A stretch of DNA of 64,000 nt, from contig CBDCTK010000002.1 in assembly GCA_965222225.1 (NCBI GenBank), positions 864,001-928,000 of the forward strand, given 5' to 3'. The first letter of the stretch is position 1, and each line of letters opens with the position of its first letter. Below the pieces are notes generated by a model. It saw only the letters and a list, made by a program, of their open reading frames with translations, was not told where the DNA came from and made no database searches. This stretch comes from Candidatus Poribacteria bacterium. GTDB lineage: Bacteria; Poribacteria; WGA-4E; JAJDTR01. Shown piece after piece: positions 1-64,000 of this stretch. A program made the translations under genes and the position numbers.

Positions 1-501
1 CTCTTCAACCGACGCCAGAACGGGACCTAGATTTGTTGCTATACCGCCGATGGCGTATATCTTTCCGTTAACCGTGGCGGTCGAGAACAATGCTCGAGCG
101 GTGGGTATATCAGCTCGCTGCATCCAAGTATCCGTTGCCGGATTGTACTCTTCAACCGTTGGAATCGCGGGTTCGGTATCGGTCCAACCCCCGATTACGT
201 ATAGTTTGCCATCAACGACGGCGATGGACATCCCGGCTCGCGCGGTTGGCATGTCTGCGCGTTCACTCCATTCGTCCGTCGACGGGTTGTAGGCATGTGT
301 GCTCGGAAGGACCTGCGCAAGCATTCCACCCATAACATAGACGAGCCCATCTGTCGCACTAGCAGAGAAAAACAACCGTGGACCCATCATATCCGCCTTT
401 TGATTCCACTGCTCCACCTGTGCGAAGCCCACCCTAGGAAGGACTGCAATCAGACTCACTGTAAATGCAACAATCAAAACGTAGCATCGGTTCATAGTCA
501 T
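1..501 (-). CDS. Secreted Kelch-repeat protein (5' part; runs off the window start)
   Basis: Not in the ORF track; read manually from ATG at 501 with GGAGA upstream. Signal-like N-terminus, then Kelch repeats: DGLVYVMGG..AYNPSTDEW, DGKLYVIGG..VEEYNPATDTW, NGKIYAIGG..VEE. Confidence 0.9.
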   Translation of the reverse strand, partial: MTMNRCYVLIVAFTVSLIAVLPRVGFAQVEQWNQKADMMGPRLFFSASATDGLVYVMGGMLAQVLPSTHAYNPSTDEWSERADMPTARAGMSIAVVDGKLYVIGGWTDTEPAIPTVEEYNPATDTWMQRADIPTARALFSTATVNGKIYAIGGIATNLGPVLASVEE

Positions 502-632
502 TTTCTCCGTAGCGATATGCGAATATCTCGTGTAGGGAATGGCGATCATTATTCCCTACACGACAAGAGTTTTTCAACACGAGACAATCGCAGAAATCAT
601 CATTTCTGCTTTTTGCGTAAGTCCTATATTCC

Positions 633-1916
633 TTAATTCTGCCCTGTCATGTCTAAACAGACCATCTCATTCTCATTTCGCGCATAGAGCCTGCCGTTGG
701 CAAGCGTTGGCACCGTCCAACACAGTCCACTCAAGACTTCTGCACTCGCAACCTCATTATACGCGGAAGGTGTCGCCTCTGCTAACCCCAACTTGCCGCG
801 GTCACTGAGAATAATCAGGTGCTCGTCTGCAAGCATGAGCGTGCCTTTACCGAACCCACGTGTTTTCCATTGTTCCATGCCGGTGTTTGCATCAATGCAT
901 TTCAAGATAGCGTTGTCAAAGCCATAAAGGTAATCGCCATGCAAAACCGACGTGGCAAAATGGTTCTTCATGTCCTGATTTTTCCAGATTTCTTCAACCT
1001 TCATCTCAACAGGTTCTCGGTGGCTCATGCCCCCTTCACCTTCTCCAGTGGTAGATCCTGCGGACATCATAACCCGAACCCTTACGACCGCAGCTCCCTT
1101 GCCATACCCGGAGGAAATGAAGATTTTGTCCGGTGCAATAAAAACGGGAGTGGCGGCGTTGACATCATACTCCGTCTGCCAAGGGTACGTCCAGTAAAGG
1201 TTTCCGTTTTCGGGTGAAACCGAAACCAACTGAGTACCCGTGAAGACAATGAGTTGCCGAATCCCATCAATTGTAACAGCAATAGGCGAGGAGTATCCAA
1301 GAATGTCCGTATGCGAACTCCAGACGACATCACCGCCTTTTTTATCAAAAGCGACGATAGATTTTCCATCCTTACCACCCACCTCAACCAGAAGCAAGTC
1401 ACCTTCAACCAACGGCGACGTGCAGCCACCCCATCTAGGTATTTTGCTTCCGAACTCTTCTTGCAAATCGTGCGACCATGCCTTCTCTCCATTTTCGGTA
1501 TTCAAAGCGTACAATTTACCTTGCGCGGTAACCGTGAAAAGGAGCTCTCCATCGATGGTCGGAGTTGCACGAGGCCCATTGCCGCCCTGCGACTCGTGGT
1601 AGTTGCTATCAGATCGAAACCGCCAAACCTCTTCCCCATTTGACGCATTGAGACAAACGACAAATTCATCGTCCGCTTCCGAGAACATCGTGTAAATACG
1701 CTCACCAACAACAGAAATTCCGGAAAATCCTTCTCCGAGTGAAACTTTCCAGAGGACTTGGGGGCCACTGTCTGCCCATTCTTTGAGAAGTCCCGTTTCC
1801 TCGGAGATTCCATTGCGATTGGGACCACGCCACTGTGACCAATCCGCAGCACCGACGATTGAGACGACGCCATAAAGCAACACGCATATGATTAAGAACC
1901 CTGTAATTTTCTTCAT
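633..1916 (-). CDS. Secreted PQQ-like (BamB-type) beta-propeller protein
   Basis: Signal peptide, ADWSQWRGPNRNG motif, repeated 'xLxxxxGxxxW' tryptophan-docking repeats. Confidence 0.9.
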   Translation of the reverse strand: MKKITGFLIICVLLYGVVSIVGAADWSQWRGPNRNGISEETGLLKEWADSGPQVLWKVSLGEGFSGISVVGERIYTMFSEADDEFVVCLNASNGEEVWRFRSDSNYHESQGGNGPRATPTIDGELLFTVTAQGKLYALNTENGEKAWSHDLQEEFGSKIPRWGGCTSPLVEGDLLLVEVGGKDGKSIVAFDKKGGDVVWSSHTDILGYSSPIAVTIDGIRQLIVFTGTQLVSVSPENGNLYWTYPWQTEYDVNAATPVFIAPDKIFISSGYGKGAAVVRVRVMMSAGSTTGEGEGGMSHREPVEMKVEEIWKNQDMKNHFATSVLHGDYLYGFDNAILKCIDANTGMEQWKTRGFGKGTLMLADEHLIILSDRGKLGLAEATPSAYNEVASAEVLSGLCWTVPTLANGRLYARNENEMVCLDMTGQN

Positions 1917-2046
1917 TAATAATCCTTCCCATTACAATCCATACTTCATTTTATTACAACAAAACCGCATCAGACCAAGATTTGACCCCAAGATGCAATT
2001 GCCCAATACGATTGCCAACTCCCGTGCACAATAATACGCGCCTATT

Positions 2047-4830
2047 TTAGCTTACACGGAGGTGAGTATTTTCAATAGGTTCGACGCCGTTAGGGATCTC
2101 GCCGGTTTCCTTTATATGGTCAATAATTCCGCGCTTATCGGCGTAGACATTTTCTGTTCGCTTCATCCATTTGGGATCTAGTTCGTCCATGTCTACTTCA
2201 ACAGTAAGTGGAGAACGGGCGACACGCACACGATGAATAGAGTTGCCGGCTTTCTTAAGCCCGATAGATTCAAGAAAGCCTTTGAGGTATTGTGCAACGC
2301 CTTTTCGGTTATTCTCTAACTGCTCTCGCATTAGCTGAAGTTCGCGAATCTCTTCTTGAAGAATTTTGATGTGACCGTCCAGAATCTTCTGTTGAGTACG
2401 AATGTTTTTTATGTAAGCAGCACAGTTGTGAATCTTCTCATCGAATGCGAGGTCAAGCGTCTCGAATTGTGAACTATCAAAATCCTCACCTTCAAGTACA
2501 AAGAGACTTTCTTCTATCTCGGCGGGAACGTCGTATAACTTGAATGTATCTGTCATTGTGCGTAGCACGGGAGGATGTGTGCCGTGCCCGTGGTCCATTT
2601 CCAACTTGTAGCGATTCTCTCTCCTCTGGTTTACCAAAATACATGGCAATCCCATAAACTGCATTCCGCCTTTTATCACGGCCTGCCCCTTCTCTGTCGT
2701 TCGGAGACTACCGTGTAGTGAATCTCGGGATAATAGTCCATTTTGAACGAGTTGAAATGCTAAATGTTTCCATTCCTCTTTACTATGCTCTGAACCGATA
2801 CCATAGATTGGGAGTCTATCATGCCTGCTCTTGATAACTTTCTGCGATTTTGAACCACGTAGGACATTAATAATGTGACTCTCGCCGAAAAATTCCCCTG
2901 TCTGAACAGCACATGAGAGAAATTGTTGAGCCCGTGTGGTCAAGTCAACTTTTTCCTTTTGTTCATTCAGGCAATTGTCACACATCCCACAACTTTCACT
3001 CTCGTATTGCTCGCCAAAGTAGGCTAACAGTTCCTTACGTCTGCATTCTGTCGAAGTCGCCCAATCAACAATCATGTTTAATCGCTCCAACCGTCCCTCG
3101 CGCTCGGAGGACGCACCTTGATCGATGAAATGCCTGATGGTGTCCATATCCGCCCAGCTGAACAGTAGGAGACACTCCGCACGATTCCCGTCCCGTCCAG
3201 CGCGACCAATTTCCTGATAGTAAGATTCCGGTTCTTTCGGTAAGCCTACGTGTAGCACGAAGCGCACATCCTCTTTATCTATCCCCATCCCGAAGGCAAC
3301 CGTCTCCACTATCACCCGGATTTCGCCGGAAATAAAAGCGTTCTGATTCTGACTACGAATATCGCTATCCAACCCCGCGTGATACGGGAGTGCCAGAATG
3401 CCCCGTTGCGTTAATTCTTCAGCCAACGATTCAACTTGTTCTCGTGTTTGACAGTAAATTATACCGGATTCCTCCCGATGTTTGTTGAGAAACACGAGAG
3501 ACTGTTCACGCGACTCAACTTTCGGTTCAACCGCGAGGAAAAGATTCTCCCTGTCAAGATTAGCAATAAATTGATGTTCCTCTCGAATCCTGAGCAAGTG
3601 CCTGATGTCTTCTTGAACGCGCGGCGTGGCAGTGGCTGTGAGCGCGAGGCAGACAGCCTGCGGATACCGTTCTCGTACAGAGACTAACTCTCGATATTCT
3701 GGACGAAAATCGTATCCCCACTCTGAAATACAGTGCGCTTCATCAATAGCAAGACATGAGATATTTGATTCGTCTAGCATCAACAGTATTTCGGGGCGCA
3801 TGAGCGTTTCAGGAGCCATATAGAGCAACTTGATTTCACCCCGTTTTACACGCTGCATCGTGTCAAGGTATTCTGGATGACCGAGGGTGCTGTTGAGAAA
3901 AACACCGCTGACATCACGCTGTTGTAACTGCATGACTTGGTCCTGCATTAATGAAATTAGCGGAGAAATGACAACGGTTACACCATCGAAGATGAGCGCA
4001 GGCACTTGGTAACAGAGCGACTTCCCTCCCCCCGTCGGTAGAACAATGAGTAGATCATGCTGCTTGAGGATGTGGTCGATGATTCCCTCTTGTAACGGCC
4101 GGAATTGTACATGCCCGAACACATTTTGGAGAATCTCTAGGGGCGTCCGAAGCAGCATTTGAGCTGAAGAAGATTCCACGTCAATGGGGCATTCAAGTTC
4201 TTCCTGTTTTGCCTCTTCGAGAAACCATCCGGAAAGCTGTGCGTAGCAACGCAATTCTGCGTCTGGTGTGTTTTCCGGTCGCCACCAATGTGCTAGTGAG
4301 ACGCGGAGGAGCGTGCCTGCGGGAATAACTTCAAGTGGTTCTTGAAAACCGACAAAGGTGAGCGTGCACCCACCATTTTCAGTGGGATAACGATACCGCA
4401 CCCTCCTTCCTTCTGTATCGCGGGTGAGCGGCCAGTCCGGTCGCCAAAACGTTGTGCTGTAGGGTGGAATACCGCTCCGCTCAGCGACGTAAAGCGGGCC
4501 TCTCTCGGTGTTTTGAAACAACCCTTCATAAAGTGTGTTTGGCCCCCCGCTTCTCGAAGGCATTAAGAGTTCAATGGCACTTACTAGCTCTCTCACGGTG
4601 AGGAAGTGCTCCCTCTCATAAACAACAATATTTTCGTTATGCGGTGCAATCAGCGAAGTTTCAGGCTCAGACGAAATTACCCAAATATCACCAACGTTAT
4701 ATTCACGATTCGCTCCGTCATGTGGGTCGGCGTCGAACGGAACGAGGCGGACGCTTTCTCCCTGCTCCGTAATCGCGCCAATGCAAGCGCCGCCACCCAT
4801 TCGGGTTTTCGCAACAATCAGAACTTTCAT
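2047..4830 (-). CDS. recQ: Fusion: N-terminal dual-OB-type domain + RecQ helicase (no HRDC) + C-terminal siphovirus Gp157-like domain
   Basis: PTGGGKS, DEAH, QEIGRAGRDG, zinc motif CRR...CGMCDNC and RQC winged helix. The first ~205 aa (VAKTRM..CIGAI..VRLVP..PHNEN) resemble the DUF488-associated dual-OB family. The last 169 aa (2047-2556) are a coiled coil ending DKRGIIDHIKETGEIPNGVE..HLRVS, typical of Gp157. Confidence 0.85.
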   Translation of the reverse strand: MKVLIVAKTRMGGGACIGAITEQGESVRLVPFDADPHDGANREYNVGDIWVISSEPETSLIAPHNENIVVYEREHFLTVRELVSAIELLMPSRSGGPNTLYEGLFQNTERGPLYVAERSGIPPYSTTFWRPDWPLTRDTEGRRVRYRYPTENGGCTLTFVGFQEPLEVIPAGTLLRVSLAHWWRPENTPDAELRCYAQLSGWFLEEAKQEELECPIDVESSSAQMLLRTPLEILQNVFGHVQFRPLQEGIIDHILKQHDLLIVLPTGGGKSLCYQVPALIFDGVTVVISPLISLMQDQVMQLQQRDVSGVFLNSTLGHPEYLDTMQRVKRGEIKLLYMAPETLMRPEILLMLDESNISCLAIDEAHCISEWGYDFRPEYRELVSVRERYPQAVCLALTATATPRVQEDIRHLLRIREEHQFIANLDRENLFLAVEPKVESREQSLVFLNKHREESGIIYCQTREQVESLAEELTQRGILALPYHAGLDSDIRSQNQNAFISGEIRVIVETVAFGMGIDKEDVRFVLHVGLPKEPESYYQEIGRAGRDGNRAECLLLFSWADMDTIRHFIDQGASSEREGRLERLNMIVDWATSTECRRKELLAYFGEQYESESCGMCDNCLNEQKEKVDLTTRAQQFLSCAVQTGEFFGESHIINVLRGSKSQKVIKSRHDRLPIYGIGSEHSKEEWKHLAFQLVQNGLLSRDSLHGSLRTTEKGQAVIKGGMQFMGLPCILVNQRRENRYKLEMDHGHGTHPPVLRTMTDTFKLYDVPAEIEESLFVLEGEDFDSSQFETLDLAFDEKIHNCAAYIKNIRTQQKILDGHIKILQEEIRELQLMREQLENNRKGVAQYLKGFLESIGLKKAGNSIHRVRVARSPLTVEVDMDELDPKWMKRTENVYADKRGIIDHIKETGEIPNGVEPIENTHLRVS

Positions 4831-5315
4831 GGCACAATATGCTCCAATTCCAACTTGAATACTGTTGCTAGTCTGTCTGCTACCAATGAGCGGTGACAGG
4901 CTTCGGGATTCCTCTCAACACAAAAGAGCGCCACAACCTGTGCGTTCGCCTCAAGATTTTTCAGTAGGCTGTGGGGGTCAAACTCTGCAAGACATTCGGT
5001 GTGATAAGCCGCGATAAACGCCTTGCCCAATGCCGTACGCTTACGTTTGACAATTTTCGTCGCTTTGTCTGCTTTTACCTGCTTATCACGGACCGTTTTT
5101 GTTGGCGCGAGATCTTTGCGGTGAATATAGCGAATACCCAACTCTGCCAGCCGATTCTGCAGGCGTTGACTATTGGCAAACGCATAAGTTGACCCGCGCA
5201 ACCCCCGTCGGGAACGAATATCACAGAATGTATCAACGTTCGCATCACGTAACGCCCCGAAGAAACTAGCTTCATCAAACCCGTATACCCCGATGGTGAC
5301 AACTTTGGGTTTCAT
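4827..5315 (-). CDS. DUF488 family protein
   Basis: TIGVYG, DIRSRR, LFCVERNPEACHRSL motifs; 4-nt ATGA overlap with the RecQ fusion. Confidence 0.85.
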   Translation of the reverse strand: MKPKVVTIGVYGFDEASFFGALRDANVDTFCDIRSRRGLRGSTYAFANSQRLQNRLAELGIRYIHRKDLAPTKTVRDKQVKADKATKIVKRKRTALGKAFIAAYHTECLAEFDPHSLLKNLEANAQVVALFCVERNPEACHRSLVADRLATVFKLELEHIVP

Positions 5316-5321
5316 GGCTAA

Positions 5322-5879
5322 TCACTGGTACCGCTTACGCGACTGGAACGCATCTCCACCAAACAACTGCATCTGTCCCCCCGTGAGGCGATTGATGATA
5401 TGCATCTGAGACCGTAGCTCATTGTTTTCATCAATATGAGTTATCTGTATGTTCCGCCTTTGCAGTGTCTCTCCGATGAGTTTGCTCCGATGACAGTTCT
5501 CCGGTTTTCCCTCACTGCACATGAGGACAACGCGTTGCTTTTGCGCGACAGCCGTTTGAAGGCGTTTAATTCCGAACTGATAGCGTCCGGTCTTCTTCAC
5601 CCTTTCGTAGTCTACCTTCCCGTTCACATCATAGCACTCTTCATCGTCGGGCTGGCCGCCCAGAGTGTCACCCATGAAAACATACCGAACTCCTTGTCGT
5701 TGCAACTCCGCCTCCAGCGGCTCTCTGGAAAATTCAGGTTTATAGCGCGAATAGGGAGCAGACCGCACGTCAATCAGATACGCAATCTCATGCTCTTGTA
5801 GCACTTCAATGAATTCATCGACCGAACGGCTACCGTAGCCGATGGTATAAATGGTGACCGTTTCTTGGGATTTTTCCAT
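5322..5879 (-). CDS. DUF488 family protein
   Basis: IYTIGYG, LIDVRSAPYSRYKPEF, LMCSEGKPENCHRS motifs. Confidence 0.9.
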   Translation of the reverse strand: MEKSQETVTIYTIGYGSRSVDEFIEVLQEHEIAYLIDVRSAPYSRYKPEFSREPLEAELQRQGVRYVFMGDTLGGQPDDEECYDVNGKVDYERVKKTGRYQFGIKRLQTAVAQKQRVVLMCSEGKPENCHRSKLIGETLQRRNIQITHIDENNELRSQMHIINRLTGGQMQLFGGDAFQSRKRYQ

Positions 5880-5949
5880 GTCCGGGAGATATTATCACAC
5901 AGTGCAGAACGAAAACCAACGGATAAACACCGCGATTCCCACTCGAGGT

Positions 5950-7296
5950 TTACGTATATCGCGCATTTTGATATTTAGGTGCGTAAAACTCCGGCAACAA
6001 CCCATCCACCTGAAGTAAGCCTTTCCGTGTCAATTCCACTGCATCTTGGTGAAAGGTCAACATACCCTCGTCTTGCAGCTTTTTATATGTCATTCCAAAT
6101 TCTTCCAAAATGTCGGCATTAAACTTCTCGCGGAAATAGGCTGTGTCTATCTTCCCCATTTTCAATTGCAGTATCATTTCCCGTGTTAGTCGCTCTGATG
6201 GGGTGGTCAAAAACGCGCGACTCAACGGCAGCCGGTCTGCTTCGATCGAACCGATGTAATCCTGCCAACTTGTCGCATTCTGATAATGTGCGCCATTGAT
6301 ATGCGAAAAGGAAGCAACGCCTGTACCCATCATGTCGCTCCCCTGCCAGACCGCATTGCGGTAGACAAACTTGCACGGTTTGTCTTTCTTAACCATTGTG
6401 TATGCGCTAGAGTTCCCGTATCCAGCCAGTTCAAACTGCTCAAATGCATAATTATGCCATTCGCGTTTGGTTTTCCAATTTGCCACAGGCAAGGCTTCGC
6501 CACCAAGAATATTCTGTGAATAGGTGGCGTTAAACGGCAATTCCATCTGATACACGGTAATACTGTCGGGATTCAAATCGATAGTCTGTCTGACTGTTTC
6601 GCGCCAACTCTCCCACGTCTCGCCAACCATGCCTGCAATCAAGTCTATGTTGACCTGATCGAAATCGAGCGCTTCAATCCACGGCATCACACGAAAGACT
6701 TCCTTAGAAAGATGCGCTCTCCCGTTTTCCGCCAAGATTTCGTCGTTGAGATTTTCGACACCGAGGCTAAGTCGGGTTACACCAATTTCCCTGATAGCTT
6801 CTAACTTCGTTTGCGTCAGAGTACCGGGTTCACACTCAAATGCGATTTCGTCCGCACCGTCCCACGAAATCGCTTTTTTCAACCGATCGACAAGCGCTTT
6901 CAAATGTTTGGCGCTTATGTAGGATGGCGTCCCCCCGCCAAAGTAGACGAACGACAGGTGCCTTCCCCTAACAATCGGCATTCTACTGTATAATTCGACC
7001 TCTTTAGCCAATGCATCAAGATAGGTCTCGATTTCAGAACTATTTTTGTCAGTATAAACCCGAAAATAACAGAATTTACACCGTTTTCGGCAAAACGGAA
7101 TGTGTAGATAGAGACCCAACATTGCCCCTGGCAATGCAGGCGCATTCAACACCGTCCTCGCATCGGGGACAGCTTCTTTGCTCCAGAAAGAATACGGTGG
7201 ATAGTTCGAGACAAAGACGCTTCCGACTTCCGTGTTTTCCGATTCTAGCCGTGTAGTCGCGGGTTCTGACTTCACTCTTTTGCCTTGATTACTCAT
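5950..7296 (-). CDS. HemN-like (coproporphyrinogen III oxidase family) radical SAM protein
   Basis: LYLHIPFCRKRCKFCYF (CxxxCxxC), YFGGGTPS, RLSLGVE and a HemN C-terminal domain. Start moved to ATG 7296 (AGGGAGA SD), overlapping the upstream stop. Confidence 0.9.
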   Translation of the reverse strand: MSNQGKRVKSEPATTRLESENTEVGSVFVSNYPPYSFWSKEAVPDARTVLNAPALPGAMLGLYLHIPFCRKRCKFCYFRVYTDKNSSEIETYLDALAKEVELYSRMPIVRGRHLSFVYFGGGTPSYISAKHLKALVDRLKKAISWDGADEIAFECEPGTLTQTKLEAIREIGVTRLSLGVENLNDEILAENGRAHLSKEVFRVMPWIEALDFDQVNIDLIAGMVGETWESWRETVRQTIDLNPDSITVYQMELPFNATYSQNILGGEALPVANWKTKREWHNYAFEQFELAGYGNSSAYTMVKKDKPCKFVYRNAVWQGSDMMGTGVASFSHINGAHYQNATSWQDYIGSIEADRLPLSRAFLTTPSERLTREMILQLKMGKIDTAYFREKFNADILEEFGMTYKKLQDEGMLTFHQDAVELTRKGLLQVDGLLPEFYAPKYQNARYT

Positions 7297-8440
7297 CGTC
7301 TCCCTTTCTGCCGAAACAGTATAAAATCCCGTCGTCCGATCCAATCACCAACTTACCACCGCCAACGCTCGCTGAGGCCATGATCGAAGCCCCGGTAACA
7401 AATTCCCAAACTTGTTCGCCCGAATGAATATTCAACCCGTATATGACTCCGCCCGTGGTTCCAAAAAACACCCGTTCGCCAGCGATGACTGGCGACGAAT
7501 CCACTCGCGACTTCACAGGGGAACTCCACAGCAGATCGCCGGTTTCCGGCTTGAGAGCGTGAATCATCTTATCCCTGCCACCGACAATGAGGACATCGTT
7601 GGTAACAGCAGCAGAAGCATAGAACGGGAACTGTATCTTCGGATTCTCGTAGCGCCAAAGTATTGTCGCGCTTTGCAAGTCAATTCCTAACACTCGATTA
7701 CCGAACGTTCCTGCATAAACGCGATGATTCAGCGTTGCCGGGCTGGCGGCGATGTAATCCCCCAGCTCTATACGCTTTTCCTCCTGACCGTTTTCCAAAC
7801 TGATGAGGCGAAGGTAACTATCACACCCGGTGACAACCGCGGCTCCGTTAGAAACCGCTGGAGAGCCATGCACATAACCTTCGGTTTGAAATTTCCAAAT
7901 CAGAGAACCGTCAGCAATGGACAAACAGTAAAGATACTGATCGTAGGAACCGAAGATAACGCGACCCTTGGCAAAGGTTGCCGATGAAATAATACCCGCC
8001 CCAGTACGGAAAATCCACAGTTTCGCGCCGTTCTTTGCATCGACCGCGTGAAAATCACCCGTTTCATCGCCGAAGTAGACCACTTCTCCATATACAGACG
8101 GAGACGATTTAATTTCGTTCGAGGCTTTGTACTTCCACTTGGGTTCCCCGGTAAGGAGGTTGACCGCATACAGATGCCCGTCCCACGAGCCTACATACAC
8201 GGTCTTTCCCGCGATGGCTGCCGTCGATTCAATCCCTTCCCCGGATTGATAGGTCCATAGAAGTTCAAGATCGTCGGGTAATTTGCTGGTAGCAACCCCC
8301 GTTAGCGCCGAATTGCCTCGGAAGCTAGGCCAATCTTCCGATGAAACCGCACCTCGTCCAACCGAGTGAAGCAGAATACAACCTAGAAAAACGTAAATCG
8401 TAATGCATGATACCCGAGAGAGTTTAGTAGGCTGACTCAT
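7289..8440 (-). CDS. PQQ-like (BamB-type) beta-propeller protein
   Basis: DWPSFRG motif and regular SSP...G..DG.LYA..G...W repeats; likely start ATG 8440, overlapping the ADH stop. Confidence 0.9.
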   Translation of the reverse strand: MSQPTKLSRVSCITIYVFLGCILLHSVGRGAVSSEDWPSFRGNSALTGVATSKLPDDLELLWTYQSGEGIESTAAIAGKTVYVGSWDGHLYAVNLLTGEPKWKYKASNEIKSSPSVYGEVVYFGDETGDFHAVDAKNGAKLWIFRTGAGIISSATFAKGRVIFGSYDQYLYCLSIADGSLIWKFQTEGYVHGSPAVSNGAAVVTGCDSYLRLISLENGQEEKRIELGDYIAASPATLNHRVYAGTFGNRVLGIDLQSATILWRYENPKIQFPFYASAAVTNDVLIVGGRDKMIHALKPETGDLLWSSPVKSRVDSSPVIAGERVFFGTTGGVIYGLNIHSGEQVWEFVTGASIMASASVGGGKLVIGSDDGILYCFGRKGDDE

Positions 8441-9533
8441 AGAGCTGAAGTAACTCGGTTTCACTAACAGACCGCGGGTTGAATTTTCCTGTCCATTGGT
8501 TCGCAGCCTTTTCTGCCAATTCAGGCAAATCGCCCTTATTAATCTCAAAATCACGTAGCATACTAGGCAAATGTGCTGTGGTTTTCAATTCACATATACG
8601 TTCATAAAGTGATGAGGGATGCAGCTCCTGATAACACTCGTCCACTATCTGGGAATTGAACTTGATGACGTGCGGAAGCATTAGTCCAACCGCAATCCCA
8701 TGAGTAATGCCGTATTTTGCGGTCAATGGATTGGCGCAGGCGTGCGCGGCACCTAGCATCGAATACTCTATGGCAATGCCCGCAAAATGCGATCCTAGCA
8801 GCATTTGACTCTGTGCCTCAAGGTCGGTTGGATCGGTAATCGCGCCCTCAAAGCCGTTTTCAAGTAAACGCCATGCCTCTCTCGAAAATAGTTGTGAAAC
8901 CGGATTCCGGCGCGTTGTAACATAGCTTTCCACGGCGTGAGAGATAGCATCAATTCCCGAACTCGCCCTTACTTCTTGGGGGGCACTAACGGTCAACACG
9001 GGATCAAGAATGACCGTTCGAAACCGAGCCTTCTTATCGCCACACGCCATCTTAACATGACTTTTTTCCTGGGCAATTAACGCAAAAGATTGAGCTTCGC
9101 TGCCTGTCCCGGCAGTCGTTGGGATTCCAATTGACGGCAGCATGGGTTTGGTTGCCTTGTCTTTCCCCCAATAGTCCTCCATTTTCCCGCCATTTGTAAG
9201 GATAAAGTTTATCCCTTTAGCGCAATCCATTGTGCTTCCGCCGCCCAGTCCAACGATGAGGTCAGGTTGTCCTACAATTTTGGCAAACCGCACGCCATTA
9301 GCAACATGCTTCGTTGTCGGATTCTCTTCAACATCCTCAAACACGGCACCGCTGATAGATTCTTCTATGAGAAAATCGATCGCTTTTTCGACGATGCCCG
9401 CTTCGGCAATGCCAGGGTCGGTGACCACTAGTACGTCATGCGCTCCCAGTGCCTTTGCCAATATCCCTAGCTTACTTAACGCGTTTTCTCCAAAGACCAC
9501 GCGGGTCGTAGGTTGGAAGTCAAAGCAGTGCAT
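8424..9533 (-). CDS. Iron-containing alcohol dehydrogenase
   Basis: GLGGGSTMDCAK, IPTTAGTGSE, DAISHAVE, AAHA, HGIA metal-binding motifs. Confidence 0.95.
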   Translation of the reverse strand: MHCFDFQPTTRVVFGENALSKLGILAKALGAHDVLVVTDPGIAEAGIVEKAIDFLIEESISGAVFEDVEENPTTKHVANGVRFAKIVGQPDLIVGLGGGSTMDCAKGINFILTNGGKMEDYWGKDKATKPMLPSIGIPTTAGTGSEAQSFALIAQEKSHVKMACGDKKARFRTVILDPVLTVSAPQEVRASSGIDAISHAVESYVTTRRNPVSQLFSREAWRLLENGFEGAITDPTDLEAQSQMLLGSHFAGIAIEYSMLGAAHACANPLTAKYGITHGIAVGLMLPHVIKFNSQIVDECYQELHPSSLYERICELKTTAHLPSMLRDFEINKGDLPELAEKAANQWTGKFNPRSVSETELLQLYESAY

Positions 9534-9557
9534 TTCTATACCCGGTATTTGCTTGGT

Positions 9558-10985
9558 TCAATCCGTAGCTGTAATCTGTAACGCCCGCTGCTGATACAGG
9601 AAATCAAAGAGATTTCCTTCGTGCGGTTGGTCCCACGAAATCTGATTTGTGGGAATGGGTCCCAGATTCAGACGATCCACTGCTGTTGAGGTAAGCAAGT
9701 CACGCTTAAATCCACTATCCTCTGTGATGGCAGTCACAACTAACGTGGGGCCAATGTTTTCTAACATGGCTTTTTGAGGCATCTCGACAACACTGACGAA
9801 AGGGAATAGCAGTTCGGTGTTTGCCAAGGGATGTTGAGAATCTTCGCACCAAATGACTGTAGGTAGGAGGAACGTGCATCCGTCTACTTCAACCACCCTC
9901 TCCGACCCTCGGACCGCCGCTGTGATATCCGTTGCACCAGGCACTTTGAGATGATTGTCAATAAGATTCGAAATCTGATTGGCGACTTTCGGATTCGGAA
10001 AAGCGGCAATACCAGCTTCCGGATCATCCAGAGGCTTAGGTTCAATTCGCGACAGGCGCAATGCCAATGCTTCCGCTATGTTTCTGCCACGTGATGGAAC
10101 CCAGACTCCCGAAGCGTTAATACATGACCTACCCCCGTTTTCTACAACCGAGGAAACCATCAAATCTAAGTAGTCATTCCATTGCGCGATCGCATCCCCG
10201 GCAAGGATTACCTTGCTCTGCCCCGGCCCATGAATCTGTACGCGAGAATCCGCTTTCCAAGGGGCAACCGTGGCTCCGCCGCCAAACAGCATCGATCGAC
10301 CACATCGGAGCAAGATCTCGCTGCTCCCTGAATAATCCGTCGGATAAAACCCAAACCCTTCCGCAGGGCAACCTGCCTCAATTAGTGCTTGCGATACACG
10401 AAAAGGAGTCCACGGTTCCAGGCTGCCAGGCTTGAGAACGAGCGGAGTTTTAAGCGCAACCGCCGGAATCCAGAGGGCATGCACCCCAGGAGAATTATTT
10501 GGAAGCACAGCCCCCAACGCATCGGTTTGCGGTACATAACTCAAGTGTCGCCCCCCTTGAACACCCCAGCCTGCATCAAGAACAGAGAAATCTAGCCCAC
10601 GTGTCAACCCTCCAAGAATGGCCTCAAGCTCTTCAAGCACCAACCGAATCTTCGCCATGTTTTTCCAACAGAGCGATTCGGGCATTCCTGTGGTTGCAGA
10701 TAGGCAGTGAATATAATCGTCTGGAGCTTGCGACATGCCATCTACTGGCAGTTCCGATTCTGCAAAAAGCCGTGCCGCCTCCTTACAAATTGCCAACAAC
10801 TCCGAAACGGAAAACGCCTCCAGTGTCCGCCTACTCTCATCTACCTCGTGCAAATCCTTTGCAATCAATCCTTGATTGGCTTGACTTACGCTGGCAATTG
10901 GCTCGCCCGTCTTGATATGAGGCACCAGAACCGTGCTTAAACTTCTGTACGAACGCCCAGCTCGCAGAATCGGAATGTGTATCAT
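9558..10985 (-). CDS. Aldehyde dehydrogenase-fold acyl reductase (LuxC/EhpG-like)
   Basis: PNNSP, LKPG, catalytic NGGRSCIN, ELLFPFVSV. IHGPGQSK stands in place of the hydrolytic LELGGK motif. Confidence 0.8.
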   Translation of the reverse strand: MIHIPILRAGRSYRSLSTVLVPHIKTGEPIASVSQANQGLIAKDLHEVDESRRTLEAFSVSELLAICKEAARLFAESELPVDGMSQAPDDYIHCLSATTGMPESLCWKNMAKIRLVLEELEAILGGLTRGLDFSVLDAGWGVQGGRHLSYVPQTDALGAVLPNNSPGVHALWIPAVALKTPLVLKPGSLEPWTPFRVSQALIEAGCPAEGFGFYPTDYSGSSEILLRCGRSMLFGGGATVAPWKADSRVQIHGPGQSKVILAGDAIAQWNDYLDLMVSSVVENGGRSCINASGVWVPSRGRNIAEALALRLSRIEPKPLDDPEAGIAAFPNPKVANQISNLIDNHLKVPGATDITAAVRGSERVVEVDGCTFLLPTVIWCEDSQHPLANTELLFPFVSVVEMPQKAMLENIGPTLVVTAITEDSGFKRDLLTSTAVDRLNLGPIPTNQISWDQPHEGNLFDFLYQQRALQITATD

Positions 10986-11035
10986 GGGTACTATACTTTA
11001 AATTAGGGCAGGTTATGAAAAGCGGTATTCCAGCT

Positions 11036-11737
11036 TCATAACGTTATCTTCGCCACCCAGCCAGAAGTCGCATCGCAATAAACGAAGTCTGTGTTGAAAA
11101 TTGATAACCCGTGCGGCTCGGGGTGCGGTTCCGGCACTTCAATTCGGTCCATTTCTTGACCATCACGTAGGTCGAGTTTGACTATGACCCGGTCGGAAGT
11201 GTGAACGACCCAAATGCCATCTGCTACCCGTACAAGACCGTGGCCACGGTCATACGGCAGAGGAATCGTGTGCTGCACAGACCAGTCGGAGATTCGCACC
11301 TTGTGCAATACTTTATCGCTGAGGGTCTCAACCCATAGATAGTCTTCTTCGTAGTGATCGTATTCAACCCCATGCGTGCCGCCTCCACCGGGTAACGGAT
11401 ATCGCTCTTCAGTGTGTCCGGTTTTTGGATTGACTCTAAGTATGTCCGATTCGCCAGCCTTTGCATCGCTTGGGCGCGCTGGTCTCCAGCGACTTCCCTC
11501 ACCGTTCGCTGTCAGCCAAAGCGAACCTCCGCCATAAGCCATCCCGCTAGTATTGGACGATTCGGACGCAATCTCTGAAACGACTCTTGGTACACCGTAT
11601 TCAGACGTTTGCGCCATCTCAAGCAGTGCGACCCGATCGGTTATCTGATCGACAACCCAGAGACCATCGTCGGTCATCTGCAATCCATTCGGCATAGAAT
11701 AGGGCGCGCGAAACAATTCCTCGATTTTCCTAGCCAT
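11036..11737 (-). CDS. Small beta-propeller protein (glutaminyl-cyclase/NHL-like repeats)
   Basis: Repeats PNGLQ..DGLWV, SGMAYGGGSLW, HGVEYD..LWV, HGLV..DGIWV, PHGLS; no signal peptide. Confidence 0.6.
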   Translation of the reverse strand: MARKIEELFRAPYSMPNGLQMTDDGLWVVDQITDRVALLEMAQTSEYGVPRVVSEIASESSNTSGMAYGGGSLWLTANGEGSRWRPARPSDAKAGESDILRVNPKTGHTEERYPLPGGGGTHGVEYDHYEEDYLWVETLSDKVLHKVRISDWSVQHTIPLPYDRGHGLVRVADGIWVVHTSDRVIVKLDLRDGQEMDRIEVPEPHPEPHGLSIFNTDFVYCDATSGWVAKITL

Positions 11738-11860
11738 CTGTCCCTCCTAGTCCTCTCAACACAACCATTTTCCACATGTTGTGGCCTCGCTTGACGACAA
11801 CGTTCCAATCAAACCGTAAGCCTCTCCGGCGCTGCTGTACCGCTTAGCGACTATGGCCTG

Positions 11861-12949
11861 CTAGTACACGCCCACGACGACCGACTCCTGTAATTCCGAA
11901 AATAACCTTAAGTTCTCGACGCCATCCCAAGGATAACGATCAATTGGTTTTGCCCGTTCCGCCTCGTCTCTTTCAAGGAAGCGCGGCATAAAAAATTCCT
12001 TCGTTAGGGTGGTCAACATGACTCGTCCTGTTCGGTCATAGTCGACGGTTTCTCCCGTGTTATCCGGGTTGACCAATTCGATGACCGCCCGCGGTTGGGG
12101 TGGATAATAGATAATCGCGTAATTGTCGGCAGGATCGAACGGTTTACAACACGCTAACCCCATTAGAGTGTTTCCATAGGTTGGAATAAAATCTACACCG
12201 GGGACTAATTCCTCCCGCGCGAAGCGATGAAATTGAGCGTTCATCTCGGTTCCACCGCAAAAAATGCCCCGAATACCCGCCTTCTTCAATGAGATTTTCT
12301 CACAGAGAGCCTCCAGCAATTTCGGTGTCGTAAACAGACACTGAACGGTCTCATGCGCTCGTAGGACGTTCAGCGCTTGGTCGATGACGTGGTTTTTGTA
12401 TCCGTCTAGCTCCTGATGTTTTCCGTACTTGATGAGCTTGTTCACCCAGCGTGGATCCAAATCCACGAGAAAGCAGATTCCCCCGCGATGCTGCGCTAGA
12501 TGTTCCACAGCAAGACGCAGCCGTCTTGGGCCCGTAGGTCCGAGCATCAGCCAATCGCTGCCACGTGGAAAATTCGTGTCGGAAAGCGTTTCGCTGTATA
12601 TCTGGTAGTCAATCTGAAAGTCACGGATGCTGATACGAGATTTCGGAATCCCGGTAGAGCCTCCTGTTTCAAATACATAAACCGGTTCATCCGCGTACGC
12701 TTTTGGCACCCAACGCCGGACTGGTCCACCGCGTAACCACTCGTCTTCAAAATGCCCAAGGATTCTTAAATCGTCGTAACCCCCAATCTCTTGCCGCGGG
12801 TCAAACTCAAGTTTTTCTGCAAACTCTAGCCAAAACGGACACCCGGTCTCCGGGCTGAAATGCCACTCAACGATTTCACGAACATGAGCGTCCAGTTGAC
12901 AACGTGCATCTTTGATTCTTTGAGATAGAGACTGTTTCAAGATTTTCAC
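11861..12949 (-). CDS. Short adenylate-forming enzyme (EhpF/LuxE/PaaK-like)
   Basis: P-loop FETGGSTGIPK, CGGTEM, PTYGNTLMG, GRVMLTTLT, ERD. At 362 aa it lacks the usual C-terminal ANL subdomain, as EhpF does. Confidence 0.75.
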   Translation of the reverse strand: MKILKQSLSQRIKDARCQLDAHVREIVEWHFSPETGCPFWLEFAEKLEFDPRQEIGGYDDLRILGHFEDEWLRGGPVRRWVPKAYADEPVYVFETGGSTGIPKSRISIRDFQIDYQIYSETLSDTNFPRGSDWLMLGPTGPRRLRLAVEHLAQHRGGICFLVDLDPRWVNKLIKYGKHQELDGYKNHVIDQALNVLRAHETVQCLFTTPKLLEALCEKISLKKAGIRGIFCGGTEMNAQFHRFAREELVPGVDFIPTYGNTLMGLACCKPFDPADNYAIIYYPPQPRAVIELVNPDNTGETVDYDRTGRVMLTTLTKEFFMPRFLERDEAERAKPIDRYPWDGVENLRLFSELQESVVVGVY

Positions 12950-13074
12950 AACTATGCTAGTGCTTCACCTTACCTTCTAACGACACAGCATACACCGTGG
13001 TGACGTAGGGATGTGCTGTTCACAACGCTCAAAAAACTCTAATCAATGAGAACACGACTACGGGGTGTTCCCGT

Positions 13075-14532
13075 TCACTCCTCGGCAATTGCAAAAAGCG
13101 TATTCCGACTCGCAATGTACAATACCTTGTCCTTCGCCACCGGCGTCGTGTAAACTGCACTACCCATATTCACCTCATAGAGCAGGTCTTTCTGTTTGCT
13201 TGCCCTGAATACGGCAACATCTCCGTCTTCGTCGCCGATGTATACCTTTCCATCCGCTACGAAGGGTGAACCCCATATCGCCGCGTACGTGTCATATGTC
13301 CAATAGTGTTCGCCTGTGTCTGCGTTAAGGCAGTAGACAAAACCGCTCAAGTCCGCCGCGTACAATAATCCGTCGTGAATCGCGACGGTGGATATTGTAC
13401 GATTGTAATTTTCGTCCCCAAAATGCCAGACGGCGCCGGTTGTGGTGACATCTCCACTGCCCGTGGCATCGATCGCCCAAAGGTGTCCGACGCCCTGTCC
13501 ATGTTCCGGGTCTTGCCCAACTCCGACATAAACCCTGTTGTTGTAGATTACGGGAGTCGCAATTATGGCGTTTCGGGTTCCTCTTCCTCCCAACTGCCAC
13601 ACGGAATCTTTGGGATTGCAGTCAAATTTCCAGAGAAGTTTTCCTGTTTCGGGTTCAAGAGAATACACCCAACCGTCGCCACCGGGAAGTATCACCTGAG
13701 GCACTCCGTCAACTTCTGCGTACGCCGGATTTGACCATTGACCATGCAGGATATTTTCACCGGGCAAGTCGCTTTCCCAAACAAGCTCGCCCGTGTCTTT
13801 ATTGATCGCAATGAAACTCGGGGCAAACGGTGATGGAATGTGGATATGACCTTCATCAACCCCATTGCTCGTAATTACGAATAACAAATCTCCGGCGCCA
13901 ATCGGTGAACAAGTAGCAAGATTATGAGGGAAAACATCAAGCTCTTCCATCATATCGTATTTCCATACGAAATCACCATCGATTTCGGTCATATCGGTTT
14001 CATCTGCAAATGGTCCGTCATTCTCACCATCCCTAAAACCTTCAGTATCAATACAAACGACCTCACAACGGTTTGATATGTAATATAGGCGATTTCCTTC
14101 AATGAACGGTGTTGAGCAGATACCCTGTTGTGGCCAATCGTTGACTCTGCCTGCGGCCAGTTTGGTGTGCGTCGATTGCCATAGGAAGGCACCGTCAACC
14201 TCGTTGAATGCCATAATCACCCCGCGATCTCCAGCAAGTTTGGGATTGCGTAGACCTTGATTATTTGATCCTACGAAAACTTTGCCACCTATAATGACAG
14301 GCCCCGCATAGGTTTGCGATCCCAGTTCTGCTCTCCACTTGATGTTTTCCCCGGTCTTTGGATCCCATTTTTCGGGCAAGTTAGTCTCGCTGGAAACGAG
14401 ATTGCGTGAGGGCGTGAATCCCCACATTGCCGTATCTTCCGTGCGCTCGGATAGCACAGTGATTGGAAAAACAAGTACACTCGCGAAGATGAGCGCAATT
14501 GTTCCGGCTATTGAACTTTGTTTCTTTACCAT
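13075..14532 (-). CDS. Secreted PQQ-like beta-propeller protein
   Basis: Signal peptide, MWGFTPSRN, repeated TG...W docking motifs, acidic inserts. Confidence 0.9.
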   Translation of the reverse strand: MVKKQSSIAGTIALIFASVLVFPITVLSERTEDTAMWGFTPSRNLVSSETNLPEKWDPKTGENIKWRAELGSQTYAGPVIIGGKVFVGSNNQGLRNPKLAGDRGVIMAFNEVDGAFLWQSTHTKLAAGRVNDWPQQGICSTPFIEGNRLYYISNRCEVVCIDTEGFRDGENDGPFADETDMTEIDGDFVWKYDMMEELDVFPHNLATCSPIGAGDLLFVITSNGVDEGHIHIPSPFAPSFIAINKDTGELVWESDLPGENILHGQWSNPAYAEVDGVPQVILPGGDGWVYSLEPETGKLLWKFDCNPKDSVWQLGGRGTRNAIIATPVIYNNRVYVGVGQDPEHGQGVGHLWAIDATGSGDVTTTGAVWHFGDENYNRTISTVAIHDGLLYAADLSGFVYCLNADTGEHYWTYDTYAAIWGSPFVADGKVYIGDEDGDVAVFRASKQKDLLYEVNMGSAVYTTPVAKDKVLYIASRNTLFAIAEE

Positions 14533-14609
14533 TTATCGTTCCTTTATCGTGAAAAATATTCTCTCCAAATCGTGCGACGCCGCATTCGACTAGCACGGTG
14601 AGTGTGTCA

Positions 14610-16835
14610 TTAATTTCCCCAAACTCTCAGGTTATCATAATATATCTCGGCGGGCGAATAACCATAAACTCCTGGACTTCCTTCGCGGTTCGGCAGTGGA
14701 TCTTCGACTGTAATCGTCCACTCGTCAGGTTCGGATGTGCCCCTCTGCCACACCTTGCCTCTGACAACCGCTTTATCGCTAACGACTTCCACAGTCATTT
14801 TCATGGTATACCAAACATTAGGCTCCCATTTCAGGTCAACCCACTTTGCCATGCGAAGGTCTGAACGCCAAGATAGAACTTGAAGCCGCTGATGATTGCC
14901 CTGCATCTCCAGCGTATACCGATTGGCGATAAGCCCCATGTCAGGGAGATTGCGCTTGGGCTTTGTTCCCATTACATCCACCTGAATGGTGTAATTACGC
15001 ATGTTTGGAGGACCGATATATACATTGGATCGGTGTAATCCTCGACGCGCAGGTGGTTTTACAAGAACCTTGTTCCCACTAATCTCTCGAACAACGAATC
15101 GACTTGTTGCACGAACCCAATGCGGAGGATTTTTGCCTTCTGCTATCGATTCAAAATCCACGTACCACGGCAATTCAGGAACGACGCGGACACGTGCAAC
15201 CCCTCGCACGTCGCCAATCTGGGAAGACACGGTTCCCGCCTGTCCAACGTTATCTGTCTCAAGTTCTAACCTACCGTTGTTATCAATCAGACCCATCAAG
15301 CCGTCAAGCGACCACATACCACTCCGTTCTCCCAATAAATTGCCATTTTCATTGAAGATACGAGCCTTGAATTGAACCGTTTCCCCCGGTTTGCTCAAGA
15401 CTTCAGCGGGAGCAATTTGGATTGAAGCAGGTGTGGCATCACTTGTGACTAATTCAGGTTTGCTTGGAAGATATTTCACACTCTTCGGTGCTTCAGTAAC
15501 CGAAAGAGCTGCTAAGCCGCGCTCTTCGTCCCCCAAGCAGTATACCCCATTCTCGGTGGCAAAGTAGACTCGACCATAGGCTATTGCCGGCGAACCGTAA
15601 ATCTCCGCGTAGCGTCCGGAATCTCTTTCAATCTGTTCTGTATCAAGTGAAATACACTCATTCTCACTTGGTCGAAGGATATGGAAATGTCCGTTGACTT
15701 CAGTGGCATATATCTTCCCGTCTGTCACGACAGGAGATCCTTTGCCAACCGTGCCAAGACTATGTGTCCAGTGAACTTGACCGGTTTCGCCATTCAGACA
15801 ATGCAGGTTTGCCGAATTATCTACAACGTAGAGGCGTCCACCGTGAAATGCCGGTGAACTATATCCTGCCTCAATTCCGTCGACACGCCAAACTTCATGT
15901 GATTTGGTAACATCACCCGTACCTGTTCCATCAATACAGACGACACGTCCTATGACCGTCGTGTCCGTGTTCTCTCGATTATGGCTTGCATAGACCCGCG
16001 TTCCATCCACCACCACAGAGGAATTCAAAGCTCCTTGACTGACCTGGAACCCCCACACCTTTTCGCCCGTTGTCACGTCCATTGCGTACACGTGACCATC
16101 CGAATTCCCGTCAATCAATAAACGCCGCCCTTCAAACTCGGCAACCACACCGACGGGATAAGTTGTGTCTTTTGGAGGCCCACCGGGAGTTGCCGTCCAT
16201 ACAACATTCCCGGTTCGCTTGTCAAAAGCAAAATAGCGGTGGCGCATCGCGGCATGGCTGCCCCAACTCGTGTTGAGAAAACTCAAAATTACAAGGTCTC
16301 TGTCCACCACAGGCGTAACTACCCGTCCGCCATAGCCTGTGAAACGCCCAAATTCCTCCGTCAAAGAGCGTGACCAGATAATCTTGCCGTCACTGTCAAA
16401 ACAGGCAAATACACCGCTGATAGTGTGCGTATAAATATTGCCGGTTTCAGGATCGCCAGCCAGACTGGTCCAACCTAGGCGGCTAAAAGGAATTGTGCTG
16501 TGAAAGACATTGAATCGATGTTCCCAAAGAAATTCCCCCGTCATGGCGTCGAAACAGGCAACCCTCTCCTGTTCGGTAATCTCTTCCCCAATGCGGCCAA
16601 TGACGTACACACGCTTGTTAAGAACGATAGGCGTAGATCTACCAATGAAATCCGACTTCCATACAAGATTGTCTCCATCCTGCGACCATGTGGAAACCAA
16701 ACCTGTCTCCAAAGACGCACCGTTTTGAGCCGCTCCCCGCCAAGCGGGCCAATCAGCACCCAACACATTTCGAATTACCACCGAAATAAGTATGAAGCAA
16801 AATACCACAAGTTTTACTCTACAAAACTGTTGCAT
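14610..16835 (-). CDS. Secreted PQQ-like beta-propeller protein with C-terminal Ig-like and lectin/DUF1080-like domains
   Basis: ADWPAWRG after a signal peptide (start ATG 16835), propeller repeats, IAPAEVLSKPGETVQFKA Ig-like segment, C-terminal beta-sandwich ending YDNLRVW. Confidence 0.85.
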   Translation of the reverse strand: MQQFCRVKLVVFCFILISVVIRNVLGADWPAWRGAAQNGASLETGLVSTWSQDGDNLVWKSDFIGRSTPIVLNKRVYVIGRIGEEITEQERVACFDAMTGEFLWEHRFNVFHSTIPFSRLGWTSLAGDPETGNIYTHTISGVFACFDSDGKIIWSRSLTEEFGRFTGYGGRVVTPVVDRDLVILSFLNTSWGSHAAMRHRYFAFDKRTGNVVWTATPGGPPKDTTYPVGVVAEFEGRRLLIDGNSDGHVYAMDVTTGEKVWGFQVSQGALNSSVVVDGTRVYASHNRENTDTTVIGRVVCIDGTGTGDVTKSHEVWRVDGIEAGYSSPAFHGGRLYVVDNSANLHCLNGETGQVHWTHSLGTVGKGSPVVTDGKIYATEVNGHFHILRPSENECISLDTEQIERDSGRYAEIYGSPAIAYGRVYFATENGVYCLGDEERGLAALSVTEAPKSVKYLPSKPELVTSDATPASIQIAPAEVLSKPGETVQFKARIFNENGNLLGERSGMWSLDGLMGLIDNNGRLELETDNVGQAGTVSSQIGDVRGVARVRVVPELPWYVDFESIAEGKNPPHWVRATSRFVVREISGNKVLVKPPARRGLHRSNVYIGPPNMRNYTIQVDVMGTKPKRNLPDMGLIANRYTLEMQGNHQRLQVLSWRSDLRMAKWVDLKWEPNVWYTMKMTVEVVSDKAVVRGKVWQRGTSEPDEWTITVEDPLPNREGSPGVYGYSPAEIYYDNLRVWGN

Positions 16836-17047
16836 TCGTTTTTTCTTCTCCCGTTCCAAGAATGTAGTGAAACCACAATTAAAGACGTTGAAATTCCAGT
16901 CAAGTTTACTATAGCCCCCGTCCATACGCTACCGAATGTTTTGAGGTAATACTCTAGCGAAGTGTGTACACAGAATTGGCGATCCGAACTCCAAAACACT
17001 AATTATACACTAGAATCATGGATCGAGGAAAACTCAAAATAGAGATT

Positions 17048-18034
17048 TCAAATATAGTCAATTGGAATTCCAATCTTGCCAATGGCACCTCCTGTCGCAA
17101 CCATCGGATATGCCGGGTGCGACCAAAATATCCCGTGTTCCGGTGCACGGACTACCTCACGTAGCTTGCCAAAGACATCGCAAATTTCAGCTACCGGCTG
17201 ATGTGCCTCTACATAATCGTAGAGGTCTACCTTATAATATATGAAACCACCCTCGTTACTCAGCAGCGTAATCAATCTATCCACAAGCACCTGTCTTTCA
17301 GGCAACTCGGGATCCCCCTCGACAAAGCCGTAGTATGCCAGGATGTTCTGAACGCCGCGTACACCTTTCGCAATACTATCTGCGTTCCAACCCATGCAGC
17401 CGCCCAGTTCCGGATCAATTGTCGGAATGTCGATGTCCGGAGCAGCTTGGGCGAGTTGTCCCTGAGGTCCTTTCTGATTGAAAATATACCCAATACCAAA
17501 AACGCGTGCCAATTCAAGACAAGCCTTATGTCGTGGGTGTTTACCGTTCACGCGAACACGCACTTCGTCAATCATCGGATGAATTCCGCCCTGATGCAGG
17601 TCAATGCAATAATCCGACTGAGAGATGGCGGTCTCAAAGAGATGATGTGCAATCCTTTCGCTCGACGTTCCAAACGGCTTGCCCGGGAAACATCGGTTCA
17701 TTTTCATGTCATCAATCGGACTGAAAGCTTGCTTGGCATGGAAGGCGTGAAAATTCACGATGGGCACGGCGATGATTCTGCCGCTCAAACTGCCGGGTTG
17801 AATTTCTTGTAATAGCGCATGAATGACAGCAATGCCATTAAGTTCGTCGCCATCACTGATAGATTGCATGTAAAGTGTTGCTCCGGGTTGGCTGCCGTTT
17901 ATCAACACGATTGGCAGTCGAATTGGCGTCCCGTCCGCTATTGTGCCTACATGTAGATGTCCCTCCAATCTCTGTCCCGGTTTGGCTGCGAGAGTGTCAA
18001 CAACAAGGTCAATCTCCTTAGAATGGCCCCTCAT
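17048..18034 (-). CDS. Succinylglutamate desuccinylase/aspartoacylase (M14-like) family protein
   Basis: SDGDELNG (the usual HGDE His is Asp here), MNRCFPG, IDLHQG, C-terminal biotinyl-like domain; start uncertain (18034 or 18079). Confidence 0.85.
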   Translation of the reverse strand: MRGHSKEIDLVVDTLAAKPGQRLEGHLHVGTIADGTPIRLPIVLINGSQPGATLYMQSISDGDELNGIAVIHALLQEIQPGSLSGRIIAVPIVNFHAFHAKQAFSPIDDMKMNRCFPGKPFGTSSERIAHHLFETAISQSDYCIDLHQGGIHPMIDEVRVRVNGKHPRHKACLELARVFGIGYIFNQKGPQGQLAQAAPDIDIPTIDPELGGCMGWNADSIAKGVRGVQNILAYYGFVEGDPELPERQVLVDRLITLLSNEGGFIYYKVDLYDYVEAHQPVAEICDVFGKLREVVRAPEHGIFWSHPAYPMVATGGAIGKIGIPIDYI

Positions 18035-18429
18035 ATTTTTCTTAATATTCTGAAGGACATCATAGAGATGTCCTTCCAACCTCCCTAGATATGCTAAACA
18101 ATTTGGAGGGGCGTTTCGCTTGTCGCCGCCAACGCCCGTTAAGTTGGCGTGTCACTGCCGTATGAGAAAAGTAACGGCAACTACTCGTGATGAGGAATTA
18201 CATCGCCGATGTGCTACCTATACGCGAAGCACTACGTGACGATTATACGTTTTCTAGGTTCAATGTCAACAGAAATGTTCCGATAGTTAGACGTCGCAAT
18301 GTCGCTTTGGTCTTCCACGGAGTTAGCTTGCATGGTGCCAAAGGAGCGAGTGTCGAGGCAGGGACCCGCCTGAATTGGTCTCCACATCGTTCCACAAATG
18401 AGCCTAGTTACCCAGATTTTAATACCACG

Positions 18430-19441
18430 CTACGTGGTATGGAATACGACGCTGCGGATTGCCCAGAAACAACTCATCAACGTTTCTCCGATTGCCAGCC
18501 CCACAAAAAATGGATACCCGGGCACGTTTTGAACACCAACAGCGCTGCCGATTTGAAGTTGTGCCTTATTGATAAAGTAGAAAAACACACAAGAAAAAAG
18601 AAGACCCAAGGGCAGAAGAAGTGCTATTCCAATCATTAGCGAATTAAAGCGAATCGGCAGGTTTCCCAAAGCGTTCCACGGCTTCTGAGTAAAGTATACG
18701 TTGAGGTCATAGTCGGTAACGATTTGTGGTACGCTCGGTAGGACGCCATGAAGCCCATTGATTAAACCGATTGCCACCGGTATCGCGAAACTGATGATTG
18801 ACAGACGCTTTCCAAACATTGCCCCGACCGTGCCGTTATTTCGAAGAGAATTTGGATTATTGGATACCAAAGTTTTTCGTTCTCGACCCACTGTTTTCGA
18901 ATGATCGTGGTCAGGCAAAGAAAGATAACCATTAGGAGAAAGATCGCAATCAACCATGACAAGATTGGAGTCATCCAATGCTCCAGATAGCCGTCTGTGA
19001 AAAAATTCTGATTCCCCGCGTAGAAGTCTTGAACTGTAGTTGAATTAGAAATGATGAGCCAGTTGGGTAGATAGTGAAAGAAAGCGCTCTCCAGTCATTA
19101 TCAGGGCTTGCAAAACGATGCGCGTAAGGCATTTGTCCCATCAAACGCGGCATGTTGTCATGACCAGTGAAAGAGCTACCCACGGCAACCATCGAAAAAA
19201 TTACGAGCATATCCTGTTGACTGAGTTCGGCCGTTGGCACAATTCGCCGAACAACCATGTTGAGCCACGTAATTATCAAAAGGGTAAATAGCACATTAAT
19301 CGACAGTGCAACCGTCATAAGATGTGCGGTATGCCAGAGCATCTCTGCATATGCAAGCCAGTACGTATTAATGACAATCAGCAGGATGCCAATGAATACG
19401 GCGCGTTTCGAAATGGGGTAGGAGGCAAGTTTTTTTGCCAT
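18430..19441 (-). pseudogene. Frameshifted and truncated DUF6785-type membrane protein (paralog of 55737-57686)
   Basis: Three frames share motifs with the intact paralog (RAVFIGILLI, LSQQDMLVIFSM, RKQWVENEKLWYPIIQ, FTQKPWNA, GYPF). Shifts near 19080 and 18815; C-terminal half missing. Confidence 0.85.
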
Positions 19442-19964
19442 ACTAAAACTCTAGTCGCTCGCAGAAATCGAAAATATAGCGGCTACATCCGAGATACAAG
19501 TAGTGATCGCGGGCAATTCCTAGATGGCAAGGCTACTGTCCCATAGTTGCACCATCTGGTACAGCAAGATACGGAAAGGCTACCCAATTTTGGGCACGGC
19601 AGACGATGTACTACAAGAATGTCGGCTCACAAATCCCACGGTTAAAGGGTTTGCAGGGCATGGCACATAAATTGCTCAAATTACCTTTTGCAGAATCAAT
19701 GTCTATCGCGCGATGACATTTCTTGGTCGGTCCCTGACCTCGGCTCATTGCCAGTAAAACGGGGGTTACTGTCTTCAGGATGTCGTGAATTCGGATATTC
19801 CCAATCTCTGGCAATAATCTTTGGGTGCTCTATGGCTACTTGAATCCAGTTTCTTTGCACCCATTAACTTAACATCTGACGTTCGTTCATGGGATGCTGG
19901 TGAATTGGTGCGCCAATAATTCACTCATCCTGACGATTGAGCCAACGAATTGAGGAGACATGCT

Positions 19965-21446
19965 ATGAGTACCAAGGGAACTTCCAGCGCGTTTGTGACA
20001 TCAGTAATCCTCCACATAATTGTCGCATTGGTTGCGGGTTTATACTTCTTGAGTCAGACCCAAGAATTCAAGAATCTAATAGGAGTGGATATTCTTCAGC
20101 CGAGTAAACCACGGACACCGCCAAGGCCGCCGCATATCGTCAAACCGCCAATTCAACCAACCGTGCGAGAACACAGCCCGGCAACCGAGGAATTGGTTCC
20201 AGCTGCGAAGAGAGAGGTAATAACCTCTCCACTGCGTCCCGGTGTCCAGCCGCAAGTTGCACAAGACATTGCACACCAGGTCATTAAGATTGCGGCACCA
20301 ATCCAACCAAACGTCCCGACAGTGGTGGCAACCAACACGCCGGTTCCACGTCCGGTCACGCAGATAAAATCATTCACTTCCGATGCTCCCGACGCACTAG
20401 AATCTTCCGCTCCAGTCGAAAGCGGCCTTCGTACGACGCTTGGCACCACGAGTCGTGGTGTCGCGGGCGTTAGTGTGCAACACACCGTCGGCTCGCCACG
20501 CATCCCCGGACTCTCCATGGTCGAGAGCGTCGGCGCTGCGCGCGAGGCAGAACTTCTAGCTGATGTTACCGGAAAAATCCGACTTGGCAATGTTGAAGTG
20601 CCGCCGCTACCCAGAGGCGAACCCGGAGGTGAGGTTGTCGGCACGGGGCGGGATATCCGAGGTGTGCTACGTTTCACTCGAATCCGGCACAATCTTTCCG
20701 ACTGGTGGGCTGATTCATCGTCTCTTAATGCTCTGACGAAATGGCTGAACGAACGCACGAATATCAAAGCGGACATGAATGTTGAAGGAGGGGCAATAAG
20801 ATTGACTGATGCCAACTTGCAAAGGAGTCCGCTCGTCTTCATGACAGGGCACGATCCCTCAATTGTGCGTTCTCACAATTTACTCGGTAGTCAGTACGGT
20901 GGCGGGAGATTAGACAATCGACTCTCTCCAGCGGAGGCGGCAGGGTTACGTCGATATCTGATTGAGAGCGGTGGTCTCATGGTATTTGACGACTGCGGTG
21001 TAAATGCTCCAGTGCAGGCTATGGTCCGTCTGTTTCTGGCTCAAATGCGATACGTTATGCCCGAGTATCAGATTGAACGCATTCCTAACGACCACGAAAT
21101 ATACAGCAACTACTATGAAATGGGTGGCCCGCCCGTTGGATTCGATATATTCTGGTGGGGAACGAGGCCGCAGAGACGGAATTTCCTTGAAGGGATATCG
21201 ATTGGGGACAAACTGTCTGTAATAGTCGTCAGGCGCGATTATATGTGCGCCATGGAAGCGGTCAGCCTACCGACTCGCTCGGTGCACTACTCTCCCGGCG
21301 TCTATCGGTTCATGACGAATGTCGTAGTCTACGCATTGACGCACGGCAACATAGCCGATCATAATAATTATGTGCCTCCGGACAGATTGGCGAAGCAACG
21401 TTTGCCGACTACAGCGCCGGAAACCGCCCGAGTTCTAAGCCGTTAA
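19965..21446 (+). CDS. Membrane-anchored Pro-rich protein with C-terminal DUF4159 domain
   Basis: GAGGAG SD, TonB-like anchor SVILH, Pro-rich linker, PLVFMTGH, LRRYL..GG.M.FDDC, IPNDHEIY, TNVVVYALTH. Confidence 0.8.
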   Translation: MSTKGTSSAFVTSVILHIIVALVAGLYFLSQTQEFKNLIGVDILQPSKPRTPPRPPHIVKPPIQPTVREHSPATEELVPAAKREVITSPLRPGVQPQVAQDIAHQVIKIAAPIQPNVPTVVATNTPVPRPVTQIKSFTSDAPDALESSAPVESGLRTTLGTTSRGVAGVSVQHTVGSPRIPGLSMVESVGAAREAELLADVTGKIRLGNVEVPPLPRGEPGGEVVGTGRDIRGVLRFTRIRHNLSDWWADSSSLNALTKWLNERTNIKADMNVEGGAIRLTDANLQRSPLVFMTGHDPSIVRSHNLLGSQYGGGRLDNRLSPAEAAGLRRYLIESGGLMVFDDCGVNAPVQAMVRLFLAQMRYVMPEYQIERIPNDHEIYSNYYEMGGPPVGFDIFWWGTRPQRRNFLEGISIGDKLSVIVVRRDYMCAMEAVSLPTRSVHYSPGVYRFMTNVVVYALTHGNIADHNNYVPPDRLAKQRLPTTAPETARVLSR

Positions 21447-21629
21447 TCAAGCTTGGCATCCCGTGACCGGCATGTTACGACATATCAAAGCTGTGGCGGC
21501 GAACATGTCGCCACAGCGACGATGCTACGCGACAAAAATTCGTGGATTACCTCGCGTAGCGGATAGTCAGCAAACTGTCTTGGCTCAGTTAAACCTCGGC
21601 AAAAAAACCGGACTTTGTGACTTCCTCGC

Positions 21630-22742
21630 TCACTTCGGCTCTACCGTATGGCTATGCAATGCCGCGTTCTTCACGCGCTCCAATACCGGCTTGTAAGGCG
21701 TTCCAGCCACTCGCGAGGGCGTGAACGTGCAGTCGTCATTCAGAACCAATTCTTGCTCCGTCAAATCTTGGCGGTAGAAAAACTGGCTTGGGAATAAGTC
21801 CCCTGGATACGTGAAATTGCTTAGTGTCCCTAATTCAACCAAAATCCCCGCGCCGATTCCGCTCTCCAACATACTCCCGACCCAGCACGGTATGCCGGCG
21901 TCCCGCGCCATGTCGTGCAGTTTGACTGTCACTGACAGACCGCCCACGCGACCGGTTTTTAGATTTAGTATCTGACAGGATTTCAACTTCAACGCCCATT
22001 CAAAGGTACGAATGGATGTAATGGATTCGTCCAAACACACAGGGGTTCCAATCTGCCTCTGTAATTCGGCATGGTCCAGCAAATCGGTGTGGAATAACGG
22101 CTGTTCAATCATAGCCAATCCTAGCTTGTCAACCTGCTTAAAAAAGTCAATGTCATCTAGCGAGTATCCTGAATTACAATCAATATGAAAGGTTTGCTGG
22201 GGAAAAGTGGCGCAAACTACCCGCAACATATCCAAATCCCAGTTGGGGCGAACTTTGAGTTTTACCCGTTTGAAGCCACTATCTACCGCACCTTGAATCT
22301 TTTCCAATAACATGTCGATTGAATCCTGTACCCCAAAGTCGGCGCCCGCTTCCACCTTTCTAAATTCGCCGCCGATTAGTTCGTGCAAGGGTTTGTTTTG
22401 AATGTTTGCTTGCAGCATCCACCACGCGATCTCCGGTCCCGCCTTTGCAAACGGGTTGCCTTTAATCCAACTGTAAGCACTCAACAGGTCTTCTGCGGTC
22501 TCAAATGACTTTCCCACTAACGCCGGGGCAATATATTCAACAATGTTATGGTATACTGACATCGCCGATTCAGGAGTATAGGCCGGGGCTTTCAACGGCG
22601 TCGTTTCGCCCCATCCCTCCTGTCCGTCCGATTCCATGCGTACGAGAACGGAATGAATGCTCGGATCCTCACCATAAGCGGTCCGCCAAGGATATACCAG
22701 AGGTAAACTGACATAGTAAACATCAATACGATCAATTTTCAT
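21630..22742 (-). CDS. menC: o-succinylbenzoate synthase / N-acylamino acid racemase (enolase superfamily)
   Basis: KLK, DCN, EQP, DES, WVGSMLESGIG motifs. No other men genes in the window, so a racemase role is plausible. Confidence 0.8.
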   Translation of the reverse strand: MKIDRIDVYYVSLPLVYPWRTAYGEDPSIHSVLVRMESDGQEGWGETTPLKAPAYTPESAMSVYHNIVEYIAPALVGKSFETAEDLLSAYSWIKGNPFAKAGPEIAWWMLQANIQNKPLHELIGGEFRKVEAGADFGVQDSIDMLLEKIQGAVDSGFKRVKLKVRPNWDLDMLRVVCATFPQQTFHIDCNSGYSLDDIDFFKQVDKLGLAMIEQPLFHTDLLDHAELQRQIGTPVCLDESITSIRTFEWALKLKSCQILNLKTGRVGGLSVTVKLHDMARDAGIPCWVGSMLESGIGAGILVELGTLSNFTYPGDLFPSQFFYRQDLTEQELVLNDDCTFTPSRVAGTPYKPVLERVKNAALHSHTVEPK

Positions 22743-22900
22743 TATCTTTCTCCATGAAAAATATTAGCGGACAACAAATGCTCGAGAGATGCAAGCGCTT
22801 TTGAACGATGGCCGAAAGTACGAGATTCGCTCAAATTCAACGTGCCTTCAAACTATGGCTAGTCTGACCTCTTGGCAATAGATACTCCATTGCTGGTAAT

Positions 22901-23947
22901 TCAATGGGGATGTGTTCCTATACCGAGCGAGTCAAGAATAAATAACAACGCGAGAATGACTGCCGTACCGATTGCCACCTGTAGAAACACCATCTTGCGA
23001 TTCGCGCCATGAATGACGTTAGGCAATACATCCACTGTTGCAACATAGAGCAAAGTACCCGCCGAGGCCAATACCGCAAGTCCTAGCCAGTACCTTTCCA
23101 ACCCGCCAAAGATACGCCAAGCGACGACTAACGCCATTGGTGTCGCCAGACTGAATACAGTCAATTCCTTCCAAGTGCGTTGAACACTTCCATGGGAATG
23201 TTGGCTAAACGCGGAAAGGCTAAATGCGGCAGGAATCTTATGCATGACTATCCCCAGCATAAGCGGCACCGTCAGTGAAATAGAGTTCGTCGTCAGCGCG
23301 GCTCCTACCGCCAGCCCATCAGTAAGTGCGTGGATACTCAGACCAATTACAATCGGCGTTGCCAATCCATTTCCCCGCGAGGGTGTGCTAGACGGATGAT
23401 GTATGTGGTCCGCCGCAGAGTCCTCATGGTGGTGCTCTTCATGCAAATCATGACCGAAGCCCAGTGATTCAACCACTAGCATCAACATAAATCCCAACAA
23501 GAGCGCTAGACCTGCCGCGTGGTGAGCACCGAAGCCAAATGCCTTATCCACTGTATGCTCTTGGTCCTGTTCGCGAAGGTCTTCTTCAGTCTCATGTTCT
23601 GCAACAGCTCGTACAAGCTGTGCATGTAGAGGCCGTGTTTCGCTCTCAGCTCCGGATACCATGTGGAATCCTTCCGGTAAAGCGACCAACAAGGCCGATG
23701 AAATCAAGAATCCCGCAGCAAGGCTGGTCGCCCAGCGTAGTAGGTTCTTGTGGGTACGTATTCCCAAGAGCGGGACGGCACCGGCCGCCATTGATGTTCC
23801 GAACATTGTCAACATGATAATGACAGTTAGACCAGTTGTTGAATCTGAAGATTTTCCTTCGACACTACATCCCATTAAAGTCATGAACAATAGTATTGAG
23901 AAAACCGTCGTATTAATTTTCACCAAATTACCCTGTAAGATTTTCAC
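22901..23947 (-). CDS. ZIP family metal transporter
   Basis: GLSIHALTDGLAVG, HKIPAAF, SAGTLLYVATVD; His-rich loop HDLHEEHHHEDSAADHIHHP. Confidence 0.9.
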   Translation of the reverse strand: MKILQGNLVKINTTVFSILLFMTLMGCSVEGKSSDSTTGLTVIIMLTMFGTSMAAGAVPLLGIRTHKNLLRWATSLAAGFLISSALLVALPEGFHMVSGAESETRPLHAQLVRAVAEHETEEDLREQDQEHTVDKAFGFGAHHAAGLALLLGFMLMLVVESLGFGHDLHEEHHHEDSAADHIHHPSSTPSRGNGLATPIVIGLSIHALTDGLAVGAALTTNSISLTVPLMLGIVMHKIPAAFSLSAFSQHSHGSVQRTWKELTVFSLATPMALVVAWRIFGGLERYWLGLAVLASAGTLLYVATVDVLPNVIHGANRKMVFLQVAIGTAVILALLFILDSLGIGTHPH

Positions 23948-23963
23948 AATTTCATTAAGAAAT

Positions 23964-26341
23964 CTAACTACCTAATCGACTCCGGTACTGCAACAAGCGC
24001 AACGAGTTTAGAACAACGAGAATCGTACTACCTTCGTGAAGTATGATGGCAATGCCGATTGTTGCTATACCGAAAACTGCTGAGATGACTAGCCCACCAA
24101 TAACCGCCAGCGCGATGTATAAGTTCTGTGAAATGATTCTCCGTGTAGCGCGACCAAGCCCTATTGCAAACGGGAGTTTCGACAGATCGTCAGCCATTAG
24201 TGCAGCGTCGGCTGTTTCAAGAGCCAGATCCGTCCCGGCACCACCCATCGCAATGCCAATCGTGGCATGGGAAAGCGCCGGCGCATCATTAATGCCATCC
24301 CCAACCATTACAATTTTATCATGAGAACTCAAGAGTTTACGAATGCTGGCTACTTTGTCTTCTGGGAGCAGATTCGCTTTATAATCTGTCACGCCTGCCT
24401 TCTGGGCAATATGGGAAGCAACTCGTGGATTATCACCCGTTAGCATAACGGTATGCTTGACCCCTATCTGTTTGAGTTGTGCAACCACGGTCTTCATTTC
24501 TGGACGCATCGTGTCTGCAACTGCAATCACGCCCACGGGCTGTCGACCAACGGCAACCAGCATGATGGTTTTGCCCTGTTCTTCGAGCTTCGCGATTTGT
24601 GCCTGGAGTGACGCTTGTAATTGTACGTGTGCTTCACGATACAATTTCAGATTGCCAACCCAAACAGTCGTACCTGAAACTTCCGCTTTAATTCCTCGTC
24701 CTGTCATTGATTCTACTTCTTCTGCTTCCGGTAACCTGAGACCTTTCCTCGTGGCAATGTCCACAATGGCATGAGCAATCGGGTGGGCAGATCGACTCTC
24801 TACCGCTGCAGCCATTCCCAACCAATAATTAACATCCATTTCGCCAATTGGAATGATGTCCGTGACTACGGGTTTGCCGATGGTAATGGTGCCGGTTTTG
24901 TCGAAAGCAACAGCTTGCACGTCCCCTAAATTTTCAAGGTGAATGCCGCCCTTTATCAGAATGCCGTTCCGAGCCGCTTGGGCGATGCCAGCGAGAACCG
25001 CCGAAGGTGGGCCAAGTGCAAGCGCGCAGGGAGAAGCCGCCACCAATAATACCATGCCCCGTAGGAGTGAATCACTGAATGGAACACCTAACAACAGAAG
25101 AAGCAAAACCATGAGAATATCGCCGATGAAAATTAATGGGACAAAGACCTGCGAAAACCTCTCGGTTATCCGCTGCGTGCTCGACTTCTGGGTTTGTGCT
25201 TCCTCAACCATTGACACCACCCGAGCTAACATGGTGTCGTCTGAAAGACGTGTTACCCGAACTTCCAAACTCCCATCTCCATTGATACTTCCTGCGAATA
25301 CAGGAGAATCTGGTGCTTTATCCACCGGCACAGACTCACCAGTTATGGCGGATTCATTCACGGCGGATCTGCCGGCGATCACGTCACCATCAACAGGAAT
25401 GCGCATTCCAGGTTTCACAATTACCACAACCCCGGTTTTCAGGTCATCTACGGCTCGTTCCGATTCTCCGTCCGTATTTTTCACTATCGCCGTTTTTGGC
25501 GCCAATTCGGCCAAGTTGCCAATCGCCTTACGTGCTTTATCAAGTGCCCGTTCTTCCAATACATGCCCAAATCTGAACAGACACAGTAACAGCGCTCCCT
25601 CGCTAAACTTACCCAAAAAAGCCGCACCAATCGCTCCCACCACCATTAACAGGTCTATATCAAAACGTCCTGCGCATATTGATTTGATAGCGCGGTGAGT
25701 CGTATCAAGGCCTCCGAACACATAAGCAATCAGGTAGAGGAATAGACTTACCGTGCTTACATTGTAAAAAACGCCAAGGGGAAATGGAAACTTAAAGATG
25801 CGTTCTCCGGCCCAACCAATTAACAGGCATAATCCACATAAAAGACTGACAATTAGCTCGCGGTTCTCTGCGTACCAAGAACCTACACCCTCGGCCGGCA
25901 CTTGATAACCGAGTTGCTTAACCAGCTTTTCAATCCGTTCCCTATCGACAAAGCAGGAATCGTATTCGACCCACATGTTTTTGGCTACGAAGCGGACATT
26001 GACCCGTAGCACACCGTTCATCTGTTTTACACTTTGTTGAATAGTTGCGACACAATCAGCACAATGCATTCCCTTAAGTGGGATTAAATCATGACGGTAG
26101 CGTTCGGTCACTTTCATTCCTGCCCGCTCAGCAGCCTGTCTAGCCCGATCTCTGATAACACATCCGGCTGATAGTGTAAACACAATTGGGCGTTGCCACT
26201 TTGTTCCAGATGTGCGTCACTTATACCTGGGCGATCCTCTAGGGAAGATATTAAACGTTTAACGCATCCATCCTTTTCGTCTTTGATGCCGGACAAGAGT
26301 GATTTGATTTCAAGTTTGAGCGTTTTTTCAGTCATTGTCAA
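23964..26341 (-). CDS. Heavy-metal P1B-type ATPase (P1B-4-like), N-terminus separated by a 1-nt frameshift near 26150
   Basis: GMHCADC HMA domain, TGES, SPC, DKTGT, HP, GDGINDAP, HEGST. ORF 26114-26341 supplies the missing N-terminus (LCLHYQPDVLS joins DRARQAAERAG). Confidence 0.9.
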
Positions 26342-26875
26342 ACGTTTGGCTTAACGTGAGCCGAATAAGCAATATAGTATGTTTGCCCCGCGCCAAAGTC
26401 AAGAGAATTGCTGATAAGCGCAACCGTAAACAGGGACCGACATGAATGCTGAAAGCTCTGTCAGTCTGCACTTATAGTCATTTATATTCATATTTACACA
26501 GATTTGTAGGAGCGATCTCCCGATCGCGATTCCCGTCGCGAGTAACGCTCGCTCCGACAGATTGCGCGCAATAAATTGCGCCACTCTAAACCGAACTGCG
26601 TAAATCCTATATGTATAATTTTTAGTTGTAATGACTTATAGTCAATTACCTGTTTTGTGTCAATATGATTGTGTTCATTGGACTGCTCCGTGTGAAGAGA
26701 ATCCCCGCTAACCGGCAAAAGGTTACAGCTTGGTTGTCGTGTAAGTAACAGCGTGGCTCTCATTTTTGCTTGCAATCGCATCTCGCATTTGCCATAATTA
26801 CGCAACTTTGGCGCAATACAGTTGCAATTATATTGATAACGGATTTATGAAAGGTTTTCTCGCGAAAAAGTAGAA

Positions 26876-27646
26876 ATGTTCACCTACGACTATCATATCC
26901 ACACGAGGCTTTCCCCGTGCGCCGATAAGCATTTTAGCATTGATAAGATCATCCAGATTCAACAGACCCGCGGGTTGGAGGAAATCGGGATTACCGACCA
27001 CGATTTTAGCTACGGCTCGCGAACCAAAAACATTGATCGAGCGCGCAAAGCGATTGATGAATGCGATACGTCAATCTCAGTCCGGTTTGGCGCGGAGTCA
27101 CACATGCTCGAATACCGTGTCCCGTCAATTGATATACGCTTTGCAGCATACTTTGATTATATCTTGATGGCGCCAAATCACTATCATTTTCGCGGGGTGG
27201 CTCGCCCAACCCAACTGCTGGATCCGAAGAAGGTAGCCGTGCACGAGTTGTACATGTTTGAAGCCGCGGTTGCCTGCCCGATAACGGATGTCGTGGCGCA
27301 CCCGTTTGTTCTGTCGCCCGAGGTTTTTGGCTTTTCCAAAGAGGAATTCTCAGCCTTCGGGAGCGAAATGATGGGGCATATCGATCAGAAGCGGTTGATT
27401 AATCAACTCGACATGGCATCACAGCGCGGGATCGGCATTGAGATTAGCCCCAAATTCATCAAATACAATCAGAGACATCTCGTGGAGTTTTATCAGATGT
27501 GTCTAGATCGGGAGGTACTGTTGATGATTGGCAGCGACGCACACAACGCCGAGCAGTTGGAAGAGCTGGCGTTGCTTGGACCCGTGCTTGAGGAGTTGGG
27601 GGTTTCGGAGGAGCACCTGTGGCGACCGAAGGAGTGGCATTGGTAG
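26876..27646 (+). CDS. PHP domain metallo-phosphoesterase
   Basis: DYHIHT, ITDH, VAHP, GSDAH motifs. Confidence 0.9.
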   Translation: MFTYDYHIHTRLSPCADKHFSIDKIIQIQQTRGLEEIGITDHDFSYGSRTKNIDRARKAIDECDTSISVRFGAESHMLEYRVPSIDIRFAAYFDYILMAPNHYHFRGVARPTQLLDPKKVAVHELYMFEAAVACPITDVVAHPFVLSPEVFGFSKEEFSAFGSEMMGHIDQKRLINQLDMASQRGIGIEISPKFIKYNQRHLVEFYQMCLDREVLLMIGSDAHNAEQLEELALLGPVLEELGVSEEHLWRPKEWHW

Positions 27647-27741
27647 GTTGGATGAACTTCAAACAAGTGGTGGTAGGTAGAAATGCGGTGGATGTCTCCA
27701 GTGCAAAAAACCATGTCAGAATTGAATCAATCAATGTCTCG

Positions 27742-29244
27742 CTATATATAGTATTTGAAATTTGGTTTACAATCGGAAACAATAGGATTCGAAATCAAAA
27801 TTTCTCCGACCGCGTCTGAAAAACCTACGGTAACAGGCTGAGAATTCCCAAGGTGGCACGCATTGTAGTTCAGTTTTGTTAAACCATAAATATCTTGGGC
27901 AACTCTTTCTATCAGAGCATCTCCGTGCTGAATATCAATGCGTAATGGCACAGGTGTTTCCCACCCGTCGTAGGTCGCAATTCGAGGTTTGAATCCACTA
28001 CCCCATAGGTATCCTGCCCGATTATTAACTCGCCAGAAGGTGCCTCTCAGAATTGGCATCTTGCCAGTGCGAAATAATCGCGGCCCGTATCGTTCCGGGC
28101 GGACCCTTACCCCAATAAGTTTAGCACTCTTGGGGCAAGCTCTTTGGTAGCCAGAAAACTCGTGATGACCAATGGTGGATCGTGAATGTAAGAAGATCTC
28201 GCGAAGTGGCTTACCACCAAGGTCCTCGTAAGTCTTTAGGACCCCACGCAAGAGGTTATATGCAGCAGTATCATTTAGATGATACTGATTAGTTTCCGAT
28301 GAATACCACGGTCCATATTGTCCAAGGAATACCACACCGTCTCCTGTATTGAGAAACATCTGGGCTGCACAACAGGCAGTTTCCTCTTCGTCTAATGTAT
28401 CATTTCGACGAAAGGCAATGCCGATGTAACAGACACCGTCGCGCGCAGTCACAAGCCTCCAAGGTTTACCGCCACATTTGTAATAAAGCGCAGTGCCAAG
28501 GTTCCACATACGGTCCGATAGCGGAGTGAGCGAGCGTCCCCCGCGCGAGTCATCGTCTTTCAAACACATTGTGGATTCCCGCACAATTTGCAAAGGGATT
28601 TCGTACTGCATGGAAAGTGCTTTCAACTGCCGCCGAAAATCGGGCGCCAATCGATACTGCTGTCGATCGAAATCATCCAAAAACTCAAGTTGCCCTGCCC
28701 TTCTCATTTGTATTGTTTGTGAAATACCAGCTTGACTAATAGGACTTGCCACGTCGGACTCTGGCCGACAATTCCGCCAAACCTCATCTGGGACTACGCA
28801 GATAGCCACGCCAATATTCTCATCAAGTTTGCTCGCCTTTTCCAACTGTTGAAGGTAAAAATTGACGGTTTTAAACGTACGCTCGTATTTATCAGGATGA
28901 CGAGAGGCCTCAATGAGTTGGGCCGCACCAATTGGATAAGACCAGACTGGCTTACTAGGCCAATGCGAGCAGAATGTAGCCTCAAACCCGGGAAATGGAG
29001 GCCAGAGCCGCAGGTTTGCTTTTCGAGCGAAGGTGGCAGGATTGTTCATAATCTCTGACCAAGCTTTGAACTTGGTGATTCCTGGGCCAGTTCCAATAAC
29101 GATGTAGGATAGTGTCCCTGGTCTTGACGGACCATCTGCGTCAAAAGGTCCGAACAGAGCTAGGCCATCACGGGGATCTATAGTCCGTTGGTGGTAGCGG
29201 AATTCCAATTCTGGTTCATCAAACACTATGATTGATTCGGTCAT
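27742..29244 (-). CDS. ago: Short prokaryotic Argonaute (MID-PIWI, catalytically inactive, SPARTA-like clade)
   Basis: Start ATG 29244 gives 500 aa. EPELEF..DPRDGLALFGP, FRRQLKA, QIVRES, YYKCGGKPWRL, CCAAQMFL..GDG.VF, LTKLNYNAC, C-terminal FKYYI. Tetrad positions are GIAF and LHSR instead of Asp. Confidence 0.95.
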   Translation of the reverse strand: MTESIIVFDEPELEFRYHQRTIDPRDGLALFGPFDADGPSRPGTLSYIVIGTGPGITKFKAWSEIMNNPATFARKANLRLWPPFPGFEATFCSHWPSKPVWSYPIGAAQLIEASRHPDKYERTFKTVNFYLQQLEKASKLDENIGVAICVVPDEVWRNCRPESDVASPISQAGISQTIQMRRAGQLEFLDDFDRQQYRLAPDFRRQLKALSMQYEIPLQIVRESTMCLKDDDSRGGRSLTPLSDRMWNLGTALYYKCGGKPWRLVTARDGVCYIGIAFRRNDTLDEEETACCAAQMFLNTGDGVVFLGQYGPWYSSETNQYHLNDTAAYNLLRGVLKTYEDLGGKPLREIFLHSRSTIGHHEFSGYQRACPKSAKLIGVRVRPERYGPRLFRTGKMPILRGTFWRVNNRAGYLWGSGFKPRIATYDGWETPVPLRIDIQHGDALIERVAQDIYGLTKLNYNACHLGNSQPVTVGFSDAVGEILISNPIVSDCKPNFKYYI

Positions 29245-29254
29245 CGTCAATATC

Positions 29255-31057
29255 TTAATCAAAATGCTCATCATCGTAGTTTCTAAGCAGTTCTGAGCGT
29301 TCGTGACTAAGCGCATCAAGAGCCGCTTCGTTAATCCCAATTGGACAATACACACGCATCGGAGTTGAATTTACGATTATTTGCGCGTCTTGCAGTCCGC
29401 CAATGTTTATCTTTTGTTCATCTTTTTCGTCAGCAAGGAACTGAACTACAGCCAATACGCGGTTAAGCCAGTCGTTATTCCACCAGTTCTTGCATAGGTG
29501 TTTTCGTCTTGAATCGATTGTACGTTTATCGTTGAAGGGGTTTCCGTCTTTGTTTGAAAGACGAACTTTTATGCGAATAAGGACCGTGAAATTATTGATA
29601 AGATCTCGGCGGACAAAAAAGGTTGGCGACAGAGAATATAAGTATTCATGGCCGGACTGATGTTTTCTTTTTCCAGTAGCAGTTATATAGGTCTTTGTAC
29701 CATCAGGTCGATTAAAGTTAAGTCGATTGTTCTCCACGAGATTCTCAGGAAAGTAGGGTTGTTCCATTTTAGGACAGTATTGCAGTTTTTTCTGATAACA
29801 CTTCACTATTAGGGCTTTTCGGATAAGCTCCGATACGAGATCAAGGGACCAAATGCTATATATATTCTTAACTGCCGACCACAGTGAACCCCCATTTTCG
29901 ATTATATTGTATTTCTCGAAAACTGATACGGGCGGCCTATGAAAACTCAGAAATGTATGTCGATCGATTTTTCGATAACTCCACTCGCGCTCAAGTTCAT
30001 TAAGATTCTCTCTTGGGATTGGATTCTGCGTTTTGAAGCAATAAATGACCTCTGGTATCTGCTGAACTTGCAAACAGTTAGAAGAAATGGTTTCTTTTTG
30101 ATCGGAGAGGATGTCTTTTTGTAAGAAGGCTTCTGCGGCAACTCGCTGGCCTTCATATAATAATCGTGGACACTCAATAGATCTCAGCTTTTTCAGTAAT
30201 TGATTTAGACCTTCACCCCAATCAAGTTTAAATGGGATGAACATCAATGTTCTCGTTACCTGGTCCAACTGTGGAACGCTTACGCCATCAACATTTAAGG
30301 GGATTAGGAAATCTTCAACACGTTCATTAGCTATGTTGAGTGCGAGTGTTCTTTGACGCATTACTTCTGGATTTTTGAGCGATGCTTGTGAATACAAACC
30401 GAGAAACCGAAAGGTTCGATTCTTAATTGCCTCGTCGACAGCCTTGGGGTAAGTCTCACCCCCTAGCAACTTGAACCGCTCACACCATACAAGGTAGCCC
30501 TCAGCGGTGAGTTTGCGAGTCAGCCAATCGGCAAGTGCTGCATCTTCAGGAACACAGCTAATGAAAATGTGATCTCGCTCTGTTGAAGCGCTGATTCTGT
30601 CTTGAATCGCAAGGAATTCTGGCGGAAAGAGTCCTGGGTGATGTTTCTTGATCTGCGGATAACTCACGTCAAGTAGGATCCGCAGACGTTCAACACCAAA
30701 GAGTTCAAATTGCCAACCGAATTTTTTGTAAATGTACGCTATCGCCTCATCTCGTTGATGCGCTGTCAATTTAGCTGTTGTGACAAAAATCAGCCGGCTA
30801 CACGCGTGGCCATGTTTATACACCTTCTCTGCATCTTCAACGAGTTTCGCTCTCCAATCTTCACGGACGCTATAGGCAAAAATCGTAGTCTCATTAGACT
30901 TATTGATATGAATTGCGTCTCGTCCTTTATCACTAAAACCACCAAGGGGTTCAATGGATTTGTAACCTTCTAGTGACATCAAGTCATGGCAAAGTCGCTC
31001 AAATTCAAAATAATCTGTGATTGCTTCAAGACAATAGATTGTGGGGTCTGCTGCCAT
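29255..31057 (-). CDS. REase(Mrr-like)-TIR-APAZ partner of short pAgo
   Basis: aa 1-145: FEFERLC..GG.SDKGRD..FAYS..DW..K. aa 161-298: TIR (HIFIS..ED..LADWL..KL..EGY.VWC..LLGGE, FLIPL, W.EGL.QLL). C-terminal APAZ ending SRRKHLCKNWWNNDWLNR. Stop lies 10 nt before the ago ATG. Confidence 0.9.
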   Translation of the reverse strand: MAADPTIYCLEAITDYFEFERLCHDLMSLEGYKSIEPLGGFSDKGRDAIHINKSNETTIFAYSVREDWRAKLVEDAEKVYKHGHACSRLIFVTTAKLTAHQRDEAIAYIYKKFGWQFELFGVERLRILLDVSYPQIKKHHPGLFPPEFLAIQDRISASTERDHIFISCVPEDAALADWLTRKLTAEGYLVWCERFKLLGGETYPKAVDEAIKNRTFRFLGLYSQASLKNPEVMRQRTLALNIANERVEDFLIPLNVDGVSVPQLDQVTRTLMFIPFKLDWGEGLNQLLKKLRSIECPRLLYEGQRVAAEAFLQKDILSDQKETISSNCLQVQQIPEVIYCFKTQNPIPRENLNELEREWSYRKIDRHTFLSFHRPPVSVFEKYNIIENGGSLWSAVKNIYSIWSLDLVSELIRKALIVKCYQKKLQYCPKMEQPYFPENLVENNRLNFNRPDGTKTYITATGKRKHQSGHEYLYSLSPTFFVRRDLINNFTVLIRIKVRLSNKDGNPFNDKRTIDSRRKHLCKNWWNNDWLNRVLAVVQFLADEKDEQKINIGGLQDAQIIVNSTPMRVYCPIGINEAALDALSHERSELLRNYDDEHFD

Positions 31058-31190
31058 TATTATAATTCAAAGTCTGTTACGTACTGTTTTACTTATCCGT
31101 GTATCATATGCTGTCCTATTCTCAATAGTAGCTATGAGATTGCCCATGTTTGATATGGTACCCCAATTGTGGTTAATTTGCCAATACGCT

Positions 31191-32618
31191 TTAGCCCGAC
31201 ATCCCTACTAACATTACACGCTCGGCTTCCCTTTTTGCCTCTTCCACGATGGATTGACCTTCCTGTTGCAGTGCTTTTGCGTGCTTGCGGATTTCGGCGA
31301 TATGGTCGGCAATTTCGATCTGCTTCTTTGGGTCAGGCAAAATTATCCTTAATTGTTTAACTACGTTCCTTGTTATGCCGGTAACGGTGCCACCTGTTAT
31401 CTCTCTTTTGATTTGGAATTTGCCAAAACACGAGTTTAGGTAGCTCAGCAGGTAAACCGCGTTCACATTATCCCGTGGTCTCAGTAAGAAGAGATGTTCA
31501 TTTATATTCTGTCCTATATGTTCTTTACTCTGAACAATGCCGATTTTTCCTGTAGTTGCACCATCTTTGACTAAAAGCAAATCATTTAGTTGCGTTGCCG
31601 TTCTCTTGTGCAAACTATGAAACTCATGCGGGATGTATTTCGGCCTATTGACTTCTATCTCACATTGATTATTGATATGTTCTCCACCAAAACTCAATGC
31701 TCCAGATTTTATGTTTGCTACGCCACCTTTCGGACGACTTCCGCTTTCTATCATTTGCAATAAATCCCCAAGTCGCTTTACGCTACTTGTGTGTCTTAAT
31801 TGATTGTGTAGAACGTCGTAGCTATTTTGATAATAGAAAGGATCGACCCGCTTACCCGCTATCTCACCAGCATAGACTACATAGCATTTCTTCGCTTCAA
31901 TCGCTGGCATCTCAATTCCCAATTGTGCCGGAATATACTCATCAATTGAAGCCAAAAGCGAGTCTGCTTCCTGTTCTTTTTGCCGCTTCTGTGCATAGGC
32001 GGAGTCGACGGCCTCTGCAATACGATTTTGGACTTCAGGCGGTGAAAACGGCACTCTCAACGCCCGAACTTGGTATAGATCGATATTATCTCTGGCACCT
32101 CCTGACTTTATTCGATCAAAAACTGTTTGAAATGGATCTGAATTTAAAACTGTACATAACCAATGAGGATTTACAACTCTTGAAGGTCTTATGAGACACA
32201 CCGCTTGATTGATATTCGCAGATTCGAATCTATCATAGACACAACTCCTGCCAATTGATGCACCCACAATATTTAGCAAAACATCCCCTTTTTGCAATTG
32301 CGAACGCCTCATCCGTTGGTGTACGTCATCATCAATACAAACCCTTTTGCTCAACGAAAGGGATCCTGCCAATACATTTTCACTTTTTACAAACAGAATC
32401 CCTTCATCTTTGTACTCGTCTCCCTTCCATAAAGGGGTTTCTCCCTTGGTAATAGCGGTAGAAATTGCCCGAAGTCTAACTAGATCGAACTTGCTTGAAA
32501 GTATTCTTTCGCGATTTTCAATGAAAAATGGCTTATAGAAATCCACGCCAAACGTATCTTCAAGTTGGCCCTGATTGAGGATAAAAATCTGACTTTCCCA
32601 ATCAGGGCTTACGCGAAA
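31191..32618 (-). CDS. hsdS: HsdS-like specificity subunit with two TRDs; frame open back to the slippery site with no ATG upstream of the first TRD
   Basis: Two TRD/conserved-helix repeats (ITKGETP..GDVLLNIVGASIGR..PPEVQNRIA; IESGSRPKG..DLLLVKDGATTGK..PKKQIEIA). ORF-track start is GTG 32546 without an obvious SD. Confidence 0.88.
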   Translation of the reverse strand, partial: FRVSPDWESQIFILNQGQLEDTFGVDFYKPFFIENRERILSSKFDLVRLRAISTAITKGETPLWKGDEYKDEGILFVKSENVLAGSLSLSKRVCIDDDVHQRMRRSQLQKGDVLLNIVGASIGRSCVYDRFESANINQAVCLIRPSRVVNPHWLCTVLNSDPFQTVFDRIKSGGARDNIDLYQVRALRVPFSPPEVQNRIAEAVDSAYAQKRQKEQEADSLLASIDEYIPAQLGIEMPAIEAKKCYVVYAGEIAGKRVDPFYYQNSYDVLHNQLRHTSSVKRLGDLLQMIESGSRPKGGVANIKSGALSFGGEHINNQCEIEVNRPKYIPHEFHSLHKRTATQLNDLLLVKDGATTGKIGIVQSKEHIGQNINEHLFLLRPRDNVNAVYLLSYLNSCFGKFQIKREITGGTVTGITRNVVKQLRIILPDPKKQIEIADHIAEIRKHAKALQQEGQSIVEEAKREAERVMLVGMSG

Positions 32619-32621
32619 AAA
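32568..32621 (-). promoter_or_regulatory. Candidate -1 programmed ribosomal frameshift signal
   Basis: Minus strand: T_TTT_TTC (32621-32615), spacer GCGTAA (contains the 0-frame stop), then GCCCTGATTG...CAATCAGGGC perfect 10-bp stem (32608-32599 with 32577-32568). The -1 frame is the hsdS frame. Confidence 0.75.
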
Positions 32622-34893
32622 CCTGGGTCTTCATGTGAGAACCTGCGGTATTCATTGTAGATTGTGTGGAGATCGTTAATCGGGTCCTTTCGGCCCGTTG
32701 CATCATAGCCGATACGCTCGGCAATTGCCATAAAGATTGGATTGTTGGCGTTTTCCTTAATCCATTTACGGATGTCTTCAGCGTTCTTGTCCGCCAACTC
32801 CTCTTTAACCACGTCAATCTTCTCCTTGTATTTCGCTTTAACCTCGCGCTCCCACTCCGAATCGGCAGCGGCTTTGAATGCCTCGCGATATTCCTTCTCA
32901 AGAGTGCCAAGGTCGGCCGTATGTTCTCTCAGTTGAGCGCGCGCTGTCTTCAATTCATATGGCCCAACTTCCCGAACGGTTTGGGAGGTTTCGTCGCGAA
33001 CGAAACGGCTCCGCAGTGATTGAACCTTTTTCGCCGGTTCTTTGCCAAGTTTCTGGTTCAACTCGTCAATAAGATCCAAGATTGCCCGAAATCTTGGTTC
33101 AAACTGTTCTGTGGCTGCGGCTTGTGGTCGACATCCGCGATTGAGTACCAATTTCCGCTCATCCTCAAGTTCCCGGAACCGCCGCGCATATAGTGCTTCA
33201 TTCCTTCCTTTAACCTTATCGATGTTCGCTTGATAAAGACCATACTCCTCTTGTGAAAATTTACGCAAAAACAGTATTGATGGCTTCACCCCTGCGCCGT
33301 AGTGCGAAAAAGCGGTTTGAGGGAGTGAGACGACCGCAAGGATTTGGAAATGTCCTTCGATGTAATCCCTTACGTACTGCAACGAGGAGTTGGTCAGAAT
33401 TCCGTCGGGCAAAATGATTGCGAGTGTTCCTGTCTTCCATTTGAGAAAATCAAAACATCGTTCCAGAAACAGAACCTCTGTTTTTTGAGAAGCGTATTTC
33501 CTCCCAAGTTCATAATCAGCTAGATATGGCGATTCGTCCTTCTTTACGACCGCCCCGAACGGTGGATTGGTGAGAATTACGTCAAATCTCTCTTTATTAA
33601 AACCACTATGCTGGTTGTTGAGGTCATCGAAATTCACCAGCCCGTCGCTACCGATGACATTGCTGTGCCCGTCATCATGGATAATCAAATTCATCTTGGC
33701 GACGCGGGCAATAGAATCGTTGACCTCAATCCCGAAAAGCCGTTTTCGGCGAAATCGTGCCAGTGGGTATAATGTTCTCTGCTATCTTCGGAGTAGTATT
33801 CAGATGCCTCTGTCCGAATGTAATCCATCGCGTGTAACAGAAAGCCACCCGAACCACACGCTGGGTCGAGAATTCTATCTTCATGGTGCGGTGTAACCAT
33901 CTTGACCATGAACTCAACGACCTCGCGCGGCGTGAAATATTGCCCCATATCACCCCTGAAATAGTTTCCGAGAAATCGCTCGAAGGCAATCCCCTTCACG
34001 TCCAAGTCAGTCCGATTCAAATCGATTCCTTGTAGGTGATTCACAACCGAAAATAATCTAGCATCATCAACCCGAATATCCTCTGTAAAGACCTCTGGGT
34101 CTTGTGCTTTGGCTTCCTGATACAATCTGTTGATTCGGTGCGCAACCGATTCAGGGCGTTCACGCGTTTTGATTTGAAAATCGTAGGGCTCGCCCCTCCG
34201 TCTAGCCTTTTTTTCATCCCGAACTTTGACAAAAAGAATTTTGGAGAGTTCATTAAACGCGACCGTCGGTTCAAGCCTGCCCCCCTGCCAAAGTGTATCA
34301 TGGCATTTTTCAAGGGCACGGATGAGATCGTCTCTTTCAACGACCTGTAAATCCCAATCGGGGTCACCTGTCCGATATCGCCATTCGGAGACTGAACCGT
34401 ATCGAACCGGAACATCTGCGATGATGTTTTGGACGCGTTCAAGCGGTTGATGACCTTTAACCTCAAAGAAGCGCCTAGTATTTCCCGCAACAACAGCCGC
34501 GTAGTCTCCGGATAAAGAGTTACAATTCCCGAAAACCTGTTCAATTGCCTGATTGAATTCTGCTTCAGAAATCCTGTCTTTTTTGCATTCTACTACGATG
34601 AAAGGAGTTAGCCGGTCATCGTCCATGAAGACGACCAGATCAGCCGAATCACTTGGTGTCCGACGCGGGACAGTAACCTCCAAGCCCATCGCGTTTTCCG
34701 AATACTGATATCGCTCAATTAACTCGACATAATATCTTGCCCGGACTTGTTCTTCAGGATTGGCAAATCTGTATCTTTTGTTTTGAGCGACATAACGGAT
34801 TGTTGTCCCTTCATTACGGATTGTTGTCCCTTCATTAAGGAACTGGATGTAGCCTTTCCGCTCTCCGATCTGAACAAAATCAATCTGTTTCAT
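32609..34893 (-). CDS. Fused restriction endonuclease (HsdR_N-like) + N6-adenine methyltransferase (type IIB/IIG-like), split by a 1-nt frameshift near 33745
   Basis: PEEQVR..ADLVVF..VECKK nuclease motif, GQYFTPRE, LDPACGSGGFL, then GIEVN..VAKMNLIIHDDG, LTNPPFG, ILPDGIL. One extra A in the A4 run at 33743-33746 joins both ORFs into 761 aa. Confidence 0.9.
34795..34836. repeat. 21-bp in-frame tandem duplication
   Basis: ACGGATTGTTGTCCCTTCATT twice, encoding NEGTTIR-NEGTTIR on the minus strand. Confidence 0.95.
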
Positions 34894-35254
34894 TGATGTT
34901 TCTCCTCGCTCGACGTACCTTTCACTGCGTGCTAGCTAATTTGGGGTGTGGGTTCCTACGGTAATAAATGGCGCCAACCCTATGGCATCAAGATTGAGAT
35001 TGCGTCATTTGAAGAGGGTTGACACAGGATCAGGGTCGTGCTATGCTGTCGCTAGAACCGTATCACTTCATGCGATATTAGATTATACTTAACTATTAAG
35101 TGAATGTCAAACATTACTTAACGCAACCATAGTAACATTTTGCAGGTGTCTTGCTGCCTCCTTGACGCCAATCTGCTTAATTTCGCGGAATCTCTGTAGA
35201 TAGTTGGGTGTGGGAAGCGTAGCAGAAGATTCTATGAAAAGGAGCGTAAAACGC

Positions 35255-35839
35255 ATGAAATATCAACCCCAACACAACACAATATTGAGGCATGTGCTCG
35301 TCTTGATTGGTTTGAGCATCTGTGCACTCTTGGTCTCTTGTGATGAGAAAATCACTTTAGACCTCGTGGATCCGGTGCCTCCGGAAGAGACCGTGGATGA
35401 CCCGATTCAGGAGATGATGCCGGTAGAACCGATTGCTCTGCCGGGGCTTCCAGCCGACGTTACAGGGTACAATCAGTGGTTGAAGTTAAATGCGGAACCG
35501 ATTCCACCGACAGGCGGCGGCGATCCGCACCGCGGCACCAAGGATGTGTACGTGAATCAGGAGCGGGATGTGATTGCACCGGGCGGCCGACAGCGGTTTC
35601 CCTACCCCGATGGATCTATCGTTGTGAAGGAATCGCGCGCAGATTCGGGCTTCATCAGGGTTGTTGCCATCATGCGGAAGAAGGCGGGTTCCAATCCGGC
35701 GGGGAATGATTGGATGTATGAGGAATACATACGCCGCGACGCGGATTCGCCTTTTCCCAACCCGATATCGGGTGCGTTCTGTGGCAGTTGTCACTCGGAC
35801 GCAGCCAACCGAGACTATGTTTTCACCGTGCTTGAATAG
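35255..35839 (+). CDS. Cytochrome P460 family lipoprotein
   Basis: AGGAG SD, lipobox LLVSC, YPDGSIVVKE, MRK..G...NDW.Y, C-terminal CGSCH followed by DYVF. Confidence 0.85.
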   Translation: MKYQPQHNTILRHVLVLIGLSICALLVSCDEKITLDLVDPVPPEETVDDPIQEMMPVEPIALPGLPADVTGYNQWLKLNAEPIPPTGGGDPHRGTKDVYVNQERDVIAPGGRQRFPYPDGSIVVKESRADSGFIRVVAIMRKKAGSNPAGNDWMYEEYIRRDADSPFPNPISGAFCGSCHSDAANRDYVFTVLE

Positions 35840-35946
35840 GTCGGCGCCCTAGAAACTAGAAATCTGATTTTGGCGAATATCGCGAACCTCTGAGGATTGT
35901 TCAAATCCACATGGATGCCCACTAGCTCAATGGAGAATTGAAATAG

Positions 35947-36732
35947 ATGGCAGATATGCTTCGGCTTGTCCCTCAGCCGGACTTGGCGAGTCGAGTGACG
36001 GCTATTCAGCGGGACGGTTTTGTGTATTTCCCTAGCGTGATAAGCCCGGCCGAAATTGCTGAACTTCGCTCGGTAATGGATCGCCTGGAAGAAATACCCG
36101 AATACTTCGATGTGGCTCGAGAATCTTGGTCAAGGTCCTTCAATAACGCCTTTAATCGTGACGAGGTTTTCATACAGTACCTTGATAAACCGGAGATCGT
36201 TGAGTTGGCGGAGAAGATTCACGGCGCCGATTGCCACATCATTGGGATGACCGCATGGATCACGGGTCCGGGACGTCCAGAGCAAACGCTGCATGTCGAT
36301 TATCTGCCGGTCAGCCTACCGGCGGATATATTGGAAGATCCGCGGGTGAACATCCCCGCTTTTATTACCACCGCTCATTTCTATCTTAGCGACATGTACG
36401 AAGAGCTCGGCCCGACGAAATTTGTTCCCGGTAGCCATCTCTCCGGGCGTGAACCGAATGGTGACGCGAAGTGGAAGGGCGCCGGAGAGCGGAGCATCCT
36501 CTGCAACGCGGGTGATGTGGTTGTCTTTTGAAGCGAGGTGTGGCACCGCGGGTCTGCCATCACCAGCAATCAAGAACGGTATTTGCTTCAAGTGCATTAC
36601 GCTCTGCGATGGATTACTCAGAAGTTCCCTCCATATCTAAACAGGTTTCAGTTTGACGAGGGGATGCTTGAAAAGTTGACGCCGCGACAGCGGCGCTTGC
36701 TGGGTGAACACCACCATAGCAACTATGATTGA
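35947..36732 (+). pseudogene. Phytanoyl-CoA dioxygenase (PhyH) family gene with in-frame TGA at 36529-36531
   Basis: LHVD, GPTKFVPGSH, AGDVVVF*SEVWHRG..RYLLQ; the same frame continues to TGA 36732. Confidence 0.85.
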
Positions 36733-36917
36733 GAAAAAAATAATGCGTAATTCGTAATGGCGTGGATTCTACGTTTTGCAGGGAAATAGATACAGAAAGC
36801 TGATGGGTTCGGCGATTCGACTGGCCGATTCTATCCTACAAGGATGAACATTATAGAAACCGAGTTTTCGAGAAAAAAACACGGTTTCTCTATATTGGTT
36901 TCTGATGATATCTTAAC

Positions 36918-38105
36918 ATGACCAACCAAAAGTTTCCCCTTTCCCGTTTTACTGTATTGGATCTGACTCGCGTTCGAGCGGGACCGACAGCCGTGCGCCA
37001 ACTCGCCGATTGGGGAGCAAACGTCATCAAAATCGAATTGCCTGTCTCGCCGGAGAGACTTGATGATGCCAATCGTGGACGTTACGACTCCGACTTTCAG
37101 AATCTTCAGCGAAACAAACGCAGTATGACGCTGAACTTGAAGGCGGCGGCGGGACGCGCCACATTCATGCGCATGGTGAGGCTGGCAGATGTGGTCGTGG
37201 AGAATTACCGCCCGAGCGTAAAGACACGGCTCAAGGTCGATTACGAAGCATGCAAAGCAAAGAATCCGCGTATAGTCTATGCAAGCGTTTCGGGTTTTGG
37301 ACAGGAGGGTCCCTATAGCGGGCGTCCGTGCTACGATCAGATTGCTCAGGGGATGGGCGGTTTGATGTGGATTACCGGCTTTGAAGGGCAGGGACCTTTG
37401 CGAGTGGGTGTGCCCATTGCCGATCTTGCTTCAGGCATGTACGCCGCACTCGGAATACTTACCGCCCTGCTCCAGCGGGAGGAAACTGGCGAGGGCCAGT
37501 GGGTGCATACTTCGTTGCTTGAAGCCCAGATTGCCATGCTCGATTTTCAGGGCGCGCGATGGCTCATAGGGAACGAGGTACCGCCGCAAGCCGGCAACAA
37601 TCATCCGACAGGAATTCCCACCGGCACGTTCGAGATCACGGATGGCTACATCAACATTGCAGCCGCCGGTGGCGACATGTGGGGACGGCTTTGTGACGCC
37701 CTTTCGGCGGCGGAGCTTCGAAATCACCCCGATTACTCTGATGATGCGTCACGGTCACGAAACCGAGATGCGTTGAATCGGGAACTACAGGAGTATTTCT
37801 CTTCCAAGAGCAGCGGCGAATGGATTAATCTGCTCAACGAAGCCGGTGTGCCGTGCGGACCAATCTATCACATGGACGAGATGTGGAATGACCCACAGGT
37901 GGAGCATCTCGAAATGTCCCGTACTGTAGATCATCCGGCGCTTGGCAGGTTGAACGTGGTGCGCCACGCGACAAGCCTGAGCGGTACCCCAAAAATGCCG
38001 TATCGCCCTGCGCCTGCGCTGGGAGAACACACAGATGAAATCCTGCGTGAGTTTAAGTTTTCCGACGACGAAATCGAAGATCTGCGAAAGGGACACGTTG
38101 TATGA
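36918..38105 (+). CDS. Family III CoA-transferase (CaiB/BaiF)
   Basis: VLDLTRVRAGP, RNKRSMTLNLK, DVVVENYRP, SGFGQEGPY, APALGEHT. Confidence 0.95.
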   Translation: MTNQKFPLSRFTVLDLTRVRAGPTAVRQLADWGANVIKIELPVSPERLDDANRGRYDSDFQNLQRNKRSMTLNLKAAAGRATFMRMVRLADVVVENYRPSVKTRLKVDYEACKAKNPRIVYASVSGFGQEGPYSGRPCYDQIAQGMGGLMWITGFEGQGPLRVGVPIADLASGMYAALGILTALLQREETGEGQWVHTSLLEAQIAMLDFQGARWLIGNEVPPQAGNNHPTGIPTGTFEITDGYINIAAAGGDMWGRLCDALSAAELRNHPDYSDDASRSRNRDALNRELQEYFSSKSSGEWINLLNEAGVPCGPIYHMDEMWNDPQVEHLEMSRTVDHPALGRLNVVRHATSLSGTPKMPYRPAPALGEHTDEILREFKFSDDEIEDLRKGHVV

Positions 38106-38917
38106 GCGCAGAAACTGGTTTGCCGGGGAAAATCACGGAAAAACTCATTGTCAGAAAGAGCGCCGGGGTTGGCTATCTCGGCCTGAACCAGCCTGAAAAG
38201 CACAACGCCATTTCGTATGATATGTGGTTGGACATTGCTCAGGTGATTAGTGATTTCGAGGCGGACGACGACATTCGTGTGATTGTGGTTTCCGGTGAAG
38301 GCGGCGCGGCTTTCTCGTCCGGTGCGGATATATCACAATTCGAGCGTCAGCGCCAATCCGCCGAGAACATCAAGGTCTACGATGGCGCCGCGGGGCGTGC
38401 GCAAGACAAATTGACCAAGGTTTCCAAACCGACAATTGCCAAGATTACCGGGTATTGCATCGGCGGTGGTCTTGCGACCGCGCTTTGCTGTGACCTGCGT
38501 TTCGCCAGTGAAGATTCAAAGTTTGGGATTCCCGCCGCCAGGCTGGGCTTGGGGTACGGTTACGGCGGTTTGAAGGCATTGGTGCAACTCGTTGGTCCAA
38601 TACGCGCCAAGGAGATTATGTTCACCGCCAGACAGTTTAACGCGACGGAAGCCTACGATATGGGGCTAGTCAATCGAGTGCTGAAAAAGGATGACTTGGA
38701 AAGCGTCGTAAATGAATACACGGAAACCATAAGCGGTAACGCACCGCTCACGATTAAAGCCTGCAAGCGAATCATCGACGAGATTGGCAAGGATCCGGTC
38801 GACCGCGATCTTAAGCTTTGCAAACGCCTTGTTGATGGTTGTTTCGCTAGTGAAGATTATAAGGAGGGGCGGCGGGCATTCATGGAAAAACGGAAACCAA
38901 GGTTTCGCGGGAGATAG
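38102..38917 (+). CDS. Enoyl-CoA hydratase/isomerase family protein
   Basis: FSSGADI, KPTIAKITGYCIGGG, EGRRAFMEKRKP; ATGA overlap with the CoA-transferase. Confidence 0.95.
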   Translation: MSAETGLPGKITEKLIVRKSAGVGYLGLNQPEKHNAISYDMWLDIAQVISDFEADDDIRVIVVSGEGGAAFSSGADISQFERQRQSAENIKVYDGAAGRAQDKLTKVSKPTIAKITGYCIGGGLATALCCDLRFASEDSKFGIPAARLGLGYGYGGLKALVQLVGPIRAKEIMFTARQFNATEAYDMGLVNRVLKKDDLESVVNEYTETISGNAPLTIKACKRIIDEIGKDPVDRDLKLCKRLVDGCFASEDYKEGRRAFMEKRKPRFRGR

Positions 38918-38987
38918 CTAGATGATGACAATAATCGTAGCCGACATTTCGCCCTTAGATTTCTGAATAAGTTTGGAAAGTGGGAAT

Positions 38988-39512
38988 ATGTCCGTCAACG
39001 AATTGTTAAAGCGTTTGGATGATTACACGGGTTGGGCGGTGTGTTTCTTCGCAGCGTTGCCGCTACTCGCTTTATTGGTTTCATTTCTGTACAAGCGGGT
39101 AATGAGAAGAGCGTTTATCGAATCGGTGTTTTCGGCAATCATATATTTGTCGGCGGTTCCGGGAGTCTTTGCGTGCATTCTAATATTCTATTTGCTTTTC
39201 TTTACCAGAACCAACCTCCTGAACGTTGATATCGTATTTTCGTTCCTACCTATAGTTTCGATGGGTTTGGTTTTCGGCATTATCGGAAAGAATGCGAATT
39301 TTGACAACCTACCGGGTTTTGGGCGATTGACGGGCTTGATGTTGTTGATTGCCATCGTTTCCGGTGTAACATTGGCAATTTACAAGCTTCGAATATTTGT
39401 GGGATTCTTCGCGTCAATAGAGGCTCTGGTAGGGATAGCGGTAGCCGTTTTCGTGTTATTCAAGGTCGGACTGGCAAGGCTCCGCGGTAATTCGAAGAGA
39501 GGGGTATATTGA
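38988..39512 (+). CDS. Hypothetical integral membrane protein
   Basis: About five hydrophobic segments; no family recognised. Confidence 0.7.
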   Translation: MSVNELLKRLDDYTGWAVCFFAALPLLALLVSFLYKRVMRRAFIESVFSAIIYLSAVPGVFACILIFYLLFFTRTNLLNVDIVFSFLPIVSMGLVFGIIGKNANFDNLPGFGRLTGLMLLIAIVSGVTLAIYKLRIFVGFFASIEALVGIAVAVFVLFKVGLARLRGNSKRGVY

Positions 39513-39581
39513 CGCTATCGGCGAGGGTTACGGATTTGCGGATGTGTTTTGCCGATAATTATGGCAGTCCTTTCTGAACCG

Positions 39582-40364
39582 TCAATCCATCGGGTAGAGA
39601 CTGCATCCCCCGTCAACAAGTAGGACCGACCCCGTCATATAGTCCGCCGCGGAACTGCAAAGGAATAGAAAGGCATTCGCTACAGAGTCGAGGGGCTGCA
39701 TTTCACCGAGCGGGATGGCTTTCTGCGCGCGCGCACGATAGCTCGGATCGGTATCCCACTGGTGTTTGGCAAGACCGACACTGACGATTCCGGGGGCGAC
39801 GGCGTTGGCACGAATGCCTCTGTCCGCCAACTCCCGCGCGAATGAGCGCATTAACTGTTTCATGGCGGCTTTGCTCGCATTGTAGGGGCCAATCTCGGGC
39901 CAAGGGACATCCGCCACCCAGGATGTCGTGAAGACAAGATGTCCGGCAACTTCGTCTTCAATCATGGCTCGTGCCGATGCCTTTCCCAACAGGAACGCTG
40001 TCTTAACGTTCACCTGCATCGTCTGCGTCCATTCCTCATCGGAATAGTCAAGCAGCGGTTTTGGAATCACCATGCCGACATGGCAAAGCGCGGTGTGAAT
40101 TGAACCAAACCTGAATCTGGCCGTTTCAATCAGTGTCTCCACGTCCTCTACTCGGGTTAGATCCGCCTGCACGTAAACCGTTTTTTCAAGGTCGATTCCG
40201 GCATCTCGTAGGCGTGTATCGGCAGTTGCCGTGTCCAAGATATCGTTGACTGAGACTCTCGCTCCGTGTTCGGTCAGCTTCTTGACGATTCCCAATCCGA
40301 TGGCGCCGCAACCGCCGGAAATGACGATGTGGCGTTCGGCGATTGCGTCTTCACGGAAACACAT
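39582..40364 (-). CDS. SDR family oxidoreductase
   Basis: SGGCGAIG, YNASK, NAVAPG, VDGG. Confidence 0.93.
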   Translation of the reverse strand: MCFREDAIAERHIVISGGCGAIGLGIVKKLTEHGARVSVNDILDTATADTRLRDAGIDLEKTVYVQADLTRVEDVETLIETARFRFGSIHTALCHVGMVIPKPLLDYSDEEWTQTMQVNVKTAFLLGKASARAMIEDEVAGHLVFTTSWVADVPWPEIGPYNASKAAMKQLMRSFARELADRGIRANAVAPGIVSVGLAKHQWDTDPSYRARAQKAIPLGEMQPLDSVANAFLFLCSSAADYMTGSVLLVDGGCSLYPMD

Positions 40365-40409
40365 ACGCTAACCTCCTATTAGCGGTTTGTGCTCAAATTT
40401 CACCAAGTG

Positions 40410-41402
40410 TCAAGGCAAAATCCCATCCGCCCTCATTTCCTCGAAGGCGTTCCCCCTCCGCTCCATTGGCAGAGCAATCCTCGAACGCGAAAGACTGGAT
40501 TCATAGATTGCGAGTAGAATTTCCAACGTATCGCGTCCCTTCCGCGCTGAACTTCGGTGTTCGGGACCTCCTTCGATCCAGGACAGAAGGTCCTCAAATA
40601 CATCCGGTTGTCCAAATTGAGGTACGGGCGTCCACCTGCCGTTAGTTTCCTCACTGCGATAGCGGGCATCGGAACCTACACGGATTTCCCCTTTGTCTCC
40701 GACAAGCATCACGCTGTTTTCAACCGGTGGTTTATACTGTCCGGCTTCAATAATGCCGAAAATGCCGTTCTCAAATTGTACGAAACCCAACGCCTGCATC
40801 TCTAACTCAATGTTCTCCGAAAGAAAAGAGCCTGACCGGTGGATTTGACCAAGCACCCATTCGGCGGGTGAATCGTCCGCATAATATCGCATCAAGTCTG
40901 TCTGATGTGTATGATGGGTGAGCAGTGGCCAGCCACGGCGGGCGCGAATATACTCCACTTGTCCAATAGCCCCTTCCGCCACTAGATTCTTTACATCTGC
41001 CCATCCCGGACTGTACCGAAGTTGATGTCCGATAACGAAGCGCACGTCCCCTTCTTCTGCCCTATCGATTAATTCATCTGCTTGCCACAACCGAGTCGTC
41101 ATAGGCTTTTCAAGATACAAGGCGGTTATCGGGTACTCCAATACATGTTTCGCCACGTCGTAGTGCGTGCGGATTGGAGTTGCAACAAGCACTATGTCTA
41201 CGGTTTCGACTTCAAGCATCCTCTCGAAGTCTTTATAGACAGCGACGCCTTCGGATTTTAATGTTTCAAATCTTGTCTCGAACGGATCGGCGGTTGCGAC
41301 AACGGAGAGTCGGTCGGCTTGGTTCGCCTCATCGCGTAAACCCATGCCACGAGAGCCCGCACCGATCAGTGCAGCGCGGTAGGTTTTTGTTTGCGACGGC
41401 AT
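40410..41402 (-). CDS. Gfo/Idh/MocA oxidoreductase
   Basis: IGAGSRG, LEKPM, GHQLRY, THQTD. Confidence 0.93.
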   Translation of the reverse strand: MPSQTKTYRAALIGAGSRGMGLRDEANQADRLSVVATADPFETRFETLKSEGVAVYKDFERMLEVETVDIVLVATPIRTHYDVAKHVLEYPITALYLEKPMTTRLWQADELIDRAEEGDVRFVIGHQLRYSPGWADVKNLVAEGAIGQVEYIRARRGWPLLTHHTHQTDLMRYYADDSPAEWVLGQIHRSGSFLSENIELEMQALGFVQFENGIFGIIEAGQYKPPVENSVMLVGDKGEIRVGSDARYRSEETNGRWTPVPQFGQPDVFEDLLSWIEGGPEHRSSARKGRDTLEILLAIYESSLSRSRIALPMERRGNAFEEMRADGILP

Positions 41403-41554
41403 TTTGCCCTCCTAGTGTGCCAACAAATGGTAATCGGTTGAAAGAATGGAAGAATGGGTGAAGGCGTCGGCTGATTTTCCTTTGACGCAGTATTGGAAAT
41501 GCAAGCTATATGTTCCTGCCTGTTGGCAGGCTTCGTGGAGCAGTAGCGAGTCTC

Positions 41555-42580
41555 TTAAGTGTTGAGTTTGCTTCCTAGCATTCCGCTTTCTAGCATCGTT
41601 ACCAGCGCGGAGTCATCAACATCCAGCGGTAAAGTGATTTTCGCGCGCCGCCGACTTGACTCGTAGGTTGCAAAGATGAGTTCCGTGGCTTGAAGCGCTT
41701 TCCACCCAATCAGTTCGGGTTCACGGCCATTTTTGACGGCATCAATGAGGTCAAGGACGGATAAAATCGTCTCATTTCCCTGTGATTCAAGGTCGCTTAG
41801 ATCGGGGGTTGTCCAACCTTGGGAATTCGTGCCGAGAACTCTCATCGGACGAGCGTTTTTCCGTCCAATCTCAATGATTCCGTCCGTACCGACTAGACGA
41901 TTGGAGATATCCTGTTCCGCGGTTCCGCCCGTTGCCAACAAGCCTTCGACACCGTTATTCCATCCAACCCATGAAATTCCGGAAGACTCGACCGGCACTC
42001 CAAAAACCTCTTGCGATTCAGACGCGTCGATTTGACCGATTACCCATTCAGCCGGTTCGTCGTTATTGTAAAAGAAGAACATGTCAAACCAGTGCGTTCC
42101 CCAGTCGAACAGATTCGGACAGGCGCCCTCAACTCGAATGAGTTGACCAATGGTGCCATCATTTGCCAGTTGTTTCGCCTTCACGTACGGTGCAGAAAAT
42201 CGGCGCTGATGGGAAAACGTGAGTACTACGTCGTTATCCACGCAAGCTTGGTTCATCTGCTTGGCTTCTCCCCATGATGGCGCCATCGGCTTCTCACAGT
42301 GGATAGCTTTGACACCGCTATTGGCTGCCGCAATCGTAATCTCCTTATGTAAAGTCGTCCAAGTGGTGACACTTACAATATCCGGTCTCTCTTTCTCTAA
42401 CATCTGTCTGTAGTCCGAATATGTCCTCGGGACGCTGTATTTCTCCGCGAACGCCACGCGTGCAGCCTCAACCGGATCCGCGCAAGCAACGAGTTCTACG
42501 TCGGGCGAGGTATGATAACCTCTGGCTTGGCTTTGACCGCGTCCGCCGCAACCGATTACGCCAGCTTTTAGCATTGCCAT
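41555..42580 (-). CDS. Gfo/Idh/MocA oxidoreductase
   Basis: IGCGGRG, CEKPMA, HQRRF, DWGTHWFD. Confidence 0.93.
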   Translation of the reverse strand: MAMLKAGVIGCGGRGQSQARGYHTSPDVELVACADPVEAARVAFAEKYSVPRTYSDYRQMLEKERPDIVSVTTWTTLHKEITIAAANSGVKAIHCEKPMAPSWGEAKQMNQACVDNDVVLTFSHQRRFSAPYVKAKQLANDGTIGQLIRVEGACPNLFDWGTHWFDMFFFYNNDEPAEWVIGQIDASESQEVFGVPVESSGISWVGWNNGVEGLLATGGTAEQDISNRLVGTDGIIEIGRKNARPMRVLGTNSQGWTTPDLSDLESQGNETILSVLDLIDAVKNGREPELIGWKALQATELIFATYESSRRRAKITLPLDVDDSALVTMLESGMLGSKLNT

Positions 42581-42691
42581 AGTAGTTCTCCTATTGGGGG
42601 AAATCGATAATCAAACCTTCTGTCAATTGTAGCCCATGAAAGTTTAAGAGATGTACATGGGTGCCGTGGGAAATCAAAATTGTTAGATGCT

Positions 42692-43477
42692 TCATCTGAT
42701 TTCTCCGACATTACCTCGTGTTGCCAGATGATTCCATCCTCGCAGGACAAGCCGAACATTTGTGTGAGTGTTATCCGCCTCGATCTCGTCATCACCGGCA
42801 TACATCTGCACCAAAACGCTTTTCCTCGTCTTGGATGATCGATTGGGCATCGAACCGTGTAGTGTAAAATAGCTGAAGAAAACGACATCTCCGGGGTTAG
42901 CTTCCAACACTGTTCCTTTGTCAAGAGGATATTTGTCGGTGACCTCGACGTTTTGTCCGTGCCCCATCATGCCTTGACAGCGGCCCAACTTGTGGGAGCC
43001 GGGGTGTACACGGATACAACCCATCTCGTCTGTGGCTTCGGAGACGTAGATTACGGCAGCGATCATCGTATCTTTTACTGATGGAAAGTATTGCCAATCT
43101 TGGTGCATTGGGAAAGGCGACCCCTTCTCCGGCGGTTTGCAAAACAACTTGGAGTGATGCAGGATAATATCGGGACCAAGAATTGCTTCGGCGACACTGA
43201 GAAACTCGGGCTTCATGAAGGCGTTCAGCCAAATCGCGGAAAAACTCTGAATGTTGTGGGTATGGAAAAGTAGCGAGTCGCCACCGTCGAGTTCATCCAT
43301 CAGTTTGCCGCCCCAGCGGGAATTTGAGTTCTTCTCGGTATCAAGAATTTGTGCAAGCGCTCGGTCGAAATCCTTCTCCATGTGCTGGATTTCACCCACG
43401 GAATACAGTGACTTGGCGAAGTAGAACCCATTTTCGCCAAAAAACGATCTGACTTCGGAAGAATCTATATTTGGCAT
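42692..43477 (-). CDS. PhyH family Fe/2OG dioxygenase
   Basis: KPPEKG..MHQD, PGSHK, TLHGSMPNRS..R. Confidence 0.92.
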   Translation of the reverse strand: MPNIDSSEVRSFFGENGFYFAKSLYSVGEIQHMEKDFDRALAQILDTEKNSNSRWGGKLMDELDGGDSLLFHTHNIQSFSAIWLNAFMKPEFLSVAEAILGPDIILHHSKLFCKPPEKGSPFPMHQDWQYFPSVKDTMIAAVIYVSEATDEMGCIRVHPGSHKLGRCQGMMGHGQNVEVTDKYPLDKGTVLEANPGDVVFFSYFTLHGSMPNRSSKTRKSVLVQMYAGDDEIEADNTHTNVRLVLRGWNHLATRGNVGEIR

Positions 43478-43827
43478 GTGTGTTTGTATTTAATCAGCGG
43501 TGTTGCGGAACGTTCCATTAAGAAATTTCGGAATTGACTTTTGGATTCTCGGCTATTCTGCGTGGAAACTCCAATTGGAACACGTTTCTGCTTGCAGATA
43601 ACCGGTGGTGAGTGGGTTAGGAAAAAGCGGGAAATGCTTGACCGCATTGCGTATATGTGTATAATGTTAAGAATTTCTATGGGCTTCTATTGAGCGAACT
43701 TGTAGTGCTTTAGTGTCAGTAAATCAATATTGAGAGAGACGATTTGAAGGGTGCCTGAAAGTACGGATGCCCCCTTTCACGAATCATGAGTATTATTGAC
43801 CAATATCTCAATCCTAAGGAGGATATT

Positions 43828-44775
43828 ATGAAACTCACTCAGGATCAACTTAACGCGTTTCATCGTGACGGCTATATCATCGTAGAAGATTTGTTCGATC
43901 CGAAAGAGGTGTCGGCTGCCTTGAGAGATATGGAGAAGATTTTTTACGGCAACTCCTTCGCTGAATTTCTCGCAGAATTTGACAGGACAGGAAAAGCGGA
44001 TTCTGTCGAACCGACAGCGACCCATTCAGTTACACATTATGGTGACACTCCGTACGGACGTACCCAGTTTCCGACGGGATATGATTCGTTGGATCGACTA
44101 ATCGAAAACAACGACTATCTAGATATTTATTCCCAGTGCTTAGGTATAGACGATATCAGTTACTGCAATGCTCACTTATTCATGCGGTCGGGTCCCAGCG
44201 ATAAACGACATTCCGAGCATCTTTGGCAGGGATACCACGCTGACCACGGTACGAACACCTTTTTACCGCCGAGCCAAGCGGTAGGTTCGTTCGACTACGT
44301 CAACAGCGGCGTTTACCTGCACGATGTGGATGAAGACTGTGCGCCGATGCATGTGATTCCCGATTCGCATCGGCAAGCTGCCGATGTCCTTTTCCGCCTA
44401 GGCGGGGGCATTAACGATATTCGGGAAGTTCCGGAATTTGCCGAGCCGGTACCGACAACTGGAAAAGCGGGGAGCGCCCTATTCTCCTCCTCCTACCTGA
44501 TTCACGCCGCCGTACCGTTTAAGAACAAACGGAAACAACGTGCATTTTGGACGCTGTCCCTAGCTCGTGGAGACACCAGCCGCTGGACGAAACTGGCAAA
44601 TCCATGGCTTGGCCCCGAACAGCCATTTTTCCAACCGTTTTGGGAGAAGACAACGCCGCGTGTTCGCATGCTCTTCGGTTGGCCCGAACCTGGCCACCCC
44701 TACTACACCGATATGACATTGAAGGGTATATCGCTGCGATTTCCCAATATAGATTTGACGCCTTATCGGATATAG
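43828..44775 (+). CDS. PhyH family Fe/2OG dioxygenase
   Basis: AGGAGG SD, MKLTQDQLNAFHRDGY, YHAD, IPDSH, LIHAA..R. Confidence 0.88.
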   Translation: MKLTQDQLNAFHRDGYIIVEDLFDPKEVSAALRDMEKIFYGNSFAEFLAEFDRTGKADSVEPTATHSVTHYGDTPYGRTQFPTGYDSLDRLIENNDYLDIYSQCLGIDDISYCNAHLFMRSGPSDKRHSEHLWQGYHADHGTNTFLPPSQAVGSFDYVNSGVYLHDVDEDCAPMHVIPDSHRQAADVLFRLGGGINDIREVPEFAEPVPTTGKAGSALFSSSYLIHAAVPFKNKRKQRAFWTLSLARGDTSRWTKLANPWLGPEQPFFQPFWEKTTPRVRMLFGWPEPGHPYYTDMTLKGISLRFPNIDLTPYRI

Positions 44776-45013
44776 ACGCATCTGACTCCCGTATGGTCAA
44801 GGCTATAATTTGAAAATTGAAGTCGAGAGCATGAGAGAGCAGTTGCCATAATCAAGATCATTAGAGAAATCGAGTTTTGAGGAAAAAGGGATATCTATCG
44901 CACGGGAATTACTATCGCCCTCGTTGTTCACTCGGTTGATTCTAGTCGGTCGCTTGATCGATTTCGCTCAGCTTAAAGGCTGTAAGTGGTGGTTTCTATG
45001 ACTACTGCGCGGA

Positions 45014-45835
45014 CTACTGCGCGTGAACGCGCGCGTAGTCGGGAAATAGTTGGTCATGAACTTCGGCGCACTGCTTGAGGTGAAACATGCGGTCCTCATC
45101 GGCCGTGTCGAGCACCATGGGCCAATACATTCCCGCCCCCGTTTTGTGCTTATATCCTCCCGGCGAGTGAATGCTCAGATATCGATTTAGCACTTCAAGA
45201 TCGGCTTCAGTTTTAGCCCTGCGGGTCAAGTTCATTGTAAACATTCGCCGACGCTTCCCCCCTCCGAATGCGGCGTGATAGGTGTCGTGATTAAAAATTA
45301 CAAGATCTCCAGGATCGGTTTCCAATGCAACATTGGTAGGAAAGTCAGCCGGGGCGACGCCGAACAGTTCCTGTGACCGATTGGGGTCGATTTTCTCTTT
45401 CCGTACGAAATGATCGGGGTGGTGACTCCCGGCTATGACTCGCAGACAACCGGTATCGCGAGTCAACGGATCGAGGTAAAACGCAAGTTTCGCCGAGAAT
45501 AGTTGCCCCCAACTTCCGTCCGGGTGCCAGCCGGTATCTCCAGTATAGTAATTTCCATCGCCGTTGGCGTAGTTAAAATCGTCGCCAAGGATCCCCCCTA
45601 GAATTCCCAAGATGCGCGGATCGTCGAGTAAGGCGCAAAGCCTAGGACGATGTTCAATGGGACCGCCGAACATCGTCCGCGAAGAGCCGTCATGATTCTT
45701 GCCGCCGCCTACTTCTTGGATGGTATGCTCAAATTCATCAGTTATCCACGCGATTTCACTGGGAGAGAAGACCGCGCGGCATGCGAGATAACCGAAGGTA
45801 TGGAAAAAGTTGAGTTGCCGTTGTGTGAGTTTCAT
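45014..45835 (-). CDS. PhyH family Fe/2OG dioxygenase
   Basis: WHPD, GCLRVIAGSH, PGDLVIFNHDTYHAA..RR. Confidence 0.9.
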   Translation of the reverse strand: MKLTQRQLNFFHTFGYLACRAVFSPSEIAWITDEFEHTIQEVGGGKNHDGSSRTMFGGPIEHRPRLCALLDDPRILGILGGILGDDFNYANGDGNYYTGDTGWHPDGSWGQLFSAKLAFYLDPLTRDTGCLRVIAGSHHPDHFVRKEKIDPNRSQELFGVAPADFPTNVALETDPGDLVIFNHDTYHAAFGGGKRRRMFTMNLTRRAKTEADLEVLNRYLSIHSPGGYKHKTGAGMYWPMVLDTADEDRMFHLKQCAEVHDQLFPDYARVHAQ

Positions 45836-45920
45836 TTTGTTTCCCCTTCTAATAGACAGATTTTTGCCAATCCTCCGCTATGGACTGTTAGTCGCTCCAA
45901 TCCTGGAATTGGCCCATGCC

Positions 45921-47192
45921 TTACAGTGTCTTATAGAACCAAGATATTGGAATTCCGACGCAGACGCTCGTGGTTATTCCGTGCTCCCCGCCGGAAAATT
46001 CGTCCTCGCTTTTTTCTGAATCGACAATATAGTATTCCCGCTCACGACACATGAAACTTATGATGGCTGTGTCTTTGCAGAAGGACAGATATGGATATGT
46101 GCCTTCAAGGTCGTTCGGAGGCAGTCGCGGCGCATGTTCCAAGGCTCTATAGGGTTGAATTGGGGACGGATCGACTTTATCAGTGTCGCCTTCTTGGAGG
46201 AAGATTGAGAAGACATTACCGGTATGTCTCCATGTGGCTCCGGCGTCTCTGCTAACGGCCGAGGACAAGCGATGACGCTGCATTCCTCGTTGAATTTCGT
46301 CGCCGGATGCTTGATTCCAGATGATGAGTAGGTCATGGCTCCCGGGGATTCTCCCCAAAGCTGCGGGCGCGAGCGCGGATGCGAGAGCAGTTGGCTCTGG
46401 GCGGGACCAACTCGTTCCATTATCGGCGGACCAGGATTGGTAAAACCGACCGAGCGGGGTTCGCAAAACCATCAGTAGGTGATTTGGGCTAACTTCAGCA
46501 ACCACAGGCTCGTTGCACCGGTAGTGCCCGCCGGCACTGTAATCGAGCGTTACGAATAGTTCGGCACCTGCCCCCCAGACCCCAGTACCCTTGTTGGCTT
46601 TCCACGTTTTTCCTTCGTCGTCCGAATAGTAAGCCCAGCAGTAGGTGAAAAAGTGTTCGTAACCGTGATGACCAACCAGCGCGATGTCGTCGCCGAACAA
46701 TGCTCGTCCCTTCTCCCAAACGGTCTTTCCGAGTAGTTTATAGACCGAGACGACGATGCGGCCGGTACTGGTGACAGTCGCGCCATGCATTACGGCGTTA
46801 TTGTACGGCTCGCCAACCTGAACGGGTTGTGACCATGTTTTGCCTTCGTCGTCGGATTTGACAAACCAAGGACTAAGACCGTACTGTTTGTCCCCTTCAG
46901 ATTTATCATAAAGGCCGCCGATTCCACCGGACTTCAGCCGCAAGAGGTGGCTAATTCCGCGAACTATCGGATTTCCTTCGAGGTCGGTTACGGGTTCAGG
47001 CGTACTCCAGGTTACACCACCATCAGTGGAAGTTGAACGACTCCCTGACGAAATTCTCAGTAGCTTTCCATCCGATGACTCAAGCATCCCTGCCCCGTGC
47101 GGGATAGAACCGATGTGCAAGAATCGAGTTTCATCGGGGATGCATGAGCGTACCTGATCTAAAAACTGGGGGTTGAGCTTATTGTCACTCAT
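45921..47192 (-). CDS. Sialidase-like BNR/Asp-box protein
   Basis: Asp boxes STDGGVTW, SDDEGKTW (twice), SADNGTSW, SRDAGATW; C-terminal YP. Confidence 0.88.
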   Translation of the reverse strand: MSDNKLNPQFLDQVRSCIPDETRFLHIGSIPHGAGMLESSDGKLLRISSGSRSTSTDGGVTWSTPEPVTDLEGNPIVRGISHLLRLKSGGIGGLYDKSEGDKQYGLSPWFVKSDDEGKTWSQPVQVGEPYNNAVMHGATVTSTGRIVVSVYKLLGKTVWEKGRALFGDDIALVGHHGYEHFFTYCWAYYSDDEGKTWKANKGTGVWGAGAELFVTLDYSAGGHYRCNEPVVAEVSPNHLLMVLRTPLGRFYQSWSADNGTSWSRPEPTALASALAPAALGRIPGSHDLLIIWNQASGDEIQRGMQRHRLSSAVSRDAGATWRHTGNVFSIFLQEGDTDKVDPSPIQPYRALEHAPRLPPNDLEGTYPYLSFCKDTAIISFMCREREYYIVDSEKSEDEFSGGEHGITTSVCVGIPISWFYKTL

Positions 47193-47231
47193 GGGAATAC
47201 GAGGCGTGAACCACAGCGAATCCTGTAGATT

Positions 47232-48218
47232 TTAATTTCCCGAATATTTTCCTGTGACTTGGACCAAACCGTCGCCAGCGTTCACTTGGGGCAGGCGGCG
47301 GAGGAATATAATCACTCCATCCCGGTCTGCCGTGACTTCGGCAACCACTTGGCCAAAGAAATCTTCGATAATTCCCATCCGTTGGCCGGCGCTAACCTCA
47401 TCAAGCAACTCCACATGGGGCCGAAACGAGCCTGCTGCAGAAGCAGAAATTACGAAATCCAAATTGCCGTCACCAACCAAGTGGTGAACGGTCGATTGGG
47501 GATGAGGTTCGCCGGGAATCATACCCAAATGCTTCATGACATTAAGCACGCCGTTGATATAACACGCTACGTCGTCAGGGCCTGCCCGACCACCTCCGGG
47601 GGATTCGGTATAGAGCCAAGGAACCCCAAATTCAGTGGCGGCGCTAATGCTCCTACCCGGCGTGACGGGAGGCGGATGGCCCCACAAAACGGGGGCGCCA
47701 AAGGCTTGAGCCCCGGCTCGGGCTCTTTGGCCAAACTCGTCTTCGCTGTGTAGGTAGCCAATCATCATCGGGATATTGGACTCAACACCGGCACTGTGCA
47801 GATCAATAAAGAGTTCCGCCTGTTTGATGAGTTTGTGAGTCAGCCAATAGGCGATGCGATGGGTGATTGTACCGTGGGCATCGCCGGGGAAAACGCGCGC
47901 GAGGTTTAGACCGTCTATAGGGCTGTTTCGAGTACCAGCCTCGTATGCGGGCATGTTGCATACGGGAACCATGACCAAGGTGCCGTGCAATGCATTGGAT
48001 TCCACCTGCTCATAGATGCGGGGTATGGCTTCTACACCCTCGTATTCATTGCCGTGGACACCGGCGGTAACAACGAGTTTGGGGCCGCCGGATGCACCGC
48101 TTACATAGATTAAAGGCAAACGCCACGTGCCGCCATCCGCACGGGGAGCGACCTCAAGCCAGCCAGTTCCTTTCTCTCCGGAAGGGATTCGGGAAATATC
48201 AAATTGTTGAAATTCCAT
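47232..48218 (-). CDS. Succinylglutamate desuccinylase/aspartoacylase family protein
   Basis: GVHGNEYEG, NLARVFPG, IDLHS, YTE. Confidence 0.92.
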   Translation of the reverse strand: MEFQQFDISRIPSGEKGTGWLEVAPRADGGTWRLPLIYVSGASGGPKLVVTAGVHGNEYEGVEAIPRIYEQVESNALHGTLVMVPVCNMPAYEAGTRNSPIDGLNLARVFPGDAHGTITHRIAYWLTHKLIKQAELFIDLHSAGVESNIPMMIGYLHSEDEFGQRARAGAQAFGAPVLWGHPPPVTPGRSISAATEFGVPWLYTESPGGGRAGPDDVACYINGVLNVMKHLGMIPGEPHPQSTVHHLVGDGNLDFVISASAAGSFRPHVELLDEVSAGQRMGIIEDFFGQVVAEVTADRDGVIIFLRRLPQVNAGDGLVQVTGKYSGN

Positions 48219-48250
48219 GCTATCCTTTAGAGACTGAATTTTCCCGGCAA

Positions 48251-48970
48251 TTAGATTCCAAGTTGCGTGGCAAGATCGTGGAAATCTTGAGCTATTATGT
48301 CAAATTCGCCGTCTGTAGCTGTGTCTGCCCCGCCTTCCGGTCCCCATTCAAGTGGACGAGAAATAAAAGCGGTTCTGAATCCAACCGATCTTGCACCCTC
48401 AAGGTCGTGGTTGTGCGCCGCGACCATAAGGATTGACGGCGGATCCAAATCAAGAAGATGAGCCGCAGTCTCGTAGACTTCCCTGTCAGTCTTATAATGC
48501 CGCGCAAGTTCCGCGGATAAGATACAGTCCCACGGAATACCGGCGTGCTTCGCCATGTTGGTCAGAAGAGACACGTTGCCATTGGAAAGCGCGGCAACAA
48601 TGTATTTGGACTTCAGTCGTAACATACCGCCTACAACATCGGGCCACGCATCCAGTCGGTGCCAAACGCGATTGAAATGATTTCTCTCGTATTCGGACAA
48701 CTCCAGAATCGGGAAGTCGGCCAGAATGTCGTCAAGAATCATCCTGTGGAGCGTGTCCATTTTGGTCCAGGGCAATTCGCCGCGACGCACGCGCCCCATA
48801 GCAGGTTCGTAGCCGCTTCGCCAAGCCCTGGCGAACTGCCCCCAATCTACGGAAATCTGTTTTTGGGAGCCGAATCGCTCTCCCTCTCTTATAATCGTAG
48901 AGTGCCAATCGGTGACCGTGCCAAAGACATCGACAGTCAGCGCTTTAATTGATGTTTTCCAGGATTCCAT
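48251..48970 (-). CDS. Haloacid dehalogenase type II
   Basis: DVFGTVTDW, LSNGN, YK, MVAAHNHDL. Confidence 0.92.
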   Translation of the reverse strand: MESWKTSIKALTVDVFGTVTDWHSTIIREGERFGSQKQISVDWGQFARAWRSGYEPAMGRVRRGELPWTKMDTLHRMILDDILADFPILELSEYERNHFNRVWHRLDAWPDVVGGMLRLKSKYIVAALSNGNVSLLTNMAKHAGIPWDCILSAELARHYKTDREVYETAAHLLDLDPPSILMVAAHNHDLEGARSVGFRTAFISRPLEWGPEGGADTATDGEFDIIAQDFHDLATQLGI

Positions 48971-49264
48971 ACTTTTTTGTCGGCTCAAAATCAGAGTTTA
49001 TAGTAAGAGATTTGTCTTTTTTCGAAAGCGTCGCCTAGTCGAAAAATATATCAGATTCATATTACCGAATTCTCATCTTTGGGTCAACAAGAATCTCTTG
49101 GTTTTTGAGCAATCTGTGTTGGATTACCTGAGTGTGCAGCGTGTGGAGTTGCTACATGATGGGTTCATCTACGGAACTTCAGCGCATTCCATCATAGAAT
49201 GAGAACATGGCGAACAATGGTGAATCCAACGTGCAGTGCAAACGTGGGTTTGATATGAGTCATG

Positions 49265-50008
49265 TTATTTCAGCCGAATAATCTCGCACTGTGCTTCCGA
49301 TAGCGGATCCATGACGCGTTCGCTAAAATGCAATCCTTGTCCGCCCCAGTCGCGCATATAGCCGATGCTGTAACAGTAATAGAGTGTGCGGCGGGGCCGA
49401 TTGGATGTGTTCACCGTTGAACCGTGGGTTAGCGCCTCGGTGAAGATAATCGCGTCGCCAGCTTCGGCGGGAATGGGTGTCAAGGGTGGATTCTCATCGG
49501 GGTGGCTGCCCCATGGCTTCGGGTAGTTGCTTTTGTGTGCGCCCGGAATAACGGCAAAGCATCCGTCATCAGCGCCGCCATCGAGCATAGGAAATACCAC
49601 TTTGGTTAGCGTCGAGACTATCTCACCGTTTCGGCAGTGGTATTGGCATGTGGGGATGATCGGAGTTCCGTGCTGGTGGAGACTCGTGTATCCACCGCCC
49701 CAACGGTAAATCGTGTAGGTGTGGTTCAGGCGGTACGGACCGCCTGTGACCCGCGCGATTACGGAGAGCACCTCTGGCAGGTCAATCAGTGGAATAAAAG
49801 CTGGGGCCGCCTCCAAAATGTTGGAGATGTACATTTCCTTTTCTGTTTTCTCCGTTCCCAGACACAGCGGTGGCGGGAAGTCATTCGGCGGCATATTCTC
49901 AAAACGGTCAAGTGCCTTATTGCACGCCTCAATTACGTGGGTAGGCACAACCCCTTTGATAACAACATATCCCTGGAGGTCAAACAGGTATATCTGCTCT
50001 TCAGTCAT
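49265..50008 (-). CDS. PhyH family Fe/2OG enzyme lacking the HxD acidic ligand
   Basis: YLFDLQGY, SLHQHGT, GCFAVIPGAHK, AGDAIIFTEALTHGS..RR. Confidence 0.85.
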   Translation of the reverse strand: MTEEQIYLFDLQGYVVIKGVVPTHVIEACNKALDRFENMPPNDFPPPLCLGTEKTEKEMYISNILEAAPAFIPLIDLPEVLSVIARVTGGPYRLNHTYTIYRWGGGYTSLHQHGTPIIPTCQYHCRNGEIVSTLTKVVFPMLDGGADDGCFAVIPGAHKSNYPKPWGSHPDENPPLTPIPAEAGDAIIFTEALTHGSTVNTSNRPRRTLYYCYSIGYMRDWGGQGLHFSERVMDPLSEAQCEIIRLK

Positions 50009-50015
50009 GAGTATG

Positions 50016-50153
50016 CCCTATTCGCGGTCATGGTGTACCGTCGGTTCGAGTTCTCGCGGGGGAAGGTTCGGGGTATTGATATAGCGGTCCGCGGCTTCTT
50101 GATGTGCAAGTATCCAGTCGCATCAAGTAGATATCGTTGCTCTGGCGTCATCA
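50016..50153 (-). pseudogene. Collapsed remnant of a second PhyH gene
   Basis: AGGAGG SD, MTPEQRYLLDATGYLHIK, then EAADRYINTP in a shifted frame; the rest is deleted. Confidence 0.6.
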
Positions 50154-50552
50154 TAGTTATGCCTCCTTCAGGAGACATGTTATTGAGAACCCTAGGAAAC
50201 GAAAAACAGTTCACCATCTCTGTGGGTTACGAGATGGGCGCTGTTTAGCCCATTGGTAATAACTGTGAAACCCTATAGTAGCAGGACGATCAACCGAGCG
50301 GATGGTGAGAGCGATAAAGATTCCTCAACCAAGTAAATGACGAGGAACCAACAGAGCGAATAGATCAAGCGAGCGATTAGGGAGTAATCAAACGACTGAA
50401 CAAGGAGTGCGATAGAGTTCCCATAAAAATCCTAAGGTGATAGAAGATCCTGATAGAAATCCCGCCGCCGTGCCGTCCACTGAAAGGGGATAAACAGGCT
50501 CCTCTATGCATATGCCCATGGGGTTTGCCGCACAGAGAGTGTGCCTACTTCT

Positions 50553-51581
50553 TTAAGGTGAAATCGCCACAGGTTTGCCTGACTTTGCACTCTCAATAGC
50601 TCCGAAAACCATCGCAAGGCTCTTGATGTTGTCGGTGCAGACCGTCTCAGGGGTGTTGCCCTTCTGGACACAATCGACAAACTCATGAATCAACCCGGCA
50701 TGGCCGCCGATTCTGGCTGTAGGTTCACGAACCGGGACCTCCAATCCTTCCCATTCGGAATGGGATTCACCAATTGTTGCCTTGGCTCGTCCGCTGAACT
50801 CATCTTCACCGTCCCACTTAATGCTTCCGTTTGAGCCAACGATATGCCAGTCGCTATTCCAGCTCGTCCTGAGACCTTCGGAACACCAACTTCCTCGGTA
50901 CGTATAGACAACACCGCCGGTCATTTCAAAAACGGCAATAGCGGAGGCGCCGTGGTCGTACCATGAACCCAACGGATTCCACTCTTTACAATAGACAGAA
51001 ACCGGATCTTCGCGAGTTATAAACCGAGCAGCATCGAAGGTGTGAATCGCCATATCCAGCAAAAGGGAATGTTCCATACGGTCTCGAAATCCGCCGAAGT
51101 GAGGTCCCATATAGTAGTCACTGTTTAACGTGGTGATTTGCCCGATTTCACCTTCCGCCAAGAAGTGGCGTAGGCGGCGAATCTGTGGGTCATAGCGACG
51201 ATTCTGGATGACGGCGTAGAGTTTGCCGGCATTCTGAGCAGCCGCAAACATCTCACGCGCATTTTCCATGCTGTCCGCCATCGGCTTTTCACCGAGTACA
51301 TGGCAGCCGTGTCTCAATGCTTCGAGCGTTATGTGAACGTGCGTTTCGGGTACAGTGCAATCGAAAACTATATCCGGTGCACTCGTATCTAACACCACTT
51401 TAAGATCCGTCCCGACGATCGCGTCCTCAAGTCCAAATTCTTGGGCACGCTCTAAGGCAGACTGTTCGCGGATATCGACGAGACCGACAATGTCAATCGA
51501 ATCCATCTCTGCGGCAACGCCGAACCATGTACGACTCATGCCACCGCAGCCCGCGACGACTACCTTGAGTTTCTTTTCCAT
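50553..51581 (-). CDS. Gfo/Idh/MocA oxidoreductase
   Basis: AGCGGMS, GEKPMA, QNRRY, DMAIHTFD. Confidence 0.93.
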   Translation of the reverse strand: MEKKLKVVVAGCGGMSRTWFGVAAEMDSIDIVGLVDIREQSALERAQEFGLEDAIVGTDLKVVLDTSAPDIVFDCTVPETHVHITLEALRHGCHVLGEKPMADSMENAREMFAAAQNAGKLYAVIQNRRYDPQIRRLRHFLAEGEIGQITTLNSDYYMGPHFGGFRDRMEHSLLLDMAIHTFDAARFITREDPVSVYCKEWNPLGSWYDHGASAIAVFEMTGGVVYTYRGSWCSEGLRTSWNSDWHIVGSNGSIKWDGEDEFSGRAKATIGESHSEWEGLEVPVREPTARIGGHAGLIHEFVDCVQKGNTPETVCTDNIKSLAMVFGAIESAKSGKPVAISP

Positions 51582-51841
51582 ATTCGACTTTGACTTTTGC
51601 AATTTCAGTGGCCGATAGACCAACCATACCGCCTGCAAGTGGTGGGCTCAAATCCACATTCATCGACGTGTACAATACGCTCCTTGCCACTATCCTGAAT
51701 CAGTTGACGGTATTCGCGCAGAAACTTTCCTCTCTCGAAAGGGTTGCTTTCTTGGTATTTTGAGTATTTTTCTGCTGAATTTCATCTGCTTGAGGTGATA
51801 GCATATCGCACTTGGGGTACCCCAAACAGTTGAGCCCGTTC

Positions 51842-52123
51842 TTATAGAATCGCATCAGGATACTCTTGTACATGACGTTTCAAGACTTGTTTGTCAACTT
51901 TGCGGGTATGCTTCGGCTGAGGTTTGGGCGACAGGTCATCTAACGCTAACCAGTTGTATACTGTCTTACGACTGACTTCAAACCGACGAGCGGCTTCTGC
52001 CTTACTGCCACCCGACTCAACGTAACTCACGACTCGCTTTCTTAAATCTACGCTATAGCTCATAATAGTTCATATAGTAACATACAATCCTAATATGTGT
52101 AAATATGAATCTAAACGACTATA
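51842..52123 (-). mobile_element. Truncated IS630-family element (left end and HTH fragment)
   Basis: MSYSVDLRKRVV..GGSKAEAARRFEVSRKTVYNW..HVQEYPDA, then stop. Terminus TA|TAGTCGTTTAG at 52123-52111 resembles IS630/ISY100-type ends. Confidence 0.85.
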
Positions 52124-52449
52124 ATACCGAATGTGCTATGCAGAACTTTGTAAGTCAGAGCGCTTATACGGCGGGAAAACATGGAATGGACGGTGTCTTG
52201 CGTGTTTTAGCCAAGGAAGTTGGAGCTTACGGGGTCACTGTCAATCAGATCGCTCCGGGCTGGACAATTAGCGACAAAAGCCCCGCCGCTGTATCCGATG
52301 AAGATTATCGAAGCAAAGTGCCGCTTCAACGGCGGGGCACTGCCCAAGAGATTGCCAATGCGGTGCTTTTTCTTGCGTCCGACCTAGCCGGCTACATTAC
52401 CGGCGCGTATATTCCAGTCTGTGGCGGCAATGTGATGCCGGCGATTTGA
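52123..52449 (+). pseudogene. C-terminal half of an SDR oxidoreductase
   Basis: NTECAMQ..YTAGK..NQIAPG..YITGAYIPVCGG; the Rossmann N-terminus is absent and the fragment begins at the IS630 TA junction. Confidence 0.85.
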
Positions 52450-52506
52450 CATAAGCCAGTAATACGTTAGCGTTGATTTGTGTATAGGATTGGTTTTTGT
52501 TTCGTG

Positions 52507-53371
52507 TTATGACCACGAGATACGCCCCCATTCCTCACGTGACGAAACTACCCGCTCAGGGTGTGCACGACTCCGCACAAGGTGACCATTGACGCTCGTA
52601 AGTGTGGCTTGACGAGCATCCTGATAACGAAAATCGGCACTCCATCGAAGTTGTCCCGACTTGTTTTCCTGGCCCTGATGGAATAGTAGATTCTGGAAAA
52701 TGAGGACATCGCCAGGATTGAGTTCTATGTCGACCACCTGTCCTCCGTCAATCATTGGATTGATTAGGTCAAAATCAATGTGGAGGTAGTTGTATGGTGG
52801 TACCGAAACATGCTTGGCAACTCCCAGTTTGTGCGTGCCGGGAATAACCTGCATACAGCCGTTGTGCCTATTGACGGGTTGAAAAGGCGACCAGCAATTC
52901 ATATATCGAAGTTGTGCGTATGCCTCGTCGGAGTGCTCTGATGTTCCGCGCCCCGCGCCAAGATAGCCCGCATCCTGATGCCAGAGACTTTCATACAGTT
53001 TGTTGGGAAAAGCTCGCATGCGTACCACATAAGATTATCATCCGCAATTCATCGCCTAAATAGGATTGCGCCAAATCGAGCATGGGCTGATAGGTGTACA
53101 AATCATAAAACTTTGGTTGATGCAGTTCCGAAGTGAATTGAATAAGTCCCGAATTCGGTTCGTTCTCGAAAAGTTTCTTGAACTGCAGTTCAAACGATTC
53201 GTCCTTAAAGGCGTGCGGGATGTCTCCGTTAGCAACACTCTGCCCGTCGAGCGCATCAACGATGCGCTCGACGGCTACCCGGGCATTGTTCATTAACTCA
53301 ATGGGAATGAAATCACGCAGGATGACGTAGCCATCTTCATCAAATTGTTCCTTGAATGTCTGTGCGTCCAC
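52507..53371 (-). pseudogene. PhyH family dioxygenase split by a frameshift near 53035
   Basis: FDEDGYVILRD..LGDELRM in one frame; WHQD, NGCMQVIPGTH, LFHQG..R in the next. Confidence 0.85.
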
Positions 53372-53630
53372 AATAGAATCTCCTAGGACTAAATGCGTTG
53401 TTGTACTGTTTGGCTAATGAATGATAGCACATACCGTGTGTTTTGCAATCTTTTTCCCAAACGATATTGCAAACCATGGTACGGCTCAATGCCCTCTCTG
53501 GGAATGGATTGAAACTATGAGCAATCTACACTCATTTGCGAGACGATCCCAATCAAGCGTATTCTGACCCCAACCCAATACTAAGAACCTGTTTGAAAAA
53601 GAAAAAAGTTGCCTAGATGGTTGATGTTTA

Positions 53631-53959
53631 GAGCCTGTTTGAAAAGTCCAAATCCGTCTTCGAGAGAGGTCATTTTGGGGAAAACGTCTTGAAAATCCGA
53701 TGCTTTTGGCCATTTGTAGAAAGTTTTCTCATGTTTTCATTGTTGGCTGCTACATACCTATGGGATTGCTATCGCACTCACTATCCGTTCGTTTGATCCC
53801 CACTGGGGCTTAGGTGCACGGGGTTTTGGTGTTTCTATACACCTTACACCTTCATGGATTTCTATCGCAGTCGCTATTCGCTCCCTTGATCCCACTCTGG
53901 GGCTTTTAGAGGCTGGTGCGCAGTGCGCACCCTACAAACTGTACTTTTCAAACAGGCTC
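53631..53959. mobile_element. 329-bp non-autonomous element (MITE) with 17-bp terminal inverted repeats
   Basis: GAGCCTGTTTGAAAAGT (53631-53647) and ACTTTTCAAACAGGCTC (53943-53959), flanked by TA on both sides; no transposase. A related end GAACCTGTTTGAAAAAG lies at 53585-53601. Confidence 0.85.
53915..53935 (-). repeat. GTAG-family REP palindrome
   Basis: GTAG-GGTGCGCA-C-TGCGCACC on the minus strand. Confidence 0.75.
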
Positions 53960-54548
53960 TAAGATTACCATTCACATAAAGATTAAATTTACTTCCATCA
54001 AATGTCCCTACGACATGATACCATTGTCCAGCTTTTGCTAGGGTGCCTGGATCTGCAGAAGCAGCAACTACCCAACCAGGTGACCACTGTCCAAATGCAA
54101 AACCAAATCTTCCTTTTTGAACATTTGAATCGTTTAGATGCCAAAGTGTGTATGCGACCTTGTTAATGGCTTCTCCCGGCCAACCCCTTGCTACAATTGA
54201 CCTTTCTGAAATTATTTCACCTTCAGTTTTGACCCATGCTACAACCGTAATTTCAGTTGTGGGGTTCAAAATCGGATCGTTCCCGCAATCAACGTAATCA
54301 CTCGTGCCATTGAATTCCAAAGCTCTGCCAATCTTCCCGTTAACCCATTTAGCCCCAAAAATCGTCCCGTCGTTGCCATTCCCAGAGGAATCTTCGGCTA
54401 CATCACCACTGCCCTCATCAAAGAGCCACATCCCGACAATGGTTTCGGGGTCTGGTTGGGCATAACTTGAAGCAGTTAACACACCAGCAATAAATAGAAC
54501 AACGACGCCAATCAAAACAAAAATCTCTACACAAAATCTTACTTTCAT
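53960..54548 (-). pseudogene. Secreted LamG-domain protein truncated by the MITE
   Basis: Signal peptide, GMWLFDEGSG..DSSGNGNDG, ALEFNG, WYHVVGTFDG..LYVNGNL, then reads into the TIR (RACLKS). Confidence 0.88.
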
Positions 54549-55049
54549 CTTGTTACGCCTTTCATGTATGTTATGCTTGTATAAATCGACTTAGAAGCCT
54601 TGTACCATCTGGCTTTGCAGGCTTATGGGGTCTTATCTCAGCTTCCCTCCTGTTACCCCTTTTTGATGGTAACGGTTGATCGTCCGAGTTTGGCGAGATA
54701 TTTTGAATATAAGTGCAATAGGTCTTCGGCTTCCGTTTTCATCTTTTTCCTCCAAGAAAGCGGGTGAAAATTTATTGGATGCCATTTTTTCTTTAGATCT
54801 GTCTTTGAATCCGAGAGAGGAAACTGTCCAGAAAGTGGGAAGGAACAAAAGGATGTTTTCCCTGGGCGTTTGATTATATCATCCTATCAAATATTTGATG
54901 CCAGTATTAGATGCAATTTTTCGGCAGGAATTTCAAACGCAAAATGGACGAAAATGGCAAAAGAAAGGTGGCTTAGATGCCCATCATCACTGGGCTTGTG
55001 CCAAAGTCCGAAATATCACACGTTCCTTTCTTTGGGGTATACTTCGAAC

Positions 55050-55388
55050 AACGGCAATCCATACGAGCCTTCTCCGACCTGGGGAACGCTTCCAGGCGGC
55101 ATTAATGGCGGAGGCAACAGGGGCTCTGTCCTGTCTGCGGCCAACTCATCATCAAGGAAACGGGCTGGCACAATCATCATATCCAATGGCGTGTCTATGG
55201 CGGCAGTGACGACCTAGACAACCGGGTGCTGCTGCATCCCAACTGTCACCAACAGGTGCATAGTCCTGATTACGACGGAGTGGTGCTGCGTCCTCACGGG
55301 GACGTTCGAGAGGCTTGAGCGGCTTGAGGTTAAAATCTCACGAGCCGTTCTTGTGCGAGGGAGGCGCAAGCCTCCTGAGCTACCCGGC
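55050..55388 (+). mobile_element. 3' remnant of a group II intron: HNH domain of the intron-encoded protein plus ribozyme domains V and VI
   Basis: Frame 55106-55318 reads WRRQQGLCPVCGQLI..GWHNHHI..GGSDDLDNRVLLHPNCHQQVH. D5 of 34 nt at 55317-55350 (GAGCGGCT-TGAGGT-TAAA-ATCTCA-CG-AGCCGTTC). D6 hairpin GGAGGC-GCAA-GCCTCC, ending CTACCCGGC. Confidence 0.9.
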
Positions 55389-55531
55389 GGGGATATGCAA
55401 AAACCCCCAATTTGGAACCCTCCATAATAAGTTATTGCGCACACGGCAAAAATCAAAACCTGACAGCTTTCGCTGTCCCCTTGTAAACCCTCAAGCGCAA
55501 TTTCCTTTGTCACTAATAATCACCTCGGATT

Positions 55532-55680
55532 TCACCAGGTTATCCGTTCCTTATCTTGCCGTCCACAGCCCAGGTCAATTGTCCAAGTAGCGCAGGTGAC
55601 GACGCTGGCAGCCTCAGAGCATAGGTAAGCGACAAGAGCTGCCACCTCCCGCGGCTCAATAAGCCGCTTGATGTAGCGCC
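55532..55680 (-). pseudogene. C-terminal fragment of an SDR
   Basis: IKRLIEPREVAALVAYLCSEAASVVTCATWTIDLG. Confidence 0.7.
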
Positions 55681-55736
55681 CTTGAGTTCGGTACACTTTC
55701 GGTTGCTGAATGTGAATCATTCGACCCGAGCCAGGA

Positions 55737-57686
55737 TCAGCCGAAAAACGCGTAGAGTCGTGTTCCCGACATAATCCCCAGCAGATTCCAGAAGCAGCCT
55801 ATTGCGTATTCGCCCAGGATGAGGCCAAGGAAAAAAGGGACTGCATTGCGATACGCTTTGAGACCTCCGTACTTGAGGATTACCCATTTGATAATCCAAC
55901 CCACCAGAAACGAGAACCAGATAAGATTAATGAGCCATCCGCTTGTGGATAGGGCATAGCCAACCGGATGTAACGGCCACCACAAAAACCGGGTACGGAG
56001 AAACATCATTATCAAGGAAAAAAAGAGACCAATCCCAATAAAGCCCAGTTCAGGATAGCTCGTGTTGCCAGGATAGCGAAGCCACCGCTCCAGCCGGTTA
56101 AAGGATTCCCATGGAATGCCCACGTATCCCGTAAAACCCGAAGCGACGCCCTCTTCATAGGCAGAATGGAGCCATATCCATAAAGAAGACACAACGCCAA
56201 CTGCAACAGCTATCATAATGGCGGCGGCAAGCCTTCTGGCGTTCATGCCCACCCGTTCCGCCATCTTGAAACCTTCTAATTGATGAGGCATTGGATGACT
56301 TGCCATTGCCCGGTCAGTGAAAAATAGATAAGTCAGCATCATCAGGTTTTTCCCGCCCAGACTCCGTGATCCAAATGCCGCAACAAGGATATTATCTGGC
56401 CCCACCAAATAGAACGAGTGGTTTGGCGGCCCAAGTTCCGCGCGCATCCGCGTGACGGTCGTCGCAAAACCGACCAACAGAGCAAAAAACGGTAACGCTA
56501 TCCAGAAAGACATTCCACCGGCCATACAAAACAGGATCAGAAAAGAGAGTCCCAGAGTAAGTCCTATCAAGGCTGTTCGAGGACTCATTGGCTCTTTTGA
56601 GAAATCGCGTCCTTCTGACGTCTTTGCACCCCCTCGAAATGATTGTATGAAAACGTTCTTCAGATGCTTCCTGGTCAGCCATAATGCAATGAGAAGGAGC
56701 CCAAGCCATCCGCCGGTCGTTTGTTGATAGAGATAGGGGAAACCATGCAACCGGTGCCATCCAAACATACTTGCTATGATGCGTTGCGATTTGGCGAACA
56801 GATAGAAAAACCAAACGGAGAAACACAAATCCAGCGGGATAAAAAACACGAATCCCACAATCCATGGATAAACCGCAACCGGTGTCCATCCGATGGCGTT
56901 CCACGGTTTTTCAGTGAATAAGCTGCTGATGTCTGTTCGTAAACGCAGGTTAGGAACGGCTGGGAAATGGAAATGCAGCGCATTGATCATAGTAATTACT
57001 GCCATTAAACCGAACCCCAATAGGAACAACTTATTTGAAAAGAGCGCATTTCCAGTGCCGTTTCGCGTCATCGCCAAAGGGAGTTGGATGATTGGATATG
57101 ACAGCTTCTCACGCTCTGTCCACTGTTTTCTGACAAGCACGGTGACACACAGAAAGGTAAATATCAGAACCACCGTAAAGATTGACCAGAGCGCCAGAGG
57201 TTTCAACCAGACGTTGATATATTCAGTACGATAAATGCTGGAATCGCCTTCATAGAAACCGCGCAGCGCTGTTTTATCTTTAACCGCCAGCCGATCAGGC
57301 ACGTAGCGCGAAAATAATTCAGACCATTCGTTCTCGGGAGTGGCGTACCAGGAGGCGTGTCCTAGCGAAAGGATGAGGTTCAGAAGGAACTCGTTTCCCG
57401 TCATGCTGGAGCCCATGCATAACATCACGAAGATGGTAAGCAACTCCCCCTGTTTCAACGCCGCTTTAGGAGCTAATCGCTTGCATAATGCGTTGAATCC
57501 CACTAGCATCAACAGAGTGAAGACCACATTAAAGAAAAGGGAAACGCCGGAGGTCAAAGAGGTCCCGCCCGAGCCCGAGATCCCTTCGCCCTGAGCTACC
57601 CAATAACAGTTAGGTGGGATCAAGACAAGCCCTATCACCAGAGCACGGAAAGTGACGCCCGATGAGCTGTTTCCTGGTTTTCCCAT
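55737..57686 (-). CDS. DUF6785/DUF6784-type multi-pass membrane protein (putative transporter)
   Basis: 649 aa with many TM segments; RKQWTEREKLSYPI, TRMRAELG, PMPHQLEGFK, WWPLHPVGY, PFFLGLILG. Confidence 0.75.
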   Translation of the reverse strand: MGKPGNSSSGVTFRALVIGLVLIPPNCYWVAQGEGISGSGGTSLTSGVSLFFNVVFTLLMLVGFNALCKRLAPKAALKQGELLTIFVMLCMGSSMTGNEFLLNLILSLGHASWYATPENEWSELFSRYVPDRLAVKDKTALRGFYEGDSSIYRTEYINVWLKPLALWSIFTVVLIFTFLCVTVLVRKQWTEREKLSYPIIQLPLAMTRNGTGNALFSNKLFLLGFGLMAVITMINALHFHFPAVPNLRLRTDISSLFTEKPWNAIGWTPVAVYPWIVGFVFFIPLDLCFSVWFFYLFAKSQRIIASMFGWHRLHGFPYLYQQTTGGWLGLLLIALWLTRKHLKNVFIQSFRGGAKTSEGRDFSKEPMSPRTALIGLTLGLSFLILFCMAGGMSFWIALPFFALLVGFATTVTRMRAELGPPNHSFYLVGPDNILVAAFGSRSLGGKNLMMLTYLFFTDRAMASHPMPHQLEGFKMAERVGMNARRLAAAIMIAVAVGVVSSLWIWLHSAYEEGVASGFTGYVGIPWESFNRLERWLRYPGNTSYPELGFIGIGLFFSLIMMFLRTRFLWWPLHPVGYALSTSGWLINLIWFSFLVGWIIKWVILKYGGLKAYRNAVPFFLGLILGEYAIGCFWNLLGIMSGTRLYAFFG

Positions 57687-57741
57687 GTTAGAACATCCCT
57701 GATCTCTGCTATGACTGAGTGGTTATATTGTAACTGGGTGC

Positions 57742-58404
57742 CTATTTCAGATCGCCGTTCCGGCTCATCCAGTCTGCAAACGCCTGGAAACGCTCTAAGG
57801 GGACACGGGTCCCATCTGCACCACATCCACCACTGTAATTCGCACGCCGTAGTCTGGGCGTATACAGCTCATCAAGTGCTGATGCAATTCCTTCCACCGG
57901 TCCAGACAGAAATACACTCGCGGGAATTGCTGCAATGATAATCAAGTCTTCGCTGATCACATCCAGGGCTAGCTCCGCAGGTGTATCACCAATTGGCGGC
58001 GCTGTCAGCGCGTGAATACCATCCAAGCCTGAATCCTTAATCTGGTGAAGGAGGTTCTTCACATGTCCGCACATATGAATAATTGCCGTTTTTCCCGCCG
58101 CGTGAATTATGTCAACAAAGTCACACACATGTGGACAGTTATACTTGCGATAGATTTCGGGACTGATATAAAACGTGCTGGTATTCTCGCAAAGGATGAT
58201 GATGTCACAAGGGCCCTGTGCCATTATCTCAAAAGCTTTTAGCTCCCGCTCATGAATCGTGTTAATCAACATTTCCATTTCCTCAGGATGGTCGGAGAGC
58301 AGATAGTAGAAATTCTGCACGCCCATCTCATACTGAAGTAATTGCGGTATGGTGGAGGCTCTCCAAAATCTCGCGGCTATGCAGTCTTCACCTATAATAA
58401 CCAA
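57742..58404 (-). pseudogene. Uroporphyrinogen decarboxylase/methyltransferase-family protein, N-terminally truncated
   Basis: FYYLLSDHPEE, ENTST..ISPEIYRKY, HMCGHV, TAPPIGD; about 220 aa with no canonical start. Confidence 0.7.
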
Positions 58405-58619
58405 TGGTGCTAGTTTGAAATTTGGAGGTTAATAAGCATAACATTCCCTTTTGGCTTTGCTTTAACGCGAAAGGTATCAGGGCATGAGACGATTTCCTCG
58501 ATTCTACCGTTAATTTGAGTATCGGTAGCTATCAAATAACGGGAGGAAATCTAGACTCATGACCATAGTAGATTTTATCACAGAACTGTTTTGTTGTGTT
58601 GATGATAAACTCTCACAGC

Positions 58620-59932
58620 ACGGTAAAAACCATAAGCATAGCCAAGCCAAACTTTACCCGTCATTGTCTTCCGCCAACTCAAAGCCAAAGTCGTCCGGCC
58701 GATGAAATCGTATCGATTCTCGCCGCAGTCATGGCTCATGGTTGTAACATCGGTCCGGATACGATGGCTCAAATCACGCCGGGAATCAGCTACTGGCAAC
58801 TCCAACGGATTACCGACCAATGAAACGCAACGCGGTGCATTGGCAGACGTTGTCAACGCAATTGCACGTCTTGACATCACTTCGGCTTGGGGGGAAGGAA
58901 AAACCAGTTCAAGCGATGGGCAACGTTTTGCTTTTCGGAGAAAAGTGCTCCAGCAAAACTACAGTTACAAATTCAATGACTACGCATTGGAATTCTACTC
59001 GTTCGTTGCTGACAACTACGCCCCATTTTACAGCGTACCTATCGAATGCAATGAGCGAGACGCCCCCTACGTTCTTGATGGGCTTTTGTATAATGAGAGT
59101 GATCTTCAATTAGAAGAACACTATACCGATACCCATGGCTATACAGAGATTAACTTTGCGGCGTTCGCCATGCTTGGCAAACGATTCTGTCCCCGGATTC
59201 GCAAAGTTCAAAAACAGAGAATCTATCGAATCAACACGCATTATGATTATGGGGCAATCGGTCCCCTTGTCAGCCGCGGAGATCGCCAAATAAAGATGGA
59301 CCCAATTGTCGAGACTTGGGATCGCATGGGGCAATTTTACGCCACACTCCAAAGCGGTCATACCACAGCTTCGGTGGCACTCAAACGTTTGAATTCGATG
59401 AGCCGAAAGAACCGATTCTACTTTGCCAACCGCGAGTTGGGACGAATCTTCAAAACCGAGTTCATCTTAGATTACATGTCGCAGCCACCCTTACGCCGCC
59501 AAATTCGCCGGGGTTTGCTGAAAGGAGATCATCTCCATTCACTGGCGAGAGATGTGGCTTTTGCCAAGCGGGGAAGAATCACCAAGCGAGACTTTTATGA
59601 GTTGATGAAAACATGCAGCGGTCTGACGCTGATTCTCGCTTGCATTGTTTACTGGCAGGCAAAAGAAATTGGTCAAGTGATCGCGGAATGTGATCCACAG
59701 AAAAGTGGAATTGATATTTCCTTATTGGAACATGTCAGCCCTGTCGAATGGGAAAATGTGGTTCTCTACGGCGAATACTTCATTGACCGTAACCTGATTC
59801 GATGAAAAAAGAAGAGACTCACATGGCTTTTTTCTCCCGTTTTCTCGTTTTCCCGTTTTCAAAACCGCCACTCGACTCTTATCCGTCCATTGGGCTTAGG
59901 GTATAAATTTACACCAATCTGCCTACTACCTG
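58620..59932 (+). mobile_element. tnpA: Tn3-family transposase C-terminal remnant with degenerate right IR
   Basis: AHGCNIG (frame of 58596-58823), then WGEGKTSSSDGQRF, RDAPYVLDGL, HYTDTHGYTE, ELGRIFKT.F, HVSPVEWENV..G.Y. IR-like CTTAGGGTATAAATTTACACCAATC at 59895. Confidence 0.9.
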
Positions 59933-60338
59933 TTTATGGGAAACGGCGCAGGACAAGTCCCGTGTAAAATGCTCATATTGCAGTTCGAAGGCGGATAATC
60001 CGTAGCGACATTATCATGGTAGTGTGTCAGGTGAGGATCGCACGGTCGTGGGCTTCAGGCATTTGGGCTAGCAATCTGTTGGCGGGCTTCGATAAATGAT
60101 GGGGATGAAATATTGGCACAGAAAAGGCATCTTTGACGACTGCCAAAGACGCCCTCAACCCAGATGTGGTGCGAGTTTGCGCGATTCTGGATGACGCTAC
60201 GGCGCTTAGATCTCTGCGCCAGTTTCAAAAACCCAAACGCGGTGGGTATCGACCTCGAAGAAGAAACACGACATGACTGTGTTCCCGCACTTTTGTCCGA
60301 CATTCAACTTGCTACGGAATCATTGCAAAATCGTTGCA

Positions 60339-60475
60339 TCATTCCAGCACACACCATGTGGCTCTTACCTTACCTTCCTTTTTCACCGCTACCTTGTTTA
60401 CCAAGTCAGTTAAATCTCGATAGGCCGCCATTCGGTCAATGTTAAACAACTCGCGATACATTTTAACGTTGACTT
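60339..60475 (-). pseudogene. Orphan winged-HTH fragment (C-terminal type found on Fic/ATP-binding proteins)
   Basis: NVKMYRELFNIDRMAAYRDLTDLVNK..KKEGK.RAT; short and degenerate. Confidence 0.45.
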
Positions 60476-60614
60476 CAACACACGTTGGTGCTGTACCCCG
60501 TATACAGCTAGTGCCGTCGCAGGCAAATTGACGGCTTCGTAGTGACGAATTTACTCGTTCCATGAACGACTGAAGTCGTCACTACAAAGTTGACAGCGTA
60601 GAGCCCCCGTAAAG

Positions 60615-60818
60615 CTATTGCCCGCCGGTCACATCAATGGTCACGCCGGTGACATAATCGGCGTCGGACGAGGCAAGAAAGCAGATCGCCTTGGCCTGGT
60701 CCTCTGGCAGGGCGACGCACCCTAAGGGCGTATTGGCAAGATACGCCTGCCGTTCCGCCTCAGACATCTGTTCCCAACGCGGGTTAATCCGCTCACTCAA
60801 GGTCGTGCCGGGTGCGAC
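60615..60818 (-). pseudogene. C-terminal fragment of an SDR
   Basis: VAPGTTLSERI..TPLG..PEDQAKAICFLAS..YVTGVTIDVTGG. Confidence 0.8.
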
Positions 60819-61501
60819 GTGAAGTGCAGCAGCATGCCGACCGGGTTGCCATTTTCACCGGTGGCCTGGTGGAGGAGACCAACCTCCGGGTCAATGGGCC
60901 CTTCCGTGTATAGCACGTTGTCACGGCCGCAGTGGGCGTGCGTGTCGGTGATTCCCTCGCGTGTGACGAATCGTCGGTCGATTGAAGGATACTCGTGTCT
61001 CGATGCCCCGGGCGGCGGAACGCGTGACCGGTTGTATCGCGGCAACTGCGTGTCCGATCACCTGGAGACTCTTTTCCACCGCAGTCGGCGTATATTCCGG
61101 TGTACTTCCCCGCAGCCACGCATGTTCGGGCGGAATGATGGGGTGTTATCGTCCGCGCAGAAGTGATTGCCGAGCGACGGCGCGGAGTGCGTCTGGGTCG
61201 TGTGGACCATGACGGCGCGCCGGTCGAATCCGAAGCGTTCGGCGGAGCCATCGCGGATGCGGTCCGCCCACTCGTGGCCGATGCCGAGCAGATCGAGAAC
61301 GAGGACACAGAGTTTTGCGCCCTCGTTCTCGAATACCGCGGCGCGAGCGAAGATTGGCTCACGGATTTCCTCGGTTGGGCGCGGTCGGCCGATGTCACCG
61401 GCGATCTGTGTGCCCAAGGGAGGGCTGATGTCGATTTCGGCGAACCCTGCGAGTACGTGCTCGGAAGCGGTCACGGCATTTTCCCGCGCAGGATCGGGCA
61501 T
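60797..61501 (-). pseudogene. Neutral/alkaline ceramidase-like hydrolase, frameshifted and truncated
   Basis: AGFAEIDISP..EPIFARA..HTTQTHSAP, then NRRF and EGPIDPEV..LLHFTSHP in other frames. Confidence 0.75.
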
Positions 61502-62181
61502 TGGGTGACGTCTTGGCCCCGTAATCCCGCTTCCTGCAGGTGCACGGTGTAACCGCAGCGTGAGCGATCGGACCGGTTGGGCGGAGCGCCATGGATGGTC
61601 TGGCAGTGATGCATTACCGCATGCCCCGCAGGCACGGTAAACGAGATGGCGCGCGAGGCATCGACCTGGTCATCGGATAGGAGCTTGTGGCTGTAAGCCT
61701 TTGGGTCGTCTAAATCGAGCTCGCCCTCGAGCAGATTGGTCTGGCTGCCCGGAATGTAATGAACACCCCCGTTGGAGGCGTCCGCATCGTCCAGAGCAAT
61801 CCAGATGGTTGCCATGTTGGGCGGGTCGGCAGCCCACCAAATGTTGTCTTGGTGCCACGTCGAAGGGGCGCCCTGCTTCGGCGGCTTCCAGAAGATGTTG
61901 TCCTGGTAGTACTGGACGTTGGGCCCCAGGACCGACTCGGCAGCGTCGAGAAGATTGTCGTTGTTGACGATCGACTTAAACCATTCATCGAAGGAACTGA
62001 CCATTATCAGGCGAAAAGCTTTCTTGCCCAAGCTCTCGGCGGGATTGTCGAGCAGATCGCGCTGGCGCAATGCTTCGATGTGTTCCTTGGCTTCCGCCAC
62101 GGTCGCCTCGTCCAGAACGTTGCCGATGGGAACTACGCCATTGCGGCGGTAGACGTCGATTTGGTCTGATGTAAACTTCAT
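61471..62181 (-). CDS. PhyH family Fe/2OG dioxygenase
   Basis: AAGGAG SD, WKPP..WHQD, NGGVHYIPGS, TIHGAPPNRS..R. Confidence 0.92.
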   Translation of the reverse strand: MKFTSDQIDVYRRNGVVPIGNVLDEATVAEAKEHIEALRQRDLLDNPAESLGKKAFRLIMVSSFDEWFKSIVNNDNLLDAAESVLGPNVQYYQDNIFWKPPKQGAPSTWHQDNIWWAADPPNMATIWIALDDADASNGGVHYIPGSQTNLLEGELDLDDPKAYSHKLLSDDQVDASRAISFTVPAGHAVMHHCQTIHGAPPNRSDRSRCGYTVHLQEAGLRGQDVTQCPILRGKMP

Positions 62182-62195
62182 GCGCAGGCTCCTTT

Positions 62196-62495
62196 CAGGC
62201 TGTGGAAATTGAAAAAAAAGGGACGCTTAACCCTACAATGTGATGAAATGTGGTCGTTTGTGGGTCACAAGAAGAACAAACAATGGAACTGTAATTCCCA
62301 GCAAACGACATCGTCCAGTTGGCAAAGAAACCGGCCAAACCAGTTATATCGAGCGCTTTAATTGCACCATCAGGCAAAGGATCAGCCGACTGGTTCGAAA
62401 AACACTCTCCTTTTCCAAGAAGCTGGAGAATCATATCGGCGCCATTTGGCTCTTTGTTCATCATTACAATGCATCCTTACTTGTTTAGGACTACC
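62196..62495 (+). mobile_element. IS1-family remnant with internal deletion
   Basis: A8G slippery run at 62212-62220, [17 protein letters not shown], then a jump to [40 protein letters not shown]. End GACTACC at 62495 (GGTAGT on the minus strand). Confidence 0.85.
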
Positions 62496-63030
62496 AAATT
62501 GTTTAGCCCTGATTTTATACGGGGCCGTGGGTATTTTGACGATCAATTACCAACTTTCCGATTTGTGATACCCAGTTCATTGAATACGTACGTTTTTCCG
62601 ATAAGGAATATCAACTAACCACTGATTAACGAGTGAATAAACGATAAAGAGTCTTGTCAAATAAATGCCCCAAAAGGGGTTTCAGTGGATCTAGGATTTT
62701 ACATCAAGTCTTCTTGACCCCTCGCGGGGGTCTGTTGATTTCACACTTGTTAGCCCTGTGACGGTTTACGTACCTTTATGCGGTTGTACCCCAATTTCCT
62801 CCAAGAGGTTGCCGAACAGTGCAGCATCAACTCTCGAGATCGAGCAAAGCGAATCGTAGCAGTGCTGTTCCATGTATATCATTCCAGCACTCCTGCGGTT
62901 CCATGGGTGTCTTCAATCACTCAATAGAGACCCCATTGCCTTCAATCCGCTCCAATGAAAAGTGTCCGGTAGTGAATGCCAGGGAAATAAGGGTACCCAT
63001 GTTCTATTATAACACCAACGGCACTAATAA

Positions 63031-64000
63031 TTAGTCGTTCTCGTCGTCCCACATTCCGTTAATCAACTCAACAGTTCGATCAACGAGGACCTGGCCGCCT
63101 TCAGGGCCTACTCTGATGTCGGCGACCTCGACGCTGTAGCCGCCGCCTGCAACCGCTTTGGCTGTAGGCAGATAGCCGCCAGCGGAACACGCCAGTTGGA
63201 TGACAAAAGTTTGCAGCGCTTTACTTTGCGCCTTGATGCGTATGCCATAGTCGACAAACAGCTCAAATGGATTCGTGGCAATGGCAATATCCCCGAATCT
63301 TACGACGTGGAGTTCCATTCGGTAGAAAGGATCTTTCCGTTGCCGTTCGTGCCTATCTATAAGGCTTTTATTGCGACCAAGGGCCACGAAATTTCCGCCC
63401 TTGTCAAACTGCCCCTGTTCCAATAATCTATTATATTCTGACTTTGCGCACTCCAACTCGTCTTCGGTAACCTTTCTCACCGGAAGTTTGAGTTCTTCTA
63501 CCGCATGATCCAGGCGCGCCGCTGTTCGTATATCGCTTTTAGCTGCCGGAAACACGTAATCCACAGCGTCTGCGATCCTGACAGCTATCTCTTCCCGTTC
63601 AGATACGGCCTTTCTCTTCCGCATGTTCTCTTCGGCCCTTCCCGACAACAGGAAACGAGGCGCTTGATCCCCTGCGGCGGAGCATTGCGGCAACACGAAC
63701 AAGCTCTCCGAATAACGCTTTCGCAATTCAGCCCTCGCTTCGTGCCAGAAGTCCGCTGAGACCTGATGCACCGATTCACTCGCCTGAGCGGGGCACGCTA
63801 CATTGACGACTATACCTGTAGGCTCTCCTTCCTCGTTCCAGAAGAAAAGCAGGTTCAGGCTATGATCCTCATATCCCTCTACATGGCTAAAATCCGCCCT
63901 GTCTGTAGAGCCATACATCTTGGCGGAGCCATCAATGTATACTGCTCTTCTGTTATGTCCCACCACAGCGTGGCTCAAAGCCCAACTCGCCCCGCCATGC
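63031..64000 (-). CDS. Ceramidase-like hydrolase (3' part; frame open to the window end)
   Basis: HAVVGHNRR, NVACPAQ, SADFW, AAGDQAP, TNPFELF, GYLPT..GGGYS. Confidence 0.8.
   Translation of the reverse strand, partial: HGGASWALSHAVVGHNRRAVYIDGSAKMYGSTDRADFSHVEGYEDHSLNLLFFWNEEGEPTGIVVNVACPAQASESVHQVSADFWHEARAELRKRYSESLFVLPQCSAAGDQAPRFLLSGRAEENMRKRKAVSEREEIAVRIADAVDYVFPAAKSDIRTAARLDHAVEELKLPVRKVTEDELECAKSEYNRLLEQGQFDKGGNFVALGRNKSLIDRHERQRKDPFYRMELHVVRFGDIAIATNPFELFVDYGIRIKAQSKALQTFVIQLACSAGGYLPTAKAVAGGGYSVEVADIRVGPEGGQVLVDRTVELINGMWDDEND

Follow-up and report, generated by a model that had tools for sequence, protein, structure and literature searches.

The closest described systems to the locus analysed here are the SPARTA systems of clade S2A, found in Maribacter, Crenotalea and Bacillales, in which a short pAgo is paired with a TIR-APAZ protein. 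To our knowledge, every SPARTA system studied to date kills through the NADase activity of its TIR domain. The SPARTA papers use E77A (MapSPARTA numbering) as the catalytic mutant. Short pAgo systems with nuclease effectors have been described in clade S2B, namely SPARDA (DREN-APAZ), SPARHA (HNH-APAZ) and SPARMA (Mrr-APAZ, from Kordia jejudonensis). In these accounts, guide/target recognition leads to oligomerisation or filament formation and to activation of the nuclease fused to APAZ (PMC12205087, PMC12738770, bioRxiv 2025.04.08.647717). These S2B systems have no TIR, and their APAZ and pAgo proteins belong to a different clade. An Mrr-TIR-APAZ subclade is also named by Koopal et al. 2022 (PMC9097488).

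The window, by which we mean the whole 64,000-nucleotide stretch of Candidatus Poribacteria DNA that was analysed (GCA_965222225.1, contig CBDCTK010000002.1, positions 864,001 to 928,000), carries an operon on its minus strand with the same gene order as SPARTA. The upstream gene (29255..31057, stop included) encodes a protein of 600 aa, identified by its open reading frame, by the Pfam families Mrr_cat and TIR_2, and by the PADLOC model Aga_REase-TIR-PNTD1-PNTD2 (E 2.7e-83). The downstream gene (27742..29247) encodes a short pAgo made up of MID-PIWI only, as in SPARTA. It matches the PADLOC pAgo_I model (E 2.3e-170) and resembles the solved SPARTA short pAgos from end to end (8fex_B, E 5.8e-95, residues 5-501), including the C-terminal K-Y-Y-I. 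Read from an upstream GTG, its open reading frame extends over 27742-29355, but translation probably begins at the ATG at 29247, which follows the TAA of the preceding gene by 10 nt. This start gives a protein of 501 aa, in agreement with a sequence-only reading of this DNA that had placed a pAgo of about 500 aa just downstream of a REase-TIR-APAZ gene. Both genes are intact in the window.

The 600-aa protein shares with SPARTA a TIR domain fused to the N-terminal side of APAZ. Solved SPARTA TIR-APAZ chains match its residues 161-584 by phmmer, and its APAZ region (residues about 300-585; 29303..30160, minus strand) aligns with canonical TIR-APAZ proteins with an hhalign probability of 100% over 432 columns. 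The closest canonical relatives are 35-41% identical to it across residues 160-590. Unlike SPARTA, the window protein carries an additional N-terminal Mrr-like domain of 150 aa, and the catalytic TIR Glu (E77) is replaced by Gln235. Homologs of the protein number 722 at E<=1e-5, and its lineage is present in Poribacteria, Chloroflexota, Planctomycetota, Acidobacteriota, Desulfobacterota, Cyanobacteria and other phyla. Among 31 related loci, 29 have the pAgo gene directly downstream of the one for Mrr-TIR-APAZ, and the remaining two stop at contig edges. A PHP gene at 26876-27646 was considered as a third component and was rejected, since it has no counterpart in 36 related loci. A promoter and terminator scan of 27400-31400 gave sites no commoner than in shuffled sequences. 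A methyltransferase gene that adjoins the operon is frameshifted, and at one related locus (L012) the N-domain is interrupted by an in-frame stop.

The TIR domain spans residues 160-292 (30182..30580, minus strand), as delimited by alignments and by Pfam TIR_2, which matches residues 164-288 with E 6.8e-15. Its helix of interest reads P-E-V-M-R-Q-R. The sequence-only reading had assigned Gln235 (codon CAA, 30353..30355, minus strand) to the catalytic Glu position from a comparison by eye, and three alignment methods confirm this assignment: phmmer against the solved SPARTA TIR-APAZ chains, a family profile against the same solved chains, and hhalign against 81 canonical relatives all place Gln235 in the column of SPARTA Glu77. 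Among the 120 nearest homologs, residue 235 is Gln in 117, His in three and Glu in none. The recurrence of this substitution and of the operon is far more than chance, because both are found in hundreds of homologs. Beyond the Glu77 column, five more TIR positions that are near-invariant in canonical relatives differ in the window's lineage, and killing by NADase activity is therefore not expected.

That the loss of Glu might go together with the presence of the N-terminal REase had been proposed for examination in a multiple alignment. We compared 150 cluster representatives plus the query, of which 52 rows have the N-domain and 84 do not. In the former, the Glu column holds Arg (27), Gln (16), Thr (2), Ile (2), Glu (2), Leu (1), Ala (1) and Val (1). 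One of the two Glu rows (P0259) is an NB-ARC/TPR protein without a TIR and was dropped from the count, leaving 51 Mrr-bearing rows. As that proposal predicted, Glu is found at this column in 1 of 51 relatives with the Mrr domain versus 81 of 84 without it, a co-variation that amounts to a single event inside this lineage, since the loss of Glu and the gain of Mrr share one branch of the tree. The sole Mrr-bearing row with Glu (P0154) has a degenerate TIR from which the BB loop is deleted. The three rows that have neither the N-domain nor Glu (Gln in two, Arg in one) are N-truncated sequences nested within the Mrr clade. The branch in question (SH-aLRT 99) parts 81 canonical rows, among which the catalytic Glu is invariant, from 49 Mrr-clade rows in the TIR-APAZ tree.

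The two sides of this branch differ in which part of the protein is best conserved: it is the N-domain in the Mrr clade and the TIR in the canonical relatives. In the Mrr clade the N-domain reaches a mean pairwise identity of 0.52, compared with 0.30 for the TIR and 0.31 for APAZ; the canonical clade averages 0.59 in the TIR and 0.27 in APAZ. Canonical proteins have 41 TIR positions with a conservation of 90% or more. In the Mrr clade eight of these still reach that level and 19 drop under 50%, and the canonical D193, K229, N231, P232, E235 and W266 have all but disappeared. The TIR is nonetheless kept throughout the Mrr clade with a core conserved above 90% (W178, L183, G187, S223, F276, W280 and G283), in which W178 is the only invariant TIR column. 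Nine N-domain columns are invariant (P37, G39, D43, G45, R46, A48, K71, D75 and F144). Constraint on the TIR persists in the subfamily to which the window protein belongs, where its identity is 0.64 versus 0.54 for APAZ and 32 of the 41 canonical TIR positions are retained, including the BB loop. Since the TIR is well conserved there and the BB loop is kept, it may have a catalytic or ligand-binding role in this subfamily.

The N-terminal domain (residues 1-150; 30608..31057, minus strand) is an Mrr-like PD-(D/E)xK module by Pfam, by hhalign and by its conservation in relatives. Pfam Mrr_cat matches residues 16-105 with an E of 7.7e-7, which passes the cut-off, and hhalign against 30 canonical Mrr_cat domains gives a probability of 97% (E 1.3e-10). 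Conserved residues are E20, E36, D43, D47, F60-A-Y-S-V-R65, D67, W68, K71, D75, H84 and D103, so that the motif residues picked out by the sequence-only reading (E20, D43, D47, A-Y-S and K71) are both present and conserved. E20, E36 and D43/D47 align with the acidic metal ligands of Mrr-type enzymes (canonical E, E and D-g-G-I-D), and among 51 search-derived relatives E20 is kept in 49, E36 in 46, D43 in 51 and D47 in 50. The same relatives keep Y62 in 48 cases, K71 in all 51 and H84 in 49. The motif had also been called non-canonical, and this description holds: the canonical Mrr Q-x-K dyad is absent, its position being taken by S63-V-R65 in one alignment register and by F60-A-Y62 in the other, neither of which contains Lys. 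Judged from the alignments, the active site is non-canonical, with the acidic ligands kept and Q-x-K replaced. Because the dyad Lys is missing in both registers and R65 varies (it is Asn in 6 of 120 near homologs), the N-domain could be catalytically inactive. A solved-structure search with the N-domain sequence and then with its profile found no relatives, and an NCBIfam search gave nothing useful.

The same module, at 43-67% identity, also heads STAND proteins, both of the NB-ARC/TPR type (P0259) and of the NACHT type (L035 and L037, range L035-L037), and a pentapeptide-repeat protein starts with it as well. The N-terminus of STAND proteins is the position occupied by effectors. While the N-module is common to the window protein and the STAND (NACHT/NB-ARC) NTPases, the latter use an NTPase with repeats as their sensor and oligomerisation engine rather than pAgo, APAZ and TIR.

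A separate Mrr-TIR-APAZ lineage is found on alphaproteobacterial plasmids such as pNGR234a, where it is likewise followed by a short pAgo. It has the same three-domain architecture as the window protein (Mrr_cat, TIR and APAZ), and both are without Glu at the catalytic column. However, the two are only about 23% identical, and the PADLOC model Aga_REase-TIR-PNTD1-PNTD2 fits the plasmid type best (E 1e-289 for pNGR234a versus the 2.7e-83 of the window protein). In the plasmid lineage the Mrr motif is canonical (E, D-x-G-x-D, Q-A-K) in 120 of 120 homologs, and the Glu column holds an invariant Asp where that of the window protein holds Gln. Its TIR-APAZ groups with proteobacterial canonical TIR-APAZ proteins, apart from the window's lineage (SH-aLRT 100); this split, {A+P} versus {B+C}, comes from a quick tree whose groups were named after the tree was seen. 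A single clade for the two Mrr-TIR-APAZ lineages is rejected by the AU test (p 0.002). The alphaproteobacterial lineage is no clean second replicate, because of the invariant Asp and because its TIR, at an identity of 0.76, shows no relaxation; judged on these sequence features, a still-active TIR would fit. The statement of the sequence-only reading that Mrr-TIR-APAZ architectures have been listed bioinformatically has to be qualified: the type behind the PADLOC model is this different lineage. The RefSeq-based Mrr-TIR-APAZ subclade named by Koopal et al. 2022 (PMC9097488) is presumably the alphaproteobacterial plasmid type. Literature searches found no experiment on either lineage.

We somewhat favour the reading that the operon is derived from SPARTA by an effector swap in which the Mrr-like module became the effector and the TIR stayed on as an assembly scaffold. 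Going by its homology to SPARTA, the heterodimer of pAgo and APAZ would load a guide RNA, recognise complementary invader DNA and then oligomerise. With Gln in place of its catalytic Glu, the TIR would have lost the known mechanism of NAD+ hydrolysis and would be retained as a structural or assembly module. Oligomerisation would gather the Mrr-like PD-(D/E)xK modules and thereby switch on nucleic-acid cleavage, the outcome of which would be abortive infection or plasmid loss. This is the logic described for SPARDA, SPARHA and SPARMA in the reports cited above, but the window system places its nuclease-like domain before a retained TIR, within the SPARTA clade, and has a non-canonical dyad. A scaffolding TIR would have a parallel in MyD88-type TIRs, which likewise do not have the catalytic Glu, and the family profile gives a stronger match to the MyD88 TIR (E 1e-5) than to the NADase AbTIR (E 2.7e-4). 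The likeness to MyD88, a signalling adaptor of animals, implies no evolutionary closeness; the assembly role of the window's TIR is presumed.

A more detailed version of the effector swap, which we put forward tentatively as a serious candidate, holds that a NADase TIR has become a non-enzymatic, MyD88-like scaffold in the SPARTA chassis. Killing would have passed to an Mrr-derived module with a rewired dyad (acidic ligands kept, Q-x-K replaced, Tyr62, Lys71 and His84 invariant), a portable effector also found in STAND NTPases whose chemistry or substrate is possibly unlike that of classical Mrr DNases. The very conserved nuclease-like domain probably took over the killing role from the TIR, and the TIR might then serve as the oligomerisation scaffold. 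If this is true, an effector has been replaced inside a working sensor chassis across a widespread lineage, which would offer a natural case of a prokaryotic TIR retained without its catalytic residue. In addition, the lineage brings to light an Mrr-like module that is strongly conserved, non-canonical and shared with STAND proteins. Should the N-module prove to be a collateral nuclease that guides can program, it would be, like SPARDA, a candidate detection tool.

Whether the TIR has given up its chemistry depends in part on Glu231 (codon GAA, 30365..30367, minus strand), which the sequence-only reading had raised as a caveat. This residue does lie one helical turn upstream of Gln235, on the same helix face (i, i+4), and an acidic residue (Asp or Glu) occupies position 231 in 43 of the 52 Mrr-bearing rows and in 119 of the 120 nearest homologs. 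Together with the TIR conservation and intact BB loop of the window's subfamily, and with the invariant Asp at the catalytic column of the alphaproteobacterial lineage, this would suit a TIR that still consumes NAD+ through another carboxylate, next to an Mrr-like domain that acts as an accessory second effector or as a DNA-binding module. The caveat is weakened because the canonical residue that aligns with Glu231 is the Asn that opens the N-P-x-K-E-R motif, present in 76 of 84 canonical rows. This position looks like a helix N-cap, and an Asp or Glu following [DN]-[PA] is favoured at the start of a helix. Because of this alignment with a helix-start Asn, we judge Glu231 less likely to be a shifted catalytic residue. 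Six near-invariant canonical positions around the TIR site have moreover been lost together, and clade-wide TIR conservation is down to the level of APAZ. Half of the Mrr clade has Arg235, mostly with Asp231 (20 of 51), an arrangement that resembles a salt bridge filling the site. We thus consider continued NAD+ consumption by the TIR quite improbable.

Doubt about the effector swap can also be directed at the N-domain, which might be, rather than a hydrolytic nuclease, a degenerate PD-(D/E)xK fold that binds nucleic acid, takes part in protein-protein assembly or carries out other chemistry, such as that of a metal-independent RNase acting through Tyr62, Lys71 and His84. The killing activity would then be one not yet recognised. 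The missing Q-x-K dyad, the failure of sequence and profile searches to find solved relatives, and the conservation of those three residues are all consistent with this explanation. On the other hand, a purely structural domain would not need the Mrr acidic ligand positions, which 46-51 of the 51 relatives retain, and the module occupies the effector position in STAND proteins. We regard a non-nuclease N-domain as unlikely. Far less probable still is that the operon is a decaying or non-functional SPARTA remnant, as the frameshifted neighbouring methyltransferase gene and the in-frame stop at L012 might suggest; both operon genes are intact in the window, the 722 homologs and the conservation of the operon in many phyla speak against decay, and strong purifying selection acts on the N-domain.

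The last 15 residues of the 600-aa protein form an acidic C-terminal tail (residues 586-600; 29258..29302, minus strand), seen in its sequence. An autoinhibitory C-terminal tail is described for SPARTA TIR-APAZ (bioRxiv 10.1101/2023.09.23.559129), and the acidic tail of the window protein may, by analogy, be comparable to it.

The system comprises two genes on the minus strand of the window. The first (29255-31057, minus strand) is an ORF with a 600-aa product in which Pfam places an Mrr_cat domain at residues 16-105 (E 7.7e-7, over the cut-off) and a TIR_2 domain at residues 164-288 (E 6.8e-15), and for which the top PADLOC model is Aga_REase-TIR-PNTD1-PNTD2 (E 2.7e-83, residues 8-587). The second (27742-29247, minus strand) encodes a 501-aa short pAgo whose ATG at 29247 lies 10 nt past the TAA of the Mrr-like/TIR/APAZ gene; a longer, GTG-started pAgo ORF, which runs into the upstream gene, is unlikely to be in use. 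A Pfam search returned no match for the 501-aa protein, which is identified as pAgo_I by PADLOC (E 2.3e-170) and matches the short pAgo of the solved SPARTA complex 8fex_B (E 5.8e-95, residues 5-501 on 3-507). This whole-length match to solved SPARTA pAgos takes in the C-terminal K-Y-Y-I. The accessible part of Koopal et al. 2022 (PMC9097488) states that the DEDX tetrad is absent from all short pAgos. The REase-TIR-APAZ plus pAgo architecture proposed in the sequence-only reading is thus real, as indicated by the Pfam, PADLOC and solved-chain matches.

That reading had also placed Gln235 (codon CAA, 30355-30353, minus strand) at the position of the catalytic Glu, and three alignments agree with this placement. 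When the window protein is compared with solved chains by phmmer, P-E-V-M-R-Q-R-T-L pairs with G-V-L-K-E-L/I-A-V, and a residue count of the printed alignment puts Gln235 on Glu77, the residue whose E77A substitution in TIR-APAZ is the catalytic-dead control in the accessible portions of SPARTA work (bioRxiv 10.1101/2023.09.23.559129; PMC10474274). The profile A3, built from 51 Mrr-bearing relatives, again puts Gln235 at the Glu77 column of the solved chains. Likewise, hhalign of A3 against an alignment of 81 canonical relatives (A4), at a probability of 100% over 432 columns, equates Gln235 with the Glu of the canonical K-E-R-T-L-A-L motif, which is invariant in A4, and Glu231 with the Asn of the canonical N-P-x-K-E-R. 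At the level of sequence, it is well supported, and in our judgement very probable, that the TIR is catalytically dead by the known mechanism.

Of 8000 candidates scored in a word-index search, 722 were homologs at E<=1e-5. The best 120 of these 722 are almost all 600-612 aa long, and at column 235 they carry Gln in 117 cases, His in 3 and Glu in none. Cluster representatives at 50% identity, searched exhaustively, yielded 2097 matches at E<=1e-3, the best 150 of which were aligned with the query and classed by N-domain and TIR coverage. Column 235 reads R27, Q16, T2, I2, E2, L1, A1 and V1 in the 52 rows covering both N-domain and TIR, and E81, Q2 and R1 in the 84 rows in which the TIR is covered and the N-domain is absent; this comparison leaves out 14 rows without TIR coverage and the single row P0253 (partial N-terminal coverage, NADAR-TIR-APAZ with Glu). 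Removal from the former class of P0259, an NB-ARC/TPR protein in which the TIR is absent, leaves Glu in 1 of 51 Mrr-bearing rows, namely P0154, whose TIR is degenerate and has lost the BB loop. The proposed alignment check thus finds that Glu loss co-varies with REase presence (Glu in 81/84 rows without the N-domain versus 1/51 with it). The non-Glu rows without the N-domain (P0136, P0157 and P0163, starting at query positions 160, 181 and 128) look like fragments or truncated gene calls, since each nests singly within the Mrr clade of the TIR-APAZ tree. In this quick maximum-likelihood tree, built on the TIR-APAZ part from 130 rows after 21 poorly covered rows and P0259 were dropped, a single branch (SH-aLRT 99) splits 81 canonical rows from 49 Mrr-clade rows; the Glu trait requires two changes on the tree. 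Within the window's lineage, the co-variation of Glu and N-domain is one evolutionary event, not many.

Mean pairwise identity in the Mrr clade (46 rows) is 0.52 for the N-domain, 0.30 for the TIR and 0.31 for APAZ, and in the canonical clade (80 rows), which has no N-domain, it is 0.59 for the TIR and 0.27 for APAZ. Of 41 TIR positions with conservation of 90% or more in canonical proteins, 8 hold that level in the Mrr clade and 19 drop to under 50%; the canonical residues D193, K229, N231, P232, E235 and W266 are retained in 0-7% of Mrr-clade rows. Invariant columns of A3 are P37, G39, D43, G45, R46, A48, K71, D75 and F144, joined in the TIR by W178 only, and the TIR structural core (W178, L183, G187, S223, F276, W280, G283) is kept in >90% of the Mrr clade. 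At 32 of the 41 positions the window protein itself retains the canonical residue, the BB loop L-L-G-G-E-x-Y-P among them, and it departs at the six positions never kept and at three conservative ones, which is a nuance against simple TIR decay. Identity within the window's subfamily (the query and 119 near homologs of full length) is 0.70 for the N-domain, 0.64 for the TIR and 0.54 for APAZ.

One alternative to loss of the catalytic residue is that Glu231 acts as a relocated catalytic base. Column 231 holds Glu in 93, Asp in 26 and Gln in 1 of the best 120 of the 722 homologs. However, in canonical relatives the same column is Asn in 76/84 rows, followed by Pro in 79/84, an Asn-Pro that reads as a helix N-cap, and the 231/235 pairs in the 51 Mrr rows (D-R 20, E-Q 9, D-Q 4, E-R 4, other 14) resemble an i/i+4 pairing. 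With the Mrr-clade local pattern being [DN]229-[PA]230-[DE]231, residue 231 would be better explained by a helix-start preference plus side-chain pairing at i/i+4 than by relocation of the catalytic base. As for what a TIR without its catalytic Glu would do, the higher subfamily identity of the TIR than of APAZ, together with the 32 retained residues, argues that it has some role. Assembly is the most economical guess; alternatively, the TIR may bind a ligand without turnover.

Homology of the N-terminal module to Mrr_cat is solid, with the Pfam match over cut-off joined by an hhalign match over residues 7-130 (probability 97%, E 1.3e-10) to 30 canonical Mrr_cat domains drawn from genomes of the window's phylum. 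Acidic residues are retained in the 51 search-derived relatives (E20 in 49, E36 in 46, D43 in 51, D47 in 50), and E20, E36 and D43/D47 align with the canonical Mrr helix Glu, strand Glu and D-g-G-I-D. The canonical Q-x-K dyad is not kept in either of two candidate third-strand registers that we compared. A generic Mrr_cat comparison puts S63-V-R65 on Q-a-K, which fits the +16/+18 spacing from the Asp at low column confidence; comparison with the classical 300-aa Mrr that the window's own genome also encodes (locus L038; probability 47%), and again with an alphaproteobacterial N-domain (probability 86%), puts F60-A-Y62 on Q-A-K. The earlier caveat that the nuclease motif is non-canonical stands, with the dyad absent and E20, D43 and D47 kept. 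Among the best 120 of the 722 homologs, R65 is replaced by Asn in 6/120 and K71 is present in 119/119 covering the column. D67, D75, H84 and D103 are further near-invariant polar residues. These counts come from search-derived sets rather than from A5, an alignment of loci fetched via the F-A-Y-S-V-R pattern, where invariance is by construction. Sequence and profile searches of solved structures found no solved relative of the module. Against solved chains, the Mrr-clade profile scores the scaffolding MyD88 TIR (E 1e-5) above the bacterial NADase AbTIR (E 2.7e-4). The window's own genome also encodes, at L039 (G000:C2:3379349-3382699), a ~583-aa helicase-like protein with a C-terminal Mrr_cat carrying canonical D-K-G-A-D and Q-V-K.

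The N-terminal ~150 residues of the query recur in other proteins: at 67% identity in P0259 (1024 aa, the rest NB-ARC/AAA_16 and TPR), 65% in P0257 (414 aa, pentapeptide repeats), 43-45% in L035 and L037 (764/774 aa, NACHT) and 60% in L033 (301 aa, a weak ABC-3C CTD11 match). PADLOC picks up these five only by the first ~150 positions of its REase-TIR model, with weak LmuA matches besides for L035 and L037. The effector of STAND defence proteins is their N-terminal domain, which oligomerisation switches on. An effector role for the module is supported because it occupies this position in STAND proteins. P0253 (647 aa), with NADAR fused ahead of a canonical TIR-APAZ bearing the catalytic Glu, is another N-terminal add-on in the family. 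The module-bearing NACHT protein of L037 has an AbiEii toxin gene immediately upstream (L037:3114-3986), and an AbiEii/AbiGii gene is also upstream of a canonical TIR-APAZ on an Indioceanicola plasmid.

A tblastn search of plasmids with the query gave 34 records, 7 covering at least 80% of it at ~23% identity. Mrr/TIR/APAZ proteins of 640-650 aa, each with a pAgo after it, are encoded on plasmid pNGR234a and on a Salipiger plasmid, and the PADLOC REase-TIR model scores E 1e-289 on pNGR234a-type proteins versus E 2.7e-83 on the window protein. Whereas the window's lineage lacks Q-x-K, the best 120 of 415 homologs (E<=1e-10) of this alphaproteobacterial lineage all carry the canonical Mrr motif (E14, D37, D41, Q54, K56). 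All 120 have Asp at the Glu column, as set by hhalign against A4 (probability 99.9%); in the Salipiger protein, MAFFT places a Leu in this column. Their TIR, in contrast to the window's lineage, is not relaxed (identity: N-domain 0.71, TIR 0.76, APAZ 0.72). In a quick 75-row TIR-APAZ tree, with groups named after its inspection, a branch with SH-aLRT 100 joins this lineage to four Glu-bearing proteobacterial plasmid TIR-APAZ proteins, and the window's lineage clusters with its own canonical relatives. A single clade of the two Mrr-TIR-APAZ lineages is rejected by the AU test (delta lnL 94, p 0.002). The architecture therefore seems to have arisen twice, with Glu absent both times, although the Asp lineage is only a partial replicate because it may still be enzymatic.

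The Mrr-TIR-APAZ architecture is named, and nothing further, in the accessible parts of Koopal et al. 2022 and of the SPARDA preprint (10.1101/2023.06.08.544223), and that of Ryazansky et al. 2018 makes no mention of it. The literature searched yielded neither experiments nor a sequence analysis on this architecture; supplementary alignments may show the Glu column. Conservation and context support the N-terminal module as the effector, which would be a nuclease, with the TIR as a putative oligomerisation scaffold. Taken whole, an effector swap, with the Glu-less TIR kept for assembly and the Mrr-like module as effector, has in our estimate slightly better than even chances.

Scanning one genome per species with the module pattern gave 36 loci, 31 of which encode Mrr-TIR-APAZ, in Poribacteria, Chloroflexota, Acidobacteriota, Planctomycetota, Desulfobacterota, Cyanobacteria, one Actinomycetota MAG and one Balneola MAG. 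A short pAgo lies directly downstream on the same strand at 29 of the 31, and the other two stop at contig edges; across related loci, identity is 54-76% for pAgo versus 36-69% for its partner. In a set of 30 relatives of the window's genome, all nine from the same genus lack a match at E<=1e-20, and one same-order genome encodes a canonical 452-aa TIR-APAZ. G+C over 29001-32000 is 0.42-0.44, with surroundings at ~0.50. The window system is an accessory island.

Adjoining the operon is a restriction-modification pair (methyltransferase and specificity subunit; 31191-34893, minus strand). In five Poribacteria loci the operon has this pair as its neighbour, on the upstream side in L003-L006 and on the downstream side in L002, and together with Mrr-TIR-APAZ/pAgo the pair is a recurring defence island. 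In the window, the methyltransferase gene (HSDR_N_2 and N6_Mtase; 32609-34893, minus strand), upstream of the system, is in two ORFs, and the N6_Mtase motif extends, in its own frame, to the upstream side of the ATG that opens the second ORF, indicating a 1-nt frameshift near 33740-33755. Both halves match in one frame in L004 and L006, and the split in the window reflects either gene breakage or a mistake in the assembly. A Pyrinomonadaceae MAG carries an Mrr-TIR-APAZ gene (L012:4001-4468) with one in-frame stop in its first 156 codons, and in the Balneola MAG (L032:4001-6471) the match to the 600-aa protein extends over 2471 nt versus ~1800, indicating an insertion or break.

Follow-up and report, generated by a model that had tools for sequence, protein, structure and literature searches.

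A conserved slippery heptamer and hairpin point to -1 ribosomal frameshifting between the RM and specificity genes of a predicted type IIB-like restriction-modification family

Overview

The locus described here lies on the minus strand of the window (the whole 64,000-nucleotide stretch of Candidatus Poribacteria DNA that was analysed) and likely encodes a BsaXI/BcgI-like (type IIB-like) restriction-modification enzyme, in which an RM subunit and a two-TRD specificity (S) subunit are joined by a -1 programmed ribosomal frameshift (PRF) site. The slippery sequence and the hairpin are conserved and the S frame lacks a start codon of its own, suggesting that ribosomes probably slip back by one base and make a fused enzyme. 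These comparisons support the original prediction, which had interpreted the junction as a -1 PRF site, and each computational check proposed with it turned out in its favour. In a broader reading that we consider likely, a type IIB-like family spread across phyla uses -1 frameshifting as a stoichiometry device and moves between three interchangeable layouts. In the first, S is separate and has a start of its own; in the second, S carries two TRDs and is linked through the frameshift; in the third, RM and half an S are read in frame, and the product would dimerise. Heptamer and hairpin would come and go along with the moves between these layouts.

Signals at the RM-S junction

The features of the locus are collected in Table 1. 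The heptamer, the 6-nt spacer and the 10-bp stem of the original prediction were all found by direct reading, and the stem starts exactly 6 nt past the heptamer. Folding of 91 nt with RNAfold gave -31.8 kcal/mol and a z-score of -3.24 against 200 dinucleotide shuffles, 2 of which folded equally well. The arrangement is more than chance, given its recurrence at homologous loci. Inspection by eye revealed no U run past the 3' arm of the hairpin, and a role as a terminator was therefore rejected.

Table 1. Features of the RM-S locus in the window
Feature	Position	Strand	Remarks
RM N-terminal part, 400-aa ORF	33691..34893	-	HSDR_N_2, 1.2e-12; N6_Mtase profile positions 4-72
1-nt deletion	33742..33743	-	GAAAA-CGG in the window, GAAAAGCGG in 6 homologues
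RM C-terminal part, 361-aa ORF	32609..33694	-	N6_Mtase positions 95-236; Eco57I, 1.8e-10
RM frame end, GGT TTT TTC GCG TAA		-	Sequence reading
Slippery heptamer, U_UUU_UUC	32615..32621	-	In RM phase; first T is the third base of GGT
Six-nt spacer	32609..32614	-	RM codon GCG (32614-32612) and RM stop TAA (32611-32609)
Stem-loop	32568..32608	-	5' arm GCCCTGATTG (32608-32599), 3' arm CAATCAGGGC (32577-32568)
Stem extension, GGA/TCC	32598-32596 / 32581-32579	-	Past one bulged base
S (specificity) frame	31191..32621	-	-1 relative to RM; Methylase_S, 1.5e-12; PADLOC Specificity_I

The S frame was likewise read directly as predicted: it is the -1 frame, is open, and lacks a start codon ahead of the first TRD. 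Its open stretch begins 9 nt upstream of the T run and continues for 474 sense codons past it, encoding two TRDs; both Methylase_S and PADLOC Specificity_I match it in two stretches. The first ATG, GTG or TTG in this frame is the called GTG at 32546-32544, 75 nt past the start of the T run.

From these signals we infer the slip itself, its efficiency and the assembly of the products, as follows. On reaching UUU-UUC at the end of RM, a ribosome would encounter the GC-rich hairpin 6 nt downstream, and a fraction of ribosomes would slip back one base on U_UUU_UUC, with both tRNA-Phe re-pairing with UUU-UUU. The slipped ribosomes would read on into S and yield an RM-S fusion (...FF-R-V-S-P-D...), and those that do not slip would read one more codon, stop and release free RM. 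Together, one RM and one RM-S would contain two RM modules and two TRDs, matching the (RM)2S composition found in type IIB enzymes.

Enzyme class and the disrupted RM gene of the window

The closest solved relative of RM in the PDB is RM.BsaXI (E = 8e-37). As in type IIB enzymes, an N-terminal PD-(D/E)xK nuclease domain is fused to an N6-adenine methyltransferase, and the S frame holds two TRDs. PADLOC labels the RM family MTase_I, and no separate hsdR-like ORF was seen among the ORFs listed around the locus.

In the window, RM is spread over two ORFs in different frames. The 400-aa ORF holds the PD-(D/E)xK-type HSDR_N_2 domain, with D...ExK legible as ..ADLVVF..VVECKK.., and the start of the N6-adenine methyltransferase with motif I (DPACGSGGF), and is ended by a frameshift. 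The 361-aa ORF, 63-72% identical to homologues, carries motif IV of the methyltransferase (NPPFG) and a helical insert, and its C-terminus reads ..EDPGFFA before the stop. Intact homologues have a single RM open frame of 754-808 aa. The original prediction had described a 761-aa RM and a fusion product of about 1234 aa; neither can be made from the window allele as written, because the 1-nt deletion breaks the RM frame into its 400-aa and 361-aa parts. Contigs of run X1 (depth 100), from which the window probably derives, match it at the deletion site, and those of runs X3, X4 and X5, from near-identical strains, have one extra base there, which restores the frame. The restriction-modification system is thus probably inactive in the window strain, though its frameshift signal is intact. 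Other loci are also damaged, with RM broken in L047 and L050 and S broken in L023, L027 and L041.

Conservation of the heptamer and its phase

The order-level sample is an unbiased one, defined by protein: among 159 genomes of the window's order, within Candidatus Poribacteria, 36 hold a homologue, at 40 places, with 39 readable junctions. Nearly all genomes compared are metagenome-assembled or single-cell assemblies. An in-phase heptamer was observed at 35 of the 39 junctions (34 T_TTT_TTC and one T_TTT_TTT), and each of these 35 has S in -1 and its 0-frame stop exactly one codon later, at a distance of 10 nt counted from where the heptamer starts. The same arrangement is present at 10 of 30 additional genome loci, which come from other phyla wherever a name is given (their MAG titles read Phycisphaerales, Sedimentisphaerales, Verrucomicrobiia, Dehalococcoidia, Armatimonadota, Chloroflexi, Terriglobia and Ignavibacteriales), and at 13 of the 26 best metagenome loci. 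The conservation among homologues that had been proposed as a check on the frameshift was thus found, together with the phase, S lying in -1 at all heptamer-type loci without a conserved start codon.

Heptamers of the form H_HH.U_UU.Y rank among the most efficient in E. coli, as described in PMC4066793. The variants that we observed, U_UUU_UUU and A_AAU_UUU, are still in the efficient class; one further locus, L102, has an imperfect heptamer (A_UUU_UUC) and was counted among the heptamer loci. An AAGGA located 9 nt upstream in the multi-phylum clade at most hints at an SD-like element.

The heptamer was found at none of 54 more distant relatives (30-43% identity), which served as a negative control; nearly all of these have ATG, GTG or TTG at the RM stop. 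All relatives that a tblastn search found in a plasmid collection were below 37% identity, with no cultivated frameshift-type carrier among them, and none of 48 pattern matches in viral contigs encodes a relative.

Conservation and covariation of the hairpin

The stem starts at position +13 in 41 of the 45 heptamer-type loci tested, that is, in 35/35 order-level loci and 6/10 others. Across the stem, 87.5% of 616 cells are paired, compared with 38-50% when the partner is slid. Changes on both sides were observed in 47 cells across six pairs, and the basal pair is GC in 45 cases, CG in 7 and AU in 1. Compensatory changes in the stem, another of the checks first proposed, were therefore found in homologues. 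The covariation score of the stem was 0.284, compared with 0.184 for shuffled alignments, and was reached by 0 of 500 shuffles. Relatedness among sequences raises scores of this kind, and part of the stem codes for conserved residues (S-P ... R-G). Of the five measures of covariation, two are weak and do not rise above the shuffles: the number of pairs with a change on both sides was reached by 150/500 and 280/500 shuffles, and that of further pair types by 5/500 and 25/500. Single-sequence folds (median z -3.76) contain at least five of the six basal pairs in 52 of 57 rows; in the other 5 rows the basal pairs are absent from the fold. At L102, which combines its imperfect heptamer with an ATG over the stop, there is no hairpin (z -1.1), and the signals have been lost together.

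Absence of a conserved S start and constraint on synonymous sites

In the order-level loci, the first ATG, GTG or TTG of the S frame is scattered from +9 to +267 nt. Upstream of the T run, the frame closes at a distance of 0-51 nt; in L020 a TGA lies directly against the run and leaves a 10-nt window for the frame change. The S-frame codon lying over the RM stop is GTA, CTA, ATA or TTA in 49 of 57 rows, ATG in 5, GTG in 1 and CTG in 2.

These codons bear on translational coupling, by which ribosomes would finish RM at its stop and start again on S at the overlapping codon, giving S as a free protein as in ordinary M/S operons, with the hairpin serving only to block independent initiation. The five ATG rows form an ATGA overlap with the RM stop, ordinary relatives have ATGA-type overlaps in the same -1 phase, and coupling of hsdM and hsdS is described for EcoKI (PMC3510504). 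Relatives with ATG, GTG or CTG over the stop could make free S in this ordinary way. As an account of the family, however, coupling is very unlikely, since the four codons of the 49 majority rows are not usual start codons. It also leaves unexplained the restriction of the heptamer variants to the slippery class, the stop one codon past the heptamer and the joint loss of heptamer and hairpin in the ATG-bearing L102.

Nor does coupling explain the fixed GAT/CCT-TTT-TTC at synonymous sites. In 33 Poribacteria loci, synonymous sites between the heptamer and the 3' arm show a conservation of 0.83-0.96, compared with 0.66 for the RM codons just before them and 0.50 beyond the stem. GAT-TTT-TTC is fixed there, though TTT and TTC are used 799:591, and GAT and GAC 996:670, elsewhere in the genes.

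Length of the T run and in-frame alleles

Among the 39 order-level loci, the T run is T6 in 35, T7 in three and T8 in one. T6 was also found in the contigs of all four runs examined, from three studies, contigs being able to hide rare T7 variants. Because T6 recurs at 35/39 order-level loci, over many assemblies and in the four runs, we rejected an error of sequencing or assembly at this position. The T6 contigs also indicate that the locus is not the simple fused gene that a T7 reading would have made it.

At three order-level loci out of the 39, L043 and L047 (T7) and L017 (T8GGA), an indel in the T run puts RM and S in one frame; L044 has T6 and is in frame through a deletion beyond the run. 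One of the three order-level T7 loci arises by substitution and keeps the -1 phase. The T7 alleles L043 and L047 read through the linker as ..DFFRVSPD.., and L017 reads ..DFFWISPD.. in a 1212-aa frame. The existence of natural in-frame alleles with the same linker shows that an RM-S fusion with exactly this junction is viable. The hairpin persists in the in-frame alleles, which have no need of it. In L086 (Chlorobiota), a T7 run places S in +1, a phase that cannot be explained by -1 slippage.

Such alleles, L086 included, could also be viewed as a switch at the DNA level, in which the locus is a fused RM-S gene whose T run toggles it on and off or gathers inactivating indels. A run of six T is shorter than typical phase-variable tracts. 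Length polymorphism among relatives or within a population, as in a phase-variable tract, was not found here: the same 'off' state is present in 35/39 order-level loci and in all 23 heptamer-type loci from other sources, most 'off' loci keep full-length two-TRD S frames, and neither T5 nor other lengths were seen. The two T7 alleles that would be 'on' are defective, L047 having a broken RM and L043 a truncated S. Phase variation through homopolymers is known in type III mod genes (PMC3711429), and several loci of the family have decayed, as inactivating indels would have it. The switch leaves the covarying hairpin at 6 nt and the fixed stop position unaccounted for, and we regard it as very improbable.

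A third alternative is that RNA polymerase adds one U on U6, so that some mRNAs encode RM-S in frame. The product, ..FFRVSPD.., would be identical to that of the ribosomal slip, and a few members carry T7. Six T are below the run lengths known to give efficient transcriptional slippage. Neither a hairpin at PRF spacing nor a strict heptamer phase is required for slippage of the polymerase, and the L088 variant, A_AAU_UUU, has a U run of only 4 nt. UUUUUUU is noted as prone to such slippage in PMC4066793; for this family, we consider it very improbable.

TRD number and stoichiometry

Returning to frameshifting by the ribosome, the number of TRDs differs with the way in which S is attached to RM. 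Past the T run, S is 450-482 aa long, with two TRDs, in 27 of 35 order-level -1 loci, and 417-493 aa long, again with two TRDs, in 10/10 distant frameshift-type genome loci. In contrast, 8 of the 10 in-frame fusions among the genome loci have one TRD. One TRD in frame and two TRDs when frameshift-linked fit an assembly of two RM and two TRDs. The composition of BsaXI is given as (RM)2S in PMC11997821, and the engineered EcoKI HsdM-HsdS fusion described in PMC3510504 requires added free HsdM in vitro. The proposal that one mRNA supplies RM and RM-S in order to reach a 2:1 ratio gains support from this fusion and from the TRD counts.

Implications

To our knowledge, few bacterial genes other than those of phages and insertion sequences have a conserved -1 frameshift, dnaX and a handful of others being the examples. 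The full-text literature searched gave no case of ribosomal frameshifting that joins M or RM to S, and in the first 300,000 characters of the Atkins 2016 review (PMC5009743) none of four restriction or methyltransferase terms occurs. If the frameshift is real, it would be, within that literature, the first programmed frameshift in a restriction-modification gene or other anti-phage defence gene. It would also add a case that spans many phyla and provide a natural counterpart of the engineered M-S fusion that needs extra free M.

There are consequences for annotation as well. An S called from the first internal GTG or TTG (32546 in the window) would lose its N-terminal TRD motif, and RM-S would be missed, which matters for defence-system catalogues as well as for REBASE-type predictions covering sponge symbionts and many environmental lineages. 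The cassette is compact, at 80 nt, and could serve as a ratio-setting part. The pattern of two TRDs with the frameshift and one TRD with the in-frame fusion is a testable rule that ties recoding to complex stoichiometry.

Comparison with known systems

In dnaX of E. coli (tau/gamma), the slippery heptamer is A_AAA_AAG and a hairpin lies about 6 nt downstream. As in dnaX, each mRNA would give two products in a set ratio for a multi-subunit machine. Whereas frameshifting in dnaX yields the shorter protein, here it would yield the longer fusion; the heptamer is U_UUU_UUC instead of A_AAA_AAG, and the upstream SD-like element is only hinted at.

Type IIG genes of Campylobacter are phase variable through polyG tracts. 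The type III mod genes that vary in phase (PMC3711429) share with our locus a homopolymer between two frames of a restriction-modification gene. Unlike phase-variable tracts, the run here is short and fixed at six; the heptamer is locked in phase, the position of the stop does not vary and the hairpin covaries.

The arrangement is also similar to OrfA/OrfAB of the IS3 family (IS911, IS3), in which -1 PRF fuses overlapping ORFs and the downstream ORF is without its own start; U_UU.U_UU.C is listed among the heptamers of IS3-family-type elements in PMC4066793. Those are genes of mobile elements, whereas here the catalytic and DNA-recognition modules of a cellular defence enzyme would be joined.

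Like the type IIB enzymes BsaXI and BcgI, as described in PMC11997821, the predicted enzyme combines an N-terminal PD-(D/E)xK domain and a gamma-type N6-adenine methyltransferase in RM with a two-TRD S. The S of BsaXI was expressed as its own protein (PMC11997821), whereas here S is start-less and would be reached via RM.

The closest parallel in assembly is the engineered EcoKI HsdM-HsdS fusion, 'Type IMS' (Roberts et al. 2012, PMC3510504), in which M placed on the N-terminus of a two-TRD S is functional and the in vitro complex is one M and one M-S, the assembly proposed here. Unlike our locus, 'Type IMS' was made by mutagenesis and works with a separate HsdR; as the source of free M in vivo, proteolysis or stalling was suggested there. 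In the family described here, both forms would instead come from frameshifting, and the M partner would also bear the nuclease domain.

Signals at the RM-S junction

The relevant genes are all on the minus strand, and the frame of the restriction-methyltransferase (RM) gene ends GGT TTT TTC GCG TAA. Direct reading bore out the original prediction of a slippery heptamer, a stem at 6-nt spacing and a specificity (S, hsdS) frame in -1. The stem is followed by three more pairs beyond a bulge, and the junction folds at -31.8 kcal/mol over 91 nt (z = -3.24; RNAfold). The S frame, which matched Methylase_S (Pfam), is open starting 9 nt before the T run and extends over 474 codons, with its first possible start codon already inside the first target recognition domain (TRD). 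Since a heptamer, a 6-nt spacer and a hairpin form the standard arrangement of programmed -1 ribosomal frameshifting (PRF), we read the junction as a likely site of this kind.

Features of the RM-S junction and its surroundings in the window
Feature	Position	Strand	Remark
Slippery heptamer T_TTT_TTC	32621-32615	minus	direct reading
RM stop codon	32611-32609	minus	direct reading
Perfect 10-bp stem, GCCCTGATTG / CAATCAGGGC	32608-32599 / 32577-32568	minus	starts 6 nt after heptamer
First ATG/GTG/TTG of S frame (GTG)	32546	minus	within conserved start of first TRD
Missing base in RM	between 33743 and 33742	minus	GAAAA-CGG against GAAAAGCGG in six homologues
Short prokaryotic Argonaute system	27742-31057	minus	directly downstream of S

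Homologues in the same order

A search of 159 genomes of the window's order with the 361-aa part of RM (E <= 1e-60) matched 40 places in 36 genomes at 61-72% identity; the close relatives are recorded as Candidatus Poribacteria. The junction was readable in 39 places (locus L051 has none). S lay in -1 behind an in-phase heptamer in 35 of the 39 (34 T_TTT_TTC, one T_TTT_TTT). In all 35, the RM stop falls exactly one codon past the heptamer and, going upstream from the T run, the S frame closes after 0-51 nt; L020 has a TGA directly against the run, which confines the frame change to 10 nt. The position of the first canonical start codon in the S frame is scattered from +9 to +267 nt with no conservation. 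Heptamer and -1 phase are thus kept without a conserved S start, as anticipated for homologues. S measures 450-482 codons in 27 of the 35; L013, L028 and L040 run off their contigs (L040 still with 454 S codons).

The other four loci are in frame. L047 and L043 carry T7 and read ..DFFRVSPD.., exactly the predicted trans-frame junction; L017 carries T8GGA, and its 1212-aa frame reads ..DFFWISPD..; and L044 has RM fused directly to the second-TRD half of S. The S of L043 ends after one TRD. In both L043 (3083 onward) and L044 (3131 onward), RM continues in frame into a half of S with a single TRD; the open frame is 1036 aa in L043, which arose by T7 plus truncation, and 1000 aa in L044, which arose by a deletion linking ..DFFG to the inter-TRD linker. 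Decay of the family is frequent in Poribacteria: S is frameshifted in L023 and L027 and interrupted by an IS3-like gene (orfA) in L041, and RM is itself frameshifted in L047 and truncated in L050.

Loci beyond the order

An alignment of the C-terminal half of RM, scanned against genome contigs, gave 65 loci, and 30 outside the Poribacteria clade (L086-L115) were read. Ten had the same junction: T_TTT_TTC or T_TTT_TTT is followed by one codon, the stop and a GC-rich hairpin, and S lies in -1 with two TRDs, 417-493 codons and no start. They are recorded as Phycisphaerales, Sedimentisphaerales, Verrucomicrobiia, Dehalococcoidia, Armatimonadota, Chloroflexi, Terriglobia and Ignavibacteriales. S had its own start codon in 11 of the 30 (frames read by eye); seven were in-frame fusions with only about 190-245 residues after RM, equal to one TRD, and L087 lacked S. 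The heptamer varies to A_AAT_TTT in L088; L102, with an imperfect A_TTT_TTC and an ATG, had no hairpin (z -1.1). In L086 (a Chlorobiota MAG contig, junction near 1480-1510), T7 is followed by CG TGA and S lies in the +1 frame, an arrangement at odds with -1 slippage; with T6, RM and S would be fused in frame. Possible explanations for L086 are an indel in a fused gene, an error from low coverage and a +1 event.

Scanning metagenomes brought up 543 relatives, and 80 of these were retained. The best 26 comprised 13 of the heptamer/-1 type, about seven with their own start, four fusions and two unclear cases; the remaining 54 (30-43% identity) contained no in-phase heptamer, and nearly all had ATG, GTG or TTG at the RM stop. 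The heptamer, the hairpin and the lack of a start therefore occur as a set, which marks one part of the family and not M-S junctions in general. A FastTree phylogeny built from 64 RM sequences (midpoint-rooted, with local support only) placed the frameshift-type loci in a single group of 54 rows (support 98); L017, L043 and L044, which are in frame, were each nested singly inside the Poribacteria clade, and the high-GC own-start forms inside the multi-phylum clade.

Five loci of the multi-phylum clade (L091, L094, L096, L099 and L100) carry AAGGA or AGGAGGA, resembling an SD sequence, 9 nt before the heptamer; the element, about 16-10 nt upstream, is encoded by conserved K-D or E-D codons. In dnaX, an SD-like element upstream stimulates frameshifting, and by analogy this one may be an upstream stimulator.

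Hairpin and synonymous sites

We aligned 57 heptamer-type junctions. The codon over the RM stop was ATG in five rows, GTG in one and CTG in two, which would allow coupled re-initiation of S without a frameshift. As an explanation for the family, re-initiation is very unlikely: the other 49 rows have GTA, CTA, ATA or TTA, and it leaves the fixed heptamer unexplained.

Across 11 counted pairs, 87.5% of 616 cells held standard pairs, against 38-50% with the 3' partner slid by 1-3 columns. Both sides had changed in 47 cells at six pairs. The basal pair was G-C in 45 rows, C-G in seven and A-U in one, and in the C-G variant a change from Ser to Thr is paired with a synonymous change of GGC to GGG. 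The covariation score, of a kind that relatedness inflates, was 0.284 against 0.184 when shuffled and was reached by 0 of 500 shuffles; pairs with change on both sides (280 of 500) and further pair types (25 of 500) were not convincing. The compensatory stem changes sought were thus present, three measures including the score being favourable and two unconvincing against shuffles; a smaller 44-row set gave the same picture. The window itself has the compensated AUUG/CAAU where the family has AUAG/CUAU, and L048, with the same first TRD, has an A·A mismatch there. Single-sequence folds contained at least five of six basal pairs in 52 of 57 cases (median z -3.76, mononucleotide shuffles).

By eye, L095, L096, L100 and L135 have an inner helix, GGCAAGG / CTTTGCC, within the long loop (columns 28-34 and 42-48 of alignment A2), and G-U is replaced by A-U in L096; with this helix, the hairpin of the multi-phylum clade is two- or three-part and about 47 nt.

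Third-position conservation over 33 Poribacteria loci was 0.66 in the last 39 RM codons, 0.92 from heptamer to stop, 0.88 in the 5' arm, 0.83 in the loop, 0.955 in the 3' arm and 0.50 in the next 22 S codons. GAT-TTT-TTC is fixed, yet codon usage in the same genes is 799:591 for TTT:TTC and 996:670 for GAT:GAC. In the own-start L089 and L092, S begins ..MKCF.V.. and has ..YDDI.. or ..CDDR.. where the frameshift type reads ..RRGE.., indicating that the protein does not require the 3'-arm codons.

State of the RM gene and the T run

The 761-aa RM frame originally proposed is absent. Owing to one missing base, RM is divided between two ORFs in different frames, one of 400 aa with HSDR_N_2 and N6_Mtase profile positions 4-72 and one of 361 aa with N6_Mtase positions 95-236. 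With RM broken by its own 1-nt deletion and the frameshift signal intact, the RM-S system is probably inactive in this strain. Sequencing run X1, probably the source sample, was identical to the window over 32300-34000, including T6 and the deletion (Logan contigs, depth about 100). Contigs of runs X3, X4 and X5 (two other studies, about 99% identical) are one base longer at 33742/33743, and the frame is thereby restored at this site. X3 and X5 have a further extra base behind 33274 that would break the RM frame with a premature stop, and X4 has neither change; near-identical strains thus show RM inactivated in differing ways.

The original prediction had taken T7 in the reads as evidence against it. 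All four runs had T6 and no indel at the T run in Logan contigs, so this counter-evidence was not obtained; rare variants are dropped from contigs, and a minority T7 population is possible. Switching or decay of the T run at the DNA level does occur, as the three in-frame indel alleles and L086 show, but as an explanation it is very unlikely: 58 loci are out of frame in one and the same way, and S is full-length with two TRDs in most of them; the T tract is short, and hairpin and fixed stop would have no role. Transcriptional slippage on the U run is very unlikely, since the run is short, with only four U in L088.

Directly downstream of S, the Argonaute system comprises a 600-aa Mrr-like REase-TIR-APAZ protein (PADLOC Aga_REase-TIR-PNTD1-PNTD2, 2.7e-83; Pfam TIR_2 and Mrr_cat) and a short pAgo of roughly 500 aa (PADLOC pAgo_I, 2.3e-170; no Pfam match). 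In L014, from another genus, S is likewise followed by an ORF that resembles the REase-TIR protein at its N-terminus, and the two systems may thus move as a pair.

Mechanism and comparison with known systems

The heptamers found (U_UUU_UUC, U_UUU_UUU and A_AAU_UUU) are all of class H_HH.U_UU.Y, which Sharma et al. (PMC4066793) place among the most efficient in E. coli, with U_UU.C as second-best tetramer. Under programmed frameshifting, some ribosomes would slip by -1 at the heptamer, one message would yield RM and RM-S, and the two would assemble together.

The full-text literature searched contained no account of ribosomal frameshifting in restriction-modification systems, and a listing in supplementary tables is possible. 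The first 300,000 characters of the Atkins 2016 review do not mention any of four restriction or methyltransferase terms, and in its main text the GeneTack paper deals with phase variation of type III methyltransferases alone. While -1 PRF and the enzyme class are each known, their combination appears to be new.

The closest solved structure to RM is RM.BsaXI (E = 8e-37), and BsaXI is an (RM)2S heterotrimer (PMC11997821). Among genome loci, frameshift-linked S has two TRDs and in-frame fusions have one in eight of ten, the exceptions being L017 and the broken L047. This pattern fits the stoichiometry reading, since a dimer of one-TRD fusions likewise has a 2:2 composition. Roberts et al. (PMC3510504) joined EcoKI HsdM and HsdS into one protein by eliminating the natural change of frame; the fusion works in vivo but cuts DNA in vitro only with free HsdM added, and their conclusion was an enzyme made up of one M and one M-S fusion. 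The predicted 2:1 assembly from RM and RM-S agrees with the TRD counts and with this precedent, but its 761-aa RM is not intact here. A frameshift at this junction would supply exactly such an M and M-S pair from one message.
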